Below are positions 1 to 64,000 of a stretch of DNA of 64,000 nucleotides, piece by piece; the stretch's first letter is position 1, and the number at the start of each line of letters is the position of its first letter. The stretch spans positions 13,374 to 77,373 of the forward strand of contig CAWILM010000033.1 in the NCBI GenBank assembly GCA_963836935.1. Reading direction: 5' to 3'. The position numbers and the translations under genes were made by a program. The notes under the pieces were generated by a model. It saw nothing but the letters and a program-made list of their open reading frames with translations, ran no database searches and was not told the origin of the DNA. This DNA is from an uncultured Acidimicrobiaceae bacterium (GTDB lineage Bacteria; Actinomycetota; Acidimicrobiia; Acidimicrobiales; Bog-793).

Positions 1-1785
1 CTGCGCATACGGGTAGTAGCTGCTCGTTGTGTAGGCGTCGACGATCCAGACGAGCTGGCCGTTGTCGATCACCGGATACGGGTTGTCGTCGACAACCAGG
101 AAAGGAGCCACCTTGGCGACGCGGACACGCACGTCCTGGAGGAACATCAGCCGGGAATGCTGCGTGACCAGGTTCGAGATGAGCAGGTTGAGGTCGTGGA
201 ACCTCAGGGCGAAGGCCGCTTTCGTCCAGAACGAGCCGATGGGCACGCCGCCCTTGCCCGAGTAGTGGCTGGAGACCGTGTTGCCGTTGGTGTCCGAGTA
301 GTCGACCTCGCTCTGGGCGGTCTCGGCAACGACGTAGCCGGATTCGCCCAGGCCGAAGTAGACCGCCGGCCGGCTGATCTTCGGCGCGCCATGGTTTGAG
401 ACGGGCGGCACGCCCGCGATGTCGAACACAGGGTTCCCACCGCTTTGCTGGTTGGCCGGCGAGAGCACGGCGCCGTAGCCGTGGGTGTACTGCAGGTGGA
501 TGTTGACCCAGGACGGCGTTGGCAGGTCTGCCGCATTGACCTGGCGCACGCCGATCACGAAGGGGGTAAGCGTCCCGTTGGTCCGGTAACGGTCCAAGGA
601 AAGCCCGGCGATGGTGAAACCGGTCCCGTTCTGCTGGAGCTTCTGGTAGGTCTGAGACGTGATCGACGGCTCCCACAGGGGAAGATTGTCCAACGTCGCC
701 GCCGCGCCCGCGACGACGCCGCCCGTCAGGTTCGAGACGCCCGCGAAGGCGCGTTCGCGGATGGCTGAGAGCCCGAGTGCCTCCCGCGTCGCCTGTATGT
801 TGCGGCTGATGTAGGGGATTTCGAGCTTGCTCTGCGCAGGGGTGACCTTGAGGGCCTGCACAGCCGCCGGCACGATCAGGCCGGCTGCAAGGGCGACGAG
901 TATCCACAGTCCGGCCCCGATGGCGGGAAGCGCCAGGCTGCGTTGGTAGACGTTGAACACCATCAGCACGAAGACCGCGAGAGCCACCACAGCGAGCAGC
1001 TCGATCGCCGGCAGGCGCACGTGCACATCGGTGTAGCCGGCCCCGTTCACGTAGGCGTCCTTCGCCAGGACGAGGTTGAAGCGGTCGACGTAGAAGTAGC
1101 CCGCGGCCCGTACCAGTGCCATCACCCCGAGGATCACCGACATGTGAGCGGTGACGCGCGGGTCCACCCGCGGGGAGGGGCCCTGGAACCGCAGGCCACC
1201 GTTGAGGTAGTGGGCGACACCGGTGAGGATCAGGATCACGAGCAGAGCCACGAGCGTCCAGTCGACAAGAAACGACAGGAAGGGCAGCTTGAACACGTAG
1301 AAACTGACGGACTTGTGGAACTGCGGGTCCGTCACACCGAAGGCCTTGCCGCTGCGGAAAAGCAGCCAGTGCTGCCACTGGTCGCTCGTCGAGGCACCCA
1401 CGATGAGGGCGAAGATCAACGAGACGACCGTGCGCAACGCGAACGTGTGCCTGCCGACGATCTGTTGGTAGCGGCGGACGATCTCGAGCTCGGGCGAGAC
1501 GAGCAGAGCGCGCGGGGCGATGCGGTCGACCACCCAGAGGCTCGCCCAACAAGCGATGAAGAAGGCGCCTATGAACACCGCGGCGATCTCGATCTTGGTC
1601 TCGATCAAGAGGCGCCAGACCGCCGTGAAGCGGACCGAGCGGTACCAGAGGTAGTTCGTGTAGAAGTTGGCGAGTCCCTGGATGACGATCAGCGCGACGA
1701 TGACGAAGACCACGGCGCCAACCACCCAGGCTTGGTACCGCCGGCCCGGGCGCATCCGGGCCGATAAGTCCGTCGGCACTCGCAT
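1..1785 (-). CDS. UPF0182 family integral membrane protein (3' end runs off the window)
   Basis: My own translation of the minus strand: MRVPTDLSARMRPGRRYQAW...NFYTNYLWYRSVRF...KVAPFLVVDDNPYPVIDNGQLVWIVDAYTTSSYYPYAQ, which has typical UPF0182 motifs. It is missing from the ORF track because the stop lies outside the window. Confidence 0.92.
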   Translation of the reverse strand, partial: MRVPTDLSARMRPGRRYQAWVVGAVVFVIVALIVIQGLANFYTNYLWYRSVRFTAVWRLLIETKIEIAAVFIGAFFIACWASLWVVDRIAPRALLVSPELEIVRRYQQIVGRHTFALRTVVSLIFALIVGASTSDQWQHWLLFRSGKAFGVTDPQFHKSVSFYVFKLPFLSFLVDWTLVALLVILILTGVAHYLNGGLRFQGPSPRVDPRVTAHMSVILGVMALVRAAGYFYVDRFNLVLAKDAYVNGAGYTDVHVRLPAIELLAVVALAVFVLMVFNVYQRSLALPAIGAGLWILVALAAGLIVPAAVQALKVTPAQSKLEIPYISRNIQATREALGLSAIRERAFAGVSNLTGGVVAGAAATLDNLPLWEPSITSQTYQKLQQNGTGFTIAGLSLDRYRTNGTLTPFVIGVRQVNAADLPTPSWVNIHLQYTHGYGAVLSPANQQSGGNPVFDIAGVPPVSNHGAPKISRPAVYFGLGESGYVVAETAQSEVDYSDTNGNTVSSHYSGKGGVPIGSFWTKAAFALRFHDLNLLISNLVTQHSRLMFLQDVRVRVAKVAPFLVVDDNPYPVIDNGQLVWIVDAYTTSSYYPYAQ

Positions 1786-1795
1786 CCGCTGGAGC

Positions 1796-3790
1796 CTACG
1801 ACCGAACAGGTACGAGGAGGCAGCGGCAGCCTGGGTGCACCGGTGGGTGCGCGTGCCCGGTCGGGAAGGCGGCGCCCGGTGGCTGCGGGCGGGCGAGGGA
1901 GTTGTCGTCGCAGTCGGGGCACGAACCGCCGGCGTCGTCGTCCTCGACCGCCCAACGAAGCAACGGCACATCCCCGATGCCGAGCGAGGTCAGCACCGCA
2001 AGCTCGCCTGTGGCAAAGGCCCGGGTGGTGAAGTCTCCGGCAAGGCCTTCGACCCGGGATCCCTTCCATTCCCGGTACCCGACGCCTGCCGCGTCCGCCG
2101 AGCCCTCCAGGCTTCCGTCTAGCTCGGACAGCGACTCCTCGATCCTCTTGCGCAGTAGGGTGGAGAGGTCATCGGCGAGCTCGGCCGCGATAAGTGCCCC
2201 GGCTTCGAAGGCAACCGCCGCGCTCGGGGCCGGAGCCGACACACAGGGCCCCGCCACGGCGTCACCGGTCACGAGGAAGGCGGCGCCCGCCTGGTAAGCC
2301 TTGCTGAGTTGGTCACTGGCCGCGGCGACGAATCTCTCGCGCTGGACCGCTGCCGGGATCAGCTCGTCGAGCACGGGCTTGCGCGAGCTTTGGCGCAGGG
2401 CATCGAGGAGGTCGTTCTGGTCGTCCTGGAGGGCGCGCTTGAGCGACCGGCCGAGCTTGGCGGTGATGGATCCGAGAAGGTGGTCACGCCGCGCCAGGGA
2501 CTCGACATCCGGCTCTGTGATGGCGTCGGCCCCGCGTTTCGGCAAGGCCACGTCGGTGACCTCTTGCGCCGCGACGACCGCCGGGGTCTTGGCAAACTCG
2601 GGGGTCTGCTCCGGCGGAGCCGGGGACGGCTCGGCCACCGGGGCGAGCTCACCTGATGGCGGCGAGCTCTCCCCTCCCAGCTCTTCGTCTCCACGAGCCT
2701 CGGGCGGTACCTCGGAGGGATCGACGGCCGCTTCGGTCTGGGCCTCGACAGGCTCGGCAGCGGCCGCAAAGGCAGCCGCCTCCTCCGCGGCCCGGCTGGC
2801 GCGGATGCGGGCGAAGAGCTCGTCGACACTTTGGCGGCTCGCGCCCGACCCGTCACCTTGCCCGGCCCGCCCTGCACCAGTCGGTCCTCCCGCTTCGGCT
2901 TGGCCGGCAGCCGAGGCGGCGCCGGCCGCGCCTTGGGCCTCGCCGTCCCGGCCGAACTCGTTGGCGCCGCCTCCGCGCGTGGCCGCGGCGAGCTCCTCCT
3001 CGAGCTCGGCGAGGTCACCGTGACCCAGCTCGGCTTCGACACGTTCGCCCGCTTGCTCGGCAGCGACGCGCGCTTCGTCCTCGGCGAAAGCCAGGCGCTC
3101 GCGCAGTGCGACAGCTGCGGCCGCGACCGTGTCCACGACGCCGAGCAGCGAGTCCTTCCCGGTGCGAAGCTCCTCGAGCTGCACACGCAGAGCCCGCCGC
3201 CGGGTCACGAGATCGGCGAGCGCGCGGTTGCGCAGAGCACGCGCCTCTGCCACCATGCGCCGGCACTCTTCCTTTGTCGCATCGAAAAGCTCGACGGCCT
3301 CGGCGTGCGCCACCTCTGTCATCGAGTCGGCCTCGGCCTGGGCGCGGCTCAAGTGCTCGCCAGCGTCACGCTGTGCCGCGCCGCGGATCTCCTGTGCCTC
3401 CGCCTCCGCAGCCGCTTGCTTGTCGGCGAGGACCTGCCCGGCTTCGGCGATCAGCTCGGCCGCCCGCTCCTCGGCCTTGGCCACGACCTTGCCGGCCGCG
3501 TCGTGTGCAGTCCACAGGATCTTGGCCGTCTCGATGCCAATTGCCCGCGTGAGCGTCGCCTCGTCCAGGACGGGCTCCTCTACTCGGCGTTCCGCTTCGG
3601 CGACGCGTTCGCGAAGGATTGCCTCGCGCTCGAGCACGCCGCGGAGCTCGGCCGCCACCTTGGCGAGGAACAGTCGGACGGTCTCGCCGTCAACACCCCG
3701 GCGCGCGGAGGGAAAGGACTTGCGTGCGATCTCGTCGGGGCTCAGCGGCGTAGCCGAGGAGATCGAGGTGACATGCGGATCCTGCGACAT
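1796..3790 (-). CDS. DivIVA-domain coiled-coil protein with C-terminal phage MuF/minor-head-like Cys/His domain
   Basis: N-terminal LSPDEIARKSFPSARRGVDGETVRLFL (DivIVA motif), a long Ala/Glu coiled coil, and C-terminal RW...CPDCDDN...FPTGHAHPPVHPGCRC. Start ATG 3790 lies 7 nt after TAGGCT. Confidence 0.85.
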   Translation of the reverse strand: MSQDPHVTSISSATPLSPDEIARKSFPSARRGVDGETVRLFLAKVAAELRGVLEREAILRERVAEAERRVEEPVLDEATLTRAIGIETAKILWTAHDAAGKVVAKAEERAAELIAEAGQVLADKQAAAEAEAQEIRGAAQRDAGEHLSRAQAEADSMTEVAHAEAVELFDATKEECRRMVAEARALRNRALADLVTRRRALRVQLEELRTGKDSLLGVVDTVAAAAVALRERLAFAEDEARVAAEQAGERVEAELGHGDLAELEEELAAATRGGGANEFGRDGEAQGAAGAASAAGQAEAGGPTGAGRAGQGDGSGASRQSVDELFARIRASRAAEEAAAFAAAAEPVEAQTEAAVDPSEVPPEARGDEELGGESSPPSGELAPVAEPSPAPPEQTPEFAKTPAVVAAQEVTDVALPKRGADAITEPDVESLARRDHLLGSITAKLGRSLKRALQDDQNDLLDALRQSSRKPVLDELIPAAVQRERFVAAASDQLSKAYQAGAAFLVTGDAVAGPCVSAPAPSAAVAFEAGALIAAELADDLSTLLRKRIEESLSELDGSLEGSADAAGVGYREWKGSRVEGLAGDFTTRAFATGELAVLTSLGIGDVPLLRWAVEDDDAGGSCPDCDDNSLARPQPPGAAFPTGHAHPPVHPGCRCLLVPVRS

Positions 3791-3813
3791 TGCCAATAGC
3801 CTACGACGCTGGT

Positions 3814-5097
3814 TCACGGAGTGGTGGCCCGTGCGACACGGCCCCCGAGCGACTCCAGAATGTGAACCGCCTCGCCGATCGTGCTCACGGCGTACACCTT
3901 GAGGTGCAGACCGGCGTGTGCCTTGGCGACGGCGTACTCCTGCGAGGGCACAAGGAACACGCTCGCTCCCGCGCCGCGAACCGCGATCGTCTTCTGGGCG
4001 ACCCCACCGACGTCCCCGACGGTCCCGTCAATCGAAATCGTTCCGGTCGCGGCCACCTTCGCTCCACCGGTCAGATTGGCCGGGTCGAGCTCCTGGATGA
4101 GGCCGAGCGTGAAGGCCAAACCGGCCGAAGGCCCGACAATCCCTTCGGAGGACAGGTCCACCTTTACCGGCAAAGGCCCTATCTTGAAGGCGGTTCCGTT
4201 GACCGCAATACCTCCGGAGCCCTGTGGGTAGATACCCATGCAGGAGACGGCATGGGGTTTGCCGCCTTTCTCCGTCACAAGCTCGGCGATCTTGAGCCTG
4301 GTCTCCTCGCCCACGGGCAGGCAGGTGAGCGTCGCCGAGGCACCTGTCCCTTCGACGCGGAACACGCCGAGGCGCAAGGTCACAGTCCGCGGCTTGCCGG
4401 CCGGGTAGGCGCTCACCTGCAGGCGCACTGCCGTGCCCGGAGTAATCGTCGCGAGCCTGTTCTGGAGATTGAGGTAGCTGGAAACCTTGAAACCGTTGAT
4501 CTTGCTGATGACCTGGCCCACCTGCAAAGCCGAGGCGGCGGGTGAGCCGGGCAGGATCCCGTAGATGAGCGCCCCGAGCGCCACGACGGGGACCTTGTAA
4601 CCGAGCTGCTCGAGGGCGACAACCTGGGCGGCCTGCTGCGCGGTCGCCATGTCGATCTCGCCCTCGGTCTGGTACTGGGCCGTGGACTCGCTCCCGAGGA
4701 TCGAGGCGCTTGGATAGATGGTGGCGTTTGGGTCAAGCCAGAAGAACGGGTAGTAGAGCGCCCGCATGGGCGTGAGCTCCACGTAGACGAGGAGCACCGA
4801 GCCGCGGTGGGAGTGCCGGTCGGCTGCGGGCACCTTTATGAGGCTGCTCACCGCGGGCGCCGAGCCGGGTGTGAGGGCGTAGTACGGCAGCTGGATGAAC
4901 CACGCGACGACCGCCGCCACGAGGATGACGGCGAGGATCGCCAACAAGGTGTGGCCGGCGCTCCAGGAGAACTGGTCCCCTCCGCGACGCGCCTTGCTCC
5001 TTGCACCGGTCCCCTCGCCGTAGACCTCCATCGTGTCATCGGGAGCGACAGCCGGCCGTTCGGCCTCTACGCTCGATCCATCGTGGGGTGCATTCAT
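3814..5097 (-). CDS. Membrane-anchored PDZ/Lon-like (S16, YlbL/SdrC-type) protease
   Basis: TM helix, LPYYALTPG, PDZ region, and Ser-Lys dyad motifs GPSAGLAFTL and ATGTI...GDVGGVAQK. Start is approximate within ORF 3814..5916. Confidence 0.9.
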   Translation of the reverse strand: MNAPHDGSSVEAERPAVAPDDTMEVYGEGTGARSKARRGGDQFSWSAGHTLLAILAVILVAAVVAWFIQLPYYALTPGSAPAVSSLIKVPAADRHSHRGSVLLVYVELTPMRALYYPFFWLDPNATIYPSASILGSESTAQYQTEGEIDMATAQQAAQVVALEQLGYKVPVVALGALIYGILPGSPAASALQVGQVISKINGFKVSSYLNLQNRLATITPGTAVRLQVSAYPAGKPRTVTLRLGVFRVEGTGASATLTCLPVGEETRLKIAELVTEKGGKPHAVSCMGIYPQGSGGIAVNGTAFKIGPLPVKVDLSSEGIVGPSAGLAFTLGLIQELDPANLTGGAKVAATGTISIDGTVGDVGGVAQKTIAVRGAGASVFLVPSQEYAVAKAHAGLHLKVYAVSTIGEAVHILESLGGRVARATTP

Positions 5098-5141
5098 CGA
5101 GCCGTAGCCTGCCATGGCGCCATCGTGCGCGGGCGGCGCCG

Positions 5142-5766
5142 ATGACGGGACCCGGCGACCAGGCTTCGATAGATGCGGCGCGCCGGCGGGGAGATGCCGC
5201 TCTGGCCGGGCACTTGCGAGACGAGCCGGCAGCCAGGTTTCTACTCGGCGATGCCGATCCCGAAGTGCGCGCGACCGCGCTCGGGGCACTCGTGCGAATG
5301 GGCCGCGCGACGCCGGACGACTCTGCCCGGGTGCTCTCGGACCCCGATGGGAAGGCGCGCCGGCGCTGCCTGTGAGCTGGGCGCCGCCCTCCCGGGTGCG
5401 AACTTCGCAAGACTGCTGGCGGACCCGGACGCGGCGGTGGTCGAATCCGCCTGCTTCGCCGTCGGCGAGGTCGGCGACGTGGAGGCCGTCCCGGCCCTCG
5501 TCGAGATCGCTACGACCCACACCGATCCGCTGTGCCGGGAGTCGGCCGTGGCGGCCCTCGGGGCCATCGGCGACATACGAGGCCTCCCCGCCATCCTGGC
5601 CGCTCTGGAGGACAAGACGCAGATCCGCCGTCGCGCGGTGATCGCGCTCGCCGCGCTCGACAGTCCTGAGGCCGCGGCCGCGCTGCGCCGATGCCTCGGG
5701 GACAGGGACTGGCAGGTTCGTCAAGCTGCCGAGGACTTGCTCGACATCACCACCGGCGGCGACTGA
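5142..5766 (+). CDS. HEAT-repeat protein (frameshift near 5365)
   Basis: Repeats LGDADPEVRATALGAL, DPLCRESAVAALGAIGD and LGDRDWQVRQAA are spread over two frames (ORFs 5001..5375 and 5173..5766). Confidence 0.8.
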
Positions 5767-6749
5767 CCGATTCGGCGCTGTGGCCCAACGTGGCCATGCA
5801 CAAGGCGGCTCCGGCGACGGCACAACGCTCGGGATTCTCGACGAGGTGGACCGGGATGCCGGTCGCGGACGCGAGCCGCTTGCCGAAGCCTGCAAGGAGC
5901 GCACCACCCCCGGCAAGGTAAAGGCCGCGATTCAAAAGGTCGTTCGCAAGATCGGGCGGTGCCGAGGCGATGCACGAGACGGCCGCCTGCACGATCCGGT
6001 CCACGCGGTGGCGCGATCGCGTCTGCTACCTCGGTGCGGGTGATGACCACCGCGCGCACGATGCCGCTGGAGACGTCACGGCCCCGGACCTCGACCTTGT
6101 CGTCCTCCTCCACCCAGGCACTCCCGATGGCGCGCTTGACCGCCTCGGCGGTCTCGAGGTCGATCACGAGCTCGAAGTCGCGCACGCAAAAGCGCTGAAT
6201 GGCCTCGTCGAAGTCTCCCCCGCCAACGGGAACCGAAGCCTGGGTCACGAGACCCCCGAGGGCGAGCACTCCGATCTCGGTCGTACCGGCGCCGACGTCC
6301 ACGACCATTGAGGCGACGGGTTCTTCAATCCTGAGACCGGAGCCGAGGGCCACGGCGACTTGCTGTTCCACAAAGCGGACGTTGCCCGCCCCCGCCTCCT
6401 TGAAGGCACGATCGAGGGCGCGCCGCTGCACACCTGTCGCCGCACCGGACGCGCAGCACAGCACCGTCGGCTGGCTGGCCGACCATGTCCTCACCACGCG
6501 CAGCAGCTCCCTCGCGACTGCCCAGGTGAGATCGAGATCGGCCAGCTGGCCATGGCAGACGGGCCGGATGAACGCCACGTCACCCGCGCAGCGGCCCCGC
6601 AGGCTCAGGGCGCGGTTGCCGAAGGCAACGAGACGATTGCGCCCGAGATCCACGGCTGCGAACGTCGGCTCGTCCACAACGACGCCGCGGCCGCGGACGG
6701 CCACGAGGGTCCGCGCCGTACCGAAGTCGACCGCGAGATCGGCGCCCAC
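5747..6749 (-). CDS. mreB: MreB/Mbl-family actin-like protein, solitary (frameshift near 6005)
   Basis: DFGTART, VVDEP, IRPVCHG, MVVDVGAGTTEI and VPVGGGDFDEAI, then in the second frame PPDLANDLLNRGLYLAGGGALL and ENPERCAVAG. Confidence 0.85.
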
Positions 6750-7231
6750 TACCGGCCGACCTCGGGTGGCTCCTCGATCGGCCGGGCCGCCGGGCTCCAG
6801 TCGGTCCCGCCCTCCCAGGTCTCCCGCTTCCAGATCGGAGTCGTCGCCTTCAAGGTGTCGATTATGTACCGGCAAGCTTCGAAGGCCTCGGCCCGGTGCG
6901 GTGTCGAGACGACCACGACGACGGACGCCTCACCGAGCTCGAGACGACCGACCCTGTGCCATATGGCTGCCCGCCCGATCTCGGGCCAGCGCGCCCGTGC
7001 AGCCGCCACGATCGCCTCGAACCTGGGCAGCACCTGGTCCGCATAGGCCTCGTAGTCGATCGCCCGCACGCCGGTGCGACCTTCGGCGTGATCGCGCACC
7101 GTGCCGACAAAGCACGCCACGGCCCCGGACGACGGCCTCTTGGCCCAGTGAAGGGCGCGCTCGGCCGGGAGGGGCTCGGTGGTGAGCTCGAGCCAGTTGT
7201 CGCCTGTCGCCGCCACGAGCACGTGGGTCAT
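6749..7231 (-). CDS. moaE: Molybdopterin synthase catalytic subunit MoaE
   Basis: GAVACFVGTVRDH, IDYEAY, HRVGRL, STPHRAEAF, LKATTPIWKRE. Confidence 0.95.
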   Translation of the reverse strand: MTHVLVAATGDNWLELTTEPLPAERALHWAKRPSSGAVACFVGTVRDHAEGRTGVRAIDYEAYADQVLPRFEAIVAAARARWPEIGRAAIWHRVGRLELGEASVVVVVSTPHRAEAFEACRYIIDTLKATTPIWKRETWEGGTDWSPAARPIEEPPEVGR

Positions 7232-7315
7232 GGTATGCGACCCGCTGCAGCCGGGCAGCCTCGCGCGAGGTGCCCGACGCCCTATCGGGACCCACCTTCA
7301 GTATCCTCGGTGACC

Positions 7316-8554
7316 GTGGTCGAACCCGGAGACGACTTCGACAACGTAGCCGATGAAGGCCCGTGCGGTCCCCTTCTGCCACCTGACGACCGCCTCTGGC
7401 GACACCCCTCCGAGCTCGGAGAGCACTATCTCCCCATCACCGCGGAGGCGCTCTCGGCGCGTCGCAGCTGGATGGCCTCCACTCCCTCCCGGGCCGGGGC
7501 CTGGTCGGCCGGCATCGTCGGCGCCCTGCTGGCGACAGGTGTTGTGCTCGTCGGCGGCCACCTCACCCACCTGCTCTCGTCGCCCGCGCCGGGCCCTTCC
7601 ACTTCGGCGGTGAGCCACAGCTACAGGAACGCCCAGGTGAGCACGACGATCCTGCCCAGCGTGGGCGTGAGCGTCTCCACGACGACCACGGCCCTGGTGG
7701 GTGTCGAGCCCGGGCTCTACAGGCTGGCGTCACGGGTCGCCACGGCCATGCCTGTCGTCCTCGACGGCGACGTGAGCGGCGTCGGTGTGGTTGTGAGCCC
7801 GAAGGGGTTCGTGCTCGTGCCCGCCTCGCTCGTCAGCGAGACCGACGACATCTCCGTGGTCATCGACGGCCAGCAGCTCGTCGCGACGCTGGTCGGGGTC
7901 GACGCCGGCACCGGGCTTGCCGTCGTGCGCGTGCACGACCCCGACACCCTCACCGCGGCGCGTTTCGTCTCGGGTGCTCAGATGGCATACGGCTCGTTCG
8001 TCGCCGTCGTGTGGGTCGACGCCCACGGGCCCCACACGTGCTGGGGCGCCGTCAACGAGGCCGACGTCCAGCTGGGCTCGGCCGGCGACAGCCCGCCCCT
8101 TCTCGACTCTTTGGTGGCGCTGGACCCGCTCGCCGGGGTCGAGACCGGTGGCGTCGTCCTCGACGGGGCCGGACGCCTCATCGGGATGATCACGAGCGTC
8201 GACAGCCAGACCATGGTGGCGACGCCTGGTTGGCTGGCCGCCATCGTCTCGCAGGACCTCATCACATCCGGGCGGGTCGTGCACGGCTGGCTCGGGATCA
8301 CGGGCCAGACGGCGTCGGTGTCACCCTTCGCTACGGCCGTAGAGGTGATGTCCGTTGCCGCGGGCGGCGCGGCCGCCAAAGCCGGGGTGAGACCAGGCGA
8401 CCTCATAGAGGCCGTGAACTCCGAGCCCGTGAGGACGATGTCGGACATCGTGGCGGCGCTGTACTCCCTCCCACCCCATCAGGCGGTCGTGCTCGACGTG
8501 GTCCGGCGCGGTCACGTCTGGGACGCGCACGCTCGGCTCACAGCAGCCGCCTGA
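7316..8554 (+). CDS. HtrA/S1C-like protein with PDZ domain, catalytic triad degenerate
   Basis: PPDDRLWRHPSE N-terminus, TM helix, trypsin-like fold motifs (GVGVVV, TLVGVD..TGLAVV, GGVVLD..GRLIG) and PDZ (GWLGI...AGVRPGDLI). His, Asp and Ser are not conserved. Confidence 0.8.
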   Translation: MVEPGDDFDNVADEGPCGPLLPPDDRLWRHPSELGEHYLPITAEALSARRSWMASTPSRAGAWSAGIVGALLATGVVLVGGHLTHLLSSPAPGPSTSAVSHSYRNAQVSTTILPSVGVSVSTTTTALVGVEPGLYRLASRVATAMPVVLDGDVSGVGVVVSPKGFVLVPASLVSETDDISVVIDGQQLVATLVGVDAGTGLAVVRVHDPDTLTAARFVSGAQMAYGSFVAVVWVDAHGPHTCWGAVNEADVQLGSAGDSPPLLDSLVALDPLAGVETGGVVLDGAGRLIGMITSVDSQTMVATPGWLAAIVSQDLITSGRVVHGWLGITGQTASVSPFATAVEVMSVAAGGAAAKAGVRPGDLIEAVNSEPVRTMSDIVAALYSLPPHQAVVLDVVRRGHVWDAHARLTAAA

Positions 8555-8620
8555 AGTCCTCCCTGTCCACCCCGGAGGTCCGGACCCTGCCTTGGCGGTC
8601 CGAGCCCTAGCATCGGGCAC

Positions 8621-9988
8621 GTGAGCGATCCTCTCGCACCAGGTGGGGGTGACTTCCTCCGCAACATGCTCGGCGACCTCCTGCGACTCATCAGGACCGA
8701 AGGACCGCTGCAATGGGAGCTCGCCTTTCAACTAGCGGCGAGCGTGGCCGCCGGCGATGAGCCTGACCCCAACCCTGACCCGATCGCCCGCATCCGCCTC
8801 GAGGAGCTGAGCGCGATCGCCGAGCTACACGTGAGCGACGTCACCGGTATGGTCCTCGGGTCCGGCGGCTCGGACCTCAGGCTCGTTCCGACGACGCGCG
8901 TCGATTGGGCCCGGCGGAGCCTCGAGGCCTGGCGGCCGCTGCTCGACCGCCTCGCGGCAGCGTTGACGACCGCGGCCGGAGTCCTCCGGGCCCGGGTTCT
9001 GGCGCAAGGCTCGCCCGGGCCGCTCGGATTCGCCCGGAGCGGGGACGTCGAGCAACCTGCCGGCGGCGAGCCGCCCGCAGCGGGCGGGGACGACGACGAG
9101 CTGCCCCCGGATCCCTTCCTCGGGGACGAAGACCCCCTCAAAGGCGCGGACACCGCCGGCGGTGACGAGGAAGCGGAGGCGGATCTCACCGAGATGATCG
9201 GCCGATGGACCTCGGCGATGGCACCGGCGATGGCGGCGATGCAGGTGGGCTCGGTGGTGGGCCACCTCGCTCGTCGCTCCTTGGGGCAGTACGACTTGCC
9301 TTTGCCGCGCGCCTCCTCGAACGAGATCCTCGTCGTCCTCGGCAACCTGGGACGCGTGGCCGAGGAGTGGAGCCTCCCCGCCGACGACCTGAGATTGTGG
9401 CTGTGCGCGCACGAGATGGCCTTCCACGCGGTGCTCACCCGTCCCCACGTCGCAAAGCGGCTCGAAGATCTCGTCGTTGCTCACGTCCGGCTCGTCCGGC
9501 CCGATCCGCGTGACTTCGAAGGTCTGCTGCAGGGCATCGACCCCGGCTCCATCCCCGGCCTGTCCCAGATCATGGGTGACTCGAGCCTTGCCGGTGACGG
9601 CGACTACGGGCCGTCCCCCGAGCCTCGAGAAGGTCCGCGCCCAGCTCTCCTGTTTGACAGCCGCCATCGCCGGCTACGCCGAGTACGTCACGTCGGTCGT
9701 CGCCTCCCGACTCATCGGGGGCCATGCGCCCATCGGCGAGGCGATGCGGCGACGCCGGGTCGGCCGCGGTGAAGGCGAGCGCGTCGCGGAGTCCTTGTTC
9801 GGCCTGCATCTCGATCAAGAAGACGTCGATCGCGGGGCCGCCTTCGTGGCGGGCGTGCTCGAGCGATCCGGCGGAGCCTCGACCTGGCAAGACTGTGGGT
9901 CGACGAGAAGCACCTGCCGACGCCGGCGGAACTCGCAGCCCCCGGGCTCTGGCTCGCCCGGATAAACCTCGGGGCGGAGGGCGCCTAG
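8621..9988 (+). CDS. Zincin-like zinc-dependent metalloprotease (DUF2342 / Rv3195-like), two frameshifts (near 9620 and 9875)
   Basis: LQWELAFQLA, RVDWARRSL, LGQYDLPLP, RLWLCAHEMAFH, AIAGYAEYV, RRRRV, LFGLHL, RGAAFV and LPTPAELAAPGLWLARI across three frames. Confidence 0.82.
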
Positions 9989-9994
9989 CGCCGC

Positions 9995-10285
9995 TCAGGC
10001 GAGCCCGACCTCTTCTTCAGGCACGCCGAAGTCCCATTCCAAGATCAGGTTCTCGCGCTCGGCGTCCCGGACGATGCGCTCACGGTTCCTGCGGAATTGC
10101 GGGTCGTGCGGAGGCAGCAGCACGAGGCGCGCGAGGGCGTGCTGACGGAACTCCTCGATGACGGCCCGGTCACCGAATTCCGACTCCACCTCCCAATGGG
10201 GGGCGACCGGACCAAGGTAGACCATGCGAACATGCCCCCGCGGAGGCTCGGGCGACGGGTGTTCCTCCGGGTTGATCAAGCTCAT
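9995..10285 (-). CDS. Small hypothetical protein
   Basis: AAGGAG RBS before ATG (MSLINPEEHP...VYLGPVAPHWEV), with coding-like composition. Confidence 0.75.
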   Translation of the reverse strand: MSLINPEEHPSPEPPRGHVRMVYLGPVAPHWEVESEFGDRAVIEEFRQHALARLVLLPPHDPQFRRNRERIVRDAERENLILEWDFGVPEEEVGLA

Positions 10286-10360
10286 AGTCTCTCCTTGGCG
10301 GCCCGACCGGCCCACTGTACCGGGCGACAGCACGACGGGGCTCAGGCGAAGGCCCTCTCG

Positions 10361-11506
10361 TCAGTGCATGCCCGCGTGGGCGAGGATCTGGGCCACGATG
10401 GCCCGGATCTCGTCGATCGCGATCGCGAAACCGACGTTCTGTGCAGGGGCATTGCCTTGCGAACTCGTCGCGACAGCGGTATTCATCGCGACGACCAGTC
10501 CTGACGAGTTCACCAAGGGACCGCCCGAGTTGCCCGGGTTGATGGGGGCGTCCGTCTGGATCAAGCCGGTCAGGTTCTCCGTTGTGCCGTTGTCGGTGGT
10601 GGCGGTGAGCGAGCGGCTCAGGGCCGACACGATGCCCTCGGTCACCGTCGGGCCACCGGCGAGCGCGAGCGCATTGCCTATGGCAAGCACACCATCGCCT
10701 TGCTGGGCCGAGTTGGAGTCGCCGAACCGGACGGTTGGCAGCGAGTGCCCCGCCCCTTCGACCTGCACAAGAGCTATGTCCTTCACCGCATCGGTTCCGA
10801 TGATCCTGGCGGGGAACTGCTTGACCTGACCGTAGAGAGTCACCGTGACGGTCGCGGCCCCTTCGATGACGTGGTTGTTCGTGAGGACGACGCCGCTCGG
10901 CTCGATGATCATGCCGGTGCCGGCACCTTGCACGTACGAACCGAGGGCGCCGACGCCCCGGAAGCTGCTCGTGTCGATCGAGACGACGGCCGGGAGGACC
11001 GAGGCGAGGATCGACTGGACGTCGCCGACTCGGACGTTGTGGCTCTTTGTCGGGAAGTACTCCCTGACGATCGTCTGGGGGGACCGGCTGGCGAACACGG
11101 CCACGACGCTGCTGCCGACCACCGCGCCGATCAAGGCCGACACGAGCGCCACGCCGAACCATCCGGGAAGCGAGCGCGGGGGGCGTTTCGGCACCTTGTG
11201 CCGGGGTGGTTCGCGGTCGGCCCACTGGCCCGGCCCCGGCGTCTTGGCCTGGGCGGTCCCGGTCCAGGCGTTTGGTTCGTAGCCGACCGGCCCGTACTCC
11301 TGTTTCAGGTAGAGGCTCTCCCGGTCCTCGGCAAAGCCGGCCCCCGTCGGGTGTGTCTCGGCGTCGCCCGCCCGGGTGAAACTGCCCCTTTCGTGGGCGT
11401 CCCGGGGTGGCACGGTTTCGGACGCGCTTTCGAGCTCTCCCCAACTCAGCAGCTCGCGCAGCGGGTCGGTGCCGGCAATGTCGTCGCCACCTGGGCTTTG
11501 GGGCAC
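10361..11506 (-). CDS. Trypsin-like serine protease (S1C/HtrA family), no PDZ domain
   Basis: TM helix and an intact triad: LTNNHVI, DAVKDIAL, QTDAPINPGNSGGPL. The protein ends right after GFAIAID. Confidence 0.92.
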   Translation of the reverse strand: MPQSPGGDDIAGTDPLRELLSWGELESASETVPPRDAHERGSFTRAGDAETHPTGAGFAEDRESLYLKQEYGPVGYEPNAWTGTAQAKTPGPGQWADREPPRHKVPKRPPRSLPGWFGVALVSALIGAVVGSSVVAVFASRSPQTIVREYFPTKSHNVRVGDVQSILASVLPAVVSIDTSSFRGVGALGSYVQGAGTGMIIEPSGVVLTNNHVIEGAATVTVTLYGQVKQFPARIIGTDAVKDIALVQVEGAGHSLPTVRFGDSNSAQQGDGVLAIGNALALAGGPTVTEGIVSALSRSLTATTDNGTTENLTGLIQTDAPINPGNSGGPLVNSSGLVVAMNTAVATSSQGNAPAQNVGFAIAIDEIRAIVAQILAHAGMH

Positions 11507-11651
11507 CTTGACAATCTACCGGTCGCCTGGTGCGAACGTTTGGGCACTGTGCCCGGCAGCGCCGAAGGCCGTCTCGGCCAAAATCTTAGGATTTCCTGCG
11601 AATATGCTCACGGCCGTAGCGTCGGGCCTCCGGACAGGTCACAATGGTGAC

Positions 11652-11894
11652 GTGGACACTTCGTGGATGGGGCGGGGAAAGTGCCGGGAGATGCCTCCGG
11701 ACACCTTCTTCCCGAGTGACGGCGTGGGGGTCGAAGTGGCGCGACGAGTTTGCGCCGATTGCCCGGTAAAGGAGCCGTGCCTCGAGTACGCCATGGTCAA
11801 TCACATCGACCACGGCGTTTGGGGTGGGACTTCAGAGCGCGAGCGCAGGCGGATCGCCCGCCACCGCCGGCTCATAGCAGTTCGCTCTAGCTGA
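11652..11894 (+). CDS. whiB: WhiB family Fe-S transcriptional regulator
   Basis: W...C...FFP...CADC..KEPCLEYA...GVWGGTSERERR. Confidence 0.95.
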   Translation: MDTSWMGRGKCREMPPDTFFPSDGVGVEVARRVCADCPVKEPCLEYAMVNHIDHGVWGGTSERERRRIARHRRLIAVRSS

Positions 11895-12093
11895 GCCGAC
11901 GCGCGGTCGCTTCCGGGCCGCTGCAAGAGGAGAGTCACCGGCTTTCCACGCCCGAACGGCGCCCAGCAAAGGCACGCCACGCTTCGAAAGGTGCCGGATG
12001 CGGCACCCGGCAATCGTGGGCCGAAAGGTCCCGAGCGAGGAGAGCGCGATCAGACTTCGCCCCGACGGCCCAGTGCCGCTCTTGAGGGAAGAA

Positions 12094-12372
12094 TCAGGAA
12101 GCCGTATTTGCCGTCTGGGCAAGCACACGGGCCCGCCGGACTCTGCGACGCTCCCGTTCGCTCATGCCGCCCCAAATGCCGAACTTCTCGCTGTTGGCGA
12201 TCGCGAATTCAAGGCAGTCGAGGCGAACCACGCAGCCTCGGCAAACCTCCTTGGCCTCCCGTGTCGATGCGCCCCGCTCCGGGAAGAACAGTTCCGGATC
12301 GACGCCCATACAGTTAGCACGACCCTGCCAGGTCCTATCGAGGCCACCTTCGAGCAATGCTTGGAGTGCCAT
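12094..12372 (-). CDS. whiB: WhiB family regulator (WhiB/WhiB2-like)
   Basis: WQGRANCMGVDPELFFPERGASTREAKEVCRGC..RLDCLEFA...KFGIWGGMSERERR. Confidence 0.95.
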   Translation of the reverse strand: MALQALLEGGLDRTWQGRANCMGVDPELFFPERGASTREAKEVCRGCVVRLDCLEFAIANSEKFGIWGGMSERERRRVRRARVLAQTANTAS

Positions 12373-12427
12373 CTTGGGCGCCCCCTCCCCTAACAACTCG
12401 CAACCATGTAGTTACACGATGGTGATT

Positions 12428-12456
12428 ATCATGGACCTTGGCGCGATCGGATGCAA
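12428..12456 (-). promoter_or_regulatory. Putative housekeeping-sigma promoter of the whiB2-like gene
   Basis: Minus strand TTGCAT-N17-CATGAT (overlapping GATAAT) in an AT-enriched intergenic region. Confidence 0.4.
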
Positions 12457-12541
12457 GAGGGAGTTTCGCCTTGCCCGAGAACTGGGCAAAGCACGACTGG
12501 GGGCTTGTTCCACGCGCGGTCCCTCCAGCCTTGGAACTGTT

Positions 12542-14593
12542 TTACGCGCCCCGGGAGCGCCTCTGCGACAGGTGGCGGCGGTTCTCTATGAACTCGACGA
12601 GGACGTAGTCGCCGAGTGTTTCGGGCGTCGTGAAAAAGGCCCGGCCCCGGTTCAGTTGTGTGATCTTCTCGATGAAACTGCGCAGGTGGCCCGTCGCGTC
12701 AAGGGCGAAGGTGTTGATCCGGATCCCCTCTTGCGAACAGCGCAGGACCTCGAGCAATGTTGCCTCGACGGTGGCCCGGGCAGGCGGGTAGTTGAAGAAC
12801 ACTTCCCCGTCCGCCTGGGTGTGCGCTGTCGGCTCGCCATCGGTGATCATCACGATCTGGCGTGTGCCGTGGTGGCGCGCGAGCAACTGCCGGGCTATCA
12901 CGAGCGCGTGCTGCATGTTCGTGCCGTACACGTAGTCCCACGAAACAGTCGGCAGCTCGGAGGCGCGGATCTCGCGGGCCTGCTCCGAGAAACCCACGAT
13001 CCCTAGGTAGTCCCTGGGGAATTGGCCCGAGATGAGGGCCTGCAGGGCGAGCGCGACCTTCTTCGCGGCAAGGAAGTTGTCACGCAGCGGCATCGACAGG
13101 GATAGGTCGATGAGGAGCACGGACGCACACTGGCTCTGGTGCTCGGTTCGCTCCACCTCGAAGTCCGCGGGGCTCAGCCGGACCGGGAACCGCACCGCGG
13201 GCCCGTCGCCGGAATCCAGGTCGCCCTCCGCGACCTGACGGCGCAAGGCGTTGCGCAGCGTCCGCTCGATGTTCAGCTGGAACGGGTCACCGATCTCGTA
13301 GGGCTTAGTGTCCTCCGCGCGCTCGTGGCCCGTCCCGATCCTCGCCAGCCCGTGCCCACCGAGACGGTCCTTGGACAAATGCTTGAAGAGGTCCTTGAGT
13401 GCCCGCTGGCCGATCCTCCGCAGCCCTTTCGGCGTGAGCTCGAGCCTGCCCTCCCGTTGCTCGACGAGACCCGCCTCCTCGAGGCGACGGGACAGTTTCT
13501 GCAACTGTTCCAAAGAAGCGGCGGCCTGCGTGCCCAATAGGTCCTGTATCCGATCGAGATCGATCTCGGCGAGCGCGCCCGGCTGGGGCGAGCCCGACAG
13601 CATCTTCTCGAGCTGGTCGAGCTCGCCGAGGCGCTGGAACATGTCGGTTGTGTCCGCCAGCCCCATCGTCTGACCGCCGCTGAACGACGTCCGGCGGTCC
13701 CACTGCTCGGCCGGGAACGCCCCCCGCAGGTTCGCCGCCAGACGACTGACCTGCCAGGAAAGGTCCAGGTCGCTCAGGAGCTCGTCCATCAGCTCTTGCA
13801 ACTGCGCCCGTTCGCCGGGCGTCATCGACGCGAGCATCGCCGAGACGGCTGCCATCCGCCGGGCCAGCTGTTCCAAGAGCTCGTCGAGGTTCGCCGGGTC
13901 ACCCGGGAACAGGTCGCCGTAGCGCTCCCTGAACTCGGCGAAGCTCGGAGCGAGCGCTTCGCCCGCGGCGCGCTGCTCCATCATCGTGTTCAGGGCATCG
14001 AGGGCGTCGCGGAGACGCTCACGTTCGGAAGCGTCTGGCGTCGAGGCGGCACCGGCCACCCGGCCGAGATATGTCTTGACCGTCTCGGCCCGCAGGCGCT
14101 CCAAGAGCTCGTCAAAGCGCTCGCTCGCCTCGCTCGAGGTGAAGTCGTAGTTCATAAGGCCGCGCACCCGGCCGGCCAGGTCCGCGGGGAGCAGTCCCAA
14201 CTCGGCGCGGCGTTCGCCCACGACCTCGTCGGTGACCTGGCGCCGGCGTTCGTCTCCCGAGTCGCGCGCCGCCTGCTCCAAGTCCTCGAGCGCCCCTCGC
14301 TCCTGATCGAGGATCTCGTTCAGCTCGTCCGCTATCTCCTGATAGGCGCCAGCAGGATCATGCTGCGCACGTTCCTGGCGCCGGCTTTCCCGGATCCGCT
14401 CCAGGAGGTCCTGCAGGCCTTCGATGCGCCGGCCCCCCGAGTCCAAGAAGCCCTGTTGCATCATCCGCCGCAGCGCAAAGCCGACGTCACCATGGTAAAC
14501 GAGGTCATCGTGGATCTCGGACAAGATGGCATCCGCGTCAAGGTCGAACCCGGCCTGGGTGCCGTCCCATCTCGAGTACCGGTAGATCGCCAC
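12542..14593 (-). CDS. VWA-domain protein (partner of AAA+ ATPase, Rv0959-like)
   Basis: YRYSRWDGTQ N-terminus and MIDAS residues DLSLS, GTN, ITDGEPTAH. Confidence 0.9.
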   Translation of the reverse strand: MAIYRYSRWDGTQAGFDLDADAILSEIHDDLVYHGDVGFALRRMMQQGFLDSGGRRIEGLQDLLERIRESRRQERAQHDPAGAYQEIADELNEILDQERGALEDLEQAARDSGDERRRQVTDEVVGERRAELGLLPADLAGRVRGLMNYDFTSSEASERFDELLERLRAETVKTYLGRVAGAASTPDASERERLRDALDALNTMMEQRAAGEALAPSFAEFRERYGDLFPGDPANLDELLEQLARRMAAVSAMLASMTPGERAQLQELMDELLSDLDLSWQVSRLAANLRGAFPAEQWDRRTSFSGGQTMGLADTTDMFQRLGELDQLEKMLSGSPQPGALAEIDLDRIQDLLGTQAAASLEQLQKLSRRLEEAGLVEQREGRLELTPKGLRRIGQRALKDLFKHLSKDRLGGHGLARIGTGHERAEDTKPYEIGDPFQLNIERTLRNALRRQVAEGDLDSGDGPAVRFPVRLSPADFEVERTEHQSQCASVLLIDLSLSMPLRDNFLAAKKVALALQALISGQFPRDYLGIVGFSEQAREIRASELPTVSWDYVYGTNMQHALVIARQLLARHHGTRQIVMITDGEPTAHTQADGEVFFNYPPARATVEATLLEVLRCSQEGIRINTFALDATGHLRSFIEKITQLNRGRAFFTTPETLGDYVLVEFIENRRHLSQRRSRGA

Positions 14594-14603
14594 AGAGCCC
14601 TGC

Positions 14604-16088
14604 CTAACGCGCCCGGTAGGTCGCCCGCGGCCCTGCCGCGTCCTTGTTGAGCCGCTTGGAGAGATGCAGCCCGTCCAACACGAGCTCGATGGCACTGGCG
14701 ATCGCGGCCGGGCTCTCCGACTCGGCCGTCAGCACCCGCACCGGCGTGCGCAGGGCCGGCAACTGGCCGAGGACGCCGACGTAGTCCTGCGACGAGATGT
14801 CCGGACCGATGTGCACGACGTTGCCATCCTCGAAGGCGCCCACCACCTGGCCGAGGGTCTCGGGCGGGCAGTGCTCGCGGAAGGTCTGGAGGATGGCCGC
14901 CTTCATGAGCTTGTCGACGACCTCCTCGTCCTCGCCGTCCTCGAGCGACTCGATCTCGAGCTTGCCGAGGGTCGAGGACTGAAGGGCGCCGAGGTCGCTC
15001 ACGCGGGGAGAAGCCTCCTTCTCGCCGTGCCGGAGGGCACGACGTAGGGCGGCGGCCGCCAGCGTCTCCTGGTTCGTCACGCTGAGGCGCACGGACACGC
15101 CGGAATGCTGGCTCACCCTGGGGTTGCGACGCGCCAGCTGGCTCAAGCGGGCGACGATCTCGGACATGTACTCGGGGAACAGGAGACGGACGCTGCCCGC
15201 CTCGAAAGCGCGGGCCTCCTGGGACACGATCGTGAGCTCGGTCTCGAGGTCCTGGGGGTAGTGCGTCCTTATGCGGGCCCCGAAACGGTCCTTCAAGGGA
15301 GTGATGATCCTCCCCCGGTTCGTGTAGTCCTCGGGGTTCGCCGAGGCCACGAGCAGTATGTCGAGGGGCAGGCGCACCTTGTGGCCGCGGATCTGCACGT
15401 CACGTTCCTCCAGCACGTCGAGCAGGCCCACCTGTATGCGCTCGGCGAGATCGGGCAGCTCGTTGATCGCGAAGATCCCGCGGTTGGTGCGCGGCACGAG
15501 CCCGTAGTGCAGCGTGAGCTCGTCGGAGAGGTAGCGGCCCTCGGCCACCTTGATCGGGTCGACCTCGCCGATCAGGTCCGCCATGGACGTGTCCGGGGTG
15601 GCGAGCTTCTCGCCATAGCGATCGCTGCGGTGGACCCAGGCGACCGGCGTGTCGTCGCCGGCCTCTGCCACCAGGTCACGGGCCATCCGTGAGACCGGGC
15701 GGTAGGGGTCGTCGTTTATCTCCGAGCCCGCGACAACCGGCATCCACTCGTCCAAGAGGCCGACCAGCGCGCGGATCATCCGGCTCTTGGCCTGACCCCG
15801 CTCGCCCAGGAAGATCACGTCGTGGCCGGCTATGAGCGCATGCTCGAGCGCCGGCAGGACGCTGTCGTCATAGCCGAGCACGCCACTCACGACCGGCTTG
15901 CCCTCGGACACACGAACGAGCACGTTGCGGCGGATTTCCTCCTTGACGGGCGCCGAGCACCACCCGGAGGCGCGCAGCTCTCCGAGCGTCGAGGCCAGCG
16001 CCGCGAGGGCGGGAAGATGGGCGCCGGCTGCCGTCGCGTGGGCACGAGAGGCGGGTCTTGGCTCAGGAGGGCGTGGCATCTCGGACAT
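14604..16088 (-). CDS. Mg-chelatase/MoxR-like AAA+ ATPase (Rv0958-like)
   Basis: Walker A GERGQAKS, INELPDLAERIQ, ASANPEDYTNRGRIITPLKDRFG. Confidence 0.92.
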   Translation of the reverse strand: MSEMPRPPEPRPASRAHATAAGAHLPALAALASTLGELRASGWCSAPVKEEIRRNVLVRVSEGKPVVSGVLGYDDSVLPALEHALIAGHDVIFLGERGQAKSRMIRALVGLLDEWMPVVAGSEINDDPYRPVSRMARDLVAEAGDDTPVAWVHRSDRYGEKLATPDTSMADLIGEVDPIKVAEGRYLSDELTLHYGLVPRTNRGIFAINELPDLAERIQVGLLDVLEERDVQIRGHKVRLPLDILLVASANPEDYTNRGRIITPLKDRFGARIRTHYPQDLETELTIVSQEARAFEAGSVRLLFPEYMSEIVARLSQLARRNPRVSQHSGVSVRLSVTNQETLAAAALRRALRHGEKEASPRVSDLGALQSSTLGKLEIESLEDGEDEEVVDKLMKAAILQTFREHCPPETLGQVVGAFEDGNVVHIGPDISSQDYVGVLGQLPALRTPVRVLTAESESPAAIASAIELVLDGLHLSKRLNKDAAGPRATYRAR

Positions 16089-16218
16089 CCGGCGAGACTA
16101 CGGTCATCAACTCGCAGCACGTGCAACCCGGTGCAATGATGATCGCCGCGTCGCACGCAGGTTGTGAGGACATGTCCGACCTACGCTCGGGCGAGATCGA
16201 TCCCCACGGAGGCAACTG

Positions 16219-17097
16219 ATGAGCGTCATCGAGGAGGTGCCGGCGCCGGCACCTCGGGCACAGCCGATCCCTGTCCGCATCGGCGCGCAACGCGCCGGGC
16301 CCCCGCGGGCGGTCGTGCTCCGCAAGGATCCCTGGTGGGCACAGCCTTTGGTCACCGGGCTCGGCCTGTTGGCGTTCGTCGTCTACGCGACGTGGGCCGC
16401 TTTCCGCAACGGGCACTACTTCGTCGGCTTTGCCGAGGCGCGCAACTACCTCTCGCCGTTCTACTCGCCGTGCCTCGCCTCGAACTGCCCGCCGGCGGTG
16501 CGCTGGGGACCGGTCACGCCGGCGAACTCCGGTTTCTCACCCGCGCTCATCATCCTCGTCTTCCCGCTGGCCTTCCGCCTCACCTGCTACTACTACCGCA
16601 AGACCTACTACCGGGCCTTCTGGCTCTCGCCCCCGGCGTGCGCTGTCGCCGACGCCGGATCGACCTCGACCAAACCCAACGCTTTCCGCAAGCGCTACAC
16701 GGGCGAGACCCGCTTCCCGCTCGTGCTCCAGAACATCCACAGGTACACCTGGTACTTCACCTTCATCTTCGCCGTGCTCTTGACCTACGACGCCATCGAG
16801 GCCTTCCGCTTCCCCGGCGGCGTCGGCCTGGGGGTGGGCACGCTCATACTCGTCGCGAACTCGGTGTTCATCTGGGCCTATCAGCTCGGCTGTCATGCCT
16901 GCCGCCACCTGAGCGGCGGGAGCGTGAAGAAGTTCTCGGCCGCCCCGGTGAGGCGGTGGATCTGGACCAACCTCACGACACCGTTGAACAAGCACCACCA
17001 GCTGTTCGCCTGGCTGTCGCTGGGGACGATCGTGGTGTCGGACCTTTACATCTACCTGGTGTCATCCGGCGCCTTTAATGACCCGAGGATCTTCTGA
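16219..17097 (+). CDS. Succinate dehydrogenase/fumarate reductase membrane anchor (Rv0249c-type)
   Basis: SPFYSPC, FRLTCYYYRK.YYRAFW.SPPAC, QNIHRY, GCHACRH and TM helices. Directly upstream of sdhA. Confidence 0.9.
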   Translation: MSVIEEVPAPAPRAQPIPVRIGAQRAGPPRAVVLRKDPWWAQPLVTGLGLLAFVVYATWAAFRNGHYFVGFAEARNYLSPFYSPCLASNCPPAVRWGPVTPANSGFSPALIILVFPLAFRLTCYYYRKTYYRAFWLSPPACAVADAGSTSTKPNAFRKRYTGETRFPLVLQNIHRYTWYFTFIFAVLLTYDAIEAFRFPGGVGLGVGTLILVANSVFIWAYQLGCHACRHLSGGSVKKFSAAPVRRWIWTNLTTPLNKHHQLFAWLSLGTIVVSDLYIYLVSSGAFNDPRIF

Positions 17098-18899
17098 TGA
17101 CCGATACGGAGCGTCACGACTTCGACGTCGTCGTCATAGGTGCCGGCGGAGCGGGGCTGCGGGCCGCCATCGAGGCGCGCGAGATGGGCGCCCGCACGGC
17201 GCTCGTGTGCAAGTCCCTCCTCGGAAAGGCGCACACGGTTATGGCCGAGGGCGGCATCGCCGCGGCCCTCGCCAGCGTGTGGCCGGAGGACAACTGGGAG
17301 GTCCATTTCCGCGACACCATGCGCGGCGGCAAGATGCTCAACAACTGGCGCATGGCTCAGATCCACGCCCTCGAGTCCCCCGACCGCGTCCTCGAGCTCG
17401 AGGAGTGGGGCGCGCTGTTCGACCGCACGGCCGACGGCCGGATCCTGCAACGGGACTTCGGGGGCCACCGCTACGCGCGCCTCGCCCATGTCGGTGATCG
17501 CACCGGTCTCGAGATGATCAGGGCGCTGCAGCACCGCGCCGTGTCGATCGGGATCGACGTCTTCATGGAGTGCAAGATCGTCCGGCTCTTAAAGGACGCC
17601 GCCGGGGCCGTGAACGGGGCGGTGGGCTTCTGGCGGGAATCGGGCCGTTTTGTGACCTTCGGCGCCAAGGCGATCGTCATCGCGACGGGCGGGCTCGGCA
17701 AGGCGTGGAAGTTCACGTCGAACTCGTGGGAGTGCACCGGTGACGGGATGGCGCTCGCGCTGTGGGCCGGGGCCGATCTGATCGACATGGAAGCGATTCA
17801 ATTCCACCCGACGGGGATGGTCTGGCCGCCTTCGGCGCGCGGCTTGTTGGTGACCGAGGGAGTGCGAGGCGACGGCGGGGTCCTGAAGAACCGGGATGGC
17901 GAGCGCTTCATGTTCAACTACATCTCACCCTTCTTCACCGCCGAGACCGCCGATACGGTCGAGGAGGCGGATCAGTGGTACAAGAACAAGAAGGACTTCC
18001 GCCGTCCGCCCGACCTTCTCCCACGTGACGAGGTCGCCCGGGCGATCAACGTGGAGGTGAAAGCAGGACGGGGGAGCCCGCACGGCGGCGTCTTCTTGGA
18101 CATCGCGAGCCGCCGGACACCAGAGGAGATTCGCCGCCTGCTCCCCTCCATGTACCACCAGTTCAAGGAGCTGGCCGACATCGACATCACGACGACGCCG
18201 ATGGAGGTCGGCCCGACTTGCCACTACGCCATGGGAGGCATCCGCGTCGAGGCTGACACGGCGGCCACAACGGTGACGGACCTTTACGCCGCCGGCGAGG
18301 CCGCCGGGGGCATGCACGGGTCGAACAGGCTCGGGGGCAACTCACTGTCGGACCTGGTGGTGTTCGGCCGCCGGGCAGGTCTGGCGGCAGCCGAGCGCGC
18401 TCTCGGCATCCCGGGGATCCCGGAGGTGTCCGAGACTCAAGTCGCCGAGGTGACAGAACATGCGATGTCCTACTTCGCCAACGAGAGCCATGAGGACGCC
18501 TATGCCGTGCACCGTGACCTGCAAGAGACGATGCAGGCACTCGTGGGCATAATCCGCATCGAGAGCGAGCTGCTCGAGGCAAGAGAGAAGCTCGCCGAGC
18601 TCGCCGAACGCGCCTCGCACTGCGCCGTCGAGGGAAACCTCCAGTTCAATCCGGGGTGGCACCTCGCCCTGGACCTCGAGTCGATGCTGGCCGTCTCGAC
18701 CTGCACGACCTTGAGCGCCATCGCACGCCGTGAGAGCCGAGGAGGCCACACGCGTGAGGACTACCCGGGCTTCAGGCCGGAGTTCGAGAACGTCAACATG
18801 GTCACCCGCCTCGTCGACGGCGAATACGTGCTAACGGAGGAACCCAAGCCGCAAATGCCCGACGAGCTTGCGAAACTCTTCGAGGAAGGGGCGCACTGA
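17097..18899 (+). CDS. sdhA: Succinate dehydrogenase/fumarate reductase flavoprotein subunit
   Basis: GAGGAG, KAHTVMAEGG, QFHPTG, TEGVRGDGG, HYAMGG, HGSNRLGGNSL, ESRGGH. Confidence 0.97.
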   Translation: MTDTERHDFDVVVIGAGGAGLRAAIEAREMGARTALVCKSLLGKAHTVMAEGGIAAALASVWPEDNWEVHFRDTMRGGKMLNNWRMAQIHALESPDRVLELEEWGALFDRTADGRILQRDFGGHRYARLAHVGDRTGLEMIRALQHRAVSIGIDVFMECKIVRLLKDAAGAVNGAVGFWRESGRFVTFGAKAIVIATGGLGKAWKFTSNSWECTGDGMALALWAGADLIDMEAIQFHPTGMVWPPSARGLLVTEGVRGDGGVLKNRDGERFMFNYISPFFTAETADTVEEADQWYKNKKDFRRPPDLLPRDEVARAINVEVKAGRGSPHGGVFLDIASRRTPEEIRRLLPSMYHQFKELADIDITTTPMEVGPTCHYAMGGIRVEADTAATTVTDLYAAGEAAGGMHGSNRLGGNSLSDLVVFGRRAGLAAAERALGIPGIPEVSETQVAEVTEHAMSYFANESHEDAYAVHRDLQETMQALVGIIRIESELLEAREKLAELAERASHCAVEGNLQFNPGWHLALDLESMLAVSTCTTLSAIARRESRGGHTREDYPGFRPEFENVNMVTRLVDGEYVLTEEPKPQMPDELAKLFEEGAH

Positions 18900-19798
18900 T
18901 GGCGATCGACACCGCCCCGGCCCCGTCTGCCGCTCCCCAACCCTCCCCGGAACCGCCGCCGAAGGACCTCGTCATGCGCCTGTGGCGTGGGGACGCGAAC
19001 GGGGGCCGGTTCCAGGACTACCACGTCACGCCGCAGGAAGGCGAGGTCGTGCTCGACGTCGTCCACCGTATCCAGGCGTCCCAGGCGCCGGACCTGGCCG
19101 TCCGCTGGAACTGCAAAGCGGGCAAGTGCGGCTCCTGCAGCGCCGAGATCAACGGCCGGCCCAGGTTGATGTGCATGACCCGGATGAGCACGCTGCCCAC
19201 CGACGAGCCGATCACGATCTCGCCGATGCGCGCCTTCCCGATCATGCGCGACCTCGTGACCGACGTCTCTTACAACTTCGAGGTCGCGAAGCTCATCCCC
19301 GCCTTCAAGCCCGGCCCGAGGGATCCCGACGGCCTTTACCGGATGGCCCAGGTGGACATCGACCGCGGCCAGGAATTCCACAAGTGCATCGAGTGCTTCC
19401 TCTGTCAGAACGTGTGCCACGTGATCAGGGACCACGAGGAGAACAAGCCCCGTTACGCGGGCCCTCGGTTCTTCGTGCGCCTTGCCGAGCTCGAGATGCA
19501 TCCCCTCGACACCTTGGACCGGCGCGACTACATCCACCGTGATATGGGAATCGGTCTTTGCAACATCACCAAGTGCTGCACCGAGGTGTGCCCGGAGGAC
19601 ATCCACATAACCGACAACGCGATCATCGCCCTCAAAGAGCGCATCGTCGACTCGCGCTACGACCCCGTCGCGTGGCTCGGGCGCAAGATCACCGGACGCC
19701 CGGCTCCCCTTCCCGCCTCGCAGGCCCGCAAGTACACAGGCGCCGCGCACCAACAGCCTGCGGCGCCGGCTTCGCCCAAGCCCGGTGACGGTGCCTGA
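18899..19798 (+). CDS. sdhB: Succinate dehydrogenase iron-sulfur subunit
   Basis: NCKAGKCGSC, CIECFLCQNVC, CNITKCCTEVCP. Confidence 0.97.
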   Translation: MAIDTAPAPSAAPQPSPEPPPKDLVMRLWRGDANGGRFQDYHVTPQEGEVVLDVVHRIQASQAPDLAVRWNCKAGKCGSCSAEINGRPRLMCMTRMSTLPTDEPITISPMRAFPIMRDLVTDVSYNFEVAKLIPAFKPGPRDPDGLYRMAQVDIDRGQEFHKCIECFLCQNVCHVIRDHEENKPRYAGPRFFVRLAELEMHPLDTLDRRDYIHRDMGIGLCNITKCCTEVCPEDIHITDNAIIALKERIVDSRYDPVAWLGRKITGRPAPLPASQARKYTGAAHQQPAAPASPKPGDGA

Positions 19799-20219
19799 GT
19801 TCTTGAGCGAGGGGTGGTTCGAGGCGTTCGCCGCGGCTTTGAGGAGCCTGCCGGTCACGGGCGGCGCGGCGGATGCGCCGCCCGGCGGGCTCCGCCTCGG
19901 TCAGATCATCACCGCCGTGCCCGACGCGGCGAGCGCCGCGGGCGTGCGCAACGGTGAGGTGCGCTACACGATCGTGTTGGGTCGGGACGGCTCGGGGTCG
20001 CTTGTGCCGGATTCGACCGAAACGGCGGATGTGACACTCGTCGAGGACTTCTCCACTGCGAAAGCGATCGCCTCGGAGAGCGCGTCGCTGCCGGACCTGC
20101 TGGCGGCCGGGAAGATCAAGCTGAGAGGCGACGGGCGGGCTCTCGTTGCCGCGGGGGACCTTCTCGCGCGGCTCGCGCCCCTCGTCACCGCGGCACTCGG
20201 GGGCGGGCAAGCTTCCTAG
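19785..20219 (+). CDS. SCP2 sterol/lipid-binding-like domain protein
   Basis: FLSEGW...ADVTL...TAKAI...LAAGKIKLRGD. Overlaps the sdhB stop. Confidence 0.7.
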   Translation: MTVPEFLSEGWFEAFAAALRSLPVTGGAADAPPGGLRLGQIITAVPDAASAAGVRNGEVRYTIVLGRDGSGSLVPDSTETADVTLVEDFSTAKAIASESASLPDLLAAGKIKLRGDGRALVAAGDLLARLAPLVTAALGGGQAS

Positions 20220-20236
20220 TCTCGGGCGAAGGAGGC

Positions 20237-22348
20237 ATGATGGTCGATCGCCCTTACCCGAAAGCCCGCAGGAGCGACCAGGCCGACGTCTATCACGGGG
20301 AACTGGTCCCAGATCCCTACCGGTGGCTCGAGCAGAGCGACGACCCCGAGACGCTCACCTGGATAAGAGCGGAGAACGAGCTGACAGAGGCCTTCCTCGC
20401 GGCTGTGCCCAACCGCGACGAGATCCGTTCCCGACTGACGGAGCTGTCGAACTACCCCAGCTTCGGTGTTCCCTTTCGACGGGGCGGGCTCTGGTTCCAG
20501 ACCCGCAACAGCGGGCTCCAGGACCAGCCGGTGCTGTGGGTGATGGACGACCCGGGCTCGCAAGGTCGGGTCCTGCTCGACCCCAACTTGTTGTCCGAGG
20601 ACGGCACCGTGGCTGTGACCGGCCTCGCGGTCACCGAGGACGGCGCGAAGCTCGCCTATGCCACGAGCGCGGCGGGATCGGACTGGAGGACCTGGCGGGT
20701 CCGGGAGGTGGTGACAGGAGAGGACCTCGACGACATCGTTGAATGGTCCAAGTTCGGATCTCTCGCCTGGCGAAAAGACGGCACAGGCTTCTACTACGTC
20801 GCCATGGAGCAGCCGCGCCAAGGTGCCGAGTACGTCCAGGAGAGCCGCTTGCCACGTGTCTTGTTTCACCGCCTGCACACAGGCCAAGGCGACGACGAGC
20901 TCGTCTTCGCGGCTCCCGAGGAGCCGGACTGGCTGCCGGATGCGACGGTGAGCGACGACGGGCGTTTCGTGATCGTCTCGATCACGCAGGGGACGTTCCC
21001 CGAGACTCAGGTCGGCGTCCTCGACCTCGAGGACCCCGAAGGTGGCTACCGGGACCTCATCGCGGGTTTCGTCTCGAAAGCGTGCGTGCTCACCAATCTG
21101 GGCAATGTCTTCTACGTCCTGACCGACTGGGCGGCTCCGCGACAAAGGATTGTCGCGATCGACCTCGACCACCCGGCCCGGGAAACGTGGCGCGAGGTCG
21201 TCGGCGAGACAGAGGACCGCCTCCGCGACGCGTACTTCTACGGCGGGCGGCTCGTCTGCCACTACCTGCACGACGCCAGCTCGCGGCTGCGCGTCCACGA
21301 GCTCGACGGTTCATTTGTCCGCGACATCCGACTGCCCGCACTGTCGGCGGTAATCGGCAGCCCCCGCGACCACGAGGGGATCGAGGGCCGGCCCGACGCG
21401 AACCTCGTCCATTTCGAGCTCGAGTCCTGCACGCAGTCCTCCGCGATCTTCGCGCACGATCTCTCGAGCGGTGAGACGAGGGTGCTGCAGCCCTCCGGCG
21501 CACCGATCGAGTCCGGCCTGCTTGTCACAGAGCAGCTCTTCGCGACCTCCGGCGACGGCACGAAGATCCCGCTTTTCCTCGCCAGGCGACGCGAGGTGTG
21601 CCCGAACGGGGACGTGCCCGTTCTCCTTTACGGATACGGGGGCTTCGGCATCCCGGTGACGCCGCGATTCTCCGCTCTGGGCGCGCTCTTCATGGAGCAG
21701 GGTGGGCTCTTCGCGCTCGCCAACCTCCGCGGAGGCGGCGAGTACGGCAAGGCCTGGCACGATGCCGGCCGTCTCGCCAACAAGCAGAACGCCTTCGACG
21801 ACTTCTCCGCGTCCGCGCGCTGGCTCGTCGACTCGGGCTGGTCGCGGGCGGACCGGATCGCGATCATCGGCGGATCGAACGGCGGTCTCTTGGTCGCGGC
21901 GTGCTTGACCCAGCACCCGGGACTGTTCGGGGCGGCCGTGGCGAGCGTCGGCGTGCTCGACATGCTCCGCTTCCCCAAGTTCACCATCGGTTGGGCGTGG
22001 ACGAGCGACTTCGGCGACCCGGACGATCCCGAGCAGTACCGGTGGCTCCGCGCCTACTCGCCGCTGCACAACCTGCGCCAGGACGGGCGCTACCCGGCGA
22101 CGTTGCTCCTGACGGGCGACCACGACGACAGAGTCGTCCCGGGCCACTCGTTCAAGTTCGCCGCCGCCCTCCAGCAAGCCCAGGCGGCCGACCGGCCGGT
22201 CTTCCTCCGCGTCGAGACCGCCGCCGGCCACGGAGCGGGCAAGCCGACCGCCAAGCGCATCGCGGAGGGCAGCGATGTGCTGGCCTTCTTGGAGGCCGTC
22301 CTCTCCCTCGATGCCTCGGGCCCGCAACCCGTCCGAGCACGGAGGTGA
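20237..22348 (+). CDS. Prolyl oligopeptidase (S9A)
   Basis: [42 protein letters not shown]. Confidence 0.96.
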
Positions 22349-22486
22349 CTGACGGAGCCGACCCCGGGTCCGCGCTGTGTCCGCGACGCGGACCCCTGGT
22401 CACGTAATCGTCATCGGAGTGCATTCTGTCGCACAAACCCACGGGGGTACGCTGTCGCAACGGCATACGGAAAGGGGACCGGGAAC

Positions 22487-22693
22487 ATGACCTTGACGGG
22501 CGTGGTCGACGATCACATGCTGAGCCAGTACCGCGTGTTGCTCGACCGTGAAGACGCAGCCTTCGACGAACTCGAGCATGCTTTCGAGGACGGAGACAGT
22601 GACCACTTCGAGGCTGACTACAAGGACTGGATCCAGGCAATGAGCCGTCGGCTCGCCTATCTGAGGCGCCTCGGCATCGAGGTCAACGTCTGA
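22487..22693 (+). CDS. Small acidic helical hypothetical protein (68 aa)
   Basis: GAAAGGGGA RBS upstream and natural-looking amino-acid composition. Confidence 0.65.
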   Translation: MTLTGVVDDHMLSQYRVLLDREDAAFDELEHAFEDGDSDHFEADYKDWIQAMSRRLAYLRRLGIEVNV

Positions 22694-22718
22694 TCTGCTT
22701 CCCTTCCGGCGCCCGCTC

Positions 22719-23150
22719 GTGAGCCGCCCGAGCTACGCGCCGGATGATTTCGGGATCCCGCTCGCTTCTTGGGGCGTCCGCGCCGTGGGGGCCCTCGCCG
22801 ACGCCGTTTTCATCGGGGTCGCCACCTACCTCCTCCATCTGGTCGCCCACGTCCGCACCCGCACCGGTTACCTCTACTTGGACCTCGCCGTGAGCTTTGC
22901 CTATTCGTTCGCCCTCGTCGGGTTCTTCGGCCACACCCTCGGCATGGCGCTGCTGCGCCTCGACGCCGTCGACGCCGTCGCGGGGCGCACCCCGATCGGT
23001 CCCGCCCGGGCGGCGGTCCGATCGCTCGCCGCCGGAGTGCTGACCGTCATCCCGTTCGCTGCCTTCCTCGACCTGCTCTGGCCGCTGTGGGACAACCGCA
23101 ACCAGACGCTCCACGACAAGGCCGCCGGGACCGTGGTGCTGCGCCACTAG
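22719..23150 (+). CDS. RDD family membrane protein
   Basis: ASWGVRAVGALAD, GHTLG, LWPLWD..NQTLHDKAAGT. Confidence 0.9.
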   Translation: MSRPSYAPDDFGIPLASWGVRAVGALADAVFIGVATYLLHLVAHVRTRTGYLYLDLAVSFAYSFALVGFFGHTLGMALLRLDAVDAVAGRTPIGPARAAVRSLAAGVLTVIPFAAFLDLLWPLWDNRNQTLHDKAAGTVVLRH

Positions 23151-23159
23151 GCGCTCGCT

Positions 23160-24188
23160 TCAGCCTTTGAGCAACGCTTCCACTTCGGCCCGCTCCTCGA
23201 GCAGCTCTTTGGCCGTCGCCCGGATCTGCTGAGTCGCGAAATCCGAGTGCGGCTGGTCGGGGACGACCTCCCAATTCTTCCCGTCCGAACGCACCGGGTA
23301 CCCGAATTGCAACCCCTCGGGCACGCCGTACTCGCCCCGCGATACCACCGCCAGCGACACGGCCTCGCCGGGCGGCGTCGGACGCACGATGCTCGCCACC
23401 GAGTCGACTATGGCATGCGAGGCGCTGGCAGCCGACGACATGCCCCGTGCCTCCAAGATGGCCGCGCCGCGCCCCTTCACCGTCTTCAGGAACTCGCCCT
23501 GCAGCCAGTCGATGTCGCCGATCACGTCGATCACGGGCCGGCCGAGGATGCGGGCGTTCTCGTAATCGGGGAATTGCGTCAAGGAGTGGTTCCCGTACAC
23601 GACCATGTTCGTCACCTGCCGGTTGAACACCTGGGCGCGTCGTGCGAGCAGGCTCTGGGCCCGGTTCTGGTCGAGGCGCATCATGGCGAACCAGCGTTCC
23701 GCCGGCACCTCGGGGGCATTCGAGCGGGCGATGAGGCAGTTGGTGTTGCACGGGTTGCCGACCACGAGCACCCGCACGTCCGAGGCCGCGTAGTCGGCGA
23801 TGGCGCGTCCCTGGGTCTTGAAGGTACCGGCGTTCACCCCCAACAGGTCCTTGCGCTCCATGCCGGGCTTGCGGGGAACCGAGCCGACCAGGAGCGCGAA
23901 CGAGGTCCTGCGAAAAGCGATCGCAAGGTTGCTCGTCGCCTCGATGTCGACCAGAAGAGGGAACGCACAGTCCTCGAGCTCCAGCACCACGCCCTCGAGC
24001 GCTTTCATGGCGGGCTCGATCTCCAAGAGGCGAAGCGCCACGGGCTGGCCCGGCCCGAACATCTCACCCGAAGCGATGCGGAACAGCAGCGCGTAGCCGA
24101 CCTGGCCCGCGGCACCGGTGACGGTGACGTTGACGGGCCAGTGCATCCTGGCGTCAATGGCTGTTGCCGTGGCAGGGGTGTCGGTCAC
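23160..24188 (-). CDS. mdh: Malate dehydrogenase
   Basis: [40 protein letters not shown]. Confidence 0.96.
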
Positions 24189-24274
24189 GGCGTAGCAGAC
24201 TAATCGAGCGCAAGGACGTCCCGTCACCGGGCCTCCCAGCGCCGGCCGCGCCAGGGCGCGGCTGGTCCGCCCGT

Positions 24275-25471
24275 TCAGAGTCGCTCGATGATGGCCTCTG
24301 CGAACTGGCTGCAGCGGACCTCGTGCGCGCCTTGCATCAACCGGGCGAAGTCGTAGGTCACAATCTTGTCGGCGATTGTCCGCTCAAGCGCCGCGATGAT
24401 GTCATCGGCGGCCTCCTGCCATCCGAAGTGCTCGAACATGAGCGCGCCGGAGAGGAGCAACGAGCCCGGATTGACCTTGTCCTGACCTGCGTACTTCGGC
24501 GCCGTGCCGTGCGTCGCCTCGAAGACGCCGTGCCCGGTCACGTAGTTGATGTTGCCCCCGGGAGCGATCCCTATCCCCCCGACCTGGGCTGCCAGCGCGT
24601 CGGACAGGTAGTCGCCGTTCAGGTTCGTCGCCGCGATCACGTCGAACTCGTCGGGGCGGGTCAGGACCTGCTGGAAGGTGATGTCCGCTATCGCGTCCTT
24701 CACAAGGATCTTGTCGCCGGGCTGGCCACCGCAGTCCTCCCAGGCGACCACCACGTCGGAGAACTCGTCGCGGGCGACCTCGTAACCCCAGTTGCGGAAC
24801 GCCCCCTCGGTGAACTTCTGGATGTTCCCCTTGTGCATGAACGTGACGCTGCGGCGATGGCGTCGCACGGCGTACTGCAGGGCCGCGCGCACGAGGCGCT
24901 TCGAGCCGGTCTCCGAAATCGGCTTCAGGCCGATCCCGGAATCGGCCCGCACCGTCCACCCGAACTCCTCTTGCACAAAGGCGATCAGCTTGCGGGCCTC
25001 GGGCGTGCCTTCCTTGAGCTCGAGGCCGGCGTACACGTCCTCGGTGTTCTCCCGGAAGATCACCATGTCGACCTTCTCGGGGTGCAGGACCGGCGAGGGC
25101 ACTCCGGCGAACCAGCGCACCGGCCGCAGGCAGACGTACAGGTCGAGCAGCTGGCGCAGCGCCACGTTGAGCGAGCGGAAACCGCCGCCCACGGGTGTCG
25201 TGAGCGGTCCCTTGATGCCGATCAGGTGGTCCCGGAACGCCTCGACCGTCTCTTCGGGAAGCCACTCGCCGGTCGCCTTGAAGGCCTTCTCGCCGGCGAG
25301 CACCTCCTTCCAGGAGATGTGCTTGCCGTGTTTGGCCGCGGCGGCATCGAGGACGTGCTCCGCGGCGGGCCAGATGTCGACGCCGATCCCATCCCCCTCG
25401 ATGTAGGGGACGATGGGCTCATCCGGTACCAAGAGCGCGCCTGCCGGCGACATCGTGATCTTCGTTGGCAT
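24275..25471 (-). CDS. icd: NADP-dependent isocitrate dehydrogenase (dimeric)
   Basis: [49 protein letters not shown]. Confidence 0.97.
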
Positions 25472-25582
25472 GTCGGCGAGCCTACTTAGGACGGCACGCG
25501 TCGGCACAGGGCTGAGCCGTAAAGCCGCGCGGCGCCGAAGGCGGTGCCTTTTGGATCAAGTCCCCGACAGACGCGGCTGGTG

Positions 25583-26455
25583 CTAGCCCCCGCCGCGCGC
25601 AGCCGCCCGCCGTTCGGCCGCGAGCACGGCGTTGCGCAGCAGCATCGCCCTCGTCATCGGCCCGACCCCACCGATCCGCGGCGTTATCCAGCCTGCGACC
25701 TCAGCGACCGACTCCTCGACGTCCGAGAGCAAGCGCTTTCCCTCGCGTGAGACCCCGGCGCCGACAACTGCTGCGCCGGGCTTCACCATGTCGCGGGTGA
25801 CGAGGTTCGCCCAGCCCGCCGCCGCGACGACGATGTCGCCCTGGCGCACGTAGTCGCCCAGGTCGGCCACTCCCGTGTGGACGACCGTCACGGCCGCGTT
25901 CAGCCCCGGGCGCTTCAACGCCAGCAACAGTGCGAGGGGCCGGCCGATCGTGAGCCCGCGGCCCACTATGACGACGTGCTTGCCGCTGACGGGCACGTCG
26001 TAGGCGTGCAGCAGCTCGACGATGCCCGCAGGAGTGCAAGGGAGCGGCCCGGGCGCGCCCATCACGAGACGACCCAGGTTCACAGGGTGCAGCCCGTCGA
26101 CGTCCTTGTCCGGATTCACCGCCAAGAGGGCCCGCTCTTCGTTCAAGTGCTTCGGCAAGGGGAGCTGGATGAGCAGCGCGTCGACTTCCGGATTGGCACT
26201 GACCGATCGCACGACCGACTCGAGCCGCGCCTGGGTGACGTTCTCCGGGAGTTCCTCGTGCACGGACTCGACGCCGATCTCGGCGCAGTCCTGGTGCTTC
26301 ATCGCCACATAGCGGGCACTCGGTCCGTCGTCGCCGACGAGGATCGTCCCGAGACCAGGGGCGACACCAGCCGCCTTCAGCTCGGCGACCCGCTTCGAAA
26401 GCTCGCCCCGTTCACGGGCGGCGAGCGCTTCCCCGTCCAGCAGGATGGCGGCCAT
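25583..26455 (-). CDS. folD: Methylenetetrahydrofolate dehydrogenase/cyclohydrolase
   Basis: QLPLP, PDKDVDG, PCTPAG, GGVGPMT. Confidence 0.96.
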   Translation of the reverse strand: MAAILLDGEALAARERGELSKRVAELKAAGVAPGLGTILVGDDGPSARYVAMKHQDCAEIGVESVHEELPENVTQARLESVVRSVSANPEVDALLIQLPLPKHLNEERALLAVNPDKDVDGLHPVNLGRLVMGAPGPLPCTPAGIVELLHAYDVPVSGKHVVIVGRGLTIGRPLALLLALKRPGLNAAVTVVHTGVADLGDYVRQGDIVVAAAGWANLVTRDMVKPGAAVVGAGVSREGKRLLSDVEESVAEVAGWITPRIGGVGPMTRAMLLRNAVLAAERRAAARGGG

Positions 26456-27999
26456 CAGTGGCGGAAGTGGCGCTCGGAAGTGAGCACCATCGAGATCCCC
26501 ACCGCGTCGGCGGCGGCGATCACCTCGTCATCGCGAACTGACCCGCCCGGCTGTACGACGGCGGTGACGCCGGCATCGATCATCGCGTCCAACCCGTCTC
26601 GAAACGGGAAGAAGGCGTCACTTGCCCCTGCTGCTCCCTGCGCTCGTCCGCCAGCCTTGCGGGCGGCGATCCCGGCCGCGTCCACGCGGTTCTGTTGCCC
26701 GCACCCGATACCGACTACCTGCCCACCGGAGGCCAGAACAATGGCGTTGGACGATGTCAGGCTGCAAACCCTCCACGCCAGCTCGAGATCGCGCCATTGT
26801 TGACGGCTCGGTGTGAGCCTTGTCGCCACGCGCCAGGTGTCGGGTGCCGATCGGATCCTGTCGTGCTCCTGGACGAGAAAGCCTCCGTCGATCTGGCGCA
26901 GGCCGGGCTCCATGGGCGACGGCGCAGGCGCGGCGATCACCCGCATGTTCTTGCGCTTGCCCGCAAAACAGGAAAGGGCGTCGTCGTCGAACCCGGGTGC
27001 TATGAGCAGGTCCGCCATCGGGCCCGCGACGATCTTCTCCGCGAGCGCAGCCTCGACACGACCGCTCAGGGCCACAATGCCGCCGAAAGCCGAGACGGGG
27101 TCGGCGTCGAGGGCCCGCCCATAGGCGGTGCCGAGGTCTTCGTCGATGGCGACCCCGCAAGGGTTGGTGTGCTTGACGATCGCCGCCGCGCAAAGGTCCG
27201 CCCCGAAGCTGAGGCCGCCGGAGCCGACGAGCTCGTGCACCAGCCGCCACGCCGCCTCGGCGTCGAGCAGGTTCAGGTAGGAAAGCTCCTTCCCGCCGTG
27301 CTGGACCGCTTCCTCCCACCAGCCGGGGGGATTGCCGCGCACCCTGTAGACCGAGGCCTGCTGGTGCGGGTTCTCCCCGTAGCGGAGTGACTTGACCCGC
27401 TCGAGGACGACGGAGAAGGTCTCGGGCAGCGCACCGTTGCCGGCCTCGGGCCCGGTCTCGTCCAGCCAGCGAACGATGGCGGCGTCGTAGGCGGCCGTGT
27501 CCGCGAAGGCGGCGCGTGCCAGCCGGCGGCGCGTGGCGTCGCTCACGACCCCGGTGGCGCGGAGCTCCTCCAGGATGGCCCCGTACTGCCCGGGATCGAC
27601 GACCACCGTGACGTAAGCGCAGTTCTTCGCCGCGGCCCGGATCATCGTCGGGCCTCCGACGTCCATCATCTCGACCGACGGCTGTGCCTCGAACGGGTAC
27701 AGATTGCAGACGACGAGGTCGATCGGTGCGATGTGCTGGGACGCCAGGTCCTCGAGGTGGGACGGGACGGACCGGTCGGCCAGGATGCCCGCGTGGATTG
27801 CAGGGTGCAAGGTCTTCACGCGCCCTCCCAGCATCTCGGGCACACCCGTGAGCTCGGCGACTTCACGGTGGTCGATCCCTGCCGCTTCCAGGAGCTTTGC
27901 GGTGCCGCCGCTCGCCACGAGCTCGACGCCGAGGCCGTCCAGGCCGCGGGCGAACTCGTCCAGGCCGGTCTTGTCGTAAACAGAGAGAAGCGCACGCAC
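26455..27999 (-). CDS. purH: Bifunctional AICAR formyltransferase/IMP cyclohydrolase
   Basis: RALLSVYDKTG, GGRVKTLHP, LRYGENPHQ, KHTNPCG, ASDAFFPF, RHFRH. Confidence 0.97.
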   Translation of the reverse strand: MRALLSVYDKTGLDEFARGLDGLGVELVASGGTAKLLEAAGIDHREVAELTGVPEMLGGRVKTLHPAIHAGILADRSVPSHLEDLASQHIAPIDLVVCNLYPFEAQPSVEMMDVGGPTMIRAAAKNCAYVTVVVDPGQYGAILEELRATGVVSDATRRRLARAAFADTAAYDAAIVRWLDETGPEAGNGALPETFSVVLERVKSLRYGENPHQQASVYRVRGNPPGWWEEAVQHGGKELSYLNLLDAEAAWRLVHELVGSGGLSFGADLCAAAIVKHTNPCGVAIDEDLGTAYGRALDADPVSAFGGIVALSGRVEAALAEKIVAGPMADLLIAPGFDDDALSCFAGKRKNMRVIAAPAPSPMEPGLRQIDGGFLVQEHDRIRSAPDTWRVATRLTPSRQQWRDLELAWRVCSLTSSNAIVLASGGQVVGIGCGQQNRVDAAGIAARKAGGRAQGAAGASDAFFPFRDGLDAMIDAGVTAVVQPGGSVRDDEVIAAADAVGISMVLTSERHFRH

Positions 28000-28207
28000 C
28001 AGCGGCGACCCTATCAGGACAGCGCCTGGAGCCTGAGCTGCACTTTCAGTCCGCAATCGGCCCTTCGCCCCGGTGCGGCAAACCGCGCGATTCGTCCCCG
28101 AATGCTGCCAAACCCTGGTGGCGGGTATCCTTCTGTGACGCAAGCCCCCCGTTGCAATGTTTCACTCGCTACGCTCAGTTGAACTGTTCAGGACAAAGAG
28201 GAGTGCT

Positions 28208-30700
28208 TTGAGCGACGACCTCCAGGGGATCGGATGGTGGCTCGCGTCTGACGGCAAGTGGTACGCGCCGGACTTGCATCCCGCCGCGCGTTATGCGGCA
28301 CCCGGCGAACAAGCCCGCATTGCCGCCCTCTTCGACGCCGCGATCGGCGTGGCCCGAGTCCGGGACAAGGTCTACGCCCAAGTCCATGGCCAGGTCAGGA
28401 GCGGGACTTTCTCCCCGGACGAGCATGGCGGCGCTTCTTCCGGCGCGCGAAACGGCGGTGCCGATGAAGAGAACCCCGGCCGAACGGCCGACCGTCGACG
28501 CGACGGGGATCTGCCCCGTTTCGGCGGCCTGGACGGGCCAAACTGGCCGTTCGAGCCGCGGGGCGCATCGGAACCGATCACCTCGAAGCCCGAGACCCGG
28601 TGGAAGCCCGATGCACGACAAAGAGCCGACTCGAGACGGCCACCATCCCGGTCGCCGTCGGGGCCTGACCGCCCCGCTCCCCCGCCGCGAGCCCCGGAAC
28701 GACACCCGCGCGCGGCTGCCGGGCCAGAACCCGTGCCCCGCTGGCATCCCGTCCAGACCCACGAGCCCGAGAAGCCCTCTGACCAGGGCACGGCGTTCGC
28801 TCCCGAACCACCGGCTCCGCCGGCCGCCTCAGCGGCGTCGGCGCTGGCGTCACCGTCGCCCCCCGTCGCCCCGCCGCCTGCTCCCCCGCCTCCGGCGCCA
28901 AGGTTCGCGATCTCGCAGCCCACATCGGCCGCACCACCTGTCATGGCCCCGCCGCCTGTCACGGCCCCGCCGCCTGCAACAAACCTCGAGAGAATCGGCC
29001 CGCCGCCGAGCGCGCGCCGTCGCCCCGCGACGGTCAGGCCAACCTCGGACCTGCGTGAGGCGGTGGCGGGAGCCGTCGCCCGCGCCGCGGCCCAGGGGCC
29101 GCTCATGCCGAGAGGACCGGACGAGTCGGCCCCCGGGGACGGTCCGGCACCGCAAGTCGAGCCGTGGGCCTACGACGAAGGTCCCTCTGCTGGGCCCGGC
29201 ACCGCCGACTCTCAGCCGGCCATCGTCGCACCGACGCCTCTCGACGCCGGCTCGCGGATGTACGACCCCTATGACGACTTCGTCAGAATGGCCGGTGCAC
29301 GTGCCCTGGCCGACGCGGTCCCGAGACGGCGCAGCAACCGCCCGGCGGCGGCGCCGCTCGGGATGTCACCTCTCCAAGACGGGGAAACTTCCGACCTGGG
29401 AACGGAGTCGATCTCGGCCGGGGGGGCGACGTACGCAGCCGACTCGAGGACCGCCCAGGTCGTGAGCCCGGCCTCTGGAGAGCCCGAGCTTGCTGCTTGT
29501 GCCGAGCCAGAAGTTGCCGCCCGGGACGAACAAGAGCTTTCTGCTCATGCCGAGCCCGAGCCCGAGCCCGCGGCCCCTGCCGAGCCAGAGCTGGCTGCCA
29601 ACGGCGAGCAAGAGCTGGCTGCCAACGGCGAGCAAGAGCTGCACTTCCCCCATTCCTCCGACGGTGAGGAAGCAGCCTGGCCGATCGGCGAACGGCGATC
29701 GGTCGCACGCCAGGCGCGCAAGCCATTGCCGGCGGCTCTTCAGGCGGTCGTCGCCTCCGAGGTCTCCCACGCCAACTCAGACACGCAGGCATCGGAGCCG
29801 CTCGCCTCGCGACAGCCCCAGGCGCCGACGCCGACACTGTTGGGCGCCGCCGCCACAAGCAGCAACCAAGGGCCGACACCGGTCACAGCCAAGAAGGCCG
29901 GCCTCATCCGCCGCTACGGCTCGGCCATCGCGATTGTCGTGCTCTTCGTCGCGGCAGCCGGGGCAGCCGCCGGCATCGCCGCCTTCAGGGGTCCCACTCA
30001 GCCCGGGCTCACGACCGTCGCCCAGGCGCAACAGGCGGCGAACAACGTCGTCCTCAGGACCGGCGACTTCCCGCCCCCTTGGCACGTGGCAAAGACCGGG
30101 GTCACAGCCAGCTCTTACGGGGTCGCCTCAGGGCTCGTGACGCCCTCGCTCGTCCGTTCCTGGACCGCTTCGAACCCGGGATGCGCCGACGACATCCAAA
30201 GGGTCAGCGCCGTTCTAAGGGCCTCTGATGCCAGTGCGACCGCCGTGGCCTCCACCCAAGCGGCCGCTTCGGACCCGCTGGGCGGTTCCTGGCAGACCGC
30301 GGATGTGGTCGCCATCCACTCCAACGCCACGACGGTGACGAGGGACCTGGCAGCACTGCGTTCCCTGCTCACCGGGCCAACCGCGAGATCGTGCCTCAAC
30401 AGGTTCTGGTCGGCATCCATGCTGGCCGGACTCCCGAACGGCTCGCACGTCTCGCTGTCGGTGGCGCCGGCGTCGCTTCCCGCCCTTCCTGGGAGCCCGC
30501 CGTCGTGGGCGATGTCCATGGGCGGCACGGCCGTGGCCCGGGGCGTGACGCTGCCGTTCCGTTGCGAGGTCATCTCGTTCGCCGTCGGTCATGCCCAGGT
30601 GAGCTTCACGTCGTCGTCGAAGCTTGCCCCCCTCCCGCTCAGCCTCAACCAGGCGCTGCTCGTCGTGCTCGCGACCCGGGCTGAGCTGGAGACCTCCTGA
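28208..30700 (+). CDS. Large Pro-rich single-pass membrane protein with N-terminal GWWLASDGKWY motif
   Basis: 847-aa ORF with low-complexity Pro/Ala linker, TM segment IAIVVLFVAAAGAAAGIAAF and a Cys-containing C-terminal domain. TTG start at 28208 is inferred. Confidence 0.75.
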   Translation: MSDDLQGIGWWLASDGKWYAPDLHPAARYAAPGEQARIAALFDAAIGVARVRDKVYAQVHGQVRSGTFSPDEHGGASSGARNGGADEENPGRTADRRRDGDLPRFGGLDGPNWPFEPRGASEPITSKPETRWKPDARQRADSRRPPSRSPSGPDRPAPPPRAPERHPRAAAGPEPVPRWHPVQTHEPEKPSDQGTAFAPEPPAPPAASAASALASPSPPVAPPPAPPPPAPRFAISQPTSAAPPVMAPPPVTAPPPATNLERIGPPPSARRRPATVRPTSDLREAVAGAVARAAAQGPLMPRGPDESAPGDGPAPQVEPWAYDEGPSAGPGTADSQPAIVAPTPLDAGSRMYDPYDDFVRMAGARALADAVPRRRSNRPAAAPLGMSPLQDGETSDLGTESISAGGATYAADSRTAQVVSPASGEPELAACAEPEVAARDEQELSAHAEPEPEPAAPAEPELAANGEQELAANGEQELHFPHSSDGEEAAWPIGERRSVARQARKPLPAALQAVVASEVSHANSDTQASEPLASRQPQAPTPTLLGAAATSSNQGPTPVTAKKAGLIRRYGSAIAIVVLFVAAAGAAAGIAAFRGPTQPGLTTVAQAQQAANNVVLRTGDFPPPWHVAKTGVTASSYGVASGLVTPSLVRSWTASNPGCADDIQRVSAVLRASDASATAVASTQAAASDPLGGSWQTADVVAIHSNATTVTRDLAALRSLLTGPTARSCLNRFWSASMLAGLPNGSHVSLSVAPASLPALPGSPPSWAMSMGGTAVARGVTLPFRCEVISFAVGHAQVSFTSSSKLAPLPLSLNQALLVVLATRAELETS
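29478..29641 (+). repeat. Intragenic 24-nt tandem repeat (8-aa unit E[PQ]ELAAxx)
   Basis: Exact GAGCTGGCTGCCAACGGCGAGCAA x2 at 29588-29635, plus degenerate upstream copies (EPELAACA, EPEVAARD, EQELSAHA). Confidence 0.85.
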
Positions 30701-30729
30701 CAGGCAACCCTCCTCCTCGGCGCCGGTTC

Positions 30730-32014
30730 TCAGACGAGATAGGGGTACAGCGGCATCGCGCCCGTGCAGCTCGGCAACCCGGCCGGCCAGGGATCCGTCG
30801 CGTTCCTCGCCGGGGTTCGCCAGAGCGTCCGCGAGAATGGCACCGACCTCGGCGAAGTGCTCGCGGCCAAAGCCCCGGCTCGCGAGCGCCGTCGCTCCGA
30901 AGCGCAGCCCTGAGCACGCCGGTTTTTCGCGCGGGTCGTAGGCGAGCGCGATCGCGTTGGCGGAGATCCCGATCTTGTTGAGCCACCGGAGCGTCGCCCC
31001 CGCCTCGCGACCGGCAGGTGCGAGGTCTACGAGCAGCTGGTGGACGTCGGTGCCGCCGGTGACGACAGCCGCCCGGGTCCTATGCTCCGCCGCGACGAGC
31101 ACCTGCGCCATTGTCCGCGCCCCCGCCACGGTGCGCTCCATCCGCTCGCGGAATTCGTCGGTCCCTGCAAGCTTGAACGTCACCGCCTTGGCGGCGATCA
31201 CGTGCGGAAGCGGGCAACCCTGTTCGCCGGGATACACGGCGGCGTCGATCCGCTCGGCGAGCTCGCGCCGGCACAGGATGGCACCGCCCCGCGCCCCACC
31301 GAGAGTCTTGTGAACCGTCATCGTGCAGGCGTCCGCCAGCGGGACCGGGTCGGGATGCACCTTGGCGGCGACTAGGCCGGCGATGTGGGCCATGTCGACC
31401 ACGAGCGCGGCACCGATCTCGTCGGCGATGGCCCGGAACCGCGGGAAGTCGAGGTGGCGGCTGTAGCACGACCAGCCGGCGAACACGACCCGCGGCCGGT
31501 GGCGCCGGGCGAGCCGCTCGACTTCGTCCATGTCCACCAGCCGGTCGTCGCGCCGCACGTGATAGGCGACGGCCCGGTAGTTGCGCCCCGCGAAGGTCTC
31601 GGGGCCGCACTGTGTCGGGTGACCACCGTGGGCGAAGTCGAAACCGAGCACGACGTCACCCGGCTCGCAAAGGGCGTGCAGCACGGCGGCGTTGGCGCTC
31701 GCGCCCGAGTAGGGCTGGACGTTGGCGTGGTCGGCACCGAACAGCGCCTTCGCCCGGTTTATCGCCAGGCGCTCGATCTCATCGATCCATTCGCAGGTGT
31801 CGTAGTCGCGTCTTCCGGGATAGCCGTCCGCGTACTTCGCCGTGAGCACCGAACCTTGCGCCTCGAGAACCGCCCGGGGGGGCACGCTCTCGGACGCGAC
31901 CAGGTCAAGCGTGGACCTTTGCCGCGCGAGCTCGGAGTCGATGGCCGCGCTCACCTCGGGGTCGAGCTGGCGGAGCGTCTCCTCGAAGGGGCTATCCGGC
32001 CCGGATTCGGTCAT
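30730..32014 (-). CDS. glyA: Divergent serine hydroxymethyltransferase-family PLP enzyme (frameshift near 30765)
   Basis: SHMT fold motifs LVASES, KYADGYPG, ANVQP, DMAHIAGLV, HKTLGG, SGLRFG. The true C-terminus MPLYPYLV* is in another frame. Confidence 0.8.
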
Positions 32015-32099
32015 GGGGCCAAACTACTTGGCGCAGGCGGACTCCGGCACCGAACCGACCGGAGCCAATGCCGCAAGCCGGAAACCGCGGTGCGGTCTC

Positions 32100-33345
32100 T
32101 CAGGTCGCTCCGTGGCCGACCATGCGGACGTCGAAGTCGGCCTGTCTCGTCGCGTCCAGAACGGCCTTCGCGTGTTCACGGTTCCGCGTCTCCAACACGA
32201 TGTGGACCGCCGTCTCGCGCACCTGCAGGTCGTAGCCCTCGCGCAGGTGCTCCACCGTGACGAGATTGGCGCCATTCAGCCCGAGACAGGTGAGCAGGCG
32301 GGCGAGGCTGCCAGGCCGGTCGGGGATCCGGGCGAAAAGAACGACCCGCCGGCCGGCGTTGGTCTCGTGGCGGCGGATGACCGGGGCGAGAAGGCCCGTG
32401 TCCACGTTGCCGCCTGACAGCACCACGACTGTCGTGCCGGTGGCCGGGGGAAGGATGCGGCGTGCCATCAGCGCCGCGGCCCCGACCGCTCCGGCCCCTT
32501 CGACCACGAGCTTGGAACGCATGAGCAGCATCACCATGGCGTCGGCGATCTCGTTTTCCCCGACACCCACGATCTCGTCGACGTGGCGCTCGATCAGCCC
32601 GAGGGTGATACCGCGCGGACGCTTCACTGCGATGCCGTCGGCAAGCGTCGCGCCGGCCTTGGTAGTGGTCGCGCGGTGACTCTCCCGCCGGGCGAGGAAC
32701 GGGGCGCAGACCGCCGCCTGGACAGCGACGACCCGCACGTGCGGCGCCAGAGCATCGATGGCGCCCGCGACCCCTGAGACGAGCCCGCCCCCTCCGAGGG
32801 GCACGATCACCAGGGCGAGGTCAGCGACGTCCTCGATGCAGCTCGAGGCCGAGCGTTCCCTGCCCGGCGACGATCGCCGGATCGTCGAAGGGATGGATGA
32901 AGTGAAGACCCGCCTCCCGGGCCCTTTTCTCGGCCAGCACGACGCAGTCGTCGAGCGAGTCGCCCTCCAGATGAACCGAGGCGCCGTAGCCGATCGTCGC
33001 CTCCGCCTTGGAGACCGACGCCTCCGCCGGCATGTATACCTCGCAGCGCACGTCCGCCGCGCGTGCCGCGAGCGCGGCAGCCTGGGCGTGGTTGCCGGCC
33101 GAGGCCACGACGATGCCGGGCTTGGCCGCGGGTCCGAGCGCGGCCAGCTTCGCCGACGCACCCCGGATCTTGAACGAACCGGTCCGCTGTAGGTTCTCCG
33201 CCTTCAACACGACGCGTGCGCCCGTGAGCTCGCTGAGCAGGCGGGAAGTGAAGATCGGCGTGCGCACTGCGATGCGTTGCACGGCGGGCCGGGCGGCCTG
33301 TATCGCCTCGAGGCTGACCTCGCCCGGTCCGCTCCCCCCTGTCAC
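32100..33345 (-). CDS. ilvA: Threonine ammonia-lyase with C-terminal ACT domain (frameshift near 32835)
   Basis: KAENLQRTGSFKIRG, ASAGNHAQ, HPFDD, GGGGL, TLADGIAV, SGGNVD, PDRPGSL. Confidence 0.92.
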
Positions 33346-33354
33346 CGCGTGACC

Positions 33355-34239
33355 CTAGAAGGCCCGCACGAGCTCGACCATCAGCTCGCCGGCCTCGGTG
33401 GGGTTCTTTGCCACGAGCACGCCTGCGACCGTCAAGGCCTCCATCTTGGCCTTGGCGGTGCCCTTCGAGCCCGAGATGATGGCGCCGGCATGGCCCATCT
33501 TCCGGCCCGTCGGCGCCGTCACGCCCGCGATGTAGGCGACGACCGGCTTGTCCATCGATGACGCGATGAAGTCCGCGGCCCGCTCCTCGCCGTCCCCGCC
33601 GATCTCGCCGATCATCAGCACGGCACGGGTCTCCGGATCGGCCTGGAAGGCCGTGAGCACGTCGACGAAGCTCGAGCCCGGCACCGGGTCGCCGCCGATG
33701 CCCACACAGGTGGTCTGGCCGACCCCCTGCTGGGACAGCTCGTGCAGGGCCTGGTAGGTCAACGTGCCCGAACGGCTGACGACCCCGACCGGGCCCCCCG
33801 GCAAGGCGATGTCCCCGGAGGTGATGCCGATGTTGCACTTTCCCGGCGAGATGATGCCCGGGCAGTTGGGACCGATGAGCACGACGCCGGGGTAGTCGCG
33901 GCACAGCTGCGCGTTCACGAGCGCCTCGTCCTTGGACGGGATGTGCTCAGTTATGCACACGACGACACGGATCCCGGCCGAGGCGGCGTCGACGATCGCC
34001 GACGGCGCCGCGCGGGGCGGCACGGCGATGAAGCTCGCCGTGGCCCCGGTGGCGGCGACCGCCTCGGTGACGGTGTCGAAGATCGGAATCCCCTCCACGT
34101 CCTGACCGCCCTTGCCCGGCGTCACGCCGGCGACGACCTTGGTGCCGTAGGCGCGGTTGCGAAGGCCGTGAAAGCGGCCCTGGCTCCCGGTCAGGCCTTG
34201 GACGACCACGCGGGTCGTCTCGTCCACGAAGATGCTCAC
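33355..34239 (-). CDS. sucD: Succinyl-CoA ligase alpha subunit
   Basis: VQGLTG, GPNCPG, SRSGTLTY, GEIGG, MGHAGA. Confidence 0.97.
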   Translation of the reverse strand: MSIFVDETTRVVVQGLTGSQGRFHGLRNRAYGTKVVAGVTPGKGGQDVEGIPIFDTVTEAVAATGATASFIAVPPRAAPSAIVDAASAGIRVVVCITEHIPSKDEALVNAQLCRDYPGVVLIGPNCPGIISPGKCNIGITSGDIALPGGPVGVVSRSGTLTYQALHELSQQGVGQTTCVGIGGDPVPGSSFVDVLTAFQADPETRAVLMIGEIGGDGEERAADFIASSMDKPVVAYIAGVTAPTGRKMGHAGAIISGSKGTAKAKMEALTVAGVLVAKNPTEAGELMVELVRAF

Positions 34240-35405
34240 AGCCCCGATCCTCCTTGCGACTTGGGCGCCCCCGCGAGTTCGACCGCGCGCCGCGCGGCAC
34301 TCAGCATGGTCAGCTCGCTGATGATCTTCTCCGAAGCGCGCTCGTCGATGATCCGGCGCGCCTCGGCCACGTTGGTCCCGTCGAGGCGCAGCACGATCTG
34401 CGAAGTGATGTCCACCTTGTCCAGCGCCTTGACGATGCCGCGGGCGACCTCGTCGCAGCGCACGATCCCGCCGAAGATGTTCACGAAGATGGACCGGACG
34501 CTCGGGTCGAGGTTGATCACCTCGAGCGCACTCGCCATGCCCTCCTCGTCGGCACTGCCGCCGACGTCGAGGAAGTTCGCCGCGCTGCCGCCGACCTGGC
34601 TCACCACGTCGACGGTGCTCATGGCGAGACCGGCGCCGTTGGCGATGATGCCGACCGACCCCTCGAGGGGGATGTACGAGAGCCCTTTCGACTTGGCCAG
34701 GCGTTCGCGCTCTGTGGACTCGCTCATGTCGTCTATCTCCGCCCACTCCGGGTGGCGGAACGCCGCGTCGTCGTCGAGGGTCACCTTGGCATCGAGGGCG
34801 CGCACCACACCGTCGGTCGTGAGCACGAGCGGGTTGATCTCCACGAGGTCGGCGTCGCCTCGGATGTAGCAGTCGTAGAGCTGGACGAGGATTTCGGCGG
34901 CACCCTCCCGGGCCTGCGGGTCGAGCCCGGCGCGGGCGACCAGTTCGCGCATCGCCGCCAGGGTCACGCCGTCGAGCGGGTTGACGTGCAGCCGCGCGAT
35001 CGCGTCAGGGTCCTCGGAGGCGACCTGCTCGATGTCGATCCCGCCCCGGGCCGAGACCATGGCGAGGTGCAACTTGGCGGAGCGATCGAGCGTGAAGCTC
35101 GCGTAGTACTCCTGGGCGATGTCTGTCGCCCGCTCGATCCAAAGACGCCGGACCTTGTGGCTCTTTATGTCCATGCCCAAGATGTTCCCCACGTGCTCTC
35201 TCACCTTCGCGGCGGAATCCGCGAGCTTGATCCCGCCCGCCTTGCCACGCCCGCCGACTTGCACTTGGGCCTTCACCACCACGGGGTAGCCGAGCCGTGA
35301 GGCCGCGGCCTCGGCCTCGGCCACGGTGTCCGCGACCTCTCCGGGCGATACGGCGATGCCATAGCGCGCGAAGTACTGCTTGCCCTGGTACTCAACTAGA
35401 TCCAC
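34236..35405 (-). CDS. sucC: Succinyl-CoA ligase beta subunit
   Basis: EYQGK, KAQVQVGGRGKAGG, EINPL, NGAGLAM, NIFGGI. Confidence 0.97.
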   Translation of the reverse strand: MDLVEYQGKQYFARYGIAVSPGEVADTVAEAEAAASRLGYPVVVKAQVQVGGRGKAGGIKLADSAAKVREHVGNILGMDIKSHKVRRLWIERATDIAQEYYASFTLDRSAKLHLAMVSARGGIDIEQVASEDPDAIARLHVNPLDGVTLAAMRELVARAGLDPQAREGAAEILVQLYDCYIRGDADLVEINPLVLTTDGVVRALDAKVTLDDDAAFRHPEWAEIDDMSESTERERLAKSKGLSYIPLEGSVGIIANGAGLAMSTVDVVSQVGGSAANFLDVGGSADEEGMASALEVINLDPSVRSIFVNIFGGIVRCDEVARGIVKALDKVDITSQIVLRLDGTNVAEARRIIDERASEKIISELTMLSAARRAVELAGAPKSQGGSGL

Positions 35406-35889
35406 CAGTCACCTTCCTGTCGGTCGACGCAGTTGCTTCGGTCTTGGTCGTTTCCGTCGCGGCCCGCTCCGGCGGCCCCGCGCCTGCCCGCTCGCGTGCG
35501 TCGAGCGCTTCCTCCAAGAAGGCGGCGATCTCGGGCAGGTGCGCGCCGGGCGTGAAGACTGCGCTCACGCCGGCGGACTTCAGCGTTTCGATGTCGCGCT
35601 CGGGGATGATGCCGCCCACGACCACGATCACGTCCTCGAGCCCTTCGGCCCGTAGGCCCTCCACGACGCGGGGAACGAGGGTCAGGTGCGCCCCCGACAG
35701 CAGCGAGAGCCCCACCGCGTCGGCGTCCTCCTGCATCGCGGTCCGGACCACCTGCGCGGGGGTCTGGTGGAGACCGGTGTAGATCACCTCGAAACCGGCG
35801 TCCCGGAGGGCCCTTGCTATGACCTTGGCGCCTCGGTCATGCCCGTCGAGGCCGGGCTTGGCCACGACGATTCGGTAGCGACGTTCCAT
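35392..35889 (-). CDS. Cobalamin-binding domain protein (acyl-CoA/methylmalonyl-CoA mutase small subunit)
   Basis: AKPGLDGHDRGAK (DxHxxG), SLLSGAH, GGIIP, FTPG. Confidence 0.93.
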   Translation of the reverse strand: MERRYRIVVAKPGLDGHDRGAKVIARALRDAGFEVIYTGLHQTPAQVVRTAMQEDADAVGLSLLSGAHLTLVPRVVEGLRAEGLEDVIVVVGGIIPERDIETLKSAGVSAVFTPGAHLPEIAAFLEEALDARERAGAGPPERAATETTKTEATASTDRKVTGGSS

Positions 35890-35937
35890 TCCCTGGCGAT
35901 ACTAGGCAGCACGCCACTTGAGGACTAATCGAGCCTC

Positions 35938-36618
35938 TCAGTGCGCCACGGCGGGCAACAGCACGAAGGCGACCAGGCTCAGATGCAAGGCCGCCGCCGC
36001 CACGACGCACGCGTGGAAGATCTCGTGGTAACCGAACACTCTGGGCCACGGATCGGGACGACGGCGCGCGTACACGAGCGCGCCGAGGGTGTAGAGCAGC
36101 CCACCTGCCATCATCAGAGAAAAGCCCAGCCCGCCGAGGTAGTGCCAGAACTCTGGCATAGCCCCCACGGCGATCCACCCTACCGCCACGTAGGGCAGGG
36201 CGACGGCCCACTTCGGCGCGTCCAGCCACGCGAAGCGGATCACGACCCCGGCCGCCGACGCTCCCCAGACGAGGCCGAGGACTATCCACGCGTCCACAGG
36301 GGGAAGCGACAGGCCCGCGACCGCGGCGTAGGTCCCCGCGATGCAGACGAAGATCATGGCGTGGTCCGCGTGACGCATCTTGCGGCGCGCACCGGGCGAC
36401 CAGTCGATCCGGTGGTAGAGAGCGCTCGTGGTCAGCATCGCCGTCACCGCGAAGGCCACGGCTGCGGCGCAGACCTCCGCCTTGGCACCGTTCGCCTCGA
36501 GACCGATCAGTGGCCCGACGACCGCCATCGCGAGGGCGCCCACCTCGTGGAACCACCCGCGCAGGAGCGGTTTCGGCTTCTCGATCGCCGCCGCGGTCGC
36601 CTCCGTAGCCTGCGCCAC
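35938..36618 (-). CDS. Hemolysin III / PAQR family membrane protein
   Basis: KPLLRGWFH, SALYH, DHAMIF..IAGTY, FGYHEIFH. Confidence 0.93.
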   Translation of the reverse strand: MAQATEATAAAIEKPKPLLRGWFHEVGALAMAVVGPLIGLEANGAKAEVCAAAVAFAVTAMLTTSALYHRIDWSPGARRKMRHADHAMIFVCIAGTYAAVAGLSLPPVDAWIVLGLVWGASAAGVVIRFAWLDAPKWAVALPYVAVGWIAVGAMPEFWHYLGGLGFSLMMAGGLLYTLGALVYARRRPDPWPRVFGYHEIFHACVVAAAALHLSLVAFVLLPAVAH

Positions 36619-36632
36619 CGGCGGCACTCTAC

Positions 36633-39030
36633 CTACTGGTCGGTAGGCTCGCCAACCGGCAGCCGTTCGATCGGGCTGAGCGCCAAGAGAAAGCGCTTCT
36701 CGCCGTGTTCGGGAAAGCGAATGGCCGCGCGGGCGTCCTCACCCTGGCCCTGGACATCGACCACGACGCCGAGGCCGAAGCGGGCGTGCACGACCGCGTC
36801 ACCCGGCGCGAGGCCGAGGCGCTCGGCACCGCTCGAGGGGGCGGCTGCCTGCACCTGCGGGCGGGGGCCGTCGCCGCCGGTCAGCTTGCCGCCCCATCCC
36901 CCGCCTGCGACAGCTCCTCGCCCCCCGCCGAGGACGACGCCTTCGCCGACGTCTTCCACCAGCTCCTCGGGGATCTCTCTCAAGAACCGGCTCGGGAAGC
37001 TCTGCTGGATGCCGCCGAACAAAAGGCGGCTCCAGGTGTGGGTCAGGTACAGCCGTTCGCGGCGCCCGGGTCACCCCGACATAGCAGAGGCGACGCTCCT
37101 CCTCCAGCTCGTCGGGCTCCGACAGGCTCTGGGAGTGCGGGAAGATCCCCTCCTCCATCCCGGTGAGGAACACGACCCGGAACTCGAGGCCCTTGGCGGC
37201 GTGCAGCGTCATGAGCGACACGCTCGCGCCGTCGTCGGCGACGTCTGTAGCGGCTATGAGAGCGGTGGACTCGAGAAACGACTCGAGGTCGGTGTGCTCG
37301 GACGCCACGTTCAAGAGCTCGGCCAGGTTCTCGACGCGGCCCTCGGCTTCGATCGCACGGCCCCCGCCGATCGCTATCTCGGCCTCGAGCAGGTCGCGGT
37401 AGCCGGTCCGCGCGAGGATCGCCGCGATCAGCCGGTCCGGCGGGTTGGCGAGGAGATCCCCGGAGCGCAACTCGGAGAGCAGGCCGAGGAAGCTCCGGAC
37501 GCCTGCCAGGGCCTTCCCCGACGCGCCGGCCTCTTCGGCGCGGCGGAGCGCTTCGGCAAAGTCGATCCCCTGCTGGCGGGCGAAGTCCACCAGGCGCGCC
37601 TGGGTCGTGTCGCCGATGCCGCGTCGCGGCGTGTTGAGGATGCGCCGCAGCGACACCTCGTCGCCGGGGTTGGCGACGGCGCGCAGGTAGGCGAGCACGT
37701 CGCGCACCTCGCGCCGGTCGAAGAAGCGGGTCCCGCCGATCACGGTGTAGGCGATCCCACGATCGGCCAGGGCGGTCTCCAGCGCGCGGCTTTGGGCGTT
37801 GGTCCGGTAGAAGACTGCGATGTCGCCATAGCCGATGTTCTCGTCCCGGTGCAGGGCCGCGATCTCGCCCGTCACGAAATTGGCCTCGTCCCGGTCGTCT
37901 CCGGCCCGGTAGCGCCTGATCCGGTCGCCCTTGCCGCGCGCGCTCCAGACAGCTCCTTTTCCTGGCGGAACAGGTTGTTGCCGATGACGGCGTTGGCAGC
38001 ATCCAGGATCGTCTGGCTCGAGCGGTAATTCTGGTCGAGCACGATCATCCGGGCGTCGGGGAACGCCCGCGCGAACTCGAGCAGGTTGCGCATCTCGGCG
38101 CCCCGGAACCGGTAGATGCTCTGGTCAGTGTCGCCCACGACACACACGTTGCGCTTTGCCTCGCCGAGCTGGATCACGAGCTCGTTCTGGGCGATGTTCG
38201 TGTCCTGGTACTCGTCCACGAGGACGTGCTCGAAGCGCTCCTGGTAGTGCTCGAGCACGTCGGGGTGGTCGCGGAACATGCGCACGGTGCGGGTCAGGAG
38301 GTCGTCGAAGTCCATCGCGTTCGCCGCGCCGAGGCGCCGCTCGTACTCCGCGTAGGCCTGGGCGATCCGCCGCTCGTAGATCGTCCCGGCGCGCTCTTCG
38401 AACCGCGCCGCGTCGACCATGTCCGACTTGGCCGAGCTGATGACCCCGAGCACGGCCCGGGGTGGGAAGCGCTTCTGGTCGATGCCGAGGTCGTCGAGCA
38501 CGTGCTCGACGAGCCGGCGGCTGTCGCCGTCGTCGTAGATCGTGAAGGCGCGACCGTAGCCGATCCGTTCCGCATTGCGGCGCAGGATCCGCACGCAGGC
38601 GGCATGGAAGGTGGACACCCACATCTTGGCGGCGTCGGCTCCCACGAGCTCCACCGACGCGCCGGCGCATCTCGTCGGCGGCCTTGTTGGTGAAGGTGAT
38701 GGCGAGGATCTGCCAGGGTGCCACGCCCGAGACGACCAGGCGCGCGATGCGCCGCGTGAGGACGCGCGTCTTTCCCGAGCCCGCACCGGCGACCACGACC
38801 AGGGGGCCGCCCTCGTGCAGGACCGCCTCCCGCTGGGCGGGGTTCAGGTCCGCCACGAGCTCGGCGATCGCCGCCGCCACAGAACCGGCGCCGGCCACGG
38901 CGCCCTCCGGTTCTGCCTGGTCCTCCACAGCAGCGGTCCGGTACAGGCTGGCGAGCGGGGGCAGGTCCCCGAGCAGGTCCCACTCGTTGGCTCCCCAGTT
39001 GCCCGGAGCGCGCGGGGGTAAGACGACATC
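36633..39030 (-). CDS. pcrA: ATP-dependent DNA helicase PcrA/UvrD (3 frameshifts near 38655, 37948, 37060; start uncertain)
   Basis: [65 protein letters not shown] and a C-terminal Tudor-like domain. Confidence 0.93.
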
Positions 39031-39093
39031 GCTCCCGACACTACCGTCGCGCCGGCACGCTCCCCGAACCGCCCCTTCGCACAAGGGCCGGCG

Positions 39094-40638
39094 TCACTCC
39101 CATTCGATGGTCCCGGGGGGCTTGGACGTCACGTCGTAGACCACGCGGTTGACTCCCCGCACCTCGTTTATGACCCGGCTCGAGATCCGCGCGAGCACGT
39201 CGTAGGGAAGGCGCGCCCAGTCGGCCGTCATGGCGTCCTCGCTCGTCACGGCCCGAACGACTATCGGGTAGCCGTAGGTCCGCTCGTCGCCCATCACGCC
39301 GACCGAGCGGACCGCCGGCAGCACGGCGAACCACTGCCACAACTCCGCGTCGAGCCCCGCGCGCCTGATCTCCTCGAGCACGATCTGGTCCGCCGCCCGA
39401 ACGATCCCGACCCGTTCCCGGGTCACCTCGCCGACCACCCGCACGGCCAGGCCAGGCCCGGGGAAGGGCTGGCGCCACACCAGCTCGGCCGGCAGGCCGA
39501 GCTCCGCGCCGATCGCCCGGACCTCGTCCTTAAACAGGAGCCGCAGCGGCTCGACGAGGTCGAGCCGCATCTCGGACGGGAGCCCGCCGACGTTGTGGTG
39601 CGACTTGATCGTCGCGGCGTCGGCCGTGCCCGACTCGATCACGTCCGGGTACAAGGTGCCCTGCACCAGGTACCTGGCGTCCTTGCGCTCGAGAGCGACC
39701 TCCTCGAACAGGCGGATGAAAAGCTGCCCGATGACCTTGCGCTTCTCCTCGGGATCGGTGAGCCCGGCGAGGGCGTGGAAGAACCGCGCCTCGGCCTGCA
39801 CGTGCACGAGGTCCACGGTGAACTCATCGAGGAACGTCTTTTCGACCTGCTCGCCCTCGCCGGCGCGCATCAGCCCGGTGTCGACGAACACCGCCGTGAG
39901 CTGGTCGCCGACGGCCCTGTGGACGAGGGCCGCGGCGACGGCCGAGTCGACTCCCCCCGACAGGGCGCACAGCACGTGGCCGGAGCCGACCTGGGCGCGG
40001 ACGGCCTCGAGCGCCGAGGCGATCACCGAGGCGTGCGTCCAGGTGGGCCTGCATCCGCAGACTTGGAGGAGGAACCGCCTGAGCAGGTCCTGGCCGTGCT
40101 CTGTGTGCGCCACCTCGGGGTGGAACTGGACGCCGTAGAGGGCGCGGGCCTGATCCTCGAACGCGGCGACCGCGACCGCCGCGGTCGCGCCGGTCACCGC
40201 GAACCCCTCCGGAGCGCGCACGATCGAGTCCCCGTGGCTCATCCACACCTGCGCCGACGGGTCCCAGCCGTCCATCAGCACTGAGCCGGGCCGGGCCCAG
40301 AGCTCCGTGCGGCCGAACTCACCCGTGCCGGTCCGGGCGACCTGCCCGCCGAGCAGCTGGGCGAGGAGCTGCGCCCCGTAGCAGATACCGAGCACCGGGA
40401 CGCCGGACGCGAACAGCTCGGCGTCGAGGGAGGGGGCCGCCGGCTCGTTGACCGACTTCGGGCCGCCGGAGAGGATGACGCCGCGAGGCTTGCGGGCCAT
40501 CATCGCCGCGGCGCTCATCGACGACGGGACGATCTCGGAGTAGACGTGCTCCTCCCGGACGCGCCGGGCGATGAGCTGTGCGTACTGCGCCCCGAAGTCG
40601 ACGACGAGGACGGTGTCGTAGCCGGCCGTGCCGGTCAC
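39094..40638 (-). CDS. guaA: GMP synthase (glutamine-hydrolysing)
   Basis: [41 protein letters not shown]. Confidence 0.97.
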
Positions 40639-40646
40639 CTCCCCGC

Positions 40647-41810
40647 TCAGCTCCCCATCCCGATCGACTGGGCCCGCTGCAGCTGCTTGCCCTCGGTCAA
40701 CAGCGCCGGGCCCACCATGACCTCCACCTTGTGAAACTCGCGGATCGTCTCGTAGCCGCACGTCGCCATCGCGGTCCGCAGCGCCCCGAACAGGTTCATG
40801 CGCCCGTCGTTGTCATGTGCCGGCCCGAGCAAGATTTCCCGCAGCGTCCCGCGCCGCTCCACTTTCACCCGGGCGCCCCTGGGCAGGGTCGGGTGGAAGG
40901 CGGCCATGCCCCAGTGGTAGCCGCGGCCCGGGGCCTCCTCCGCCGCCGCCAGCGGCGAGCCGATCATCACCGCGTCCGCGCCACAGGCGATGGCCTTGGC
41001 GATGTCGCCGCCGCGGCTCATCCCGCCATCCGCGATGACGTGGACGTAGACGCCTGTCTCCTCCAGGTGGCGGGTCCTCGCACCGGCCGCGTCCGCGATG
41101 GCGGTCGCCTGCGGCACGCCGATGCCGAGCACGCCGCGGGTGGTGCAGGCGTTGCCGGGGCCGACGCCGACGAGCACGCCGGCCGCGCCGGTCCGCATGA
41201 GGTGCAGCGCCGCGTGATAGGAGGCACAACCCCCCACGACAACGGGGATGTCGATCTCGCGGATGAACCTCTTCAAGTTGAGCGGTTCGGCGTTCTTCGA
41301 GACGTGCTCGGCCGAGACCACCGTGCCCTGGACAACGAGGAGGTCGAGCTCGGCCCTGAGCACGACTTGGGCGAGCTCAGCCGCCCGCTGCGGGGTGACC
41401 GCGCCGCAGGCCGTGACACCCGCCTGTTTGATCTCGTGGATACGCAGGCTCACGAGCTCGGGCTTGACGGGCTCGGAGTAGATCTTCTGCATACGGGCGG
41501 TCGCCGTCTCCACCGGCTGATCGCTTATCTCGCGGAGCAGGGGCTCGGGGTCCTGGTAACGGGTCCACAGCCCCCCGAGGTTGAGGACCCCGACACCGCC
41601 GAGACGGCCGATGGCGATGGCCGTGGCCGGGCTCACGACACCGTCCATGGCCGCGGCCATCAAGGGCAGCTCGAACCGGAAGGCGTCGATCTCCCAGGAG
41701 ATGTCCACGTCCTCGGGATCGCGCGTGCGCCGGGAGGGGACGATCGCGACGTCGTCGAGGCCGTAAGCCTGCCTTGCGGACTTCCCGATCCCGATCTCGA
41801 CCTCAGCCAC
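40647..41810 (-). CDS. guaB3: GuaB3-family IMP dehydrogenase-related protein
   Basis: [36 protein letters not shown]. Confidence 0.93.
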
Positions 41811-41978
41811 GCCAGCCCTCCCGCTCCGCTCTCAGTGTTGCTCCGGGCGTGCCGACGCCGATCAGAAGGGGCTCTGGTCGCCTGTGAGGTTCGCCACGCT
41901 TGCCCGAGGCTAGTTCGGGATCCGCCCGCGCACCGGTGTACGTGTGGGCGCCGGGGCGCGGGCGGCCCTCCGGCGCCG

Positions 41979-42596
41979 TCAGCGCACCACCAGGCGCGCG
42001 GCAAGCGCGAAAGGAAGCGCGGCGAGAACAAGGACCACGACCCGCAGCCACACCGGCGACCCCGCGCCCGCGAAGATCGCCTGGTTCAAGGCGGCGACGG
42101 GGACGTTGGGGAGCGTGCTGTGACTCGCGAGGATCCGCGGCAGGAACTCGGTCGCGATCAGGGCTCCAAGCGCCGCGAGCGGCGCCGCCACGAGCGGCCC
42201 GGTCGCCGCTACCGCCACCCCGGCCGCGACGAACGCCAGCACGGCCGCACCGGCCGCGACCCCGTGGGGCAGGTAGAAGAAGGCCGCCACGCCCAGGCCG
42301 GCCATCACCAGGGCGACCACCGCGCGAAGGTGCAGCGTTGCCCGGGCGGCGTAGACGAGCAGGAGCGCCGTCACGCCGGGGACCAGCACCGCTACCACCG
42401 CCGTGATGGCGTTGAGGGTACGCCGCGACGCACCATGGCCGGCGGCCGAGCGCACGAGCGCGTGCCCCCCGCTTCCGACGAGCCGCTGGGCGGTGTCGCA
42501 AAGCGAGGTGGCCGCGCCGGCGAAGTAGGCGAGCTTGCCGATCCCGACGGCGACCCCCACGGCGATCCCCACGAGGAGCCAGATCCTGCCCTTCAT
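41979..42596 (-). CDS. Hypothetical multi-pass membrane protein
   Basis: MKGRIWLLVGIAVG... followed by several hydrophobic segments. Confidence 0.7.
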   Translation of the reverse strand: MKGRIWLLVGIAVGVAVGIGKLAYFAGAATSLCDTAQRLVGSGGHALVRSAAGHGASRRTLNAITAVVAVLVPGVTALLLVYAARATLHLRAVVALVMAGLGVAAFFYLPHGVAAGAAVLAFVAAGVAVAATGPLVAAPLAALGALIATEFLPRILASHSTLPNVPVAALNQAIFAGAGSPVWLRVVVLVLAALPFALAARLVVR

Positions 42597-42737
42597 CGGC
42601 CTGATTCTCGGCAAGCCACGCCTCCTCGGGTCGCCACCACGCGGCACGATTGTGCCATTGAGGAGGTAGGGTCGCCATGTCCTTCATTTCGAGATTGAGC
42701 GCGACGCGCCCCACACCGCCACCGGAGGTTGACTGCG

Positions 42738-43701
42738 ATGCGAGTCACTCGTTTCGGCCTGCAGATACCGAACTTCACCTTCCCCGGCGTAGCTGACGGA
42801 GAAGCTCTTCGCGCGGATCGCCCAGATCGCGGTCACGGCCGAGGAGTCCGGGTTCGACTCGGTGTGGGTGATGGACCACTTCTACCAGATCCCCAGCGTC
42901 GGGCCGCGCACGGACCCGATGCTCGAGGCCTACACCGTTCTCGGGGCGATAGCCGCCCGTACCGAGCGGGCCAGCCTCGGCGCCATGGTCACGGGGGTCA
43001 CCTACCGCAACCCCGCCTACCTGGCCAAGGTGGTGACGACGCTCGACCTCGTCTCAGCGGGCCGGGCCATCTTGGGGATCGGGGCGGCGTGGAACGACGA
43101 CGAGCACGCCGGCTACGGGTTCGGTTTCCCTCCGGTCGCCGAACGCATGGAACGCCTCGAAGAGGCTCTCCAGATCTGCAAGGCCATGTTCACGACACCG
43201 GCCCCCAGCTTCACCGGCCGGCACTACTCCATCGCCGGAGCCCTGAACTATCCCCGCCCGATCCGCCCCGGGGGCGTCCCCATTCTCGTCGGTGGGGGCG
43301 GCGAACAGAAGACCTTGAAACTGGTGGCCAAGTACGCCGACGCCTGCAACCTGTTCGGCGACGTGGCGACGATCCGCCACAAGCTCGAGGTGCTGAAGCG
43401 CCACTGCGACGCCATCGGCCGGGACCCGGCCGAGATCACGAAGACGCGTCTCGGGGCCCTCGCCATCGCCGAGACGAACGCCGAGGCTGAGAAGAAGGCA
43501 CGCGCCATGGCCCAGGCGCGCGGCATGGACCCGGCGCGCCTGCGCGAGTACCTCGTTGTGGGCGACCCGGACTCGGTCTGCGAGCAGCTCGGCGGGTACT
43601 TCGACGCCGGGCTCGACGGGATGATCTTCAACATGCACGACGCCCAGGACCTCGAACCTGTGCGCCTGGCCGGCAAGACCCTCCGCGGCCTTCTCGCCTA
43701 A
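42738..43701 (+). CDS. LLM-class F420-dependent oxidoreductase (frameshift near 42803)
   Basis: RFGLQIP, WVMDHF, GVTYRNP, GIGAAW, ILVGGGGE, AKYADACN. GGAGG RBS upstream. Confidence 0.9.
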
Positions 43702-43741
43702 GGGCGCCAAGGCCGCGCCACCCTGTGGTTTTGCGCCCTGG

Positions 43742-44359
43742 CTAACTGCCCGGCGCCAACAGGTCGCGGGCGGCATCTTTCACGAGAGCCCCGAGCTCTT
43801 CGGAAGACACGTCGGAGAACACGTCTCCGGTCAGCACGAGCGCGCCCATGACAGCTCCCAGGGTGCACGCCAACCGGACCCGGTCACGCGCCGCGATGGC
43901 CGGATTGGCGAGCACCTGGCGAAACAGGACGTCCAGGTCCTCGTGGGAGGCGTCATGGCGCTCGCGATGGAGCTCGTCCAGCGCGGCCCGGTTGCGCTCG
44001 TGGAGGACGAACAGCGCCCGGTGCCCGAGAATCTGCCCGACCAACTGATCGAGGAGCGCCAGCCACGCCGCGGGGGACATCTCCGCCGGGTCGATCTCGC
44101 TCAAGACACCCCGCCCGAACTCGTGCACCCGCAGATGCAGCTCGAACAAGATGTCTTCCTTGCTGGCGAAATGGTAGTAGATCGCCGCCTTCGAGAAGCC
44201 CAGTCTCTCCGCGATCTGGCGCAGCGAGGTCTTTTCGTAACCCTGTTCGGTGAACAGCTCGAGGGCGATGTCGAGGATTCGTACCCGCGTGCTGGCCTCC
44301 TCGGCCGGCCCCGGGCCCGGTTCCGGTTGCGGCCCGGTCGGCGACACGGGGTCGATCAT
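43742..44359 (-). CDS. TetR/AcrR family regulator
   Basis: [45 protein letters not shown]. Confidence 0.95.
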
Positions 44360-44371
44360 CCCGAGCATTCT

Positions 44372-44412
44372 ACTTGACAGCAGGTAAGTGGGTCACTTAC
44401 CATGCGGCAAGT
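44372..44412. promoter_or_regulatory. Tandem palindromic TetR operators overlapping divergent promoters
   Basis: ACTTGAC-agca-GGTAAGT (44372-44389) and ACTTACC-atgc-GGCAAGT (44395-44412). Plus-strand TTGACA-N18-TACCAT (44374-44403); minus-strand -10 TAGAAT (44367-44372). Confidence 0.75.
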
Positions 44413-44444
44413 CAGTAGGGTTCGCGCGGACTGGCAGGAGACCC

Positions 44445-45417
44445 ATGCCGACCGACTCCATGATCCACGCCGAAGGCCTCGAGAAGCGCTACGGAGAGAC
44501 GGTCGCCCTCGCCGGCGTCGATCTCGACGTCCCCGCCGGTGCCATCCTCGGGATGTTGGGGCCCAACGGAGCGGGCAAGACGACCGCCGTCCGCATCCTG
44601 ACGACCCTGGCCCTCCCCGACGCGGGTTCCGCGCGCGTCGCTGGCTACGACGTCGTGGCCGAGGCGCCGCAGGTGCGGCGCAACATCGGTGTCACCGCCC
44701 AGGACGCGACCCTCGACGAGCTTCTGACCGGTCGCCAGAACCTCGTGATGATCGGGCGTCTGAGCGGGCTGCACAGGGCCGAAGCGCGCTTCGCGCGCTC
44801 GCGGCCTGCTCGAGCAGTTCGACCTCGCCGAGGCGGGCGACCGCATCTTGAAGGCGTACTCCGGGGGGATGCGAAGGCGCCTTGATCTGGCGGCCGGCCT
44901 TGTGACCCACCCCCCGGTGCTGTTCCTCGACGAGCCCACCACCGGGCTCGACCCCACCAGCCGCCTGCGCATGTGGGGCATCAAACGCGAGCTCGTCGCC
45001 GAAGGCGTCACGCTGCTTCTCACGACCCAGTACCTCGGCGAGGCCGATGAGCTCGCCGACCGGATCGTCGTCGTCGACCACGGCCGGGTGATCGCGAACG
45101 GCACGGCCCCGGAGCTCAAGACCAAGATCGGCGGGGCACGCCTCGAGGTGACGCTGCAGGCGCCCGATCCGGCCGCGGAGGGGGCGCTCCGGCCCTTCGT
45201 CACCGGCGCGATCCAGGTGAGCCACGACGGCCGGCGCCTGCGGGCACCGGTCCTCAGCGCCGGCGGCCTCGCGACCACGATCGTGCGGGCCCTCGACCAG
45301 GCGGGCGTCAGCGTCGATGACGTGGTCTTGCGCCAACCTTCTCTCGACGACGTGTTCTTCGCCCTGACGGGGCACCCCGTGTCGGATCGTGCGGGTGACG
45401 GGAGGGGCGTCGTCTAA
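44445..45417 (+). CDS. DrrA-like ABC exporter ATP-binding protein (frameshift near 44790)
   Basis: GPNGAGKTT, YSGGMRRRLD, LDEPTTGLD, TTQYL. Confidence 0.92.
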
Positions 45418-45449
45418 GTGCCCGAGGACGACATGGAGGTTGCAGGGCA

Positions 45450-46301
45450 ATGACCGTCGCCGTCGCCCGGATCGTCCCGAGTGCTGCTCCGTCCCGCCCG
45501 CAAAGACTGGTTCGCCAGCTCGCCAACGTCTCCGTGCTCACCGGGCGCAATCTCGTGCACATCGCCCGCGAACCGCTGCAGCTGTCGGACGTCACGATCC
45601 AACCGGTGCTGTTCACGGCCCTGTTCGTCTACGTCTTCGGCGCCGGCGTGGTGCTTCCCCACGGAGGCACCTACGCCAGCTTCGCGATCGCCGGCATGCT
45701 CGCGCTCAACTTGACGACTTCGGCGATGGGAACCGCCGTCGGGCTCAGCAACGACCTCAACGGCGGCATCATCGACCGCTTCCGATCGCTGCCGATGTGG
45801 AAGCCGGCGATACTCGTCGCCCGGTCCGCGACGGACCTGTTGACGGCTCTGATGTGCACCTTCTTCGTCTGCGTGACGGGCCTTCTCGTGGGCTGGCGCC
45901 CGGAGGGCAACGTGGGCGCGACGATCGCCGGCTTCGCGGTCTTCCTCCTGTTCAGCTACTCGCTCTCGTGGGGCTGTGCCTGCCTCGGCATCATCTCCAA
46001 GGGTGTCGAGTCGGCCCAGGGAGTCGGGCTCGTGATCCTGTTCCCGCTCGCCGTCGTCTCAAACGCCCTCGTGCCGACCGAGCGCATGCCCGCCGTGCTG
46101 CGGGTCGTCGCCGACTGGAACCCGATCAGCGCCGTCACCGCCGCCTGCCGCCAGCTCTTCGCCAACCCGAACCCTTCCGCGGCGGTGAGCGCGTGGCCCA
46201 TGCAGCACGCCATAGCCACGTCCCTGCTGTGGTCCATCGGCCTGCTGGCCGTCTTCGCCCCCCTGGCCGCTCACCTGTTCGTCCGGCGCACTCGGGGCTA
46301 G
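45450..46301 (+). CDS. ABC-2 type (DrrB-like) permease
   Basis: QPVLF...VFG, GIIDRFRSLPM, WNPISA and TM helices. Confidence 0.92.
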   Translation: MTVAVARIVPSAAPSRPQRLVRQLANVSVLTGRNLVHIAREPLQLSDVTIQPVLFTALFVYVFGAGVVLPHGGTYASFAIAGMLALNLTTSAMGTAVGLSNDLNGGIIDRFRSLPMWKPAILVARSATDLLTALMCTFFVCVTGLLVGWRPEGNVGATIAGFAVFLLFSYSLSWGCACLGIISKGVESAQGVGLVILFPLAVVSNALVPTERMPAVLRVVADWNPISAVTAACRQLFANPNPSAAVSAWPMQHAIATSLLWSIGLLAVFAPLAAHLFVRRTRG

Positions 46302-46330
46302 AGGTTTCCTCGAGAGCCCAGCCGGCGGCC

Positions 46331-47008
46331 TCACACGGCGCCAGAGAGGCGCAGGAACAAACCGTGGAGCATCTCTGCGGTCGCGCCCCAGATGACGTCC
46401 TCGCCCAAGTCGAAAAAGTGCATCGTGCGAGACACGTCCCCGGCCCGGTCCCAGCGTTCCTGCCAGTAACGGCCGGGAGCGACGAGCGCCCCAAGCGGCA
46501 CGCACAAGACACAGTCGACCTCGTCAGGGTTCGCCTCGAGGGAAAGGCGAGAGCGCGCCGCGGCCACGAAGGGGACGATCGGGGCGGAACGGAGAGGATG
46601 GCCCAGGCTCGAGAGCTCACCGAGCACGTCGAGGCCGTCGGGGTCAAGGGCCACCTCTTCTTTGGCCTCCCGCAACGCCGCCGCCAGCGGTGCCTCGCCC
46701 GGCTCGATCCGCCCGCCCGGGAAGGCGATCTCGCCCGGGTTCGCGCGCAGGTGCCCCGCCCGGCGGATGAGCACGACCGACGCCTGCGAGTCGCTGCCGC
46801 GCTCGTCCTCCGGCATGAGGGTGATGAGGACCGCCGCCCCGACCCCGGCCGGTGCAGGACGGGGCCCCGATCCCGGCGCGCCTTCGCCAAAGGCGCTCCG
46901 GACGGCCCCCATGCTGAGCGCGTCCGGGAGACCGGCAAGCCCGCTCCCGCCCCCGACAGGGTCGATCCGCCTGGCCCAGGGCGGGCGGGGAACCACTTGG
47001 CGGACCAC
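46331..47008 (-). CDS. Nudix hydrolase, CoA pyrophosphatase type
   Basis: HLRANPGEIAFPGGRIEPGE...ALREAKEEV, NPDEV, IWGATA. Confidence 0.9.
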   Translation of the reverse strand: MVRQVVPRPPWARRIDPVGGGSGLAGLPDALSMGAVRSAFGEGAPGSGPRPAPAGVGAAVLITLMPEDERGSDSQASVVLIRRAGHLRANPGEIAFPGGRIEPGEAPLAAALREAKEEVALDPDGLDVLGELSSLGHPLRSAPIVPFVAAARSRLSLEANPDEVDCVLCVPLGALVAPGRYWQERWDRAGDVSRTMHFFDLGEDVIWGATAEMLHGLFLRLSGAV

Positions 47009-47098
47009 CCGCGCAGTGTAAGCCGGAGCCCGATCGCGCCGGCAGCCGGGCACAGGGCCCGGCTGCCTCGCTTCGTCCTTGCGGTCGTCGGATGAGAG

Positions 47099-49023
<1,925 letters not shown>

Positions 49024-49048
49024 TTCAGGGGCCTCCTGTCTGGCTCCG

Positions 49049-49075
49049 TTAGCACTCTCGACTTACGAGTGCCAA
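49049..49075. promoter_or_regulatory. CIRCE element (HrcA operator)
   Basis: TTAGCACTC-N9-GAGTGCCAA directly upstream of groES. Confidence 0.95.
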
Positions 49076-49118
49076 CGATACCGTCCGTGAGCGCCGCTGG
49101 CAACCGCACCCAAGAGGG

Positions 49119-50162
49119 CTACTTCGAGCTGTGAAGCTGCAGGTCAGGGACTGCCCCGGTGTCGAGCGGGGTGGGCCCGGACCGCTCGAGCTGGAAATAG
49201 CCGGCCGCCGCGATCATGGCGGCATTGTCGGTGCACATCGCCCGGCTGGGCAGGTACGAGGGGAGCCCCCGGTCCGCGAAGGCCTCGGCAAAACGAGTCC
49301 TGAGCAGCGAATTTGCCGCCACTCCCCCAGCGAGGCAAGCACCGCGGGCCCCGATCTCGGTGGCGGCGGCGACGGCCTTTTGCACGAGCACGTCGACCAC
49401 CGCCTCCTGGAAGGCGGCCGCCACGTCCGCGTTCGTCACCTCGGGATGAGCCCGGACGTAGCTGATCACCGCCGTCTTGAGCCCGGAGAACGAGAAGTCG
49501 AGGGCTCGCGATGTCGAGGCCCTCGGAAACCGGATCGAGGAGGCGTCGCCCGAGACGGCGAGCCGGTCGATCTCCGGGCCTCCGGGGTAGCCGAGGCCGA
49601 GATAGCGGGCGACCTTGTCGAACGCCTCGCCGGCGGCGTCGTCGACGGTGGCCCCGAGCACGCGGTAGCTGCCCGGCGCGTCGAGCGCGACGAGCAGCGT
49701 GTGGCCGCCCGACACGAGCAGGACCACGACCGGCACCTCGAGCTCGGGCGCCTCCAGCATGGCCGCGTACAGGTGTCCTTCGAGGTGGTTCACCCCGACG
49801 AAGGGGACGTCCCAGGCAAGGGCCAGCGCCTTGGCCGTGCTCACGCCGACGAGCAGGGAACCTATGAGCCCGGGACCGATCGTCGCCGCCACCGCGTCGA
49901 TCCCGACCGGACCGTCGGGGTCCCCAAGGGGGCGCCCGCGGCGGTCGAGGCCGGCCCCGGCCAGGGCGTCGGTCACCACCGGCAGGACGAGCTCGATGTG
50001 GGCGCGGCCGGCGAGCTCGGGCACGACGCCCCCGTAGCGGGCGTGCAGGTCCACCTGGCTCGAGACCACCGATGTCACGATCTTGCGCCCCCGCTCGACC
50101 ACGGCCGCGGCCGTCTCGTCGCAGGAGGTCTCGATCCCGAGCACCCGGCCGCGGGCGGTCAC
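49119..50162 (-). CDS. tsaD: tRNA N6-threonylcarbamoyltransferase TsaD
   Basis: LGIETSCDET, GGVVPE, NHLEGH, SGGHT, DDAAGEAFDK, TDNAAMI. Confidence 0.96.
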   Translation of the reverse strand: MTARGRVLGIETSCDETAAAVVERGRKIVTSVVSSQVDLHARYGGVVPELAGRAHIELVLPVVTDALAGAGLDRRGRPLGDPDGPVGIDAVAATIGPGLIGSLLVGVSTAKALALAWDVPFVGVNHLEGHLYAAMLEAPELEVPVVVLLVSGGHTLLVALDAPGSYRVLGATVDDAAGEAFDKVARYLGLGYPGGPEIDRLAVSGDASSIRFPRASTSRALDFSFSGLKTAVISYVRAHPEVTNADVAAAFQEAVVDVLVQKAVAAATEIGARGACLAGGVAANSLLRTRFAEAFADRGLPSYLPSRAMCTDNAAMIAAAGYFQLERSGPTPLDTGAVPDLQLHSSK

Positions 50163-50792
50163 TTCTCGGGCGGGACTGGTGCCTGACCGGCACCATGCGG
50201 CGGCCCGATGGGCCGCAGGCGGGCTTGGATGACGTCCAGGCGCTGGCGGTAGGCCTCGGTTTGGATGTCGTGAGCCCACATGACGAGGGCGTCCTCGTGC
50301 ACCTCGGAGTAGTAGTTCTTGCGCACGCCGGCGGGCACGAAGCCGAACTCGTGGTAGAGGGCCTGGGCGCCCACGTTGGACACCCGCACCTCCAAGGTCA
50401 GGTGCTGCCCGGAGCGCCGCCGTGCCTCTCGCGAGCTGGAGCAAGAGCCGGCGGGCGACCCCGTGGCGCTGCCATTCCGGGGCGACGCCGATATTGGTCA
50501 CGTGCGCCTCGCCGACGACGACCATCATGCCCGCGTAGCCGACCACGTCGGGCCCCACGCAGGCCACGTAGTAGGCGCGCGTCGCCGGCTGGGTGATCTC
50601 GCTCATGTACAGCCCGAGCGACCAGGGGCTCGGGAAGATCCGCCGCTCGATCCCGATGACGGCCTTCAGGTGCGATCGCCGCATCGGCACGATCTCGAGG
50701 ACCCGTTCGGCGCCTTCACCGCCCTTCGGGCTTTGCGAGGTGCCCGCCTCGCGACGCGGACGCCGGTGGAACATCGAACGCACGCTCGTCAC
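50159..50792 (-). CDS. rimI: Ribosomal protein alanine N-acetyltransferase RimI (frameshift near 50420)
   Basis: FPSPWS, EAHVTNIGV, QRHGVA, then LEVRVSN...GVRKNYY...EDALVM in a second frame. Confidence 0.9.
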
Positions 50793-51494
50793 AAGCCCAC
50801 CGCCTCGCGGCCCTCACGCGAGCTCCAGTTGATGCGGGCGTCCGCCTCCCGGCCGTAGAAAGGCCGCACCGCGGCCGGATCGCGACCCTGGCCGAGCTGC
50901 ATCGCCGCGAACGCCAGCACGCCCAGCGAGGCTACCGCAGGCGCGGCCAGCTCGGGCCCGGCGAACACCGGCCCCGGCCCGCGCCCCGAGCAGCTCGCGA
51001 TGGCGAAGGGCGCCGTCGCCGACGAGGAGCACGGACCCCGCGGATGCGACGAGCGCTTCGAGCTCGCCCGCCAGCTCGGCCGGCGTGCCGACGCGGACCT
51101 CAGACGGGGTCGCGCCCGGCATCAGCCAGGCCACCTCGCCGCGGCGCATGTCAATGACCGGTATCACCACGCCGGGAGAAGGCGGGCAGGCAGCCCGCAG
51201 CACTTCGAGGCTCGTGGCGGTGACGACCGGGAGCCCGAGGGCACCGGCGATCGCCTTCGCGGCGGCGACGCCGACGCGAAGACCGGTGAACAGCCCGGGG
51301 CCAATGTCCACCGCGACGGCGTCGAGCCCGGCCGGCGTGATCCGCGCGATCCGGCAGGCGTCGGCGATGGCGGGGTGCAAGGTCTCGGCCTGTCGCCGCC
51401 CGGGACGCGCCGTGACGGTCGCGAGCGGGCCGGTCTCGTCTGAGACCGCGACGCCCACCTCTATGGTCGCCGTCTCGATGGCGAGGATCCTCAT
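50789..51494 (-). CDS. tsaB: TsaB (frameshift near 50975)
   Basis: ILAIETAT, GPGLFTGLRVG, DMRRGEV. The C-terminus PFYGREADARINW is in a second frame. Confidence 0.9.
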
Positions 51495-51988
51495 GCCCCG
51501 CCTTCCGCGGCGGCAACGGCCGCCTTCGTGAGGCCCGCGCCCCGGACGGCCCAGGACTCGCCGCGGGCCTCGATGGCGACGGCCCGCTCCTCATCGGAGC
51601 GGCCCCACTCCAGTCGCACGACGAGGGCGTCGGCGCCGTAGAGGGGCTCGGCCGCTTCTCCCCACTCGACGACAACGACACCGCCCTCGTCGAGCTCCTC
51701 CTCGAGGGCGAGGTCGACAACTTCCTGCAGGCGGTCGAGGCGCCAGAGATCGACATGGGTCACCGGTGGGGCCGTCCGGTACCTGTGGGCGAGCGTGAAC
51801 GTCGGGCTCGTCACAGGCTCGTGGCCCCCGAGCGCGGCCACCAAGCCCTGCACGAAGGTGGTCTTGCCCGCACCGAGCGAACCCACGAGCAGCACCACGT
51901 CACCCGCGACCAAAAATGGCGCCATCGCGGCCCCGATCGCCCGCGTCCGGGCCGGGTCCGCACTCGTCAGCAGCACCGGGTGCTCCAT
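51491..51988 (-). CDS. tsaE: TsaE ATPase
   Basis: GSLGAGKTTF, VTSPTF, HVDLWRL, VVEWGE. Confidence 0.95.
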   Translation of the reverse strand: MEHPVLLTSADPARTRAIGAAMAPFLVAGDVVLLVGSLGAGKTTFVQGLVAALGGHEPVTSPTFTLAHRYRTAPPVTHVDLWRLDRLQEVVDLALEEELDEGGVVVVEWGEAAEPLYGADALVVRLEWGRSDEERAVAIEARGESWAVRGAGLTKAAVAAAEGGA

Positions 51989-52019
51989 CAAGCGCCCCGG
52001 CGCGGCGGCAGGGCCGGCA

Positions 52020-52570
52020 TCACGGGAGGAACTTCTTCGCCCGGATGAGATCGGCCCGCATCTCCGCGACGACCACGCCGCCGCCCCGCAACGCATAGGC
52101 GGGGTGGAACGTCGGCACGAGAACCCTCCCGCGTAGGGATAGGACCGGCCCCGGAGCGAGGTCACGCCCTCGGTGACGCCGAGCAGCGTCCGGCTCGCGA
52201 AGTTGCCGAGCGAGACGATCACCTGTGGTGACACGAGCTCGATCTGCGACTCCAGGAAATGCCGGCACGTGGCGACCTCCAAGGGCTCCGGGTCACGGTT
52301 GCCGGGGGGCCGGCACTTGACGACGTTCGCGATGTAGCAGCCCGTCCGGTCCAAGCCGAGCTCCTCGGCCAGCAGGCGGTCGAGCAACTGGCCGGACCGG
52401 CCGACGAAAGGCTCCCCGACGAGGTCCTCGTCCCGGCCCGGTGCCTCACCCACCAGCATGAGCGGGGCAGCGGGGTTCCCGGCCGAGAACACCACCTTCG
52501 TGCGGCCGAAGGCGAGGGGACAGGCGACGCAGCCGAGCGCCACCGCCTCTAGATCGGCGAGCGTCGTCAC
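52020..52570 (-). CDS. Uracil-DNA glycosylase, family 4 (frameshift near 52125)
   Basis: CVACPL, GEAPG, PFVGRSG, KCRPPGNR, then TFHPAY in a second frame. Confidence 0.92.
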
Positions 52571-52682
52571 TAGCCGATGATCGTAGCTACCTGACCCCCT
52601 CGCCAGGCGGGAGCCCGAGAGCAAGCTGGGATCCGCGGAGGCTAGGTTGCTCGGGAACCGCCCAGGTTCGAGAAGGGGTCCC

Positions 52683-53876
52683 GTGCGGGCACTGCTGTTC
52701 AGACACAGCCTCACGCGAGAGGCCGCCACCGTGCTTGGCGGCCGGCTCGACAAGCGCGCCTACGTCTCGAAGTACGCCCCCATCGCCCTGGAGGAGGTCC
52801 CCGAGCCCGTGCCGCCCGCCGCCGGCTGGGTCAAGTGCGAGACCGTCGTCTCCGGCATCTGCGGATCGGACGCCAAGCAGATCTTCCTGAACGGCCGGAG
52901 GGACAACGCCCTCACGGCGCTCGTCTCGTTCCCCCATGTCCTCGGCCACGAGGCCGTGGCGCGCCGGCTCGACACGGGGCGCCGCGTCGTCCTCAACCCC
53001 TGGCTGTGGTGCACGCCCCGCGGCATCGAACCGCTCTGTGAGGCCTGTGCCGCCGGGCGCTATCCCTGGTGCCGGAACTTCCGCAACGGCGACCTCCCCG
53101 TCGCCATCCACCTCGGCAACTGTGCGGGCGCGGCCGGTGTGCACGCGGAGCGTTTCTGTGCCCACGAGAGCCAGCTGTTCGAAGTCCCCGACGAGCTCAG
53201 CGACGACGCGGCCGTCCTGTCCGACCCGGTCAGCGTCTCGCTCCGCTCGATCCTGTTGAGCCCGCCGGAGACATCGCGCCCCGCGCTCGTCTACGGGTCG
53301 GGCACGCTGGCGTTCGCCGCCATAGGGCTGCTGCGCCACCTCTATCCCGGCCTCGAGATCTGGGCGGCCACGCGGCCCGGTTTCCGGTCGTCGCTCGCCG
53401 CCCGGCTCGGTGCGGACGCCGTGCTCAGCTCGGTGCCCGACACGCTCGTGGCGGAAGTGGCGTCCCGCACGGGTGCCGCCGCCATCAAGCCCTGGAGCCG
53501 CAAGGACTGGCTCCAGGACGGCCCAGGCGTCGTCTACGACACGATCGGCAGCACCGAGACCGTCGAGACCTCGCTCCGGCTCCTGCACACGGGCGGGGCG
53601 CTGGTCGTGAGCGGGGTCGAGCCGCCCAAGCGCTTCGAGTGGACGCCAATGTACTTCAAGGAGATCTCGGTCATCGGCTCGAACGGCTTCGGCATCGAGG
53701 AGGTGGGGGGCGTGCGCAAGCACGCCTTCGAGCACTACTTCGACTTCGCCCGGGCCGGCTTGGACCTGACGGCGGTCGTGACCCATCGCTTCCCCTTGGC
53801 CCGTTGGGACGAGGCGGTGCTCACGCTGGCGGACGCCAGGCGCACCGGGGCCGTCAAGGTCCTCCTGCAGCCGTAG
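52683..53876 (+). CDS. Zinc-binding (MDR) dehydrogenase
   Basis: GICGSD, LGHE, structural Cys cluster C...CEAC...C, VTHRFPL, VKVLL. Confidence 0.9.
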   Translation: MRALLFRHSLTREAATVLGGRLDKRAYVSKYAPIALEEVPEPVPPAAGWVKCETVVSGICGSDAKQIFLNGRRDNALTALVSFPHVLGHEAVARRLDTGRRVVLNPWLWCTPRGIEPLCEACAAGRYPWCRNFRNGDLPVAIHLGNCAGAAGVHAERFCAHESQLFEVPDELSDDAAVLSDPVSVSLRSILLSPPETSRPALVYGSGTLAFAAIGLLRHLYPGLEIWAATRPGFRSSLAARLGADAVLSSVPDTLVAEVASRTGAAAIKPWSRKDWLQDGPGVVYDTIGSTETVETSLRLLHTGGALVVSGVEPPKRFEWTPMYFKEISVIGSNGFGIEEVGGVRKHAFEHYFDFARAGLDLTAVVTHRFPLARWDEAVLTLADARRTGAVKVLLQP

Positions 53877-53879
53877 GGG

Positions 53880-54878
53880 CTAAGCCGTGCCGGCGCGGGC
53901 AGAAAGCGACTCGAGCAGCTTTGTGATCTCCCGGCGCCGCTCGTACATGAGCACGTGGCCGGCACCGGAGTATTCGTGCAGGCTGGCGTGCTCGAACCCG
54001 GCCGCCAGGCGTCGCGCGAACAACGGGGGCGTGAGGTGGTCACTTGTGCCGACGGCCACGGCCACCGGCACCTGGACGTCGCCGAAAGGCGCCCTCTCCT
54101 CGAAGGCGAGCACCTCGCCGACGAGGGTTGTGAATACGTCCGGCTCCATCGACCGCAGCATCCGGAGCGTCTCGGCCACCTCGGCCGGGCGCGGCCGGCG
54201 CCCGAAGCCCAGGCGGGAGGCGAGGTAGCCGACGTCACCGGTGGGCAGCGCCGGCTGGTCCGGGCGCCAGATGCCCACTCCGGCACCGGCGACCCGGCCG
54301 ACGGCGGCGGCGAGCAGGCCCCAGCTCGGGACCGGCAGGCCGAGCCCGCCGCTGGTCGCGATCAAGGCGATGGCGCCGATCCGCGTCCCGAGCAGCTCGG
54401 GATGAAGACGCGCCACGCGCTGGCAGACCATGCCGCCCATGGAGTGACCCGCGAGCACGGCATGGTCGAGATCGAGCGCCACCAGCACTTCGGCCACGTC
54501 GGCGGCCATCGCCGAGATGGTGACCTCCTCGCTACCGGCACTCGAGAGCCCGTGGCCCCTCAGGTCGAGCGCGAGCACACGGTGGGACCCGGCGAGGTCA
54601 CGGAGTTGGTAGCTCCACGCCTCCGCCGAGAGGTTGGCCCCGTGCAGCAGCACGACGGCCGGGCCCTCACCCTTTTCGATCAGGTGGGACTCGCCTCCGT
54701 CGCGCATCGCGAACACACGGTGGGCGACGTCCTCGGGCAGCGAGAGCTCCGGGTCGGCAGGCGCCGACAAGCCCTGGTGCCTTCTCCAGTAGTGGTGCGA
54801 GAGGGCGAAGGCGACGCCCGCCGCGCTGAACACCCCGGCTGTGGCGTAGGCGACGGCCCGCTTGCCCGTGGGCCCCAC
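53880..54878 (-). CDS. Alpha/beta hydrolase
   Basis: LLHG, DLRGHG, GHSMGG nucleophile, GTSD, AGH. Confidence 0.92.
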   Translation of the reverse strand: MGPTGKRAVAYATAGVFSAAGVAFALSHHYWRRHQGLSAPADPELSLPEDVAHRVFAMRDGGESHLIEKGEGPAVVLLHGANLSAEAWSYQLRDLAGSHRVLALDLRGHGLSSAGSEEVTISAMAADVAEVLVALDLDHAVLAGHSMGGMVCQRVARLHPELLGTRIGAIALIATSGGLGLPVPSWGLLAAAVGRVAGAGVGIWRPDQPALPTGDVGYLASRLGFGRRPRPAEVAETLRMLRSMEPDVFTTLVGEVLAFEERAPFGDVQVPVAVAVGTSDHLTPPLFARRLAAGFEHASLHEYSGAGHVLMYERRREITKLLESLSARAGTA

Positions 54879-56047
54879 TAGAGCCGCCCGGCGGCGCCGC
54901 GGACGTGCCGGCGGGGCAGGCGGGGCCCGATCCGGCAGAGGATCTCGAACGAGATCGTGCCGATCCGGTCGGCCCATTCCTGGGCGCTCACGGTCTCGGC
55001 CCCCTGGGAGCCGATCAGCACGACCTCGTCACCGCAGTGCACGCCCGAGTCCGGCCCGCAGTCGACCATCAGCTGGTCCATCGTGACCGTGCCCGCCACC
55101 CGGCGGCGACGGCCGCCTATGAGCAATTCCCCCCCACCTTGGAAAAGGCTCCTCGGGACCCCGTCGGCATAGCCGACGGGCACCGTCGCGATGTCCGCCC
55201 GCTCCGCGAGCTCGTAGGCCCGACCGTAGCTCGTGCGCTCTCCCGCGCCGAGCTCGCGCACATGGCTGACCTGGGTCTTCCATGCCAATGCGGGGCGCAA
55301 CTCCCCGGCGCCGGCCGCGGTGATGAGCGCGGGGGAAACGGCATTGGAGGGCAGGTACCCGTAAAGGGAGATCCCGCAGCGCACGAGGTCGTAGCGGGAC
55401 GACCGGTGTGCGATCGCCCCCGCCGAGTTGGCGGCGTGAACGCGAGCCGGCGCGGGGAGCCCGGCTGACCGCAGGCTCGCGCGAAAGGCTTCGAAACGAG
55501 CCAGCTGCTCGGCGGTGAACGGATCGGAAGGCTCGTCCGCGATGGCGAGATGCGTCCAGAGCCCGCCGTAGCGCAGCTCCGGCGCCTCCACGACCTGCTC
55601 CACGATCCGCCGTGCCTCCTCGGGGTCGGCGCCCACGCGGTGCATGCCGCTGTCGAGCTTGACCTCGACCTCGACGCGGCGCGACGCCCGTGCGGCCGCG
55701 GCGCGGATCGCGTTCAAGCCCGCGCGGGTGTACACGGTCGGGATGAGGTCCCGGGCGACGACTTCTCCCATGGCCGCGGCGGCGGGCTCGGACAGGAGCA
55801 GGATCGACACTTCCAGTCCCGCCTCGCGGAGCACCACGCCCTCTTCGACGAGCGCCACGGCCAGCGAGGTCGCCCCGCCGGCAAGGGCGGCGTTGGCGAC
55901 CGGCACCGCTCCGTGGCCGTAGGCGTCGGCCTTCACCACGGCGCACAGCTCAGCCGGTGCGGCGACGGCCCGGAGCACCCTTGCGTTCGACGAGACGGCG
56001 TCGAGGTCCACCTCCGCCCAGGCGCGCCGCTGCCAGGACTCAGCCAT
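54878..56047 (-). CDS. alr: Alanine racemase
   Basis: AVVKADAYGHG, DSGMHRVG, ANS, VGYADG, TMDQ. Confidence 0.97.
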   Translation of the reverse strand: MAESWQRRAWAEVDLDAVSSNARVLRAVAAPAELCAVVKADAYGHGAVPVANAALAGGATSLAVALVEEGVVLREAGLEVSILLLSEPAAAAMGEVVARDLIPTVYTRAGLNAIRAAAARASRRVEVEVKLDSGMHRVGADPEEARRIVEQVVEAPELRYGGLWTHLAIADEPSDPFTAEQLARFEAFRASLRSAGLPAPARVHAANSAGAIAHRSSRYDLVRCGISLYGYLPSNAVSPALITAAGAGELRPALAWKTQVSHVRELGAGERTSYGRAYELAERADIATVPVGYADGVPRSLFQGGGELLIGGRRRRVAGTVTMDQLMVDCGPDSGVHCGDEVVLIGSQGAETVSAQEWADRIGTISFEILCRIGPRLPRRHVRGAAGRL

Positions 56048-57425
56048 GGGCGCCCGAGATCACCATCGCGACCAGCTCGGGCAGGTCACCGGCGACCAGG
56101 CCCTCCGCGAACCCGAGGCCCGCGGCGCGCCCGTGCACGTGCGCGGCCAAAGCGGCTGACCGCAAGGGGTCGAGGCCGCGCGCGAGGAAAGCCCCGATGA
56201 CCCCGGACAGCACGTCACCCGTGCCGGCCGTCGCGAGCCGGGACGATCCCGAGGTGACGAGGAAGGTCTGGCCGTCCGGTCCCGCGACCGCTGTCGCCGA
56301 GCCCTTCAACAACACGATCGCCCCGAGGTCCTCCGCCAGCGACCGGGCGGCGGCGATGCGGTCGGCGCCCGGGGCCCTGGCGCTCCCGGCGGTGGCGGCG
56401 AGGCGGGCGTACTCACCGTCGTGAGGTGTGAGCACCGCCGGGATCCTGCGCCCCGACAGCACGTCGCGCGCCCGTGCGAGGGGGCCGAGCGCCCCCAGCC
56501 CATCGGCGTCGACGATCACCGGAACCTCCGCCTCGGCGAGGAGGCGTCGCACCGAGGCCACGACCCCCGGCGCGGAGCCGATCCCGGGACCGATCACGAG
56601 CGCGCGGCACCGGCGCAGCTCATCCAGCACCGCGTCGGCGAAGTCCGTCCCCGGCACCGCCAGCGCGACGGCTTCGGAGGCGGGCAGCTCGTCGGGCGAC
56701 GCGCCCGGCACGCACCAGCGCACCATGCCGGCGCCCGCCCGCAAAGCGCCGCTCGTCGAGAACCGGGCGGCGCCGAACATCCCCGGCGAGCCTGCGACAA
56801 CGACGCACGCCGTGCGCCACTTGTTGGTCTCGGGCTCGCGCCGGGGGAGCCAGCTGGCGATGTCGCCGTCCTCGACGAGCCAGATCTTGCCTGGCGGCAC
56901 GGCGATTCCGATGGGTGCCACCAGCACCTTTCCGCTATGGGCGGGGCCGTCACCCATCAACAAGCCTGGCTTGAGGGCGGCCATGGTGACGGTCTCGGTG
57001 GCCGAGACGGCGCCCTCGCAGGCGACACCGGTGTCCGAGTCGAGGCCGGACGGGACGTCGATGGCAAGCACGGGCGTCCCGGCCGGCACCGACGGGGCCC
57101 GGTACTCACCCCGAAAGCCGGTCCCGTAGGCGGCGTCGATCACGACGTCACAAGGAGGAAGGCTCCCAGGCGCGGCGCCGGGATCGAGCTCGGTGACCCT
57201 GACACCGCGGCGGCGCAGCACCGCGGCGGCCACGCGCCCGTCGTCGCCGTTGTGGCCCCGCCCTGCCACGACGACGACCCTCTTGCCGTAGGCGGTGCGT
57301 AAGAGCCCGATCGCGGCATGGGCCACAGCGGCGCCGGCGCGATTGACGAGGGTGTCGAGGCCGACCTCGGCAATGGCCGCTTGGTCCGCGGCCCTCAGCT
57401 CGTCTCGGGTGTGGACTGGCTGCAC
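56040..57425 (-). CDS. nnr: Bifunctional NAD(P)H-hydrate epimerase/dehydratase
   Basis: GHNGDDG, DAAYGTG, DVPSG, TPHDGE, LATAGTGDVL. Confidence 0.93.
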   Translation of the reverse strand: MQPVHTRDELRAADQAAIAEVGLDTLVNRAGAAVAHAAIGLLRTAYGKRVVVVAGRGHNGDDGRVAAAVLRRRGVRVTELDPGAAPGSLPPCDVVIDAAYGTGFRGEYRAPSVPAGTPVLAIDVPSGLDSDTGVACEGAVSATETVTMAALKPGLLMGDGPAHSGKVLVAPIGIAVPPGKIWLVEDGDIASWLPRREPETNKWRTACVVVAGSPGMFGAARFSTSGALRAGAGMVRWCVPGASPDELPASEAVALAVPGTDFADAVLDELRRCRALVIGPGIGSAPGVVASVRRLLAEAEVPVIVDADGLGALGPLARARDVLSGRRIPAVLTPHDGEYARLAATAGSARAPGADRIAAARSLAEDLGAIVLLKGSATAVAGPDGQTFLVTSGSSRLATAGTGDVLSGVIGAFLARGLDPLRSAALAAHVHGRAAGLGFAEGLVAGDLPELVAMVISGAHG

Positions 57426-57435
57426 GAGCTCTGCC

Positions 57436-57801
57436 TCACTCCGCCACGACGACAGCCGCCGCGACCGAGTCGGTGTGGGTGAGCGACACGTGCCAAAAAC
57501 GGACCCCGAGCGCTTCGGCCCGACGGGCGGCAAGTCCCGAGACCTCGAGCCGTGGGGCTTGCGAGCCCCCGCCGACCACAGCCACATCCACGAACCGGAC
57601 GCCTCCGAGCCCGGTCCCGAGGGCCTTCATCGTGGCCTCCTTGGCCGCGAAGCGGGCCGCGAGGCCCGGGACCGGATCAGCCCGATCCGACAGGAAGGAT
57701 CGTTCCGCCGGCGTGAAGATGCGCCCAGCCACCTGCGGCCGCCGGGCCAACAGCAGGCGGAAACGCTCGATGTCGACCAGGTCGATGCCGAGCCCGATCA
57801 C
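57436..57801 (-). CDS. acpS: Holo-ACP synthase
   Basis: GLGIDLV, ARFAAKEA, VSLTH. Confidence 0.95.
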   Translation of the reverse strand: MIGLGIDLVDIERFRLLLARRPQVAGRIFTPAERSFLSDRADPVPGLAARFAAKEATMKALGTGLGGVRFVDVAVVGGGSQAPRLEVSGLAARRAEALGVRFWHVSLTHTDSVAAAVVVAE

Positions 57802-57850
57802 CGGACGGCCCCGTTGCTTCCACCGGCCCCGACACGAGCAGCGACGCGGT

Positions 57851-59694
57851 TCACTCGACCGTGACGACCTTGGCGAGATTGCGCGGCCTGTCGACGTCGT
57901 TGCCCCGCGCCCGCGCCACCCCGTAGGCGAGCGCTTGCAGGGGCACGATCGCCACTGCGGGCGACAACAGCTCGGGCACCGCCGGGATCTCCAGGACCTC
58001 GTCCGCGACCGCCTTCGTCTCCGCGTCGCCCTCGTCGCACACGACCACCACGGTCGCGCCGCGAGCAGTGACCTCGGCTATGTTCGCCATGACCTTGTCC
58101 CAAAGCTCGCCCCGGGTGGCGATGGCCACGACCACGGCGGCATCGTCGATCAGCGCGATCGGGCCGTGTTTCATCTCCCCGGCCGGGTAGGCCTCGGCCC
58201 GGACGTAGGCGAGCTCCTTCAGCTTGAGAGCACCTTCGAGCGCGATGGCGTAACCCAGACGGCGGCCCAGGAAGTAGACGTCCTGCACCTCGGCAAGGCG
58301 CTTCGCGACCGTGAAGTAGCCGTCCATCTTGCCGATCGCACGCCCGACGAGCCCCGGCAGGGCGAGCAGCCCGCCGGCGAGGCTCGCGACTCTCGTCCGG
58401 CCCGACGGTCCCGCGTCGGCGCGCGAAGTGGAGGGCAAGAAGCTGGAGCATCACGATCTGGGCGGCGTGGCACTTGGTCGACGCCACGCCGATCTCCGGG
58501 CCGGCCCTTGTGTAGAGGACGCCGTCGGCCTCGCGGGCGAGCAACGAGTCGACGACATTGGTCACAGCGACGGTCTTCGCGCCGCGCCGGCGTGCCTCGC
58601 GCAGGGCGTGAAAGGTGTCGACCGTCTCGCCCGACTGGCTGACAGCCACGACGAGGGTGTGCTCGCCCAAGATCGCGTCCCGGTAACGGAACTCGCTGGC
58701 GATCTCGACCTCGGCTGGCATCCGGGCCCAATGCTCGAAGGCGATGCGGCCGCTCAGGCAGGCGTAGTAGGCCGAGCCGCAGCCCATGAGCACGACGCGC
58801 TCTATCTCCTCGAGGTCGGACCCGGTGAGCCGGAGCTCCTCGAGCTCGGTCGTGCCGTCGGCGTGGAGCCGGCCCATGAGGGTGTCCGCCAGCGCCCTCG
58901 GCTGCTCGTGGATCTCCTTCGACATGAAGTCGTCGTAGCCGTCCCGGCGCGCGGCGACGAGATCCCATCCGACTTCGAGCGGCACGAGCTCGCGCCGGGT
59001 GCCGTCGAGACCGACGACGGAGACCGAGTCGGGCCTGACCTCCGCGATCTCGTCGTCCGCGAGCTGGTACAGCGTCCGCGTCGTGCCCAGGAGGGCCGCT
59101 AGGTCGGAAGCGACGAGGCCCGTTCCGTCGAGGCGCCCCACGATGAGCGGCGAGGTCCTCCTCGCCGCGGCGATCACCTCGGGCTCTCGGGTGCTCACGG
59201 CCGCCAGGGCGAAGTCGCCGCGAAGCTCGCCCACGCACCGGCGCAGCGCCTCGGCGAGGCCGGTGCCGACTGCGAGCTCGCGTTCGAGCATGTGGGCAAC
59301 GACCTCGGTGTCGGTCTCCGAGGACCGCGTGTGGCCCTCGGCGGCCAACTTGGCCCAGAGCTCCCGGTAGTTCTCGATGATGCCGTTGTGAACGATCGCG
59401 ACCGTGCCGGTGCAGTCGCAATGGGGGTGGGCGTTGTGTTCGACGGCGGCCCCGTGTGTCGCCCAGCGCGTATGGCCTATGCCGGCGGTCATCCCGGCGG
59501 GCGCGCTCCTCTGCCGCCTCCCGGAGCGTCTCGAGGGAGTGCCCGCGCACGGCGTCGCGCTTTCGCCAGAGGTGGTCGGCATCGACGAGGACGACGCCTG
59601 CCGAGTCATACCCGCGGTACTCGAGCAGAGCAAGCGCGTCCAGCATGACCGCCAGTGGCTCGGCCGCGCCGGTGACGCCGATGATCCCGCACAT
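57851..59694 (-). CDS. glmS: Glutamine-fructose-6-phosphate transaminase (frameshifts near 59500 and 58390)
   Basis: MCGIIG, LEYRGYDSAG, GHTRWATHG, VHNGIIEN, SQSGET, GPEIGVASTK, PRNLAKVVTVE. Confidence 0.95.
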
Positions 59695-59704
59695 GCGAAG
59701 AAGG

Positions 59705-61121
59705 CTACGACCTGCCGGCTGGCGCGGTGGTATCAAGCTCGCGGACCACGACCGTCACGAGCCGCTCGACCACTTGGCTGGCGATCTCGTGCGTCGGCGC
59801 CTCGGCCATGACCCGGACGAGCGACTCGGTCCCCGACGCCCGCAGGAGGACACGGCCCTTGTCGCCGAGCTCGGACTCGACGAGCGACACCTCCTCCCAC
59901 ACGGCCCCGGCCGTATCGAGGTGGGACGGGTCGGCGACGTGCACGTTGCGGAGCACCTGGGGATGGCGCGCGTCATCGCCTCGGCGGCGAGATCCGCCAA
60001 AGGGCGCCCGGCCCGGGCGACAAGCTCCATCAAGAGCAACGACGTCAGGATCCCGTCACCGGTCATGCCGTGCCGGCGGAAGACGAGATGGCCGGACTGC
60101 TCACCGCCGAGCTGCAACCCGTTGGCCTCGATGGCGTCGCTCACGTACCGGTCCCCGACGGGGGTCTCGACGACCCCGATGCCGCGGGCGGTGAGCGCCT
60201 GCCGCAGCCCCAGATTGCTCATGACGGTCACCACTATCGACCCGCCGGTCAAGAGGCCCCGCTCCAACATGTCGAACGCGAACAGGGCGAGCAGCTGGTC
60301 CCCGTCGACGAGATCGCCCCGGTGGTCCACGGCGAGCATCCGGTCGGCGTCACCGTCAAGCGCCACCCCGAGGGCCGCCTTGGAGGCCACCACGGCCTCC
60401 TGCAGTTGCTCGAGGTGCGTCGAGCCGCACCCGGCGTTGATGTTGACGCCGTTCGGCGCGGCAGAGAGAACCTTGTGGGGGATGCCGAGACCGCGCGAGC
60501 ACCGCCGGCGCGACGCACGCTCGCGGCGCCGTTGGCGCAGTCGATCACGACCTCGAGGCCGAGACGTGCCCCACCTTCGACGGCGCGAGTGAGGTGACCT
60601 GCATAGGTCCAAAGCGCCTTCGGGTCGGCCCGCACCGCACCGAGGCCGTCCCTGCCTCGACCCTCCCCGGGCCATGACGGAACGTCGCCGGGCGCCACGG
60701 GCCGCGTCGCCCCGCCGGACGCGGAGGACGAGGTCAGCTTGTCGAGCTCGTCCTGGATGGCGATCTCGAGCTCGGCGGCGAGCTTGGTGCCGCCGGCACC
60801 TAGCAGCTTGATCCCGTTGTCGCCGAAAGGGTTGTGGGAGGCCGAGACCATCGCCGCGGGGACCCCGCGGTCCGAAGCAAGCCAGGCGAGACCGGGAGTC
60901 GGGATGATCCCGACGTCCACGACGTCGACGCCTTCGGCCGTCATGCCGGCCGCGAGCGCCGACTGGATCATGGTCCCCGACTGGCGGGTGTCGCGCCCGA
61001 GGAGGAAGGGCGAGCCCGACACGAGCCGGGCCGCCGCCCGGCCGAGCGCGAGGGCGAGCTCGGGTGTCAGGTCTGCACCGGCGACGCCTCGAATCCCGTC
61101 GGTGCCGAACCGCGGCGCCAT
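59705..61121 (-). CDS. glmM: Phosphoglucosamine mutase (frameshifts near 60500 and 59960)
   Basis: FGTDGIRG, SASHNP, DCANGA, DGDADR, GGEQSGH, RASGTE. Confidence 0.95.
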
Positions 61122-61127
61122 CGATGC

Positions 61128-61521
61128 TCAGCGCTTCGAGTACTGAGGAGCCTTACGAGCTTTCTTCAAGCCGTACTTCTTGCTCTCCTTCTCCCGCGCG
61201 TCGCGCGTGAGCATGCCGGCCTTCTTGAGACTGCCCCTCAAGTCGCCCTCGAGTTCGATGAGGCCGCGGGCTATTCCGAGGCGGAGCGCTCCGGCCTGGC
61301 CCGACGCTCCCGCCGCCGTCGATGGTCGCGTCCACGTCGTAACGCTCGGCGGCACCGGCGATGCGCAGCGGCTCGGTTGCGAGCGTCCGGTGGGTCTCCG
61401 AGGGGAAGTACTCCTCGAAAGGCCGCTTGTTGATCGTGATGGCACCTTCACCGGTGCGCAGCCGCACACGGGCGACGGCACGCTTGCGGCGGCCGGTCGA
61501 CTGGACGAGTGGCTTTGCCAT
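61128..61521 (-). CDS. rpsI: 30S ribosomal protein S9 (frameshift near 61310)
   Basis: [11 protein letters not shown]...[12 protein letters not shown]...[17 protein letters not shown]. Confidence 0.96.
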
Positions 61522-61541
61522 GAAGCAGCGGTCCTTCGGGG

Positions 61542-61991
61542 TCAGGAAGCTCGCCGGGCGGCGGGCAGATCGAGCGGGATGGGCATCTGGGCGGCGTGCG
61601 GGTGCTCGGGACCGGCGTAGACCTTCAACTTCCCGAGCATCTTGTGGCCGAGCGCACCTTTGGGCAGCATGCCCTTGATAGCGCGCCGGACGACCTCTTC
61701 TGGCTTGTCCGCGAGCTGCTCGGCGTAGCTGAACGTTCGCAGTCCGCCCGGGTAGCCGCTGTGCGTGTAGGAGAACGACCTGTCGGCCTTGCCGGAGGTC
61801 ATGACGACCTTGGCGGCGTTGACGACGATCACGTGATCACCGGTGTCGATGTGGGGGGCGAAGATCGCCCGGTGCTTGCCGCGCAGCACGCGGGCGACCT
61901 CGCTCGAGAGCCGGCCGAGGACAAGGCCGTCGGCGTCGACGACGCGCCAAACGCGTTGCAGCTCGCTCGGCTTGGGGGAATACGTGCGCAC
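61542..61991 (-). CDS. rplM: 50S ribosomal protein L13
   Basis: LGRLS, GKHR, DTGDHVIV, HSGYPGGL, KGMLP, HPHAAQ. Confidence 0.98.
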   Translation of the reverse strand: MRTYSPKPSELQRVWRVVDADGLVLGRLSSEVARVLRGKHRAIFAPHIDTGDHVIVVNAAKVVMTSGKADRSFSYTHSGYPGGLRTFSYAEQLADKPEEVVRRAIKGMLPKGALGHKMLGKLKVYAGPEHPHAAQMPIPLDLPAARRAS

Positions 61992-62097
61992 GACCGTCCT
62001 TTGTAGAAGTCAACTCGTGGTGCTCACCCTGAGCATCCGCGCGGCCACCGGTTAAGGGGCGCGAACCTCAAGCTCAGCGGGCAAGAGCCAGCGCTCC

Positions 62098-62126
62098 ACG
62101 ATAGAAGACGCCGGGTCCGACGGCAA
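62098..62126 (-). promoter_or_regulatory. Putative promoter of rplM-rpsI
   Basis: Minus strand TTGCCG-N17-TATCGT about 105 nt upstream of rplM. Confidence 0.55.
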
Positions 62127-62135
62127 GCCGGCCAC

Positions 62136-63032
62136 TCAGCGGGGTGCGGCGGCCCAGTCGCCGCCGCCGGGTCGCCACGTCCCGCCCGGAACCAGGCTCT
62201 CGGGGTATCTCACCGCCACGAGGCACAGCCCCTGCGGGGGCGCGGGCTGGCCGGCGCGCGACCGGTCGCCACCACGGATGGTGGCAAGCATCTCGCCGGC
62301 CGGGATGCGTCCCTGCCCCACGCCCACAAGCGTCCCGACGATCGAGCGGACCATCTGGTGGCAAAAGGCGTTCGCCTCGATCTCGAAGCGCCACACGCGC
62401 TCGTCGCAGGGTGCCTGCGACCAGTCGACCGCCAGCACCCGGCGGATGACAGGCGGCGACTCACCCGGCGGGAGCCGGCAGAACGCCGAGAAGTCGTGCT
62501 CGCCCAGGAAGGCGTCGGCCCCGACGCGCATGGCGGCAAGATCGAGCGGGCCGGGCACGTGCCACGAACAGTGTTGCAGCAGTGGATCGGGCCAGGGCGT
62601 GCGCAGCAGGCTGTAGCGGTAGCGCCGGGCGATGGCCGAGTGGCGGGCGTCGAAGCCCTCCGGCGCGACCCGGGCCTCGAGAACCGCGACGGCCGGTCCG
62701 AGCTGGCGGCTCAACGACCGCCCGAGCCGCTCCAGCACCGTCCCAGGCCCGGGCTGGCGTTTCGCCCATTTCCGGACGACCGCCTCGTCCAGATCCGCGT
62801 GCACGACCTGCGCCGAAGCGTGCACGCCGGCGTCGGTCCGACCGGCGCAGGTCAGCGGCACGTCGCGGCCGACCATCGCGCCCAGGGCCGCGGCCAACAA
62901 GCCCGCCACGGTGCGTTGGCCACCTTGCGGCGCGAAACCGTGGAAGGACGTCCCGTCATAGGCGACAAGGAGCATTACGCGACGAAGCGGCCCCGACGGG
63001 GCCGCTTCGCTCTCGGGCTCGAAGAGCCTCAC
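62136..63032 (-). CDS. truA: tRNA pseudouridine(38-40) synthase
   Basis: [39 protein letters not shown]. Confidence 0.97.
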
Positions 63033-63388
63033 ACGAGCTCGACGCGCGCCATCGGGGCGTTGTCGCCCTGACGCGGTCCGAGTTTCAGGATCCGGATGTA
63101 GCCACCGGGCCGGTCCGCATAGCGCGGGCCGATCTCGGAGAACAGCTTGTGCGCCATGTCCTTGTCACGGATGAACGCCACAACTTGGCGCTGGTTGTGC
63201 ACACCGCCCTTGCGGGCCTTGGTGATCAGCTTCTCGGCCACGGGTCGCATCGCCTTCGCCTTGGTCTCGGTCGTGACGATCCAGCGCGGGTCTGCCGCGA
63301 TGAGCGAGGCGATGAGGTTGCCGAGCATGGCCTTCTGGTGAGCGGCGTCCCCACCGAGGCGGCGACCCTTCTTCGGGGTGGCAGGCAT
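63029..63388 (-). CDS. rplQ: 50S ribosomal protein L17
   Basis: [42 protein letters not shown]. Confidence 0.97.
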
Positions 63389-63389
63389 C

Positions 63390-64000
63390 TCAGACGCCCG
63401 CTTCGCGCAGCGAGAGACCCCGCTCGTCGAGGCGCTCGAGCACCTCGTCGAGCGACTTCTGACCGAAGTTGGTGATGGCGAGGAGGTCCTCGGCCGAGCG
63501 CTCGATGAGCTCGCCGACCGTGTTGATCTGCGCCCGCTTGAGGCAGTTGCGCGGCCGCTCCGGCAGGTCGAGGTCCTCGATGGGAAGGTCCAGGTCGGGA
63601 GATCCCGTGACGGCGATGCCGACCTCGCCGAGTTCCAGGCCCCGGCCCTCGCCGGCGAGCTGGGCGACGATCGAGAGGAGGCCCCGCAGTGTCTGGCCGG
63701 CCGAGGCGAGCGCCTCGCGGGGCGAGATCGAGCCGTCGGTCTCGATGTCCAACAAGACCCGGTCGAAGTCGGTCGAGACCTCGACACGCGTGGGCTCGAC
63801 CACGAACGCCACCCGGCGGACCGGGGAGAAGATGGCATCGACGGGGATGACCCCGATGGTGGATGCCGCCTGCTTGCGCTCCGCGGGCGCGTACCCCTTG
63901 CCCTGCTCGACGGTGACGTCGATCGCGAGGCGCCCCTTGGCGTTCACCGTCGCGATGTGGACCCCGGGGTTGAGCACCTGGACATCGGATGTCGTGCGCA
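63390..64000 (-). CDS. rpoA: RNA polymerase alpha subunit (C-terminal part; 5' end outside the window)
   Basis: [39 protein letters not shown]. Confidence 0.97.

Follow-up and report, generated by a model that had tools for sequence, protein, structure and literature searches.

A DivIVA paralogue of Acidimicrobiia that carries a C-terminal MuF-like domain and is encoded directly ahead of UPF0182

The window, by which we mean the whole 64,000-nucleotide stretch of DNA analysed, from an uncultured Acidimicrobiaceae bacterium, carries on its minus strand a gene (here DivIVA-MuF) whose product joins an N-terminal DivIVA domain to a second conserved domain at the C-terminus. Judged by profile comparisons and by the structural model of a close homologue, this C-terminal domain is a strongly diverged zinc-type relative of the MuF proteins of phages, despite missing the Pfam threshold. 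The gene is chromosomal and vertically inherited, and its fixed position ahead of a gene for a UPF0182 membrane protein, missed by an earlier sequence-only reading of this DNA, is the strongest clue to its function. The best explanation as a whole, which we put forward tentatively, is that of a DivIVA paralogue with a zinc-ribbon-type MuF domain that serves as an adaptor for an envelope module of UPF0182 and protease.

The reading frame comprises 673 codons from GTG 3817, with the stop codon included in the coordinates of Table 1, and the start codon shares GTGA with the TGA stop of the upstream gene. The first ATG, at 3790 (M10), is an alternative start that would give a 664-aa form matching protein-database entry P0002. 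All of the strings quoted in the sequence-only reading (SPDEIARKSFPSARRGVD, REWKGSRVEGLAGDFTTRAFATG and RW-x9-CPDC-x..-HAHPPVHPGCRC) are present in the translation, with the HAHPPVHPGCRC tail closing the protein 7 residues ahead of the stop. The same reading had considered that the fusion might be a frameshift artefact joining two genes. A frameshift or assembly artefact was rejected because the DivIVA and MuF-like ends are both carried by 190 of the 262 stored homologous proteins, the DivIVA part lies upstream on the same strand in all 73 related loci with sufficient upstream DNA, and a contig from DNA run X1 covers 1700-3779, its sole listed indel being a 3-nt in-frame deletion at 2920. Run X1 may be the window's own sample. 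RNA contigs from X9 lie over 1700-1930, 1907-2165 and 2312-2479; other parts of the stretch have none, an absence from which we conclude nothing. As evidence of transcription these contigs are a weak hint at best: an RNA library can contain DNA, and only 0.14 of the sampled words were present in X9.

Table 1. Features of the DivIVA-MuF locus, in window coordinates.
Feature	Residues	Position	Strand	Basis
Whole ORF	1-673	1796..3817	-	673 aa from GTG 3817; 664 aa from ATG 3790
DivIVA domain	25-145	3383..3745	-	Pfam PF05103, E 6.3e-11
Second conserved helical segment, Ala/Glu/Arg/Leu-rich	166-255	3053..3322	-	Conservation profile (70 full-length representatives) and composition
Gly/Ala-rich variable linker	256-330	2828..3052	-	Conservation profile, composition
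Short conserved motif VDELFARIRASRAAE (LFARIRA)	331-345	2783..2827	-	Conservation island within linker
Pro/Glu/Ala-rich variable linker	346-435	2513..2782	-	Conservation profile, composition
Conserved C-terminal domain (238 aa)	436-673	1799..2512	-	Conservation; MuF-like over whole length in Atlas model of 77% homologue
Core aligning to Phage_Mu_F region of bona fide MuF proteins	547-673	1799..2179	-	hhalign 95-97%; phrog_2662
CPDC, first half of presumed zinc site	C633, C636	1910..1921	-	C, D, C invariant in 68/68 rows
HPGCRC, second half of presumed zinc site	H661, C664, C666	1820..1837	-	H, G, C, R, C invariant in 68/68 rows
UPF0182 membrane protein gene, downstream neighbour (N-terminal 588+ aa, runs off window)		1..1785	-	Pfam PF03699, E 2e-167
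PDZ + Lon_C (S16-type) protease-like gene, upstream neighbour		3814..4950	-	Pfam Lon_C, 1.1e-6; true start upstream of 4950

The DivIVA domain proposed for the N-terminus was readily recovered, PF05103 scoring 42.8 bits against a Pfam cut-off of 28 (44.6 bits in a six-frame search of the genome). A second DivIVA gene elsewhere in the same genome (contig C22) scores better, with 82.7 against 44.6 bits, so that the gene described here is, by these scores, a paralogue of DivIVA; the cut-off of the Wag31/DivIVA equivalog NF050102 was not reached (30.1 bits against 260). The middle part of the protein remains rich in Ala, Glu, Arg and Leu to about residue 269 and is followed by Gly/Ala-rich and then Pro/Glu-rich linkers. 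The composition of the helical region (A 22%, E 15%, R 12%, L 10%, P 1%) favours helix and, together with the conservation of the helical segment, leads us to presume a coiled coil there. The low-complexity linker between the helical region and the C-terminal domain totals approximately 180 aa, and close relatives show the 3-nt deletion at 2920 inside its Gly/Ala-rich part. Within this linker the VDELFARIRASRAAE motif has a mean identity of 0.64 among the 70 full-length representatives, against 0.1-0.2 in its flanks, and it is the last conserved element in short forms that lack the MuF-like domain.

That the C-terminus is related to MuF, as the sequence-only reading had claimed, is supported by PHROGs, by profile-profile alignment, by PF04233 matches in orthologues and by an Atlas structural model. 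The 234-aa C-terminal piece matches phrog_2662 over residues 104-232 (E 9e-7), and a bona fide portal-adjacent MuF matches the same stretch of this family. With hhalign, a 17-row profile of the family aligned to gp13 of HATV-3 with a probability of 95.2% (E 2.8e-8), exactly over the PF04233 region of gp13. A 145-row profile reached at least 95% (95-97%) against 8 of 11 MuF-type ORFs, five of which have PF04233 above cut-off, in a sample that is not independent since most of the aligning ORFs had been found by weak similarity to the DivIVA-MuF family; the misses were SPP1 gp7, L111 and L112. PF04233 itself gave full-length sub-threshold matches in two of six orthologues from other lineages (E ~1e-3, positions 3-112 of 112, 20 bits against a cut-off of 29.6). 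In the Atlas model of P0010, which is a 77% homologue and not the window protein, and which has a whole-protein pLDDT of 0.62, residues 419-658 superimpose with a TM score of 0.68 over 234 residues on an 80%-PF04233 cluster. A tblastn search of a phage collection returned 37 records, mostly under MuF, minor capsid, head morphogenesis or portal(-MuF) genes, every match being weak. The CPDC and HPGCRC motifs presumably form a zinc site, and only the Pro following the His in HPGCRC varies among the 68 rows.

The window protein itself falls well short of the established models. PF04233 gave no match to it at E ≤ 1, the Phage_Mu_F model found nothing anywhere in its own genome at E ≤ 10, and TIGR01641 (phageSPP1_gp7) scored 14.2 bits against a cut-off of 39.65, over the last 19 residues only. 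Pfam, NCBIfam and PDB sequence searches with the C-terminal domain gave nothing above threshold; at profile level the PDB yielded nothing beyond a 36-residue helix of ribosomal uS19 (E 0.008), a similarity no better than chance, and the window protein matched no nucleic-acid-binding family in Pfam or NCBIfam. Profile comparison of the last 230 aa thus upholds homology to MuF, but misses the PF04233 threshold and finds no match to SPP1 gp7. The tail that had been read as a hallmark of MuF/SPP1-gp7 proteins is that of a zinc-type MuF subgroup (HATV-3 gp13, Edmundo gp17), whereas gp7 has no CxxC and does not align; a 'gp7-like' identity was rejected on an hhalign probability of 0.8-1.0% against SPP1 gp7. 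Precomputed Pfam annotation lists PF28068.1 for four remote relatives, and part of these proteins may already be covered by a more recent Pfam release.

Homologues in the protein database number 613, and 1689 clusters were obtained at 50% identity. Of 41 relatives, 36 have the gene; it occurs in 424 species genomes and also in Nitriliruptoria-labelled lineages, and is single-copy in most of the genomes that hold it. Within one phylum it occurs in 46 of 401 sampled genomes, with no match in large families of that sample (for example f31, 0/27; f41, 0/33; f43, 0/30), and the classes in which UPF0182 has been studied are without it. A survey of architecture, synteny and selection among relatives, as the sequence-only reading had proposed, revealed a conserved fusion with fixed neighbours and a median dN/dS of 0.13 over 139 pairs, indicating purifying selection; these pairs include one (L030, w 0.35) that was compared ungapped despite an indel, and whose value is unreliable. 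Identity to the window protein tracks that of the neighbouring UPF0182 protein (r 0.975, n=80). Forms without the full MuF-like domain occur at the same locus, short in G037 and G027 and truncated in G087, and the domain is therefore dispensable there. A prophage gene was rejected, as no portal or terminase genes neighbour it and 2.9 million viral contigs held no full-length copy, only matches to the tail motif. The earlier proviso that homologues might occur only within prophages is answered by these same viral contigs and by the chromosomal, non-phage loci of the family.

The three genes form a tight same-strand trio in the order PDZ-Lon-type protease, DivIVA-MuF, UPF0182, in line with the housekeeping, non-phage context described in the sequence-only reading. 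Candidate starts of the UPF0182 gene, ATG 1785 or ATG 1755, lie 10 or 40 nt past the stop at 1796. In all 80 related loci compared, UPF0182 follows directly on the same strand, with a median projected gap of 43 nt, and it also lies directly downstream in all 15 loci from other orders and classes, an adjacency that is evidence of linkage and not of contact. The PDZ-Lon gene is upstream in 68 of 69 loci; PDZ models match it with E values of 6.5e-6 to 1e-4, each slightly below its Pfam cut-off. Among the Pfam-scanned neighbours there was no partition or replication gene, and a search of PADLOC-DB 2.0 with DivIVA-MuF and its two neighbours (three proteins, E ≤ 0.01) matched no family. To our knowledge UPF0182 is universal in Actinobacteria. 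Its members have been linked to FtsH and YccA, with seven TM helices, a periplasmic dome and a predicted tetrameric assembly, and only recently has FtsH-linked quality control of membrane proteins been suggested as their role (bioRxiv 10.1101/2025.11.14.688347).

By analogy with DivIVA proteins and phage MuFs, our best inference casts DivIVA-MuF as an adaptor that is targeted to the membrane and serves the envelope module of UPF0182 and protease. The DivIVA domain and helical region would oligomerise and bind the cytoplasmic membrane, at poles or septa if the family analogy holds, and the flexible linker of ~180 aa would bear the LFARIRA segment as a short conserved helix. SPP1 gp7 is brought to the procapsid by its strong attachment to the oligomeric portal (PMC6316719). 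A phage MuF may accordingly be regarded as a module that docks a protein onto the oligomeric portal ring. The host MuF-like domain would dock onto a cellular partner instead, for which the cytoplasmic face of UPF0182 is the likeliest candidate and the adjacent protease the alternative. DivIVA-MuF would in this way hold an envelope quality-control module at defined places on the membrane or regulate it there. A fuller scenario, which we regard as doubtful when taken as a whole, is that an ancestor of the Acidimicrobiia and the Nitriliruptoria-labelled lineages captured a portal-docking minor head protein and fused it to a DivIVA paralogue, so that the viral module would link a scaffold that senses curvature to the oligomeric UPF0182 dome on its cytoplasmic side and thereby place FtsH-linked quality control of membrane proteins at poles or septa.

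DivIVA proteins of other bacteria serve as tethers for partners that bind the chromosome, and this counts in favour of a different function, in which the MuF-like zinc domain would bind DNA and the DivIVA part would anchor the chromosome or other DNA at the pole or septum. The invariant Cys/His motif would fit such a tether, as would the title of Stiege et al. 2003 (as cited in PMC6316719), which calls gp7 a DNA-binding protein. However, the family fails to align with gp7, no nucleic-acid-binding family is matched, the neighbours are envelope and protease genes with no partition or replication gene among those scanned with Pfam, and the link to UPF0182 is invariant. The chromosome tether suggested in the sequence-only reading gains no support from these observations, and we consider it unlikely.

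As for how the proposed adaptor acquired its C-terminal domain, the likeliest course is a single capture from a phage that infected an early actinobacterial lineage, and the domain may later have been lost or truncated in a few lineages with the DivIVA part kept at the same place. The sequence-only reading had described a phage-derived module co-opted by the host. This is plausible, given that genuine head modules of phages contain ORFs whose tail motifs are nearly identical and that, according to Jamet et al. 2017 (PMC5576092), MuF is present in 35% of tailed phages and 96% of chromosomal muf genes lie in prophages or their remnants, but the phage-to-host direction of capture is one that we infer. 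The host family is old, spans several classes and is very diverged from phage MuFs, as would be expected if the domain were an old cellular one from which phage MuFs derive, or with which they share an ancestor, and no domestication had taken place. The abundance of MuF in tailed phages, the prophage linkage of nearly all chromosomal copies (PMC5576092), the phage head-module ORFs and the presence of the host family in so few genomes of the phylum sampled all speak against this, and make it quite improbable. It is very unlikely that homology is absent and that the resemblance is confined to a short zinc-ribbon motif (CxxC...HPxCRC) reached by convergence: several database matches do cover only the last 20-45 residues, and Pfam's own model fails on the window protein, but hhalign spans 112-124 columns for HATV-3 gp13, L117 and L119, far past the motif, PF04233 is aligned over nearly its entire length in two orthologues, and the Atlas match extends over the 234 residues noted above.

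Defence genes are typically patchy, mobile and fast-evolving, and this counts against the decoy or sensor also suggested earlier, in which a portal-binding module at the pole would trap or sense incoming or assembling phage. Such a role could draw on the phage derivation of the domain and on portal binding by MuF in SPP1 (PMC6316719), but the lack of a PADLOC family for the protein or its two neighbours, single-copy occurrence in most holders, low dN/dS, synteny fixed across classes and divergence that tracks a housekeeping neighbour leave it very improbable.

It is rare for a structural protein of phages to be recruited into the cell biology of the host, and MuF is regarded as a phage marker, in keeping with the prophage-linked share of chromosomal copies (96%) given in PMC5576092. 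The MuF-like domain described here is a constant component, kept under selection, of a DivIVA paralogue throughout one class of widespread actinobacteria from soil, peat and water. It is missed by both Pfam and NCBIfam, and the sources naming these proteins call them only 'DivIVA domain-containing' or 'hypothetical'. In these lineages a MuF match is thus unsafe when taken blindly as the mark of a prophage. The constant pairing of DivIVA-MuF with UPF0182 provides a concrete, testable partner hypothesis; if it is true, a structural phage protein would have become a permanent part of host cell biology, and a first cytoplasmic partner would be named for the enigmatic UPF0182 family. Literature searches on MuF with DivIVA found no such fusion by title or abstract start, a search on DivIVA in Acidimicrobiia found nothing, and one on PF28068/Phage_Mu_F/PF04233 found no host DivIVA fusion by title, although the ~4% of muf genes outside prophages in Jamet et al. 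could bear on novelty.

Compared with known systems, the protein resembles DivIVA/Wag31 in having an N-terminal DivIVA domain above the Pfam cut-off followed by a long helical region. It differs in scoring 30 bits against the 260-bit Wag31 equivalog cut-off, in adding a disordered linker of ~180 aa and a 238-aa MuF-like domain, and in the location of its gene between PDZ-Lon and UPF0182. Presumably GpsB and SepIVA, smaller DivIVA-domain adaptors, are also near systems, and we know of no 238-aa MuF-like domain in Wag31, GpsB or SepIVA. SPP1 gp7 and Mu gpF belong to the same Pfam superfamily by transitivity, and gp7 shares the terminal C-R-C, but gp7 has the negligible hhalign probability given above and no CxxC; two SPP1-like prophage MuFs also fail to align with the family by hhalign. 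MuF polymorphic toxins (PMC5576092) likewise use a MuF module as one part of a multidomain protein, but there MuF is N-terminal, the toxin C-terminal and the gene prophage-encoded, whereas the window protein has its MuF-like domain at the C-terminus, no toxin extension (7 residues from CRC to stop) and a gene outside any prophage. A further near system is that of the zinc-type MuFs, for example Haloarcula tailed virus 3 gp13, Arthrobacter phage Edmundo gp17 and the IMG/VR ORFs L113-L119. From these the host protein differs in its N-terminal DivIVA fusion, in lying beside portal or terminase genes in 0 of 95 loci, in having AGD in place of the MuF hallmark ARTE and scoring below the Pfam and TIGRFAM thresholds, and in the first 100 residues of its domain (LKRALQDDQN...), which have no sequence match in phage MuFs. 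It resembles them in profile-profile homology of 95-97% over up to 124 columns, in an R-x-E helix, a W, a CxxC and a PPxHPxCRC tail common to both, to which L118 adds W-x-x-[DE]-D-D...CPDCDDN, and, as far as the Atlas model indicates, in a C-terminal domain the size of a whole short MuF protein.

The gene occupies one open reading frame of 673 residues with a GTG start (window 1796..3817 (-)). Its first ATG, at 3790, gives the 664-residue form held in the protein database (P0002) and is where the sequence-only reading had placed the gene's end; every string quoted in that reading was found in the translation. The candidate GTG overlaps the TGA of the upstream PDZ-Lon protease-like gene as GTGA (3814-3817), an arrangement typical of translational coupling, and the stop codon TAG (1798-1796) lies 10 or 40 nt before the two candidate starts of the gene for a UPF0182 membrane protein.

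A conservation profile of 70 full-length representatives, with checked coordinates, gave the domain map tabulated here. The sequence CPDC-x24-HPGCRC is found 7 residues before the end of the C-terminal domain. The conserved island has the form hydrophobic-x-x-[LF]-F-A-R-[IL]-R and is kept across classes within an otherwise variable linker; this LFARIRA-type motif may form a helix of its own that binds a partner or the membrane. At window 2920, in the Gly/Ala-rich linker, close relatives from three DNA runs show an in-frame deletion of 3 nt, which fits a linker free to vary in length.

Features of the DivIVA-MuF protein and of two short forms at the same locus in other genomes (nucleotides are window positions in the first six rows)
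Feature	Residues or length	Nucleotides	Strand	Basis
DivIVA domain	~24-145	3383-3745	(-)	conservation profile
Second conserved helical segment	166-255		(-)	conservation profile
Gly/Ala-rich linker, variable	between helical segment and conserved island		(-)	conservation profile
Conserved 15-residue island VDELFARIRASRAAE	331-345	2783-2827	(-)	conservation profile
Pro/Glu-rich linker, variable	between island and C-terminal domain		(-)	conservation profile
Conserved C-terminal domain	436-673	1799-2512	(-)	conservation profile
Short form L125 (genome G037)	325 aa	274-1251	(-)	
Short form L126 (genome G027)	362 aa	3294-4382	(+)	

On comparative evidence the fusion is real and old, and not the frameshift artefact that the sequence-only reading had named as a possible refutation. 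With the whole protein, scoring of 8000 candidates gave 613 homologues at E<=1e-3; the 120 listed range in length from 380 to 900 aa, none carries a PF04233 annotation, and where named they are called DivIVA domain-containing, septum initiation protein DivIVA, DivIVA protein or hypothetical. The C-terminal domain alone matched 1689 clusters at 50% identity (1155 at E<=1e-10). Among 262 proteins compared, 190 matched at both ends, 61 at the C end only, 8 at the N end only and 3 at neither, and most of the C-only proteins also align, starting with their own first residues, to more upstream stretches of the query, as truncated calls would. At the DNA level the DivIVA part precedes the C-terminal domain in each of the 73 loci whose upstream DNA extends to 2.2 kb or more. 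Window 1700-3900 is tiled by contigs from DNA runs, and a single contig from run X1 spans 1700-3779 with the linker deletion at 2920 as its sole listed indel; we place little weight on this contig beside the comparative evidence, because X1 may be the source sample.

The N-terminal region matches Pfam DivIVA over residues 25-145 with 42.8 bits, where the cut-off is 28, as the earlier reading had proposed. Identity with canonical DivIVA/Wag31 was ruled out, the Wag31 equivalog model, with its cut-off of 260 bits, giving a score of 30. Another contig of the same genome, which is 76% complete, carries a second DivIVA gene that scores better (82.7 bits, 303-aa open frame).

The proposed MuF-like nature of the C-terminus held as a matter of homology but not by the PF04233 threshold or by likeness to SPP1 gp7. 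A Pfam scan of the region gave no match at E<=1, PF04233 found nothing in the whole genome at E<=10, and TIGR01641 (SPP1 gp7) matched the last 19 residues only, with 14 bits where the cut-off is 39.65; sequence and profile searches of the PDB with the domain returned no meaningful match. Likeness to SPP1 gp7 itself was ruled out (hhalign 0.8-1%, no alignment), and gp7 is without CxxC. In PHROGs, residues 104-232 of a 234-aa piece matched phrog_2662 (E 9e-7, profile positions 575-708 of 717). The same part of this profile is matched by L115, a bona fide MuF directly after a portal gene (phrog_113, E 4.8e-91), which identifies that part as a MuF module. Eight weaker PHROGs matches, several tail-only, were to 'head morphogenesis', 'minor head' and 'head maturation protease' families and one of unknown function. 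A tblastn search of 50,697 phage records gave 37 weak matches (best E 3e-3, none with at least 80% query coverage), most of them under genes annotated MuF, minor capsid, head morphogenesis or portal(-MuF).

With hhalign, a 17-row family profile aligned to residues 210-347 of Haloarcula tailed virus 3 gp13 (95.2%, E 2.8e-8), in which PF04233 covers residues 217-341 (E 5.6e-19). A 145-row profile gave 95.0-96.9% against 8 of 11 MuF-type ORFs, 5 of the 8 with PF04233 above cut-off. Most of these targets were picked up by a weak likeness to the family, so they are not independent; L121 was reached by way of gp13. The three misses were SPP1 gp7 and the SPP1-like prophage MuFs L111 and L112. Two of six scanned orthologues from other lineages (L098, L105) match both Pfam DivIVA and PF04233, the latter at E ~1e-3 and 20 bits, under cut-off, along positions 3-112 of the 112-position profile. 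In the ESM Atlas model of a 77% identical homologue (P0010), of modest confidence (pLDDT 0.62 overall), residues 419-658 align over 234 residues to a 'phage minor head protein' cluster that is 80% PF04233 (TM 0.68 by row); their match to portal+MuF clusters is weaker. On all this evidence we assign the domain to the MuF superfamily, as a diverged form of its zinc-type branch; by Pfam's own rule it is outside PF04233.

The gene is tightly linked to its neighbours. All 80 related loci have UPF0182 downstream and on the same strand, at a projected gap of median 43 nt (range 29-209; <=200 nt in 79 of 80), and it is the next gene in 15/15 loci from other orders and classes. Of the 69 loci whose upstream DNA reaches 4.5 kb or more, 68 have the PDZ-Lon gene upstream (59 of them within 400 nt) and 60 have an MreB-like gene on the same strand. 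Pfam matched UPF0182 (2e-167) and then Lon_C, MreB, MoaE, Trypsin_2+PDZ and Zincin_2, with PDZ models on the Lon_C neighbour falling just under their cut-offs. The order Zincin_2 / Trypsin_2-PDZ / MoaE / MreB / PDZ-Lon / DivIVA-MuF / UPF0182 is kept, with strand, over most of the 80 loci (window 5721-9772 and related), bringing together three protease-like and two cytoskeleton-type genes. In Mycobacterium tuberculosis the UPF0182, PDZ-Lon and Zincin_2 homologues (Rv3193c-Rv3195) adjoin, and no DivIVA gene is known between them. The MreB-like gene of the window (MreB_Mbl 2.9e-66; 5724-6929 (-)) has a frameshift near 6010, after ...TEVADAIAP, its C-terminal part running on in another frame (ORF 5747-6004); it is unbroken in 6/6 related loci checked, and the frameshift reflects an assembly error or else recent conversion to a pseudogene.

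This is neither a phage nor a defence gene. The non-phage context suggested earlier is borne out by the UPF0182 linkage and by viral contigs with tail-only matches: among 2.9 million, only 7 loci matched, all restricted to residues 183-232 of the 234-aa query, and the two examined are genuine head-module genes (L115; and L118, followed by protease and major head protein genes). PF04233 itself was found at E<=1e-6 in 2/201 sampled genomes of the phylum, and PADLOC gave no match for the protein or its two neighbours. Purifying selection, suggested as a check, was evident: Nei-Gojobori dN/dS for the C-terminal domain was 0.07-0.18 for 16 of 17 close relatives, the value of 0.35 for L030 being unreliable as an ungapped comparison across an indel, and over 139 pairs (dS 0.05-1.5) the median was 0.13 (range 0.04-0.42). 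Over the 80 loci, identity to the window of this domain tracks that of UPF0182 (r 0.975); as kin rather than independent samples, these loci show only that the two genes diverge jointly.

The survey of Acidimicrobiia called for earlier, run with the single protein as query, gave a match in 36/41 genomes of the order (the window's own included), 23/25 of those of high quality. An alignment-profile search (A2, E<=1e-5) of an even phylum sample matched 46/401 genomes: by our count of rows and family tallies, 23/23 in the same order, 6/9 in the same class and 16/368 elsewhere (including unpublished G185), with none in the large families f31 (0/27), f41 (0/33), f43 (0/30) and f44 (0/24). Among 185,579 species genomes, one per species, 424 loci encode a relative. 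The best 80 are labelled Acidimicrobiales, Acidimicrobiaceae or generic Actinomycetes/Actinomycetota MAGs, apart from one 2.1-kb contig labelled Solirubrobacteraceae (L029). This is 77% identical to the window in the C-terminal domain, far above the other copies seen outside Acidimicrobiia (at most 36%, tblastn), and is probably mis-binned. In another class, 28/104 genomes matched (including unpublished G467); its member in G302 is identical to a protein labelled Nitriliruptorales, with relatives labelled Egibacteraceae and Euzebyales. Two contigs of genome G430, of the same order, each carry a full-length match (E 2.5e-63 and 5.8e-63), through either gene duplication or mixed binning. In G043, of another class, two tandem paralogues precede UPF0182 (L104; 6980-8386 (-) and 8328-9671 (-)), with the MuF-like C-terminus and no Pfam DivIVA match.

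Judging from the sequences, the MuF-like domain is lost or cut in some lineages. G037 and G027 encode at the same locus short DivIVA paralogues without it, ending just past the LFARIRA motif, their last conserved element, and a 542-aa form in G087 (L129) stops before the zinc tail; the DivIVA paralogue is thus more general at this locus than the MuF-like domain. These three variants could serve as natural controls for the domain's function. G158 and G197 have full-length, more diverged forms missed by the profile. G201 has no such gene upstream of UPF0182, the G026 contig ends at UPF0182, and neither G020 (74% complete) nor G034 (97% complete) yielded UPF0182 with the query used.

Architecture, homology, conservation and linkage are established by the analysis; any mechanism beyond them is one that we infer. 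DivIVA domains bind membrane at negatively curved sites and recruit partners. SPP1 gp7 enters the procapsid through strong binding to the portal oligomer (PMC6316719), and Iyer et al. 2017 describe MuF as a virion-anchoring module that carries other domains in fusions (PMC5512222). UPF0182 proteins have 7 TM helices and a periplasmic dome, are predicted tetramers, and show phenotypic correlation with FtsH and YccA across three actinobacteria (bioRxiv 10.1101/2025.11.14.688347). Combining these roles leads to a tentative proposal, held at slightly less than even confidence: the protein would form an oligomeric scaffold anchored at the membrane, and its MuF-derived end would dock onto UPF0182 from the cytoplasm, or else onto the PDZ-Lon protein, with the LFARIRA helix as a second contact. 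Its rivals are the functions offered by the sequence-only reading (chromosome tethering at the pole, or an anti-phage decoy or sensor) and the direction of transfer.

The DivIVA and MuF-like combination, chromosomal fixation of the MuF-like domain and the link to UPF0182 were not found in the literature searched (partial coverage, main texts only) or in the annotations returned. A caveat on the architecture's novelty is a newer Pfam family, PF28068.1, which the precomputed annotation of four remote relatives (P0347, P0353, P0354 and P0355) lists alongside DivIVA. Both halves belong to known superfamilies. The C-terminal domain has W..DDD..CPDCDDN in common with the phage ORF L118, and FPTGH..PPAHP.CRC in common with phage ORFs L113-L119.
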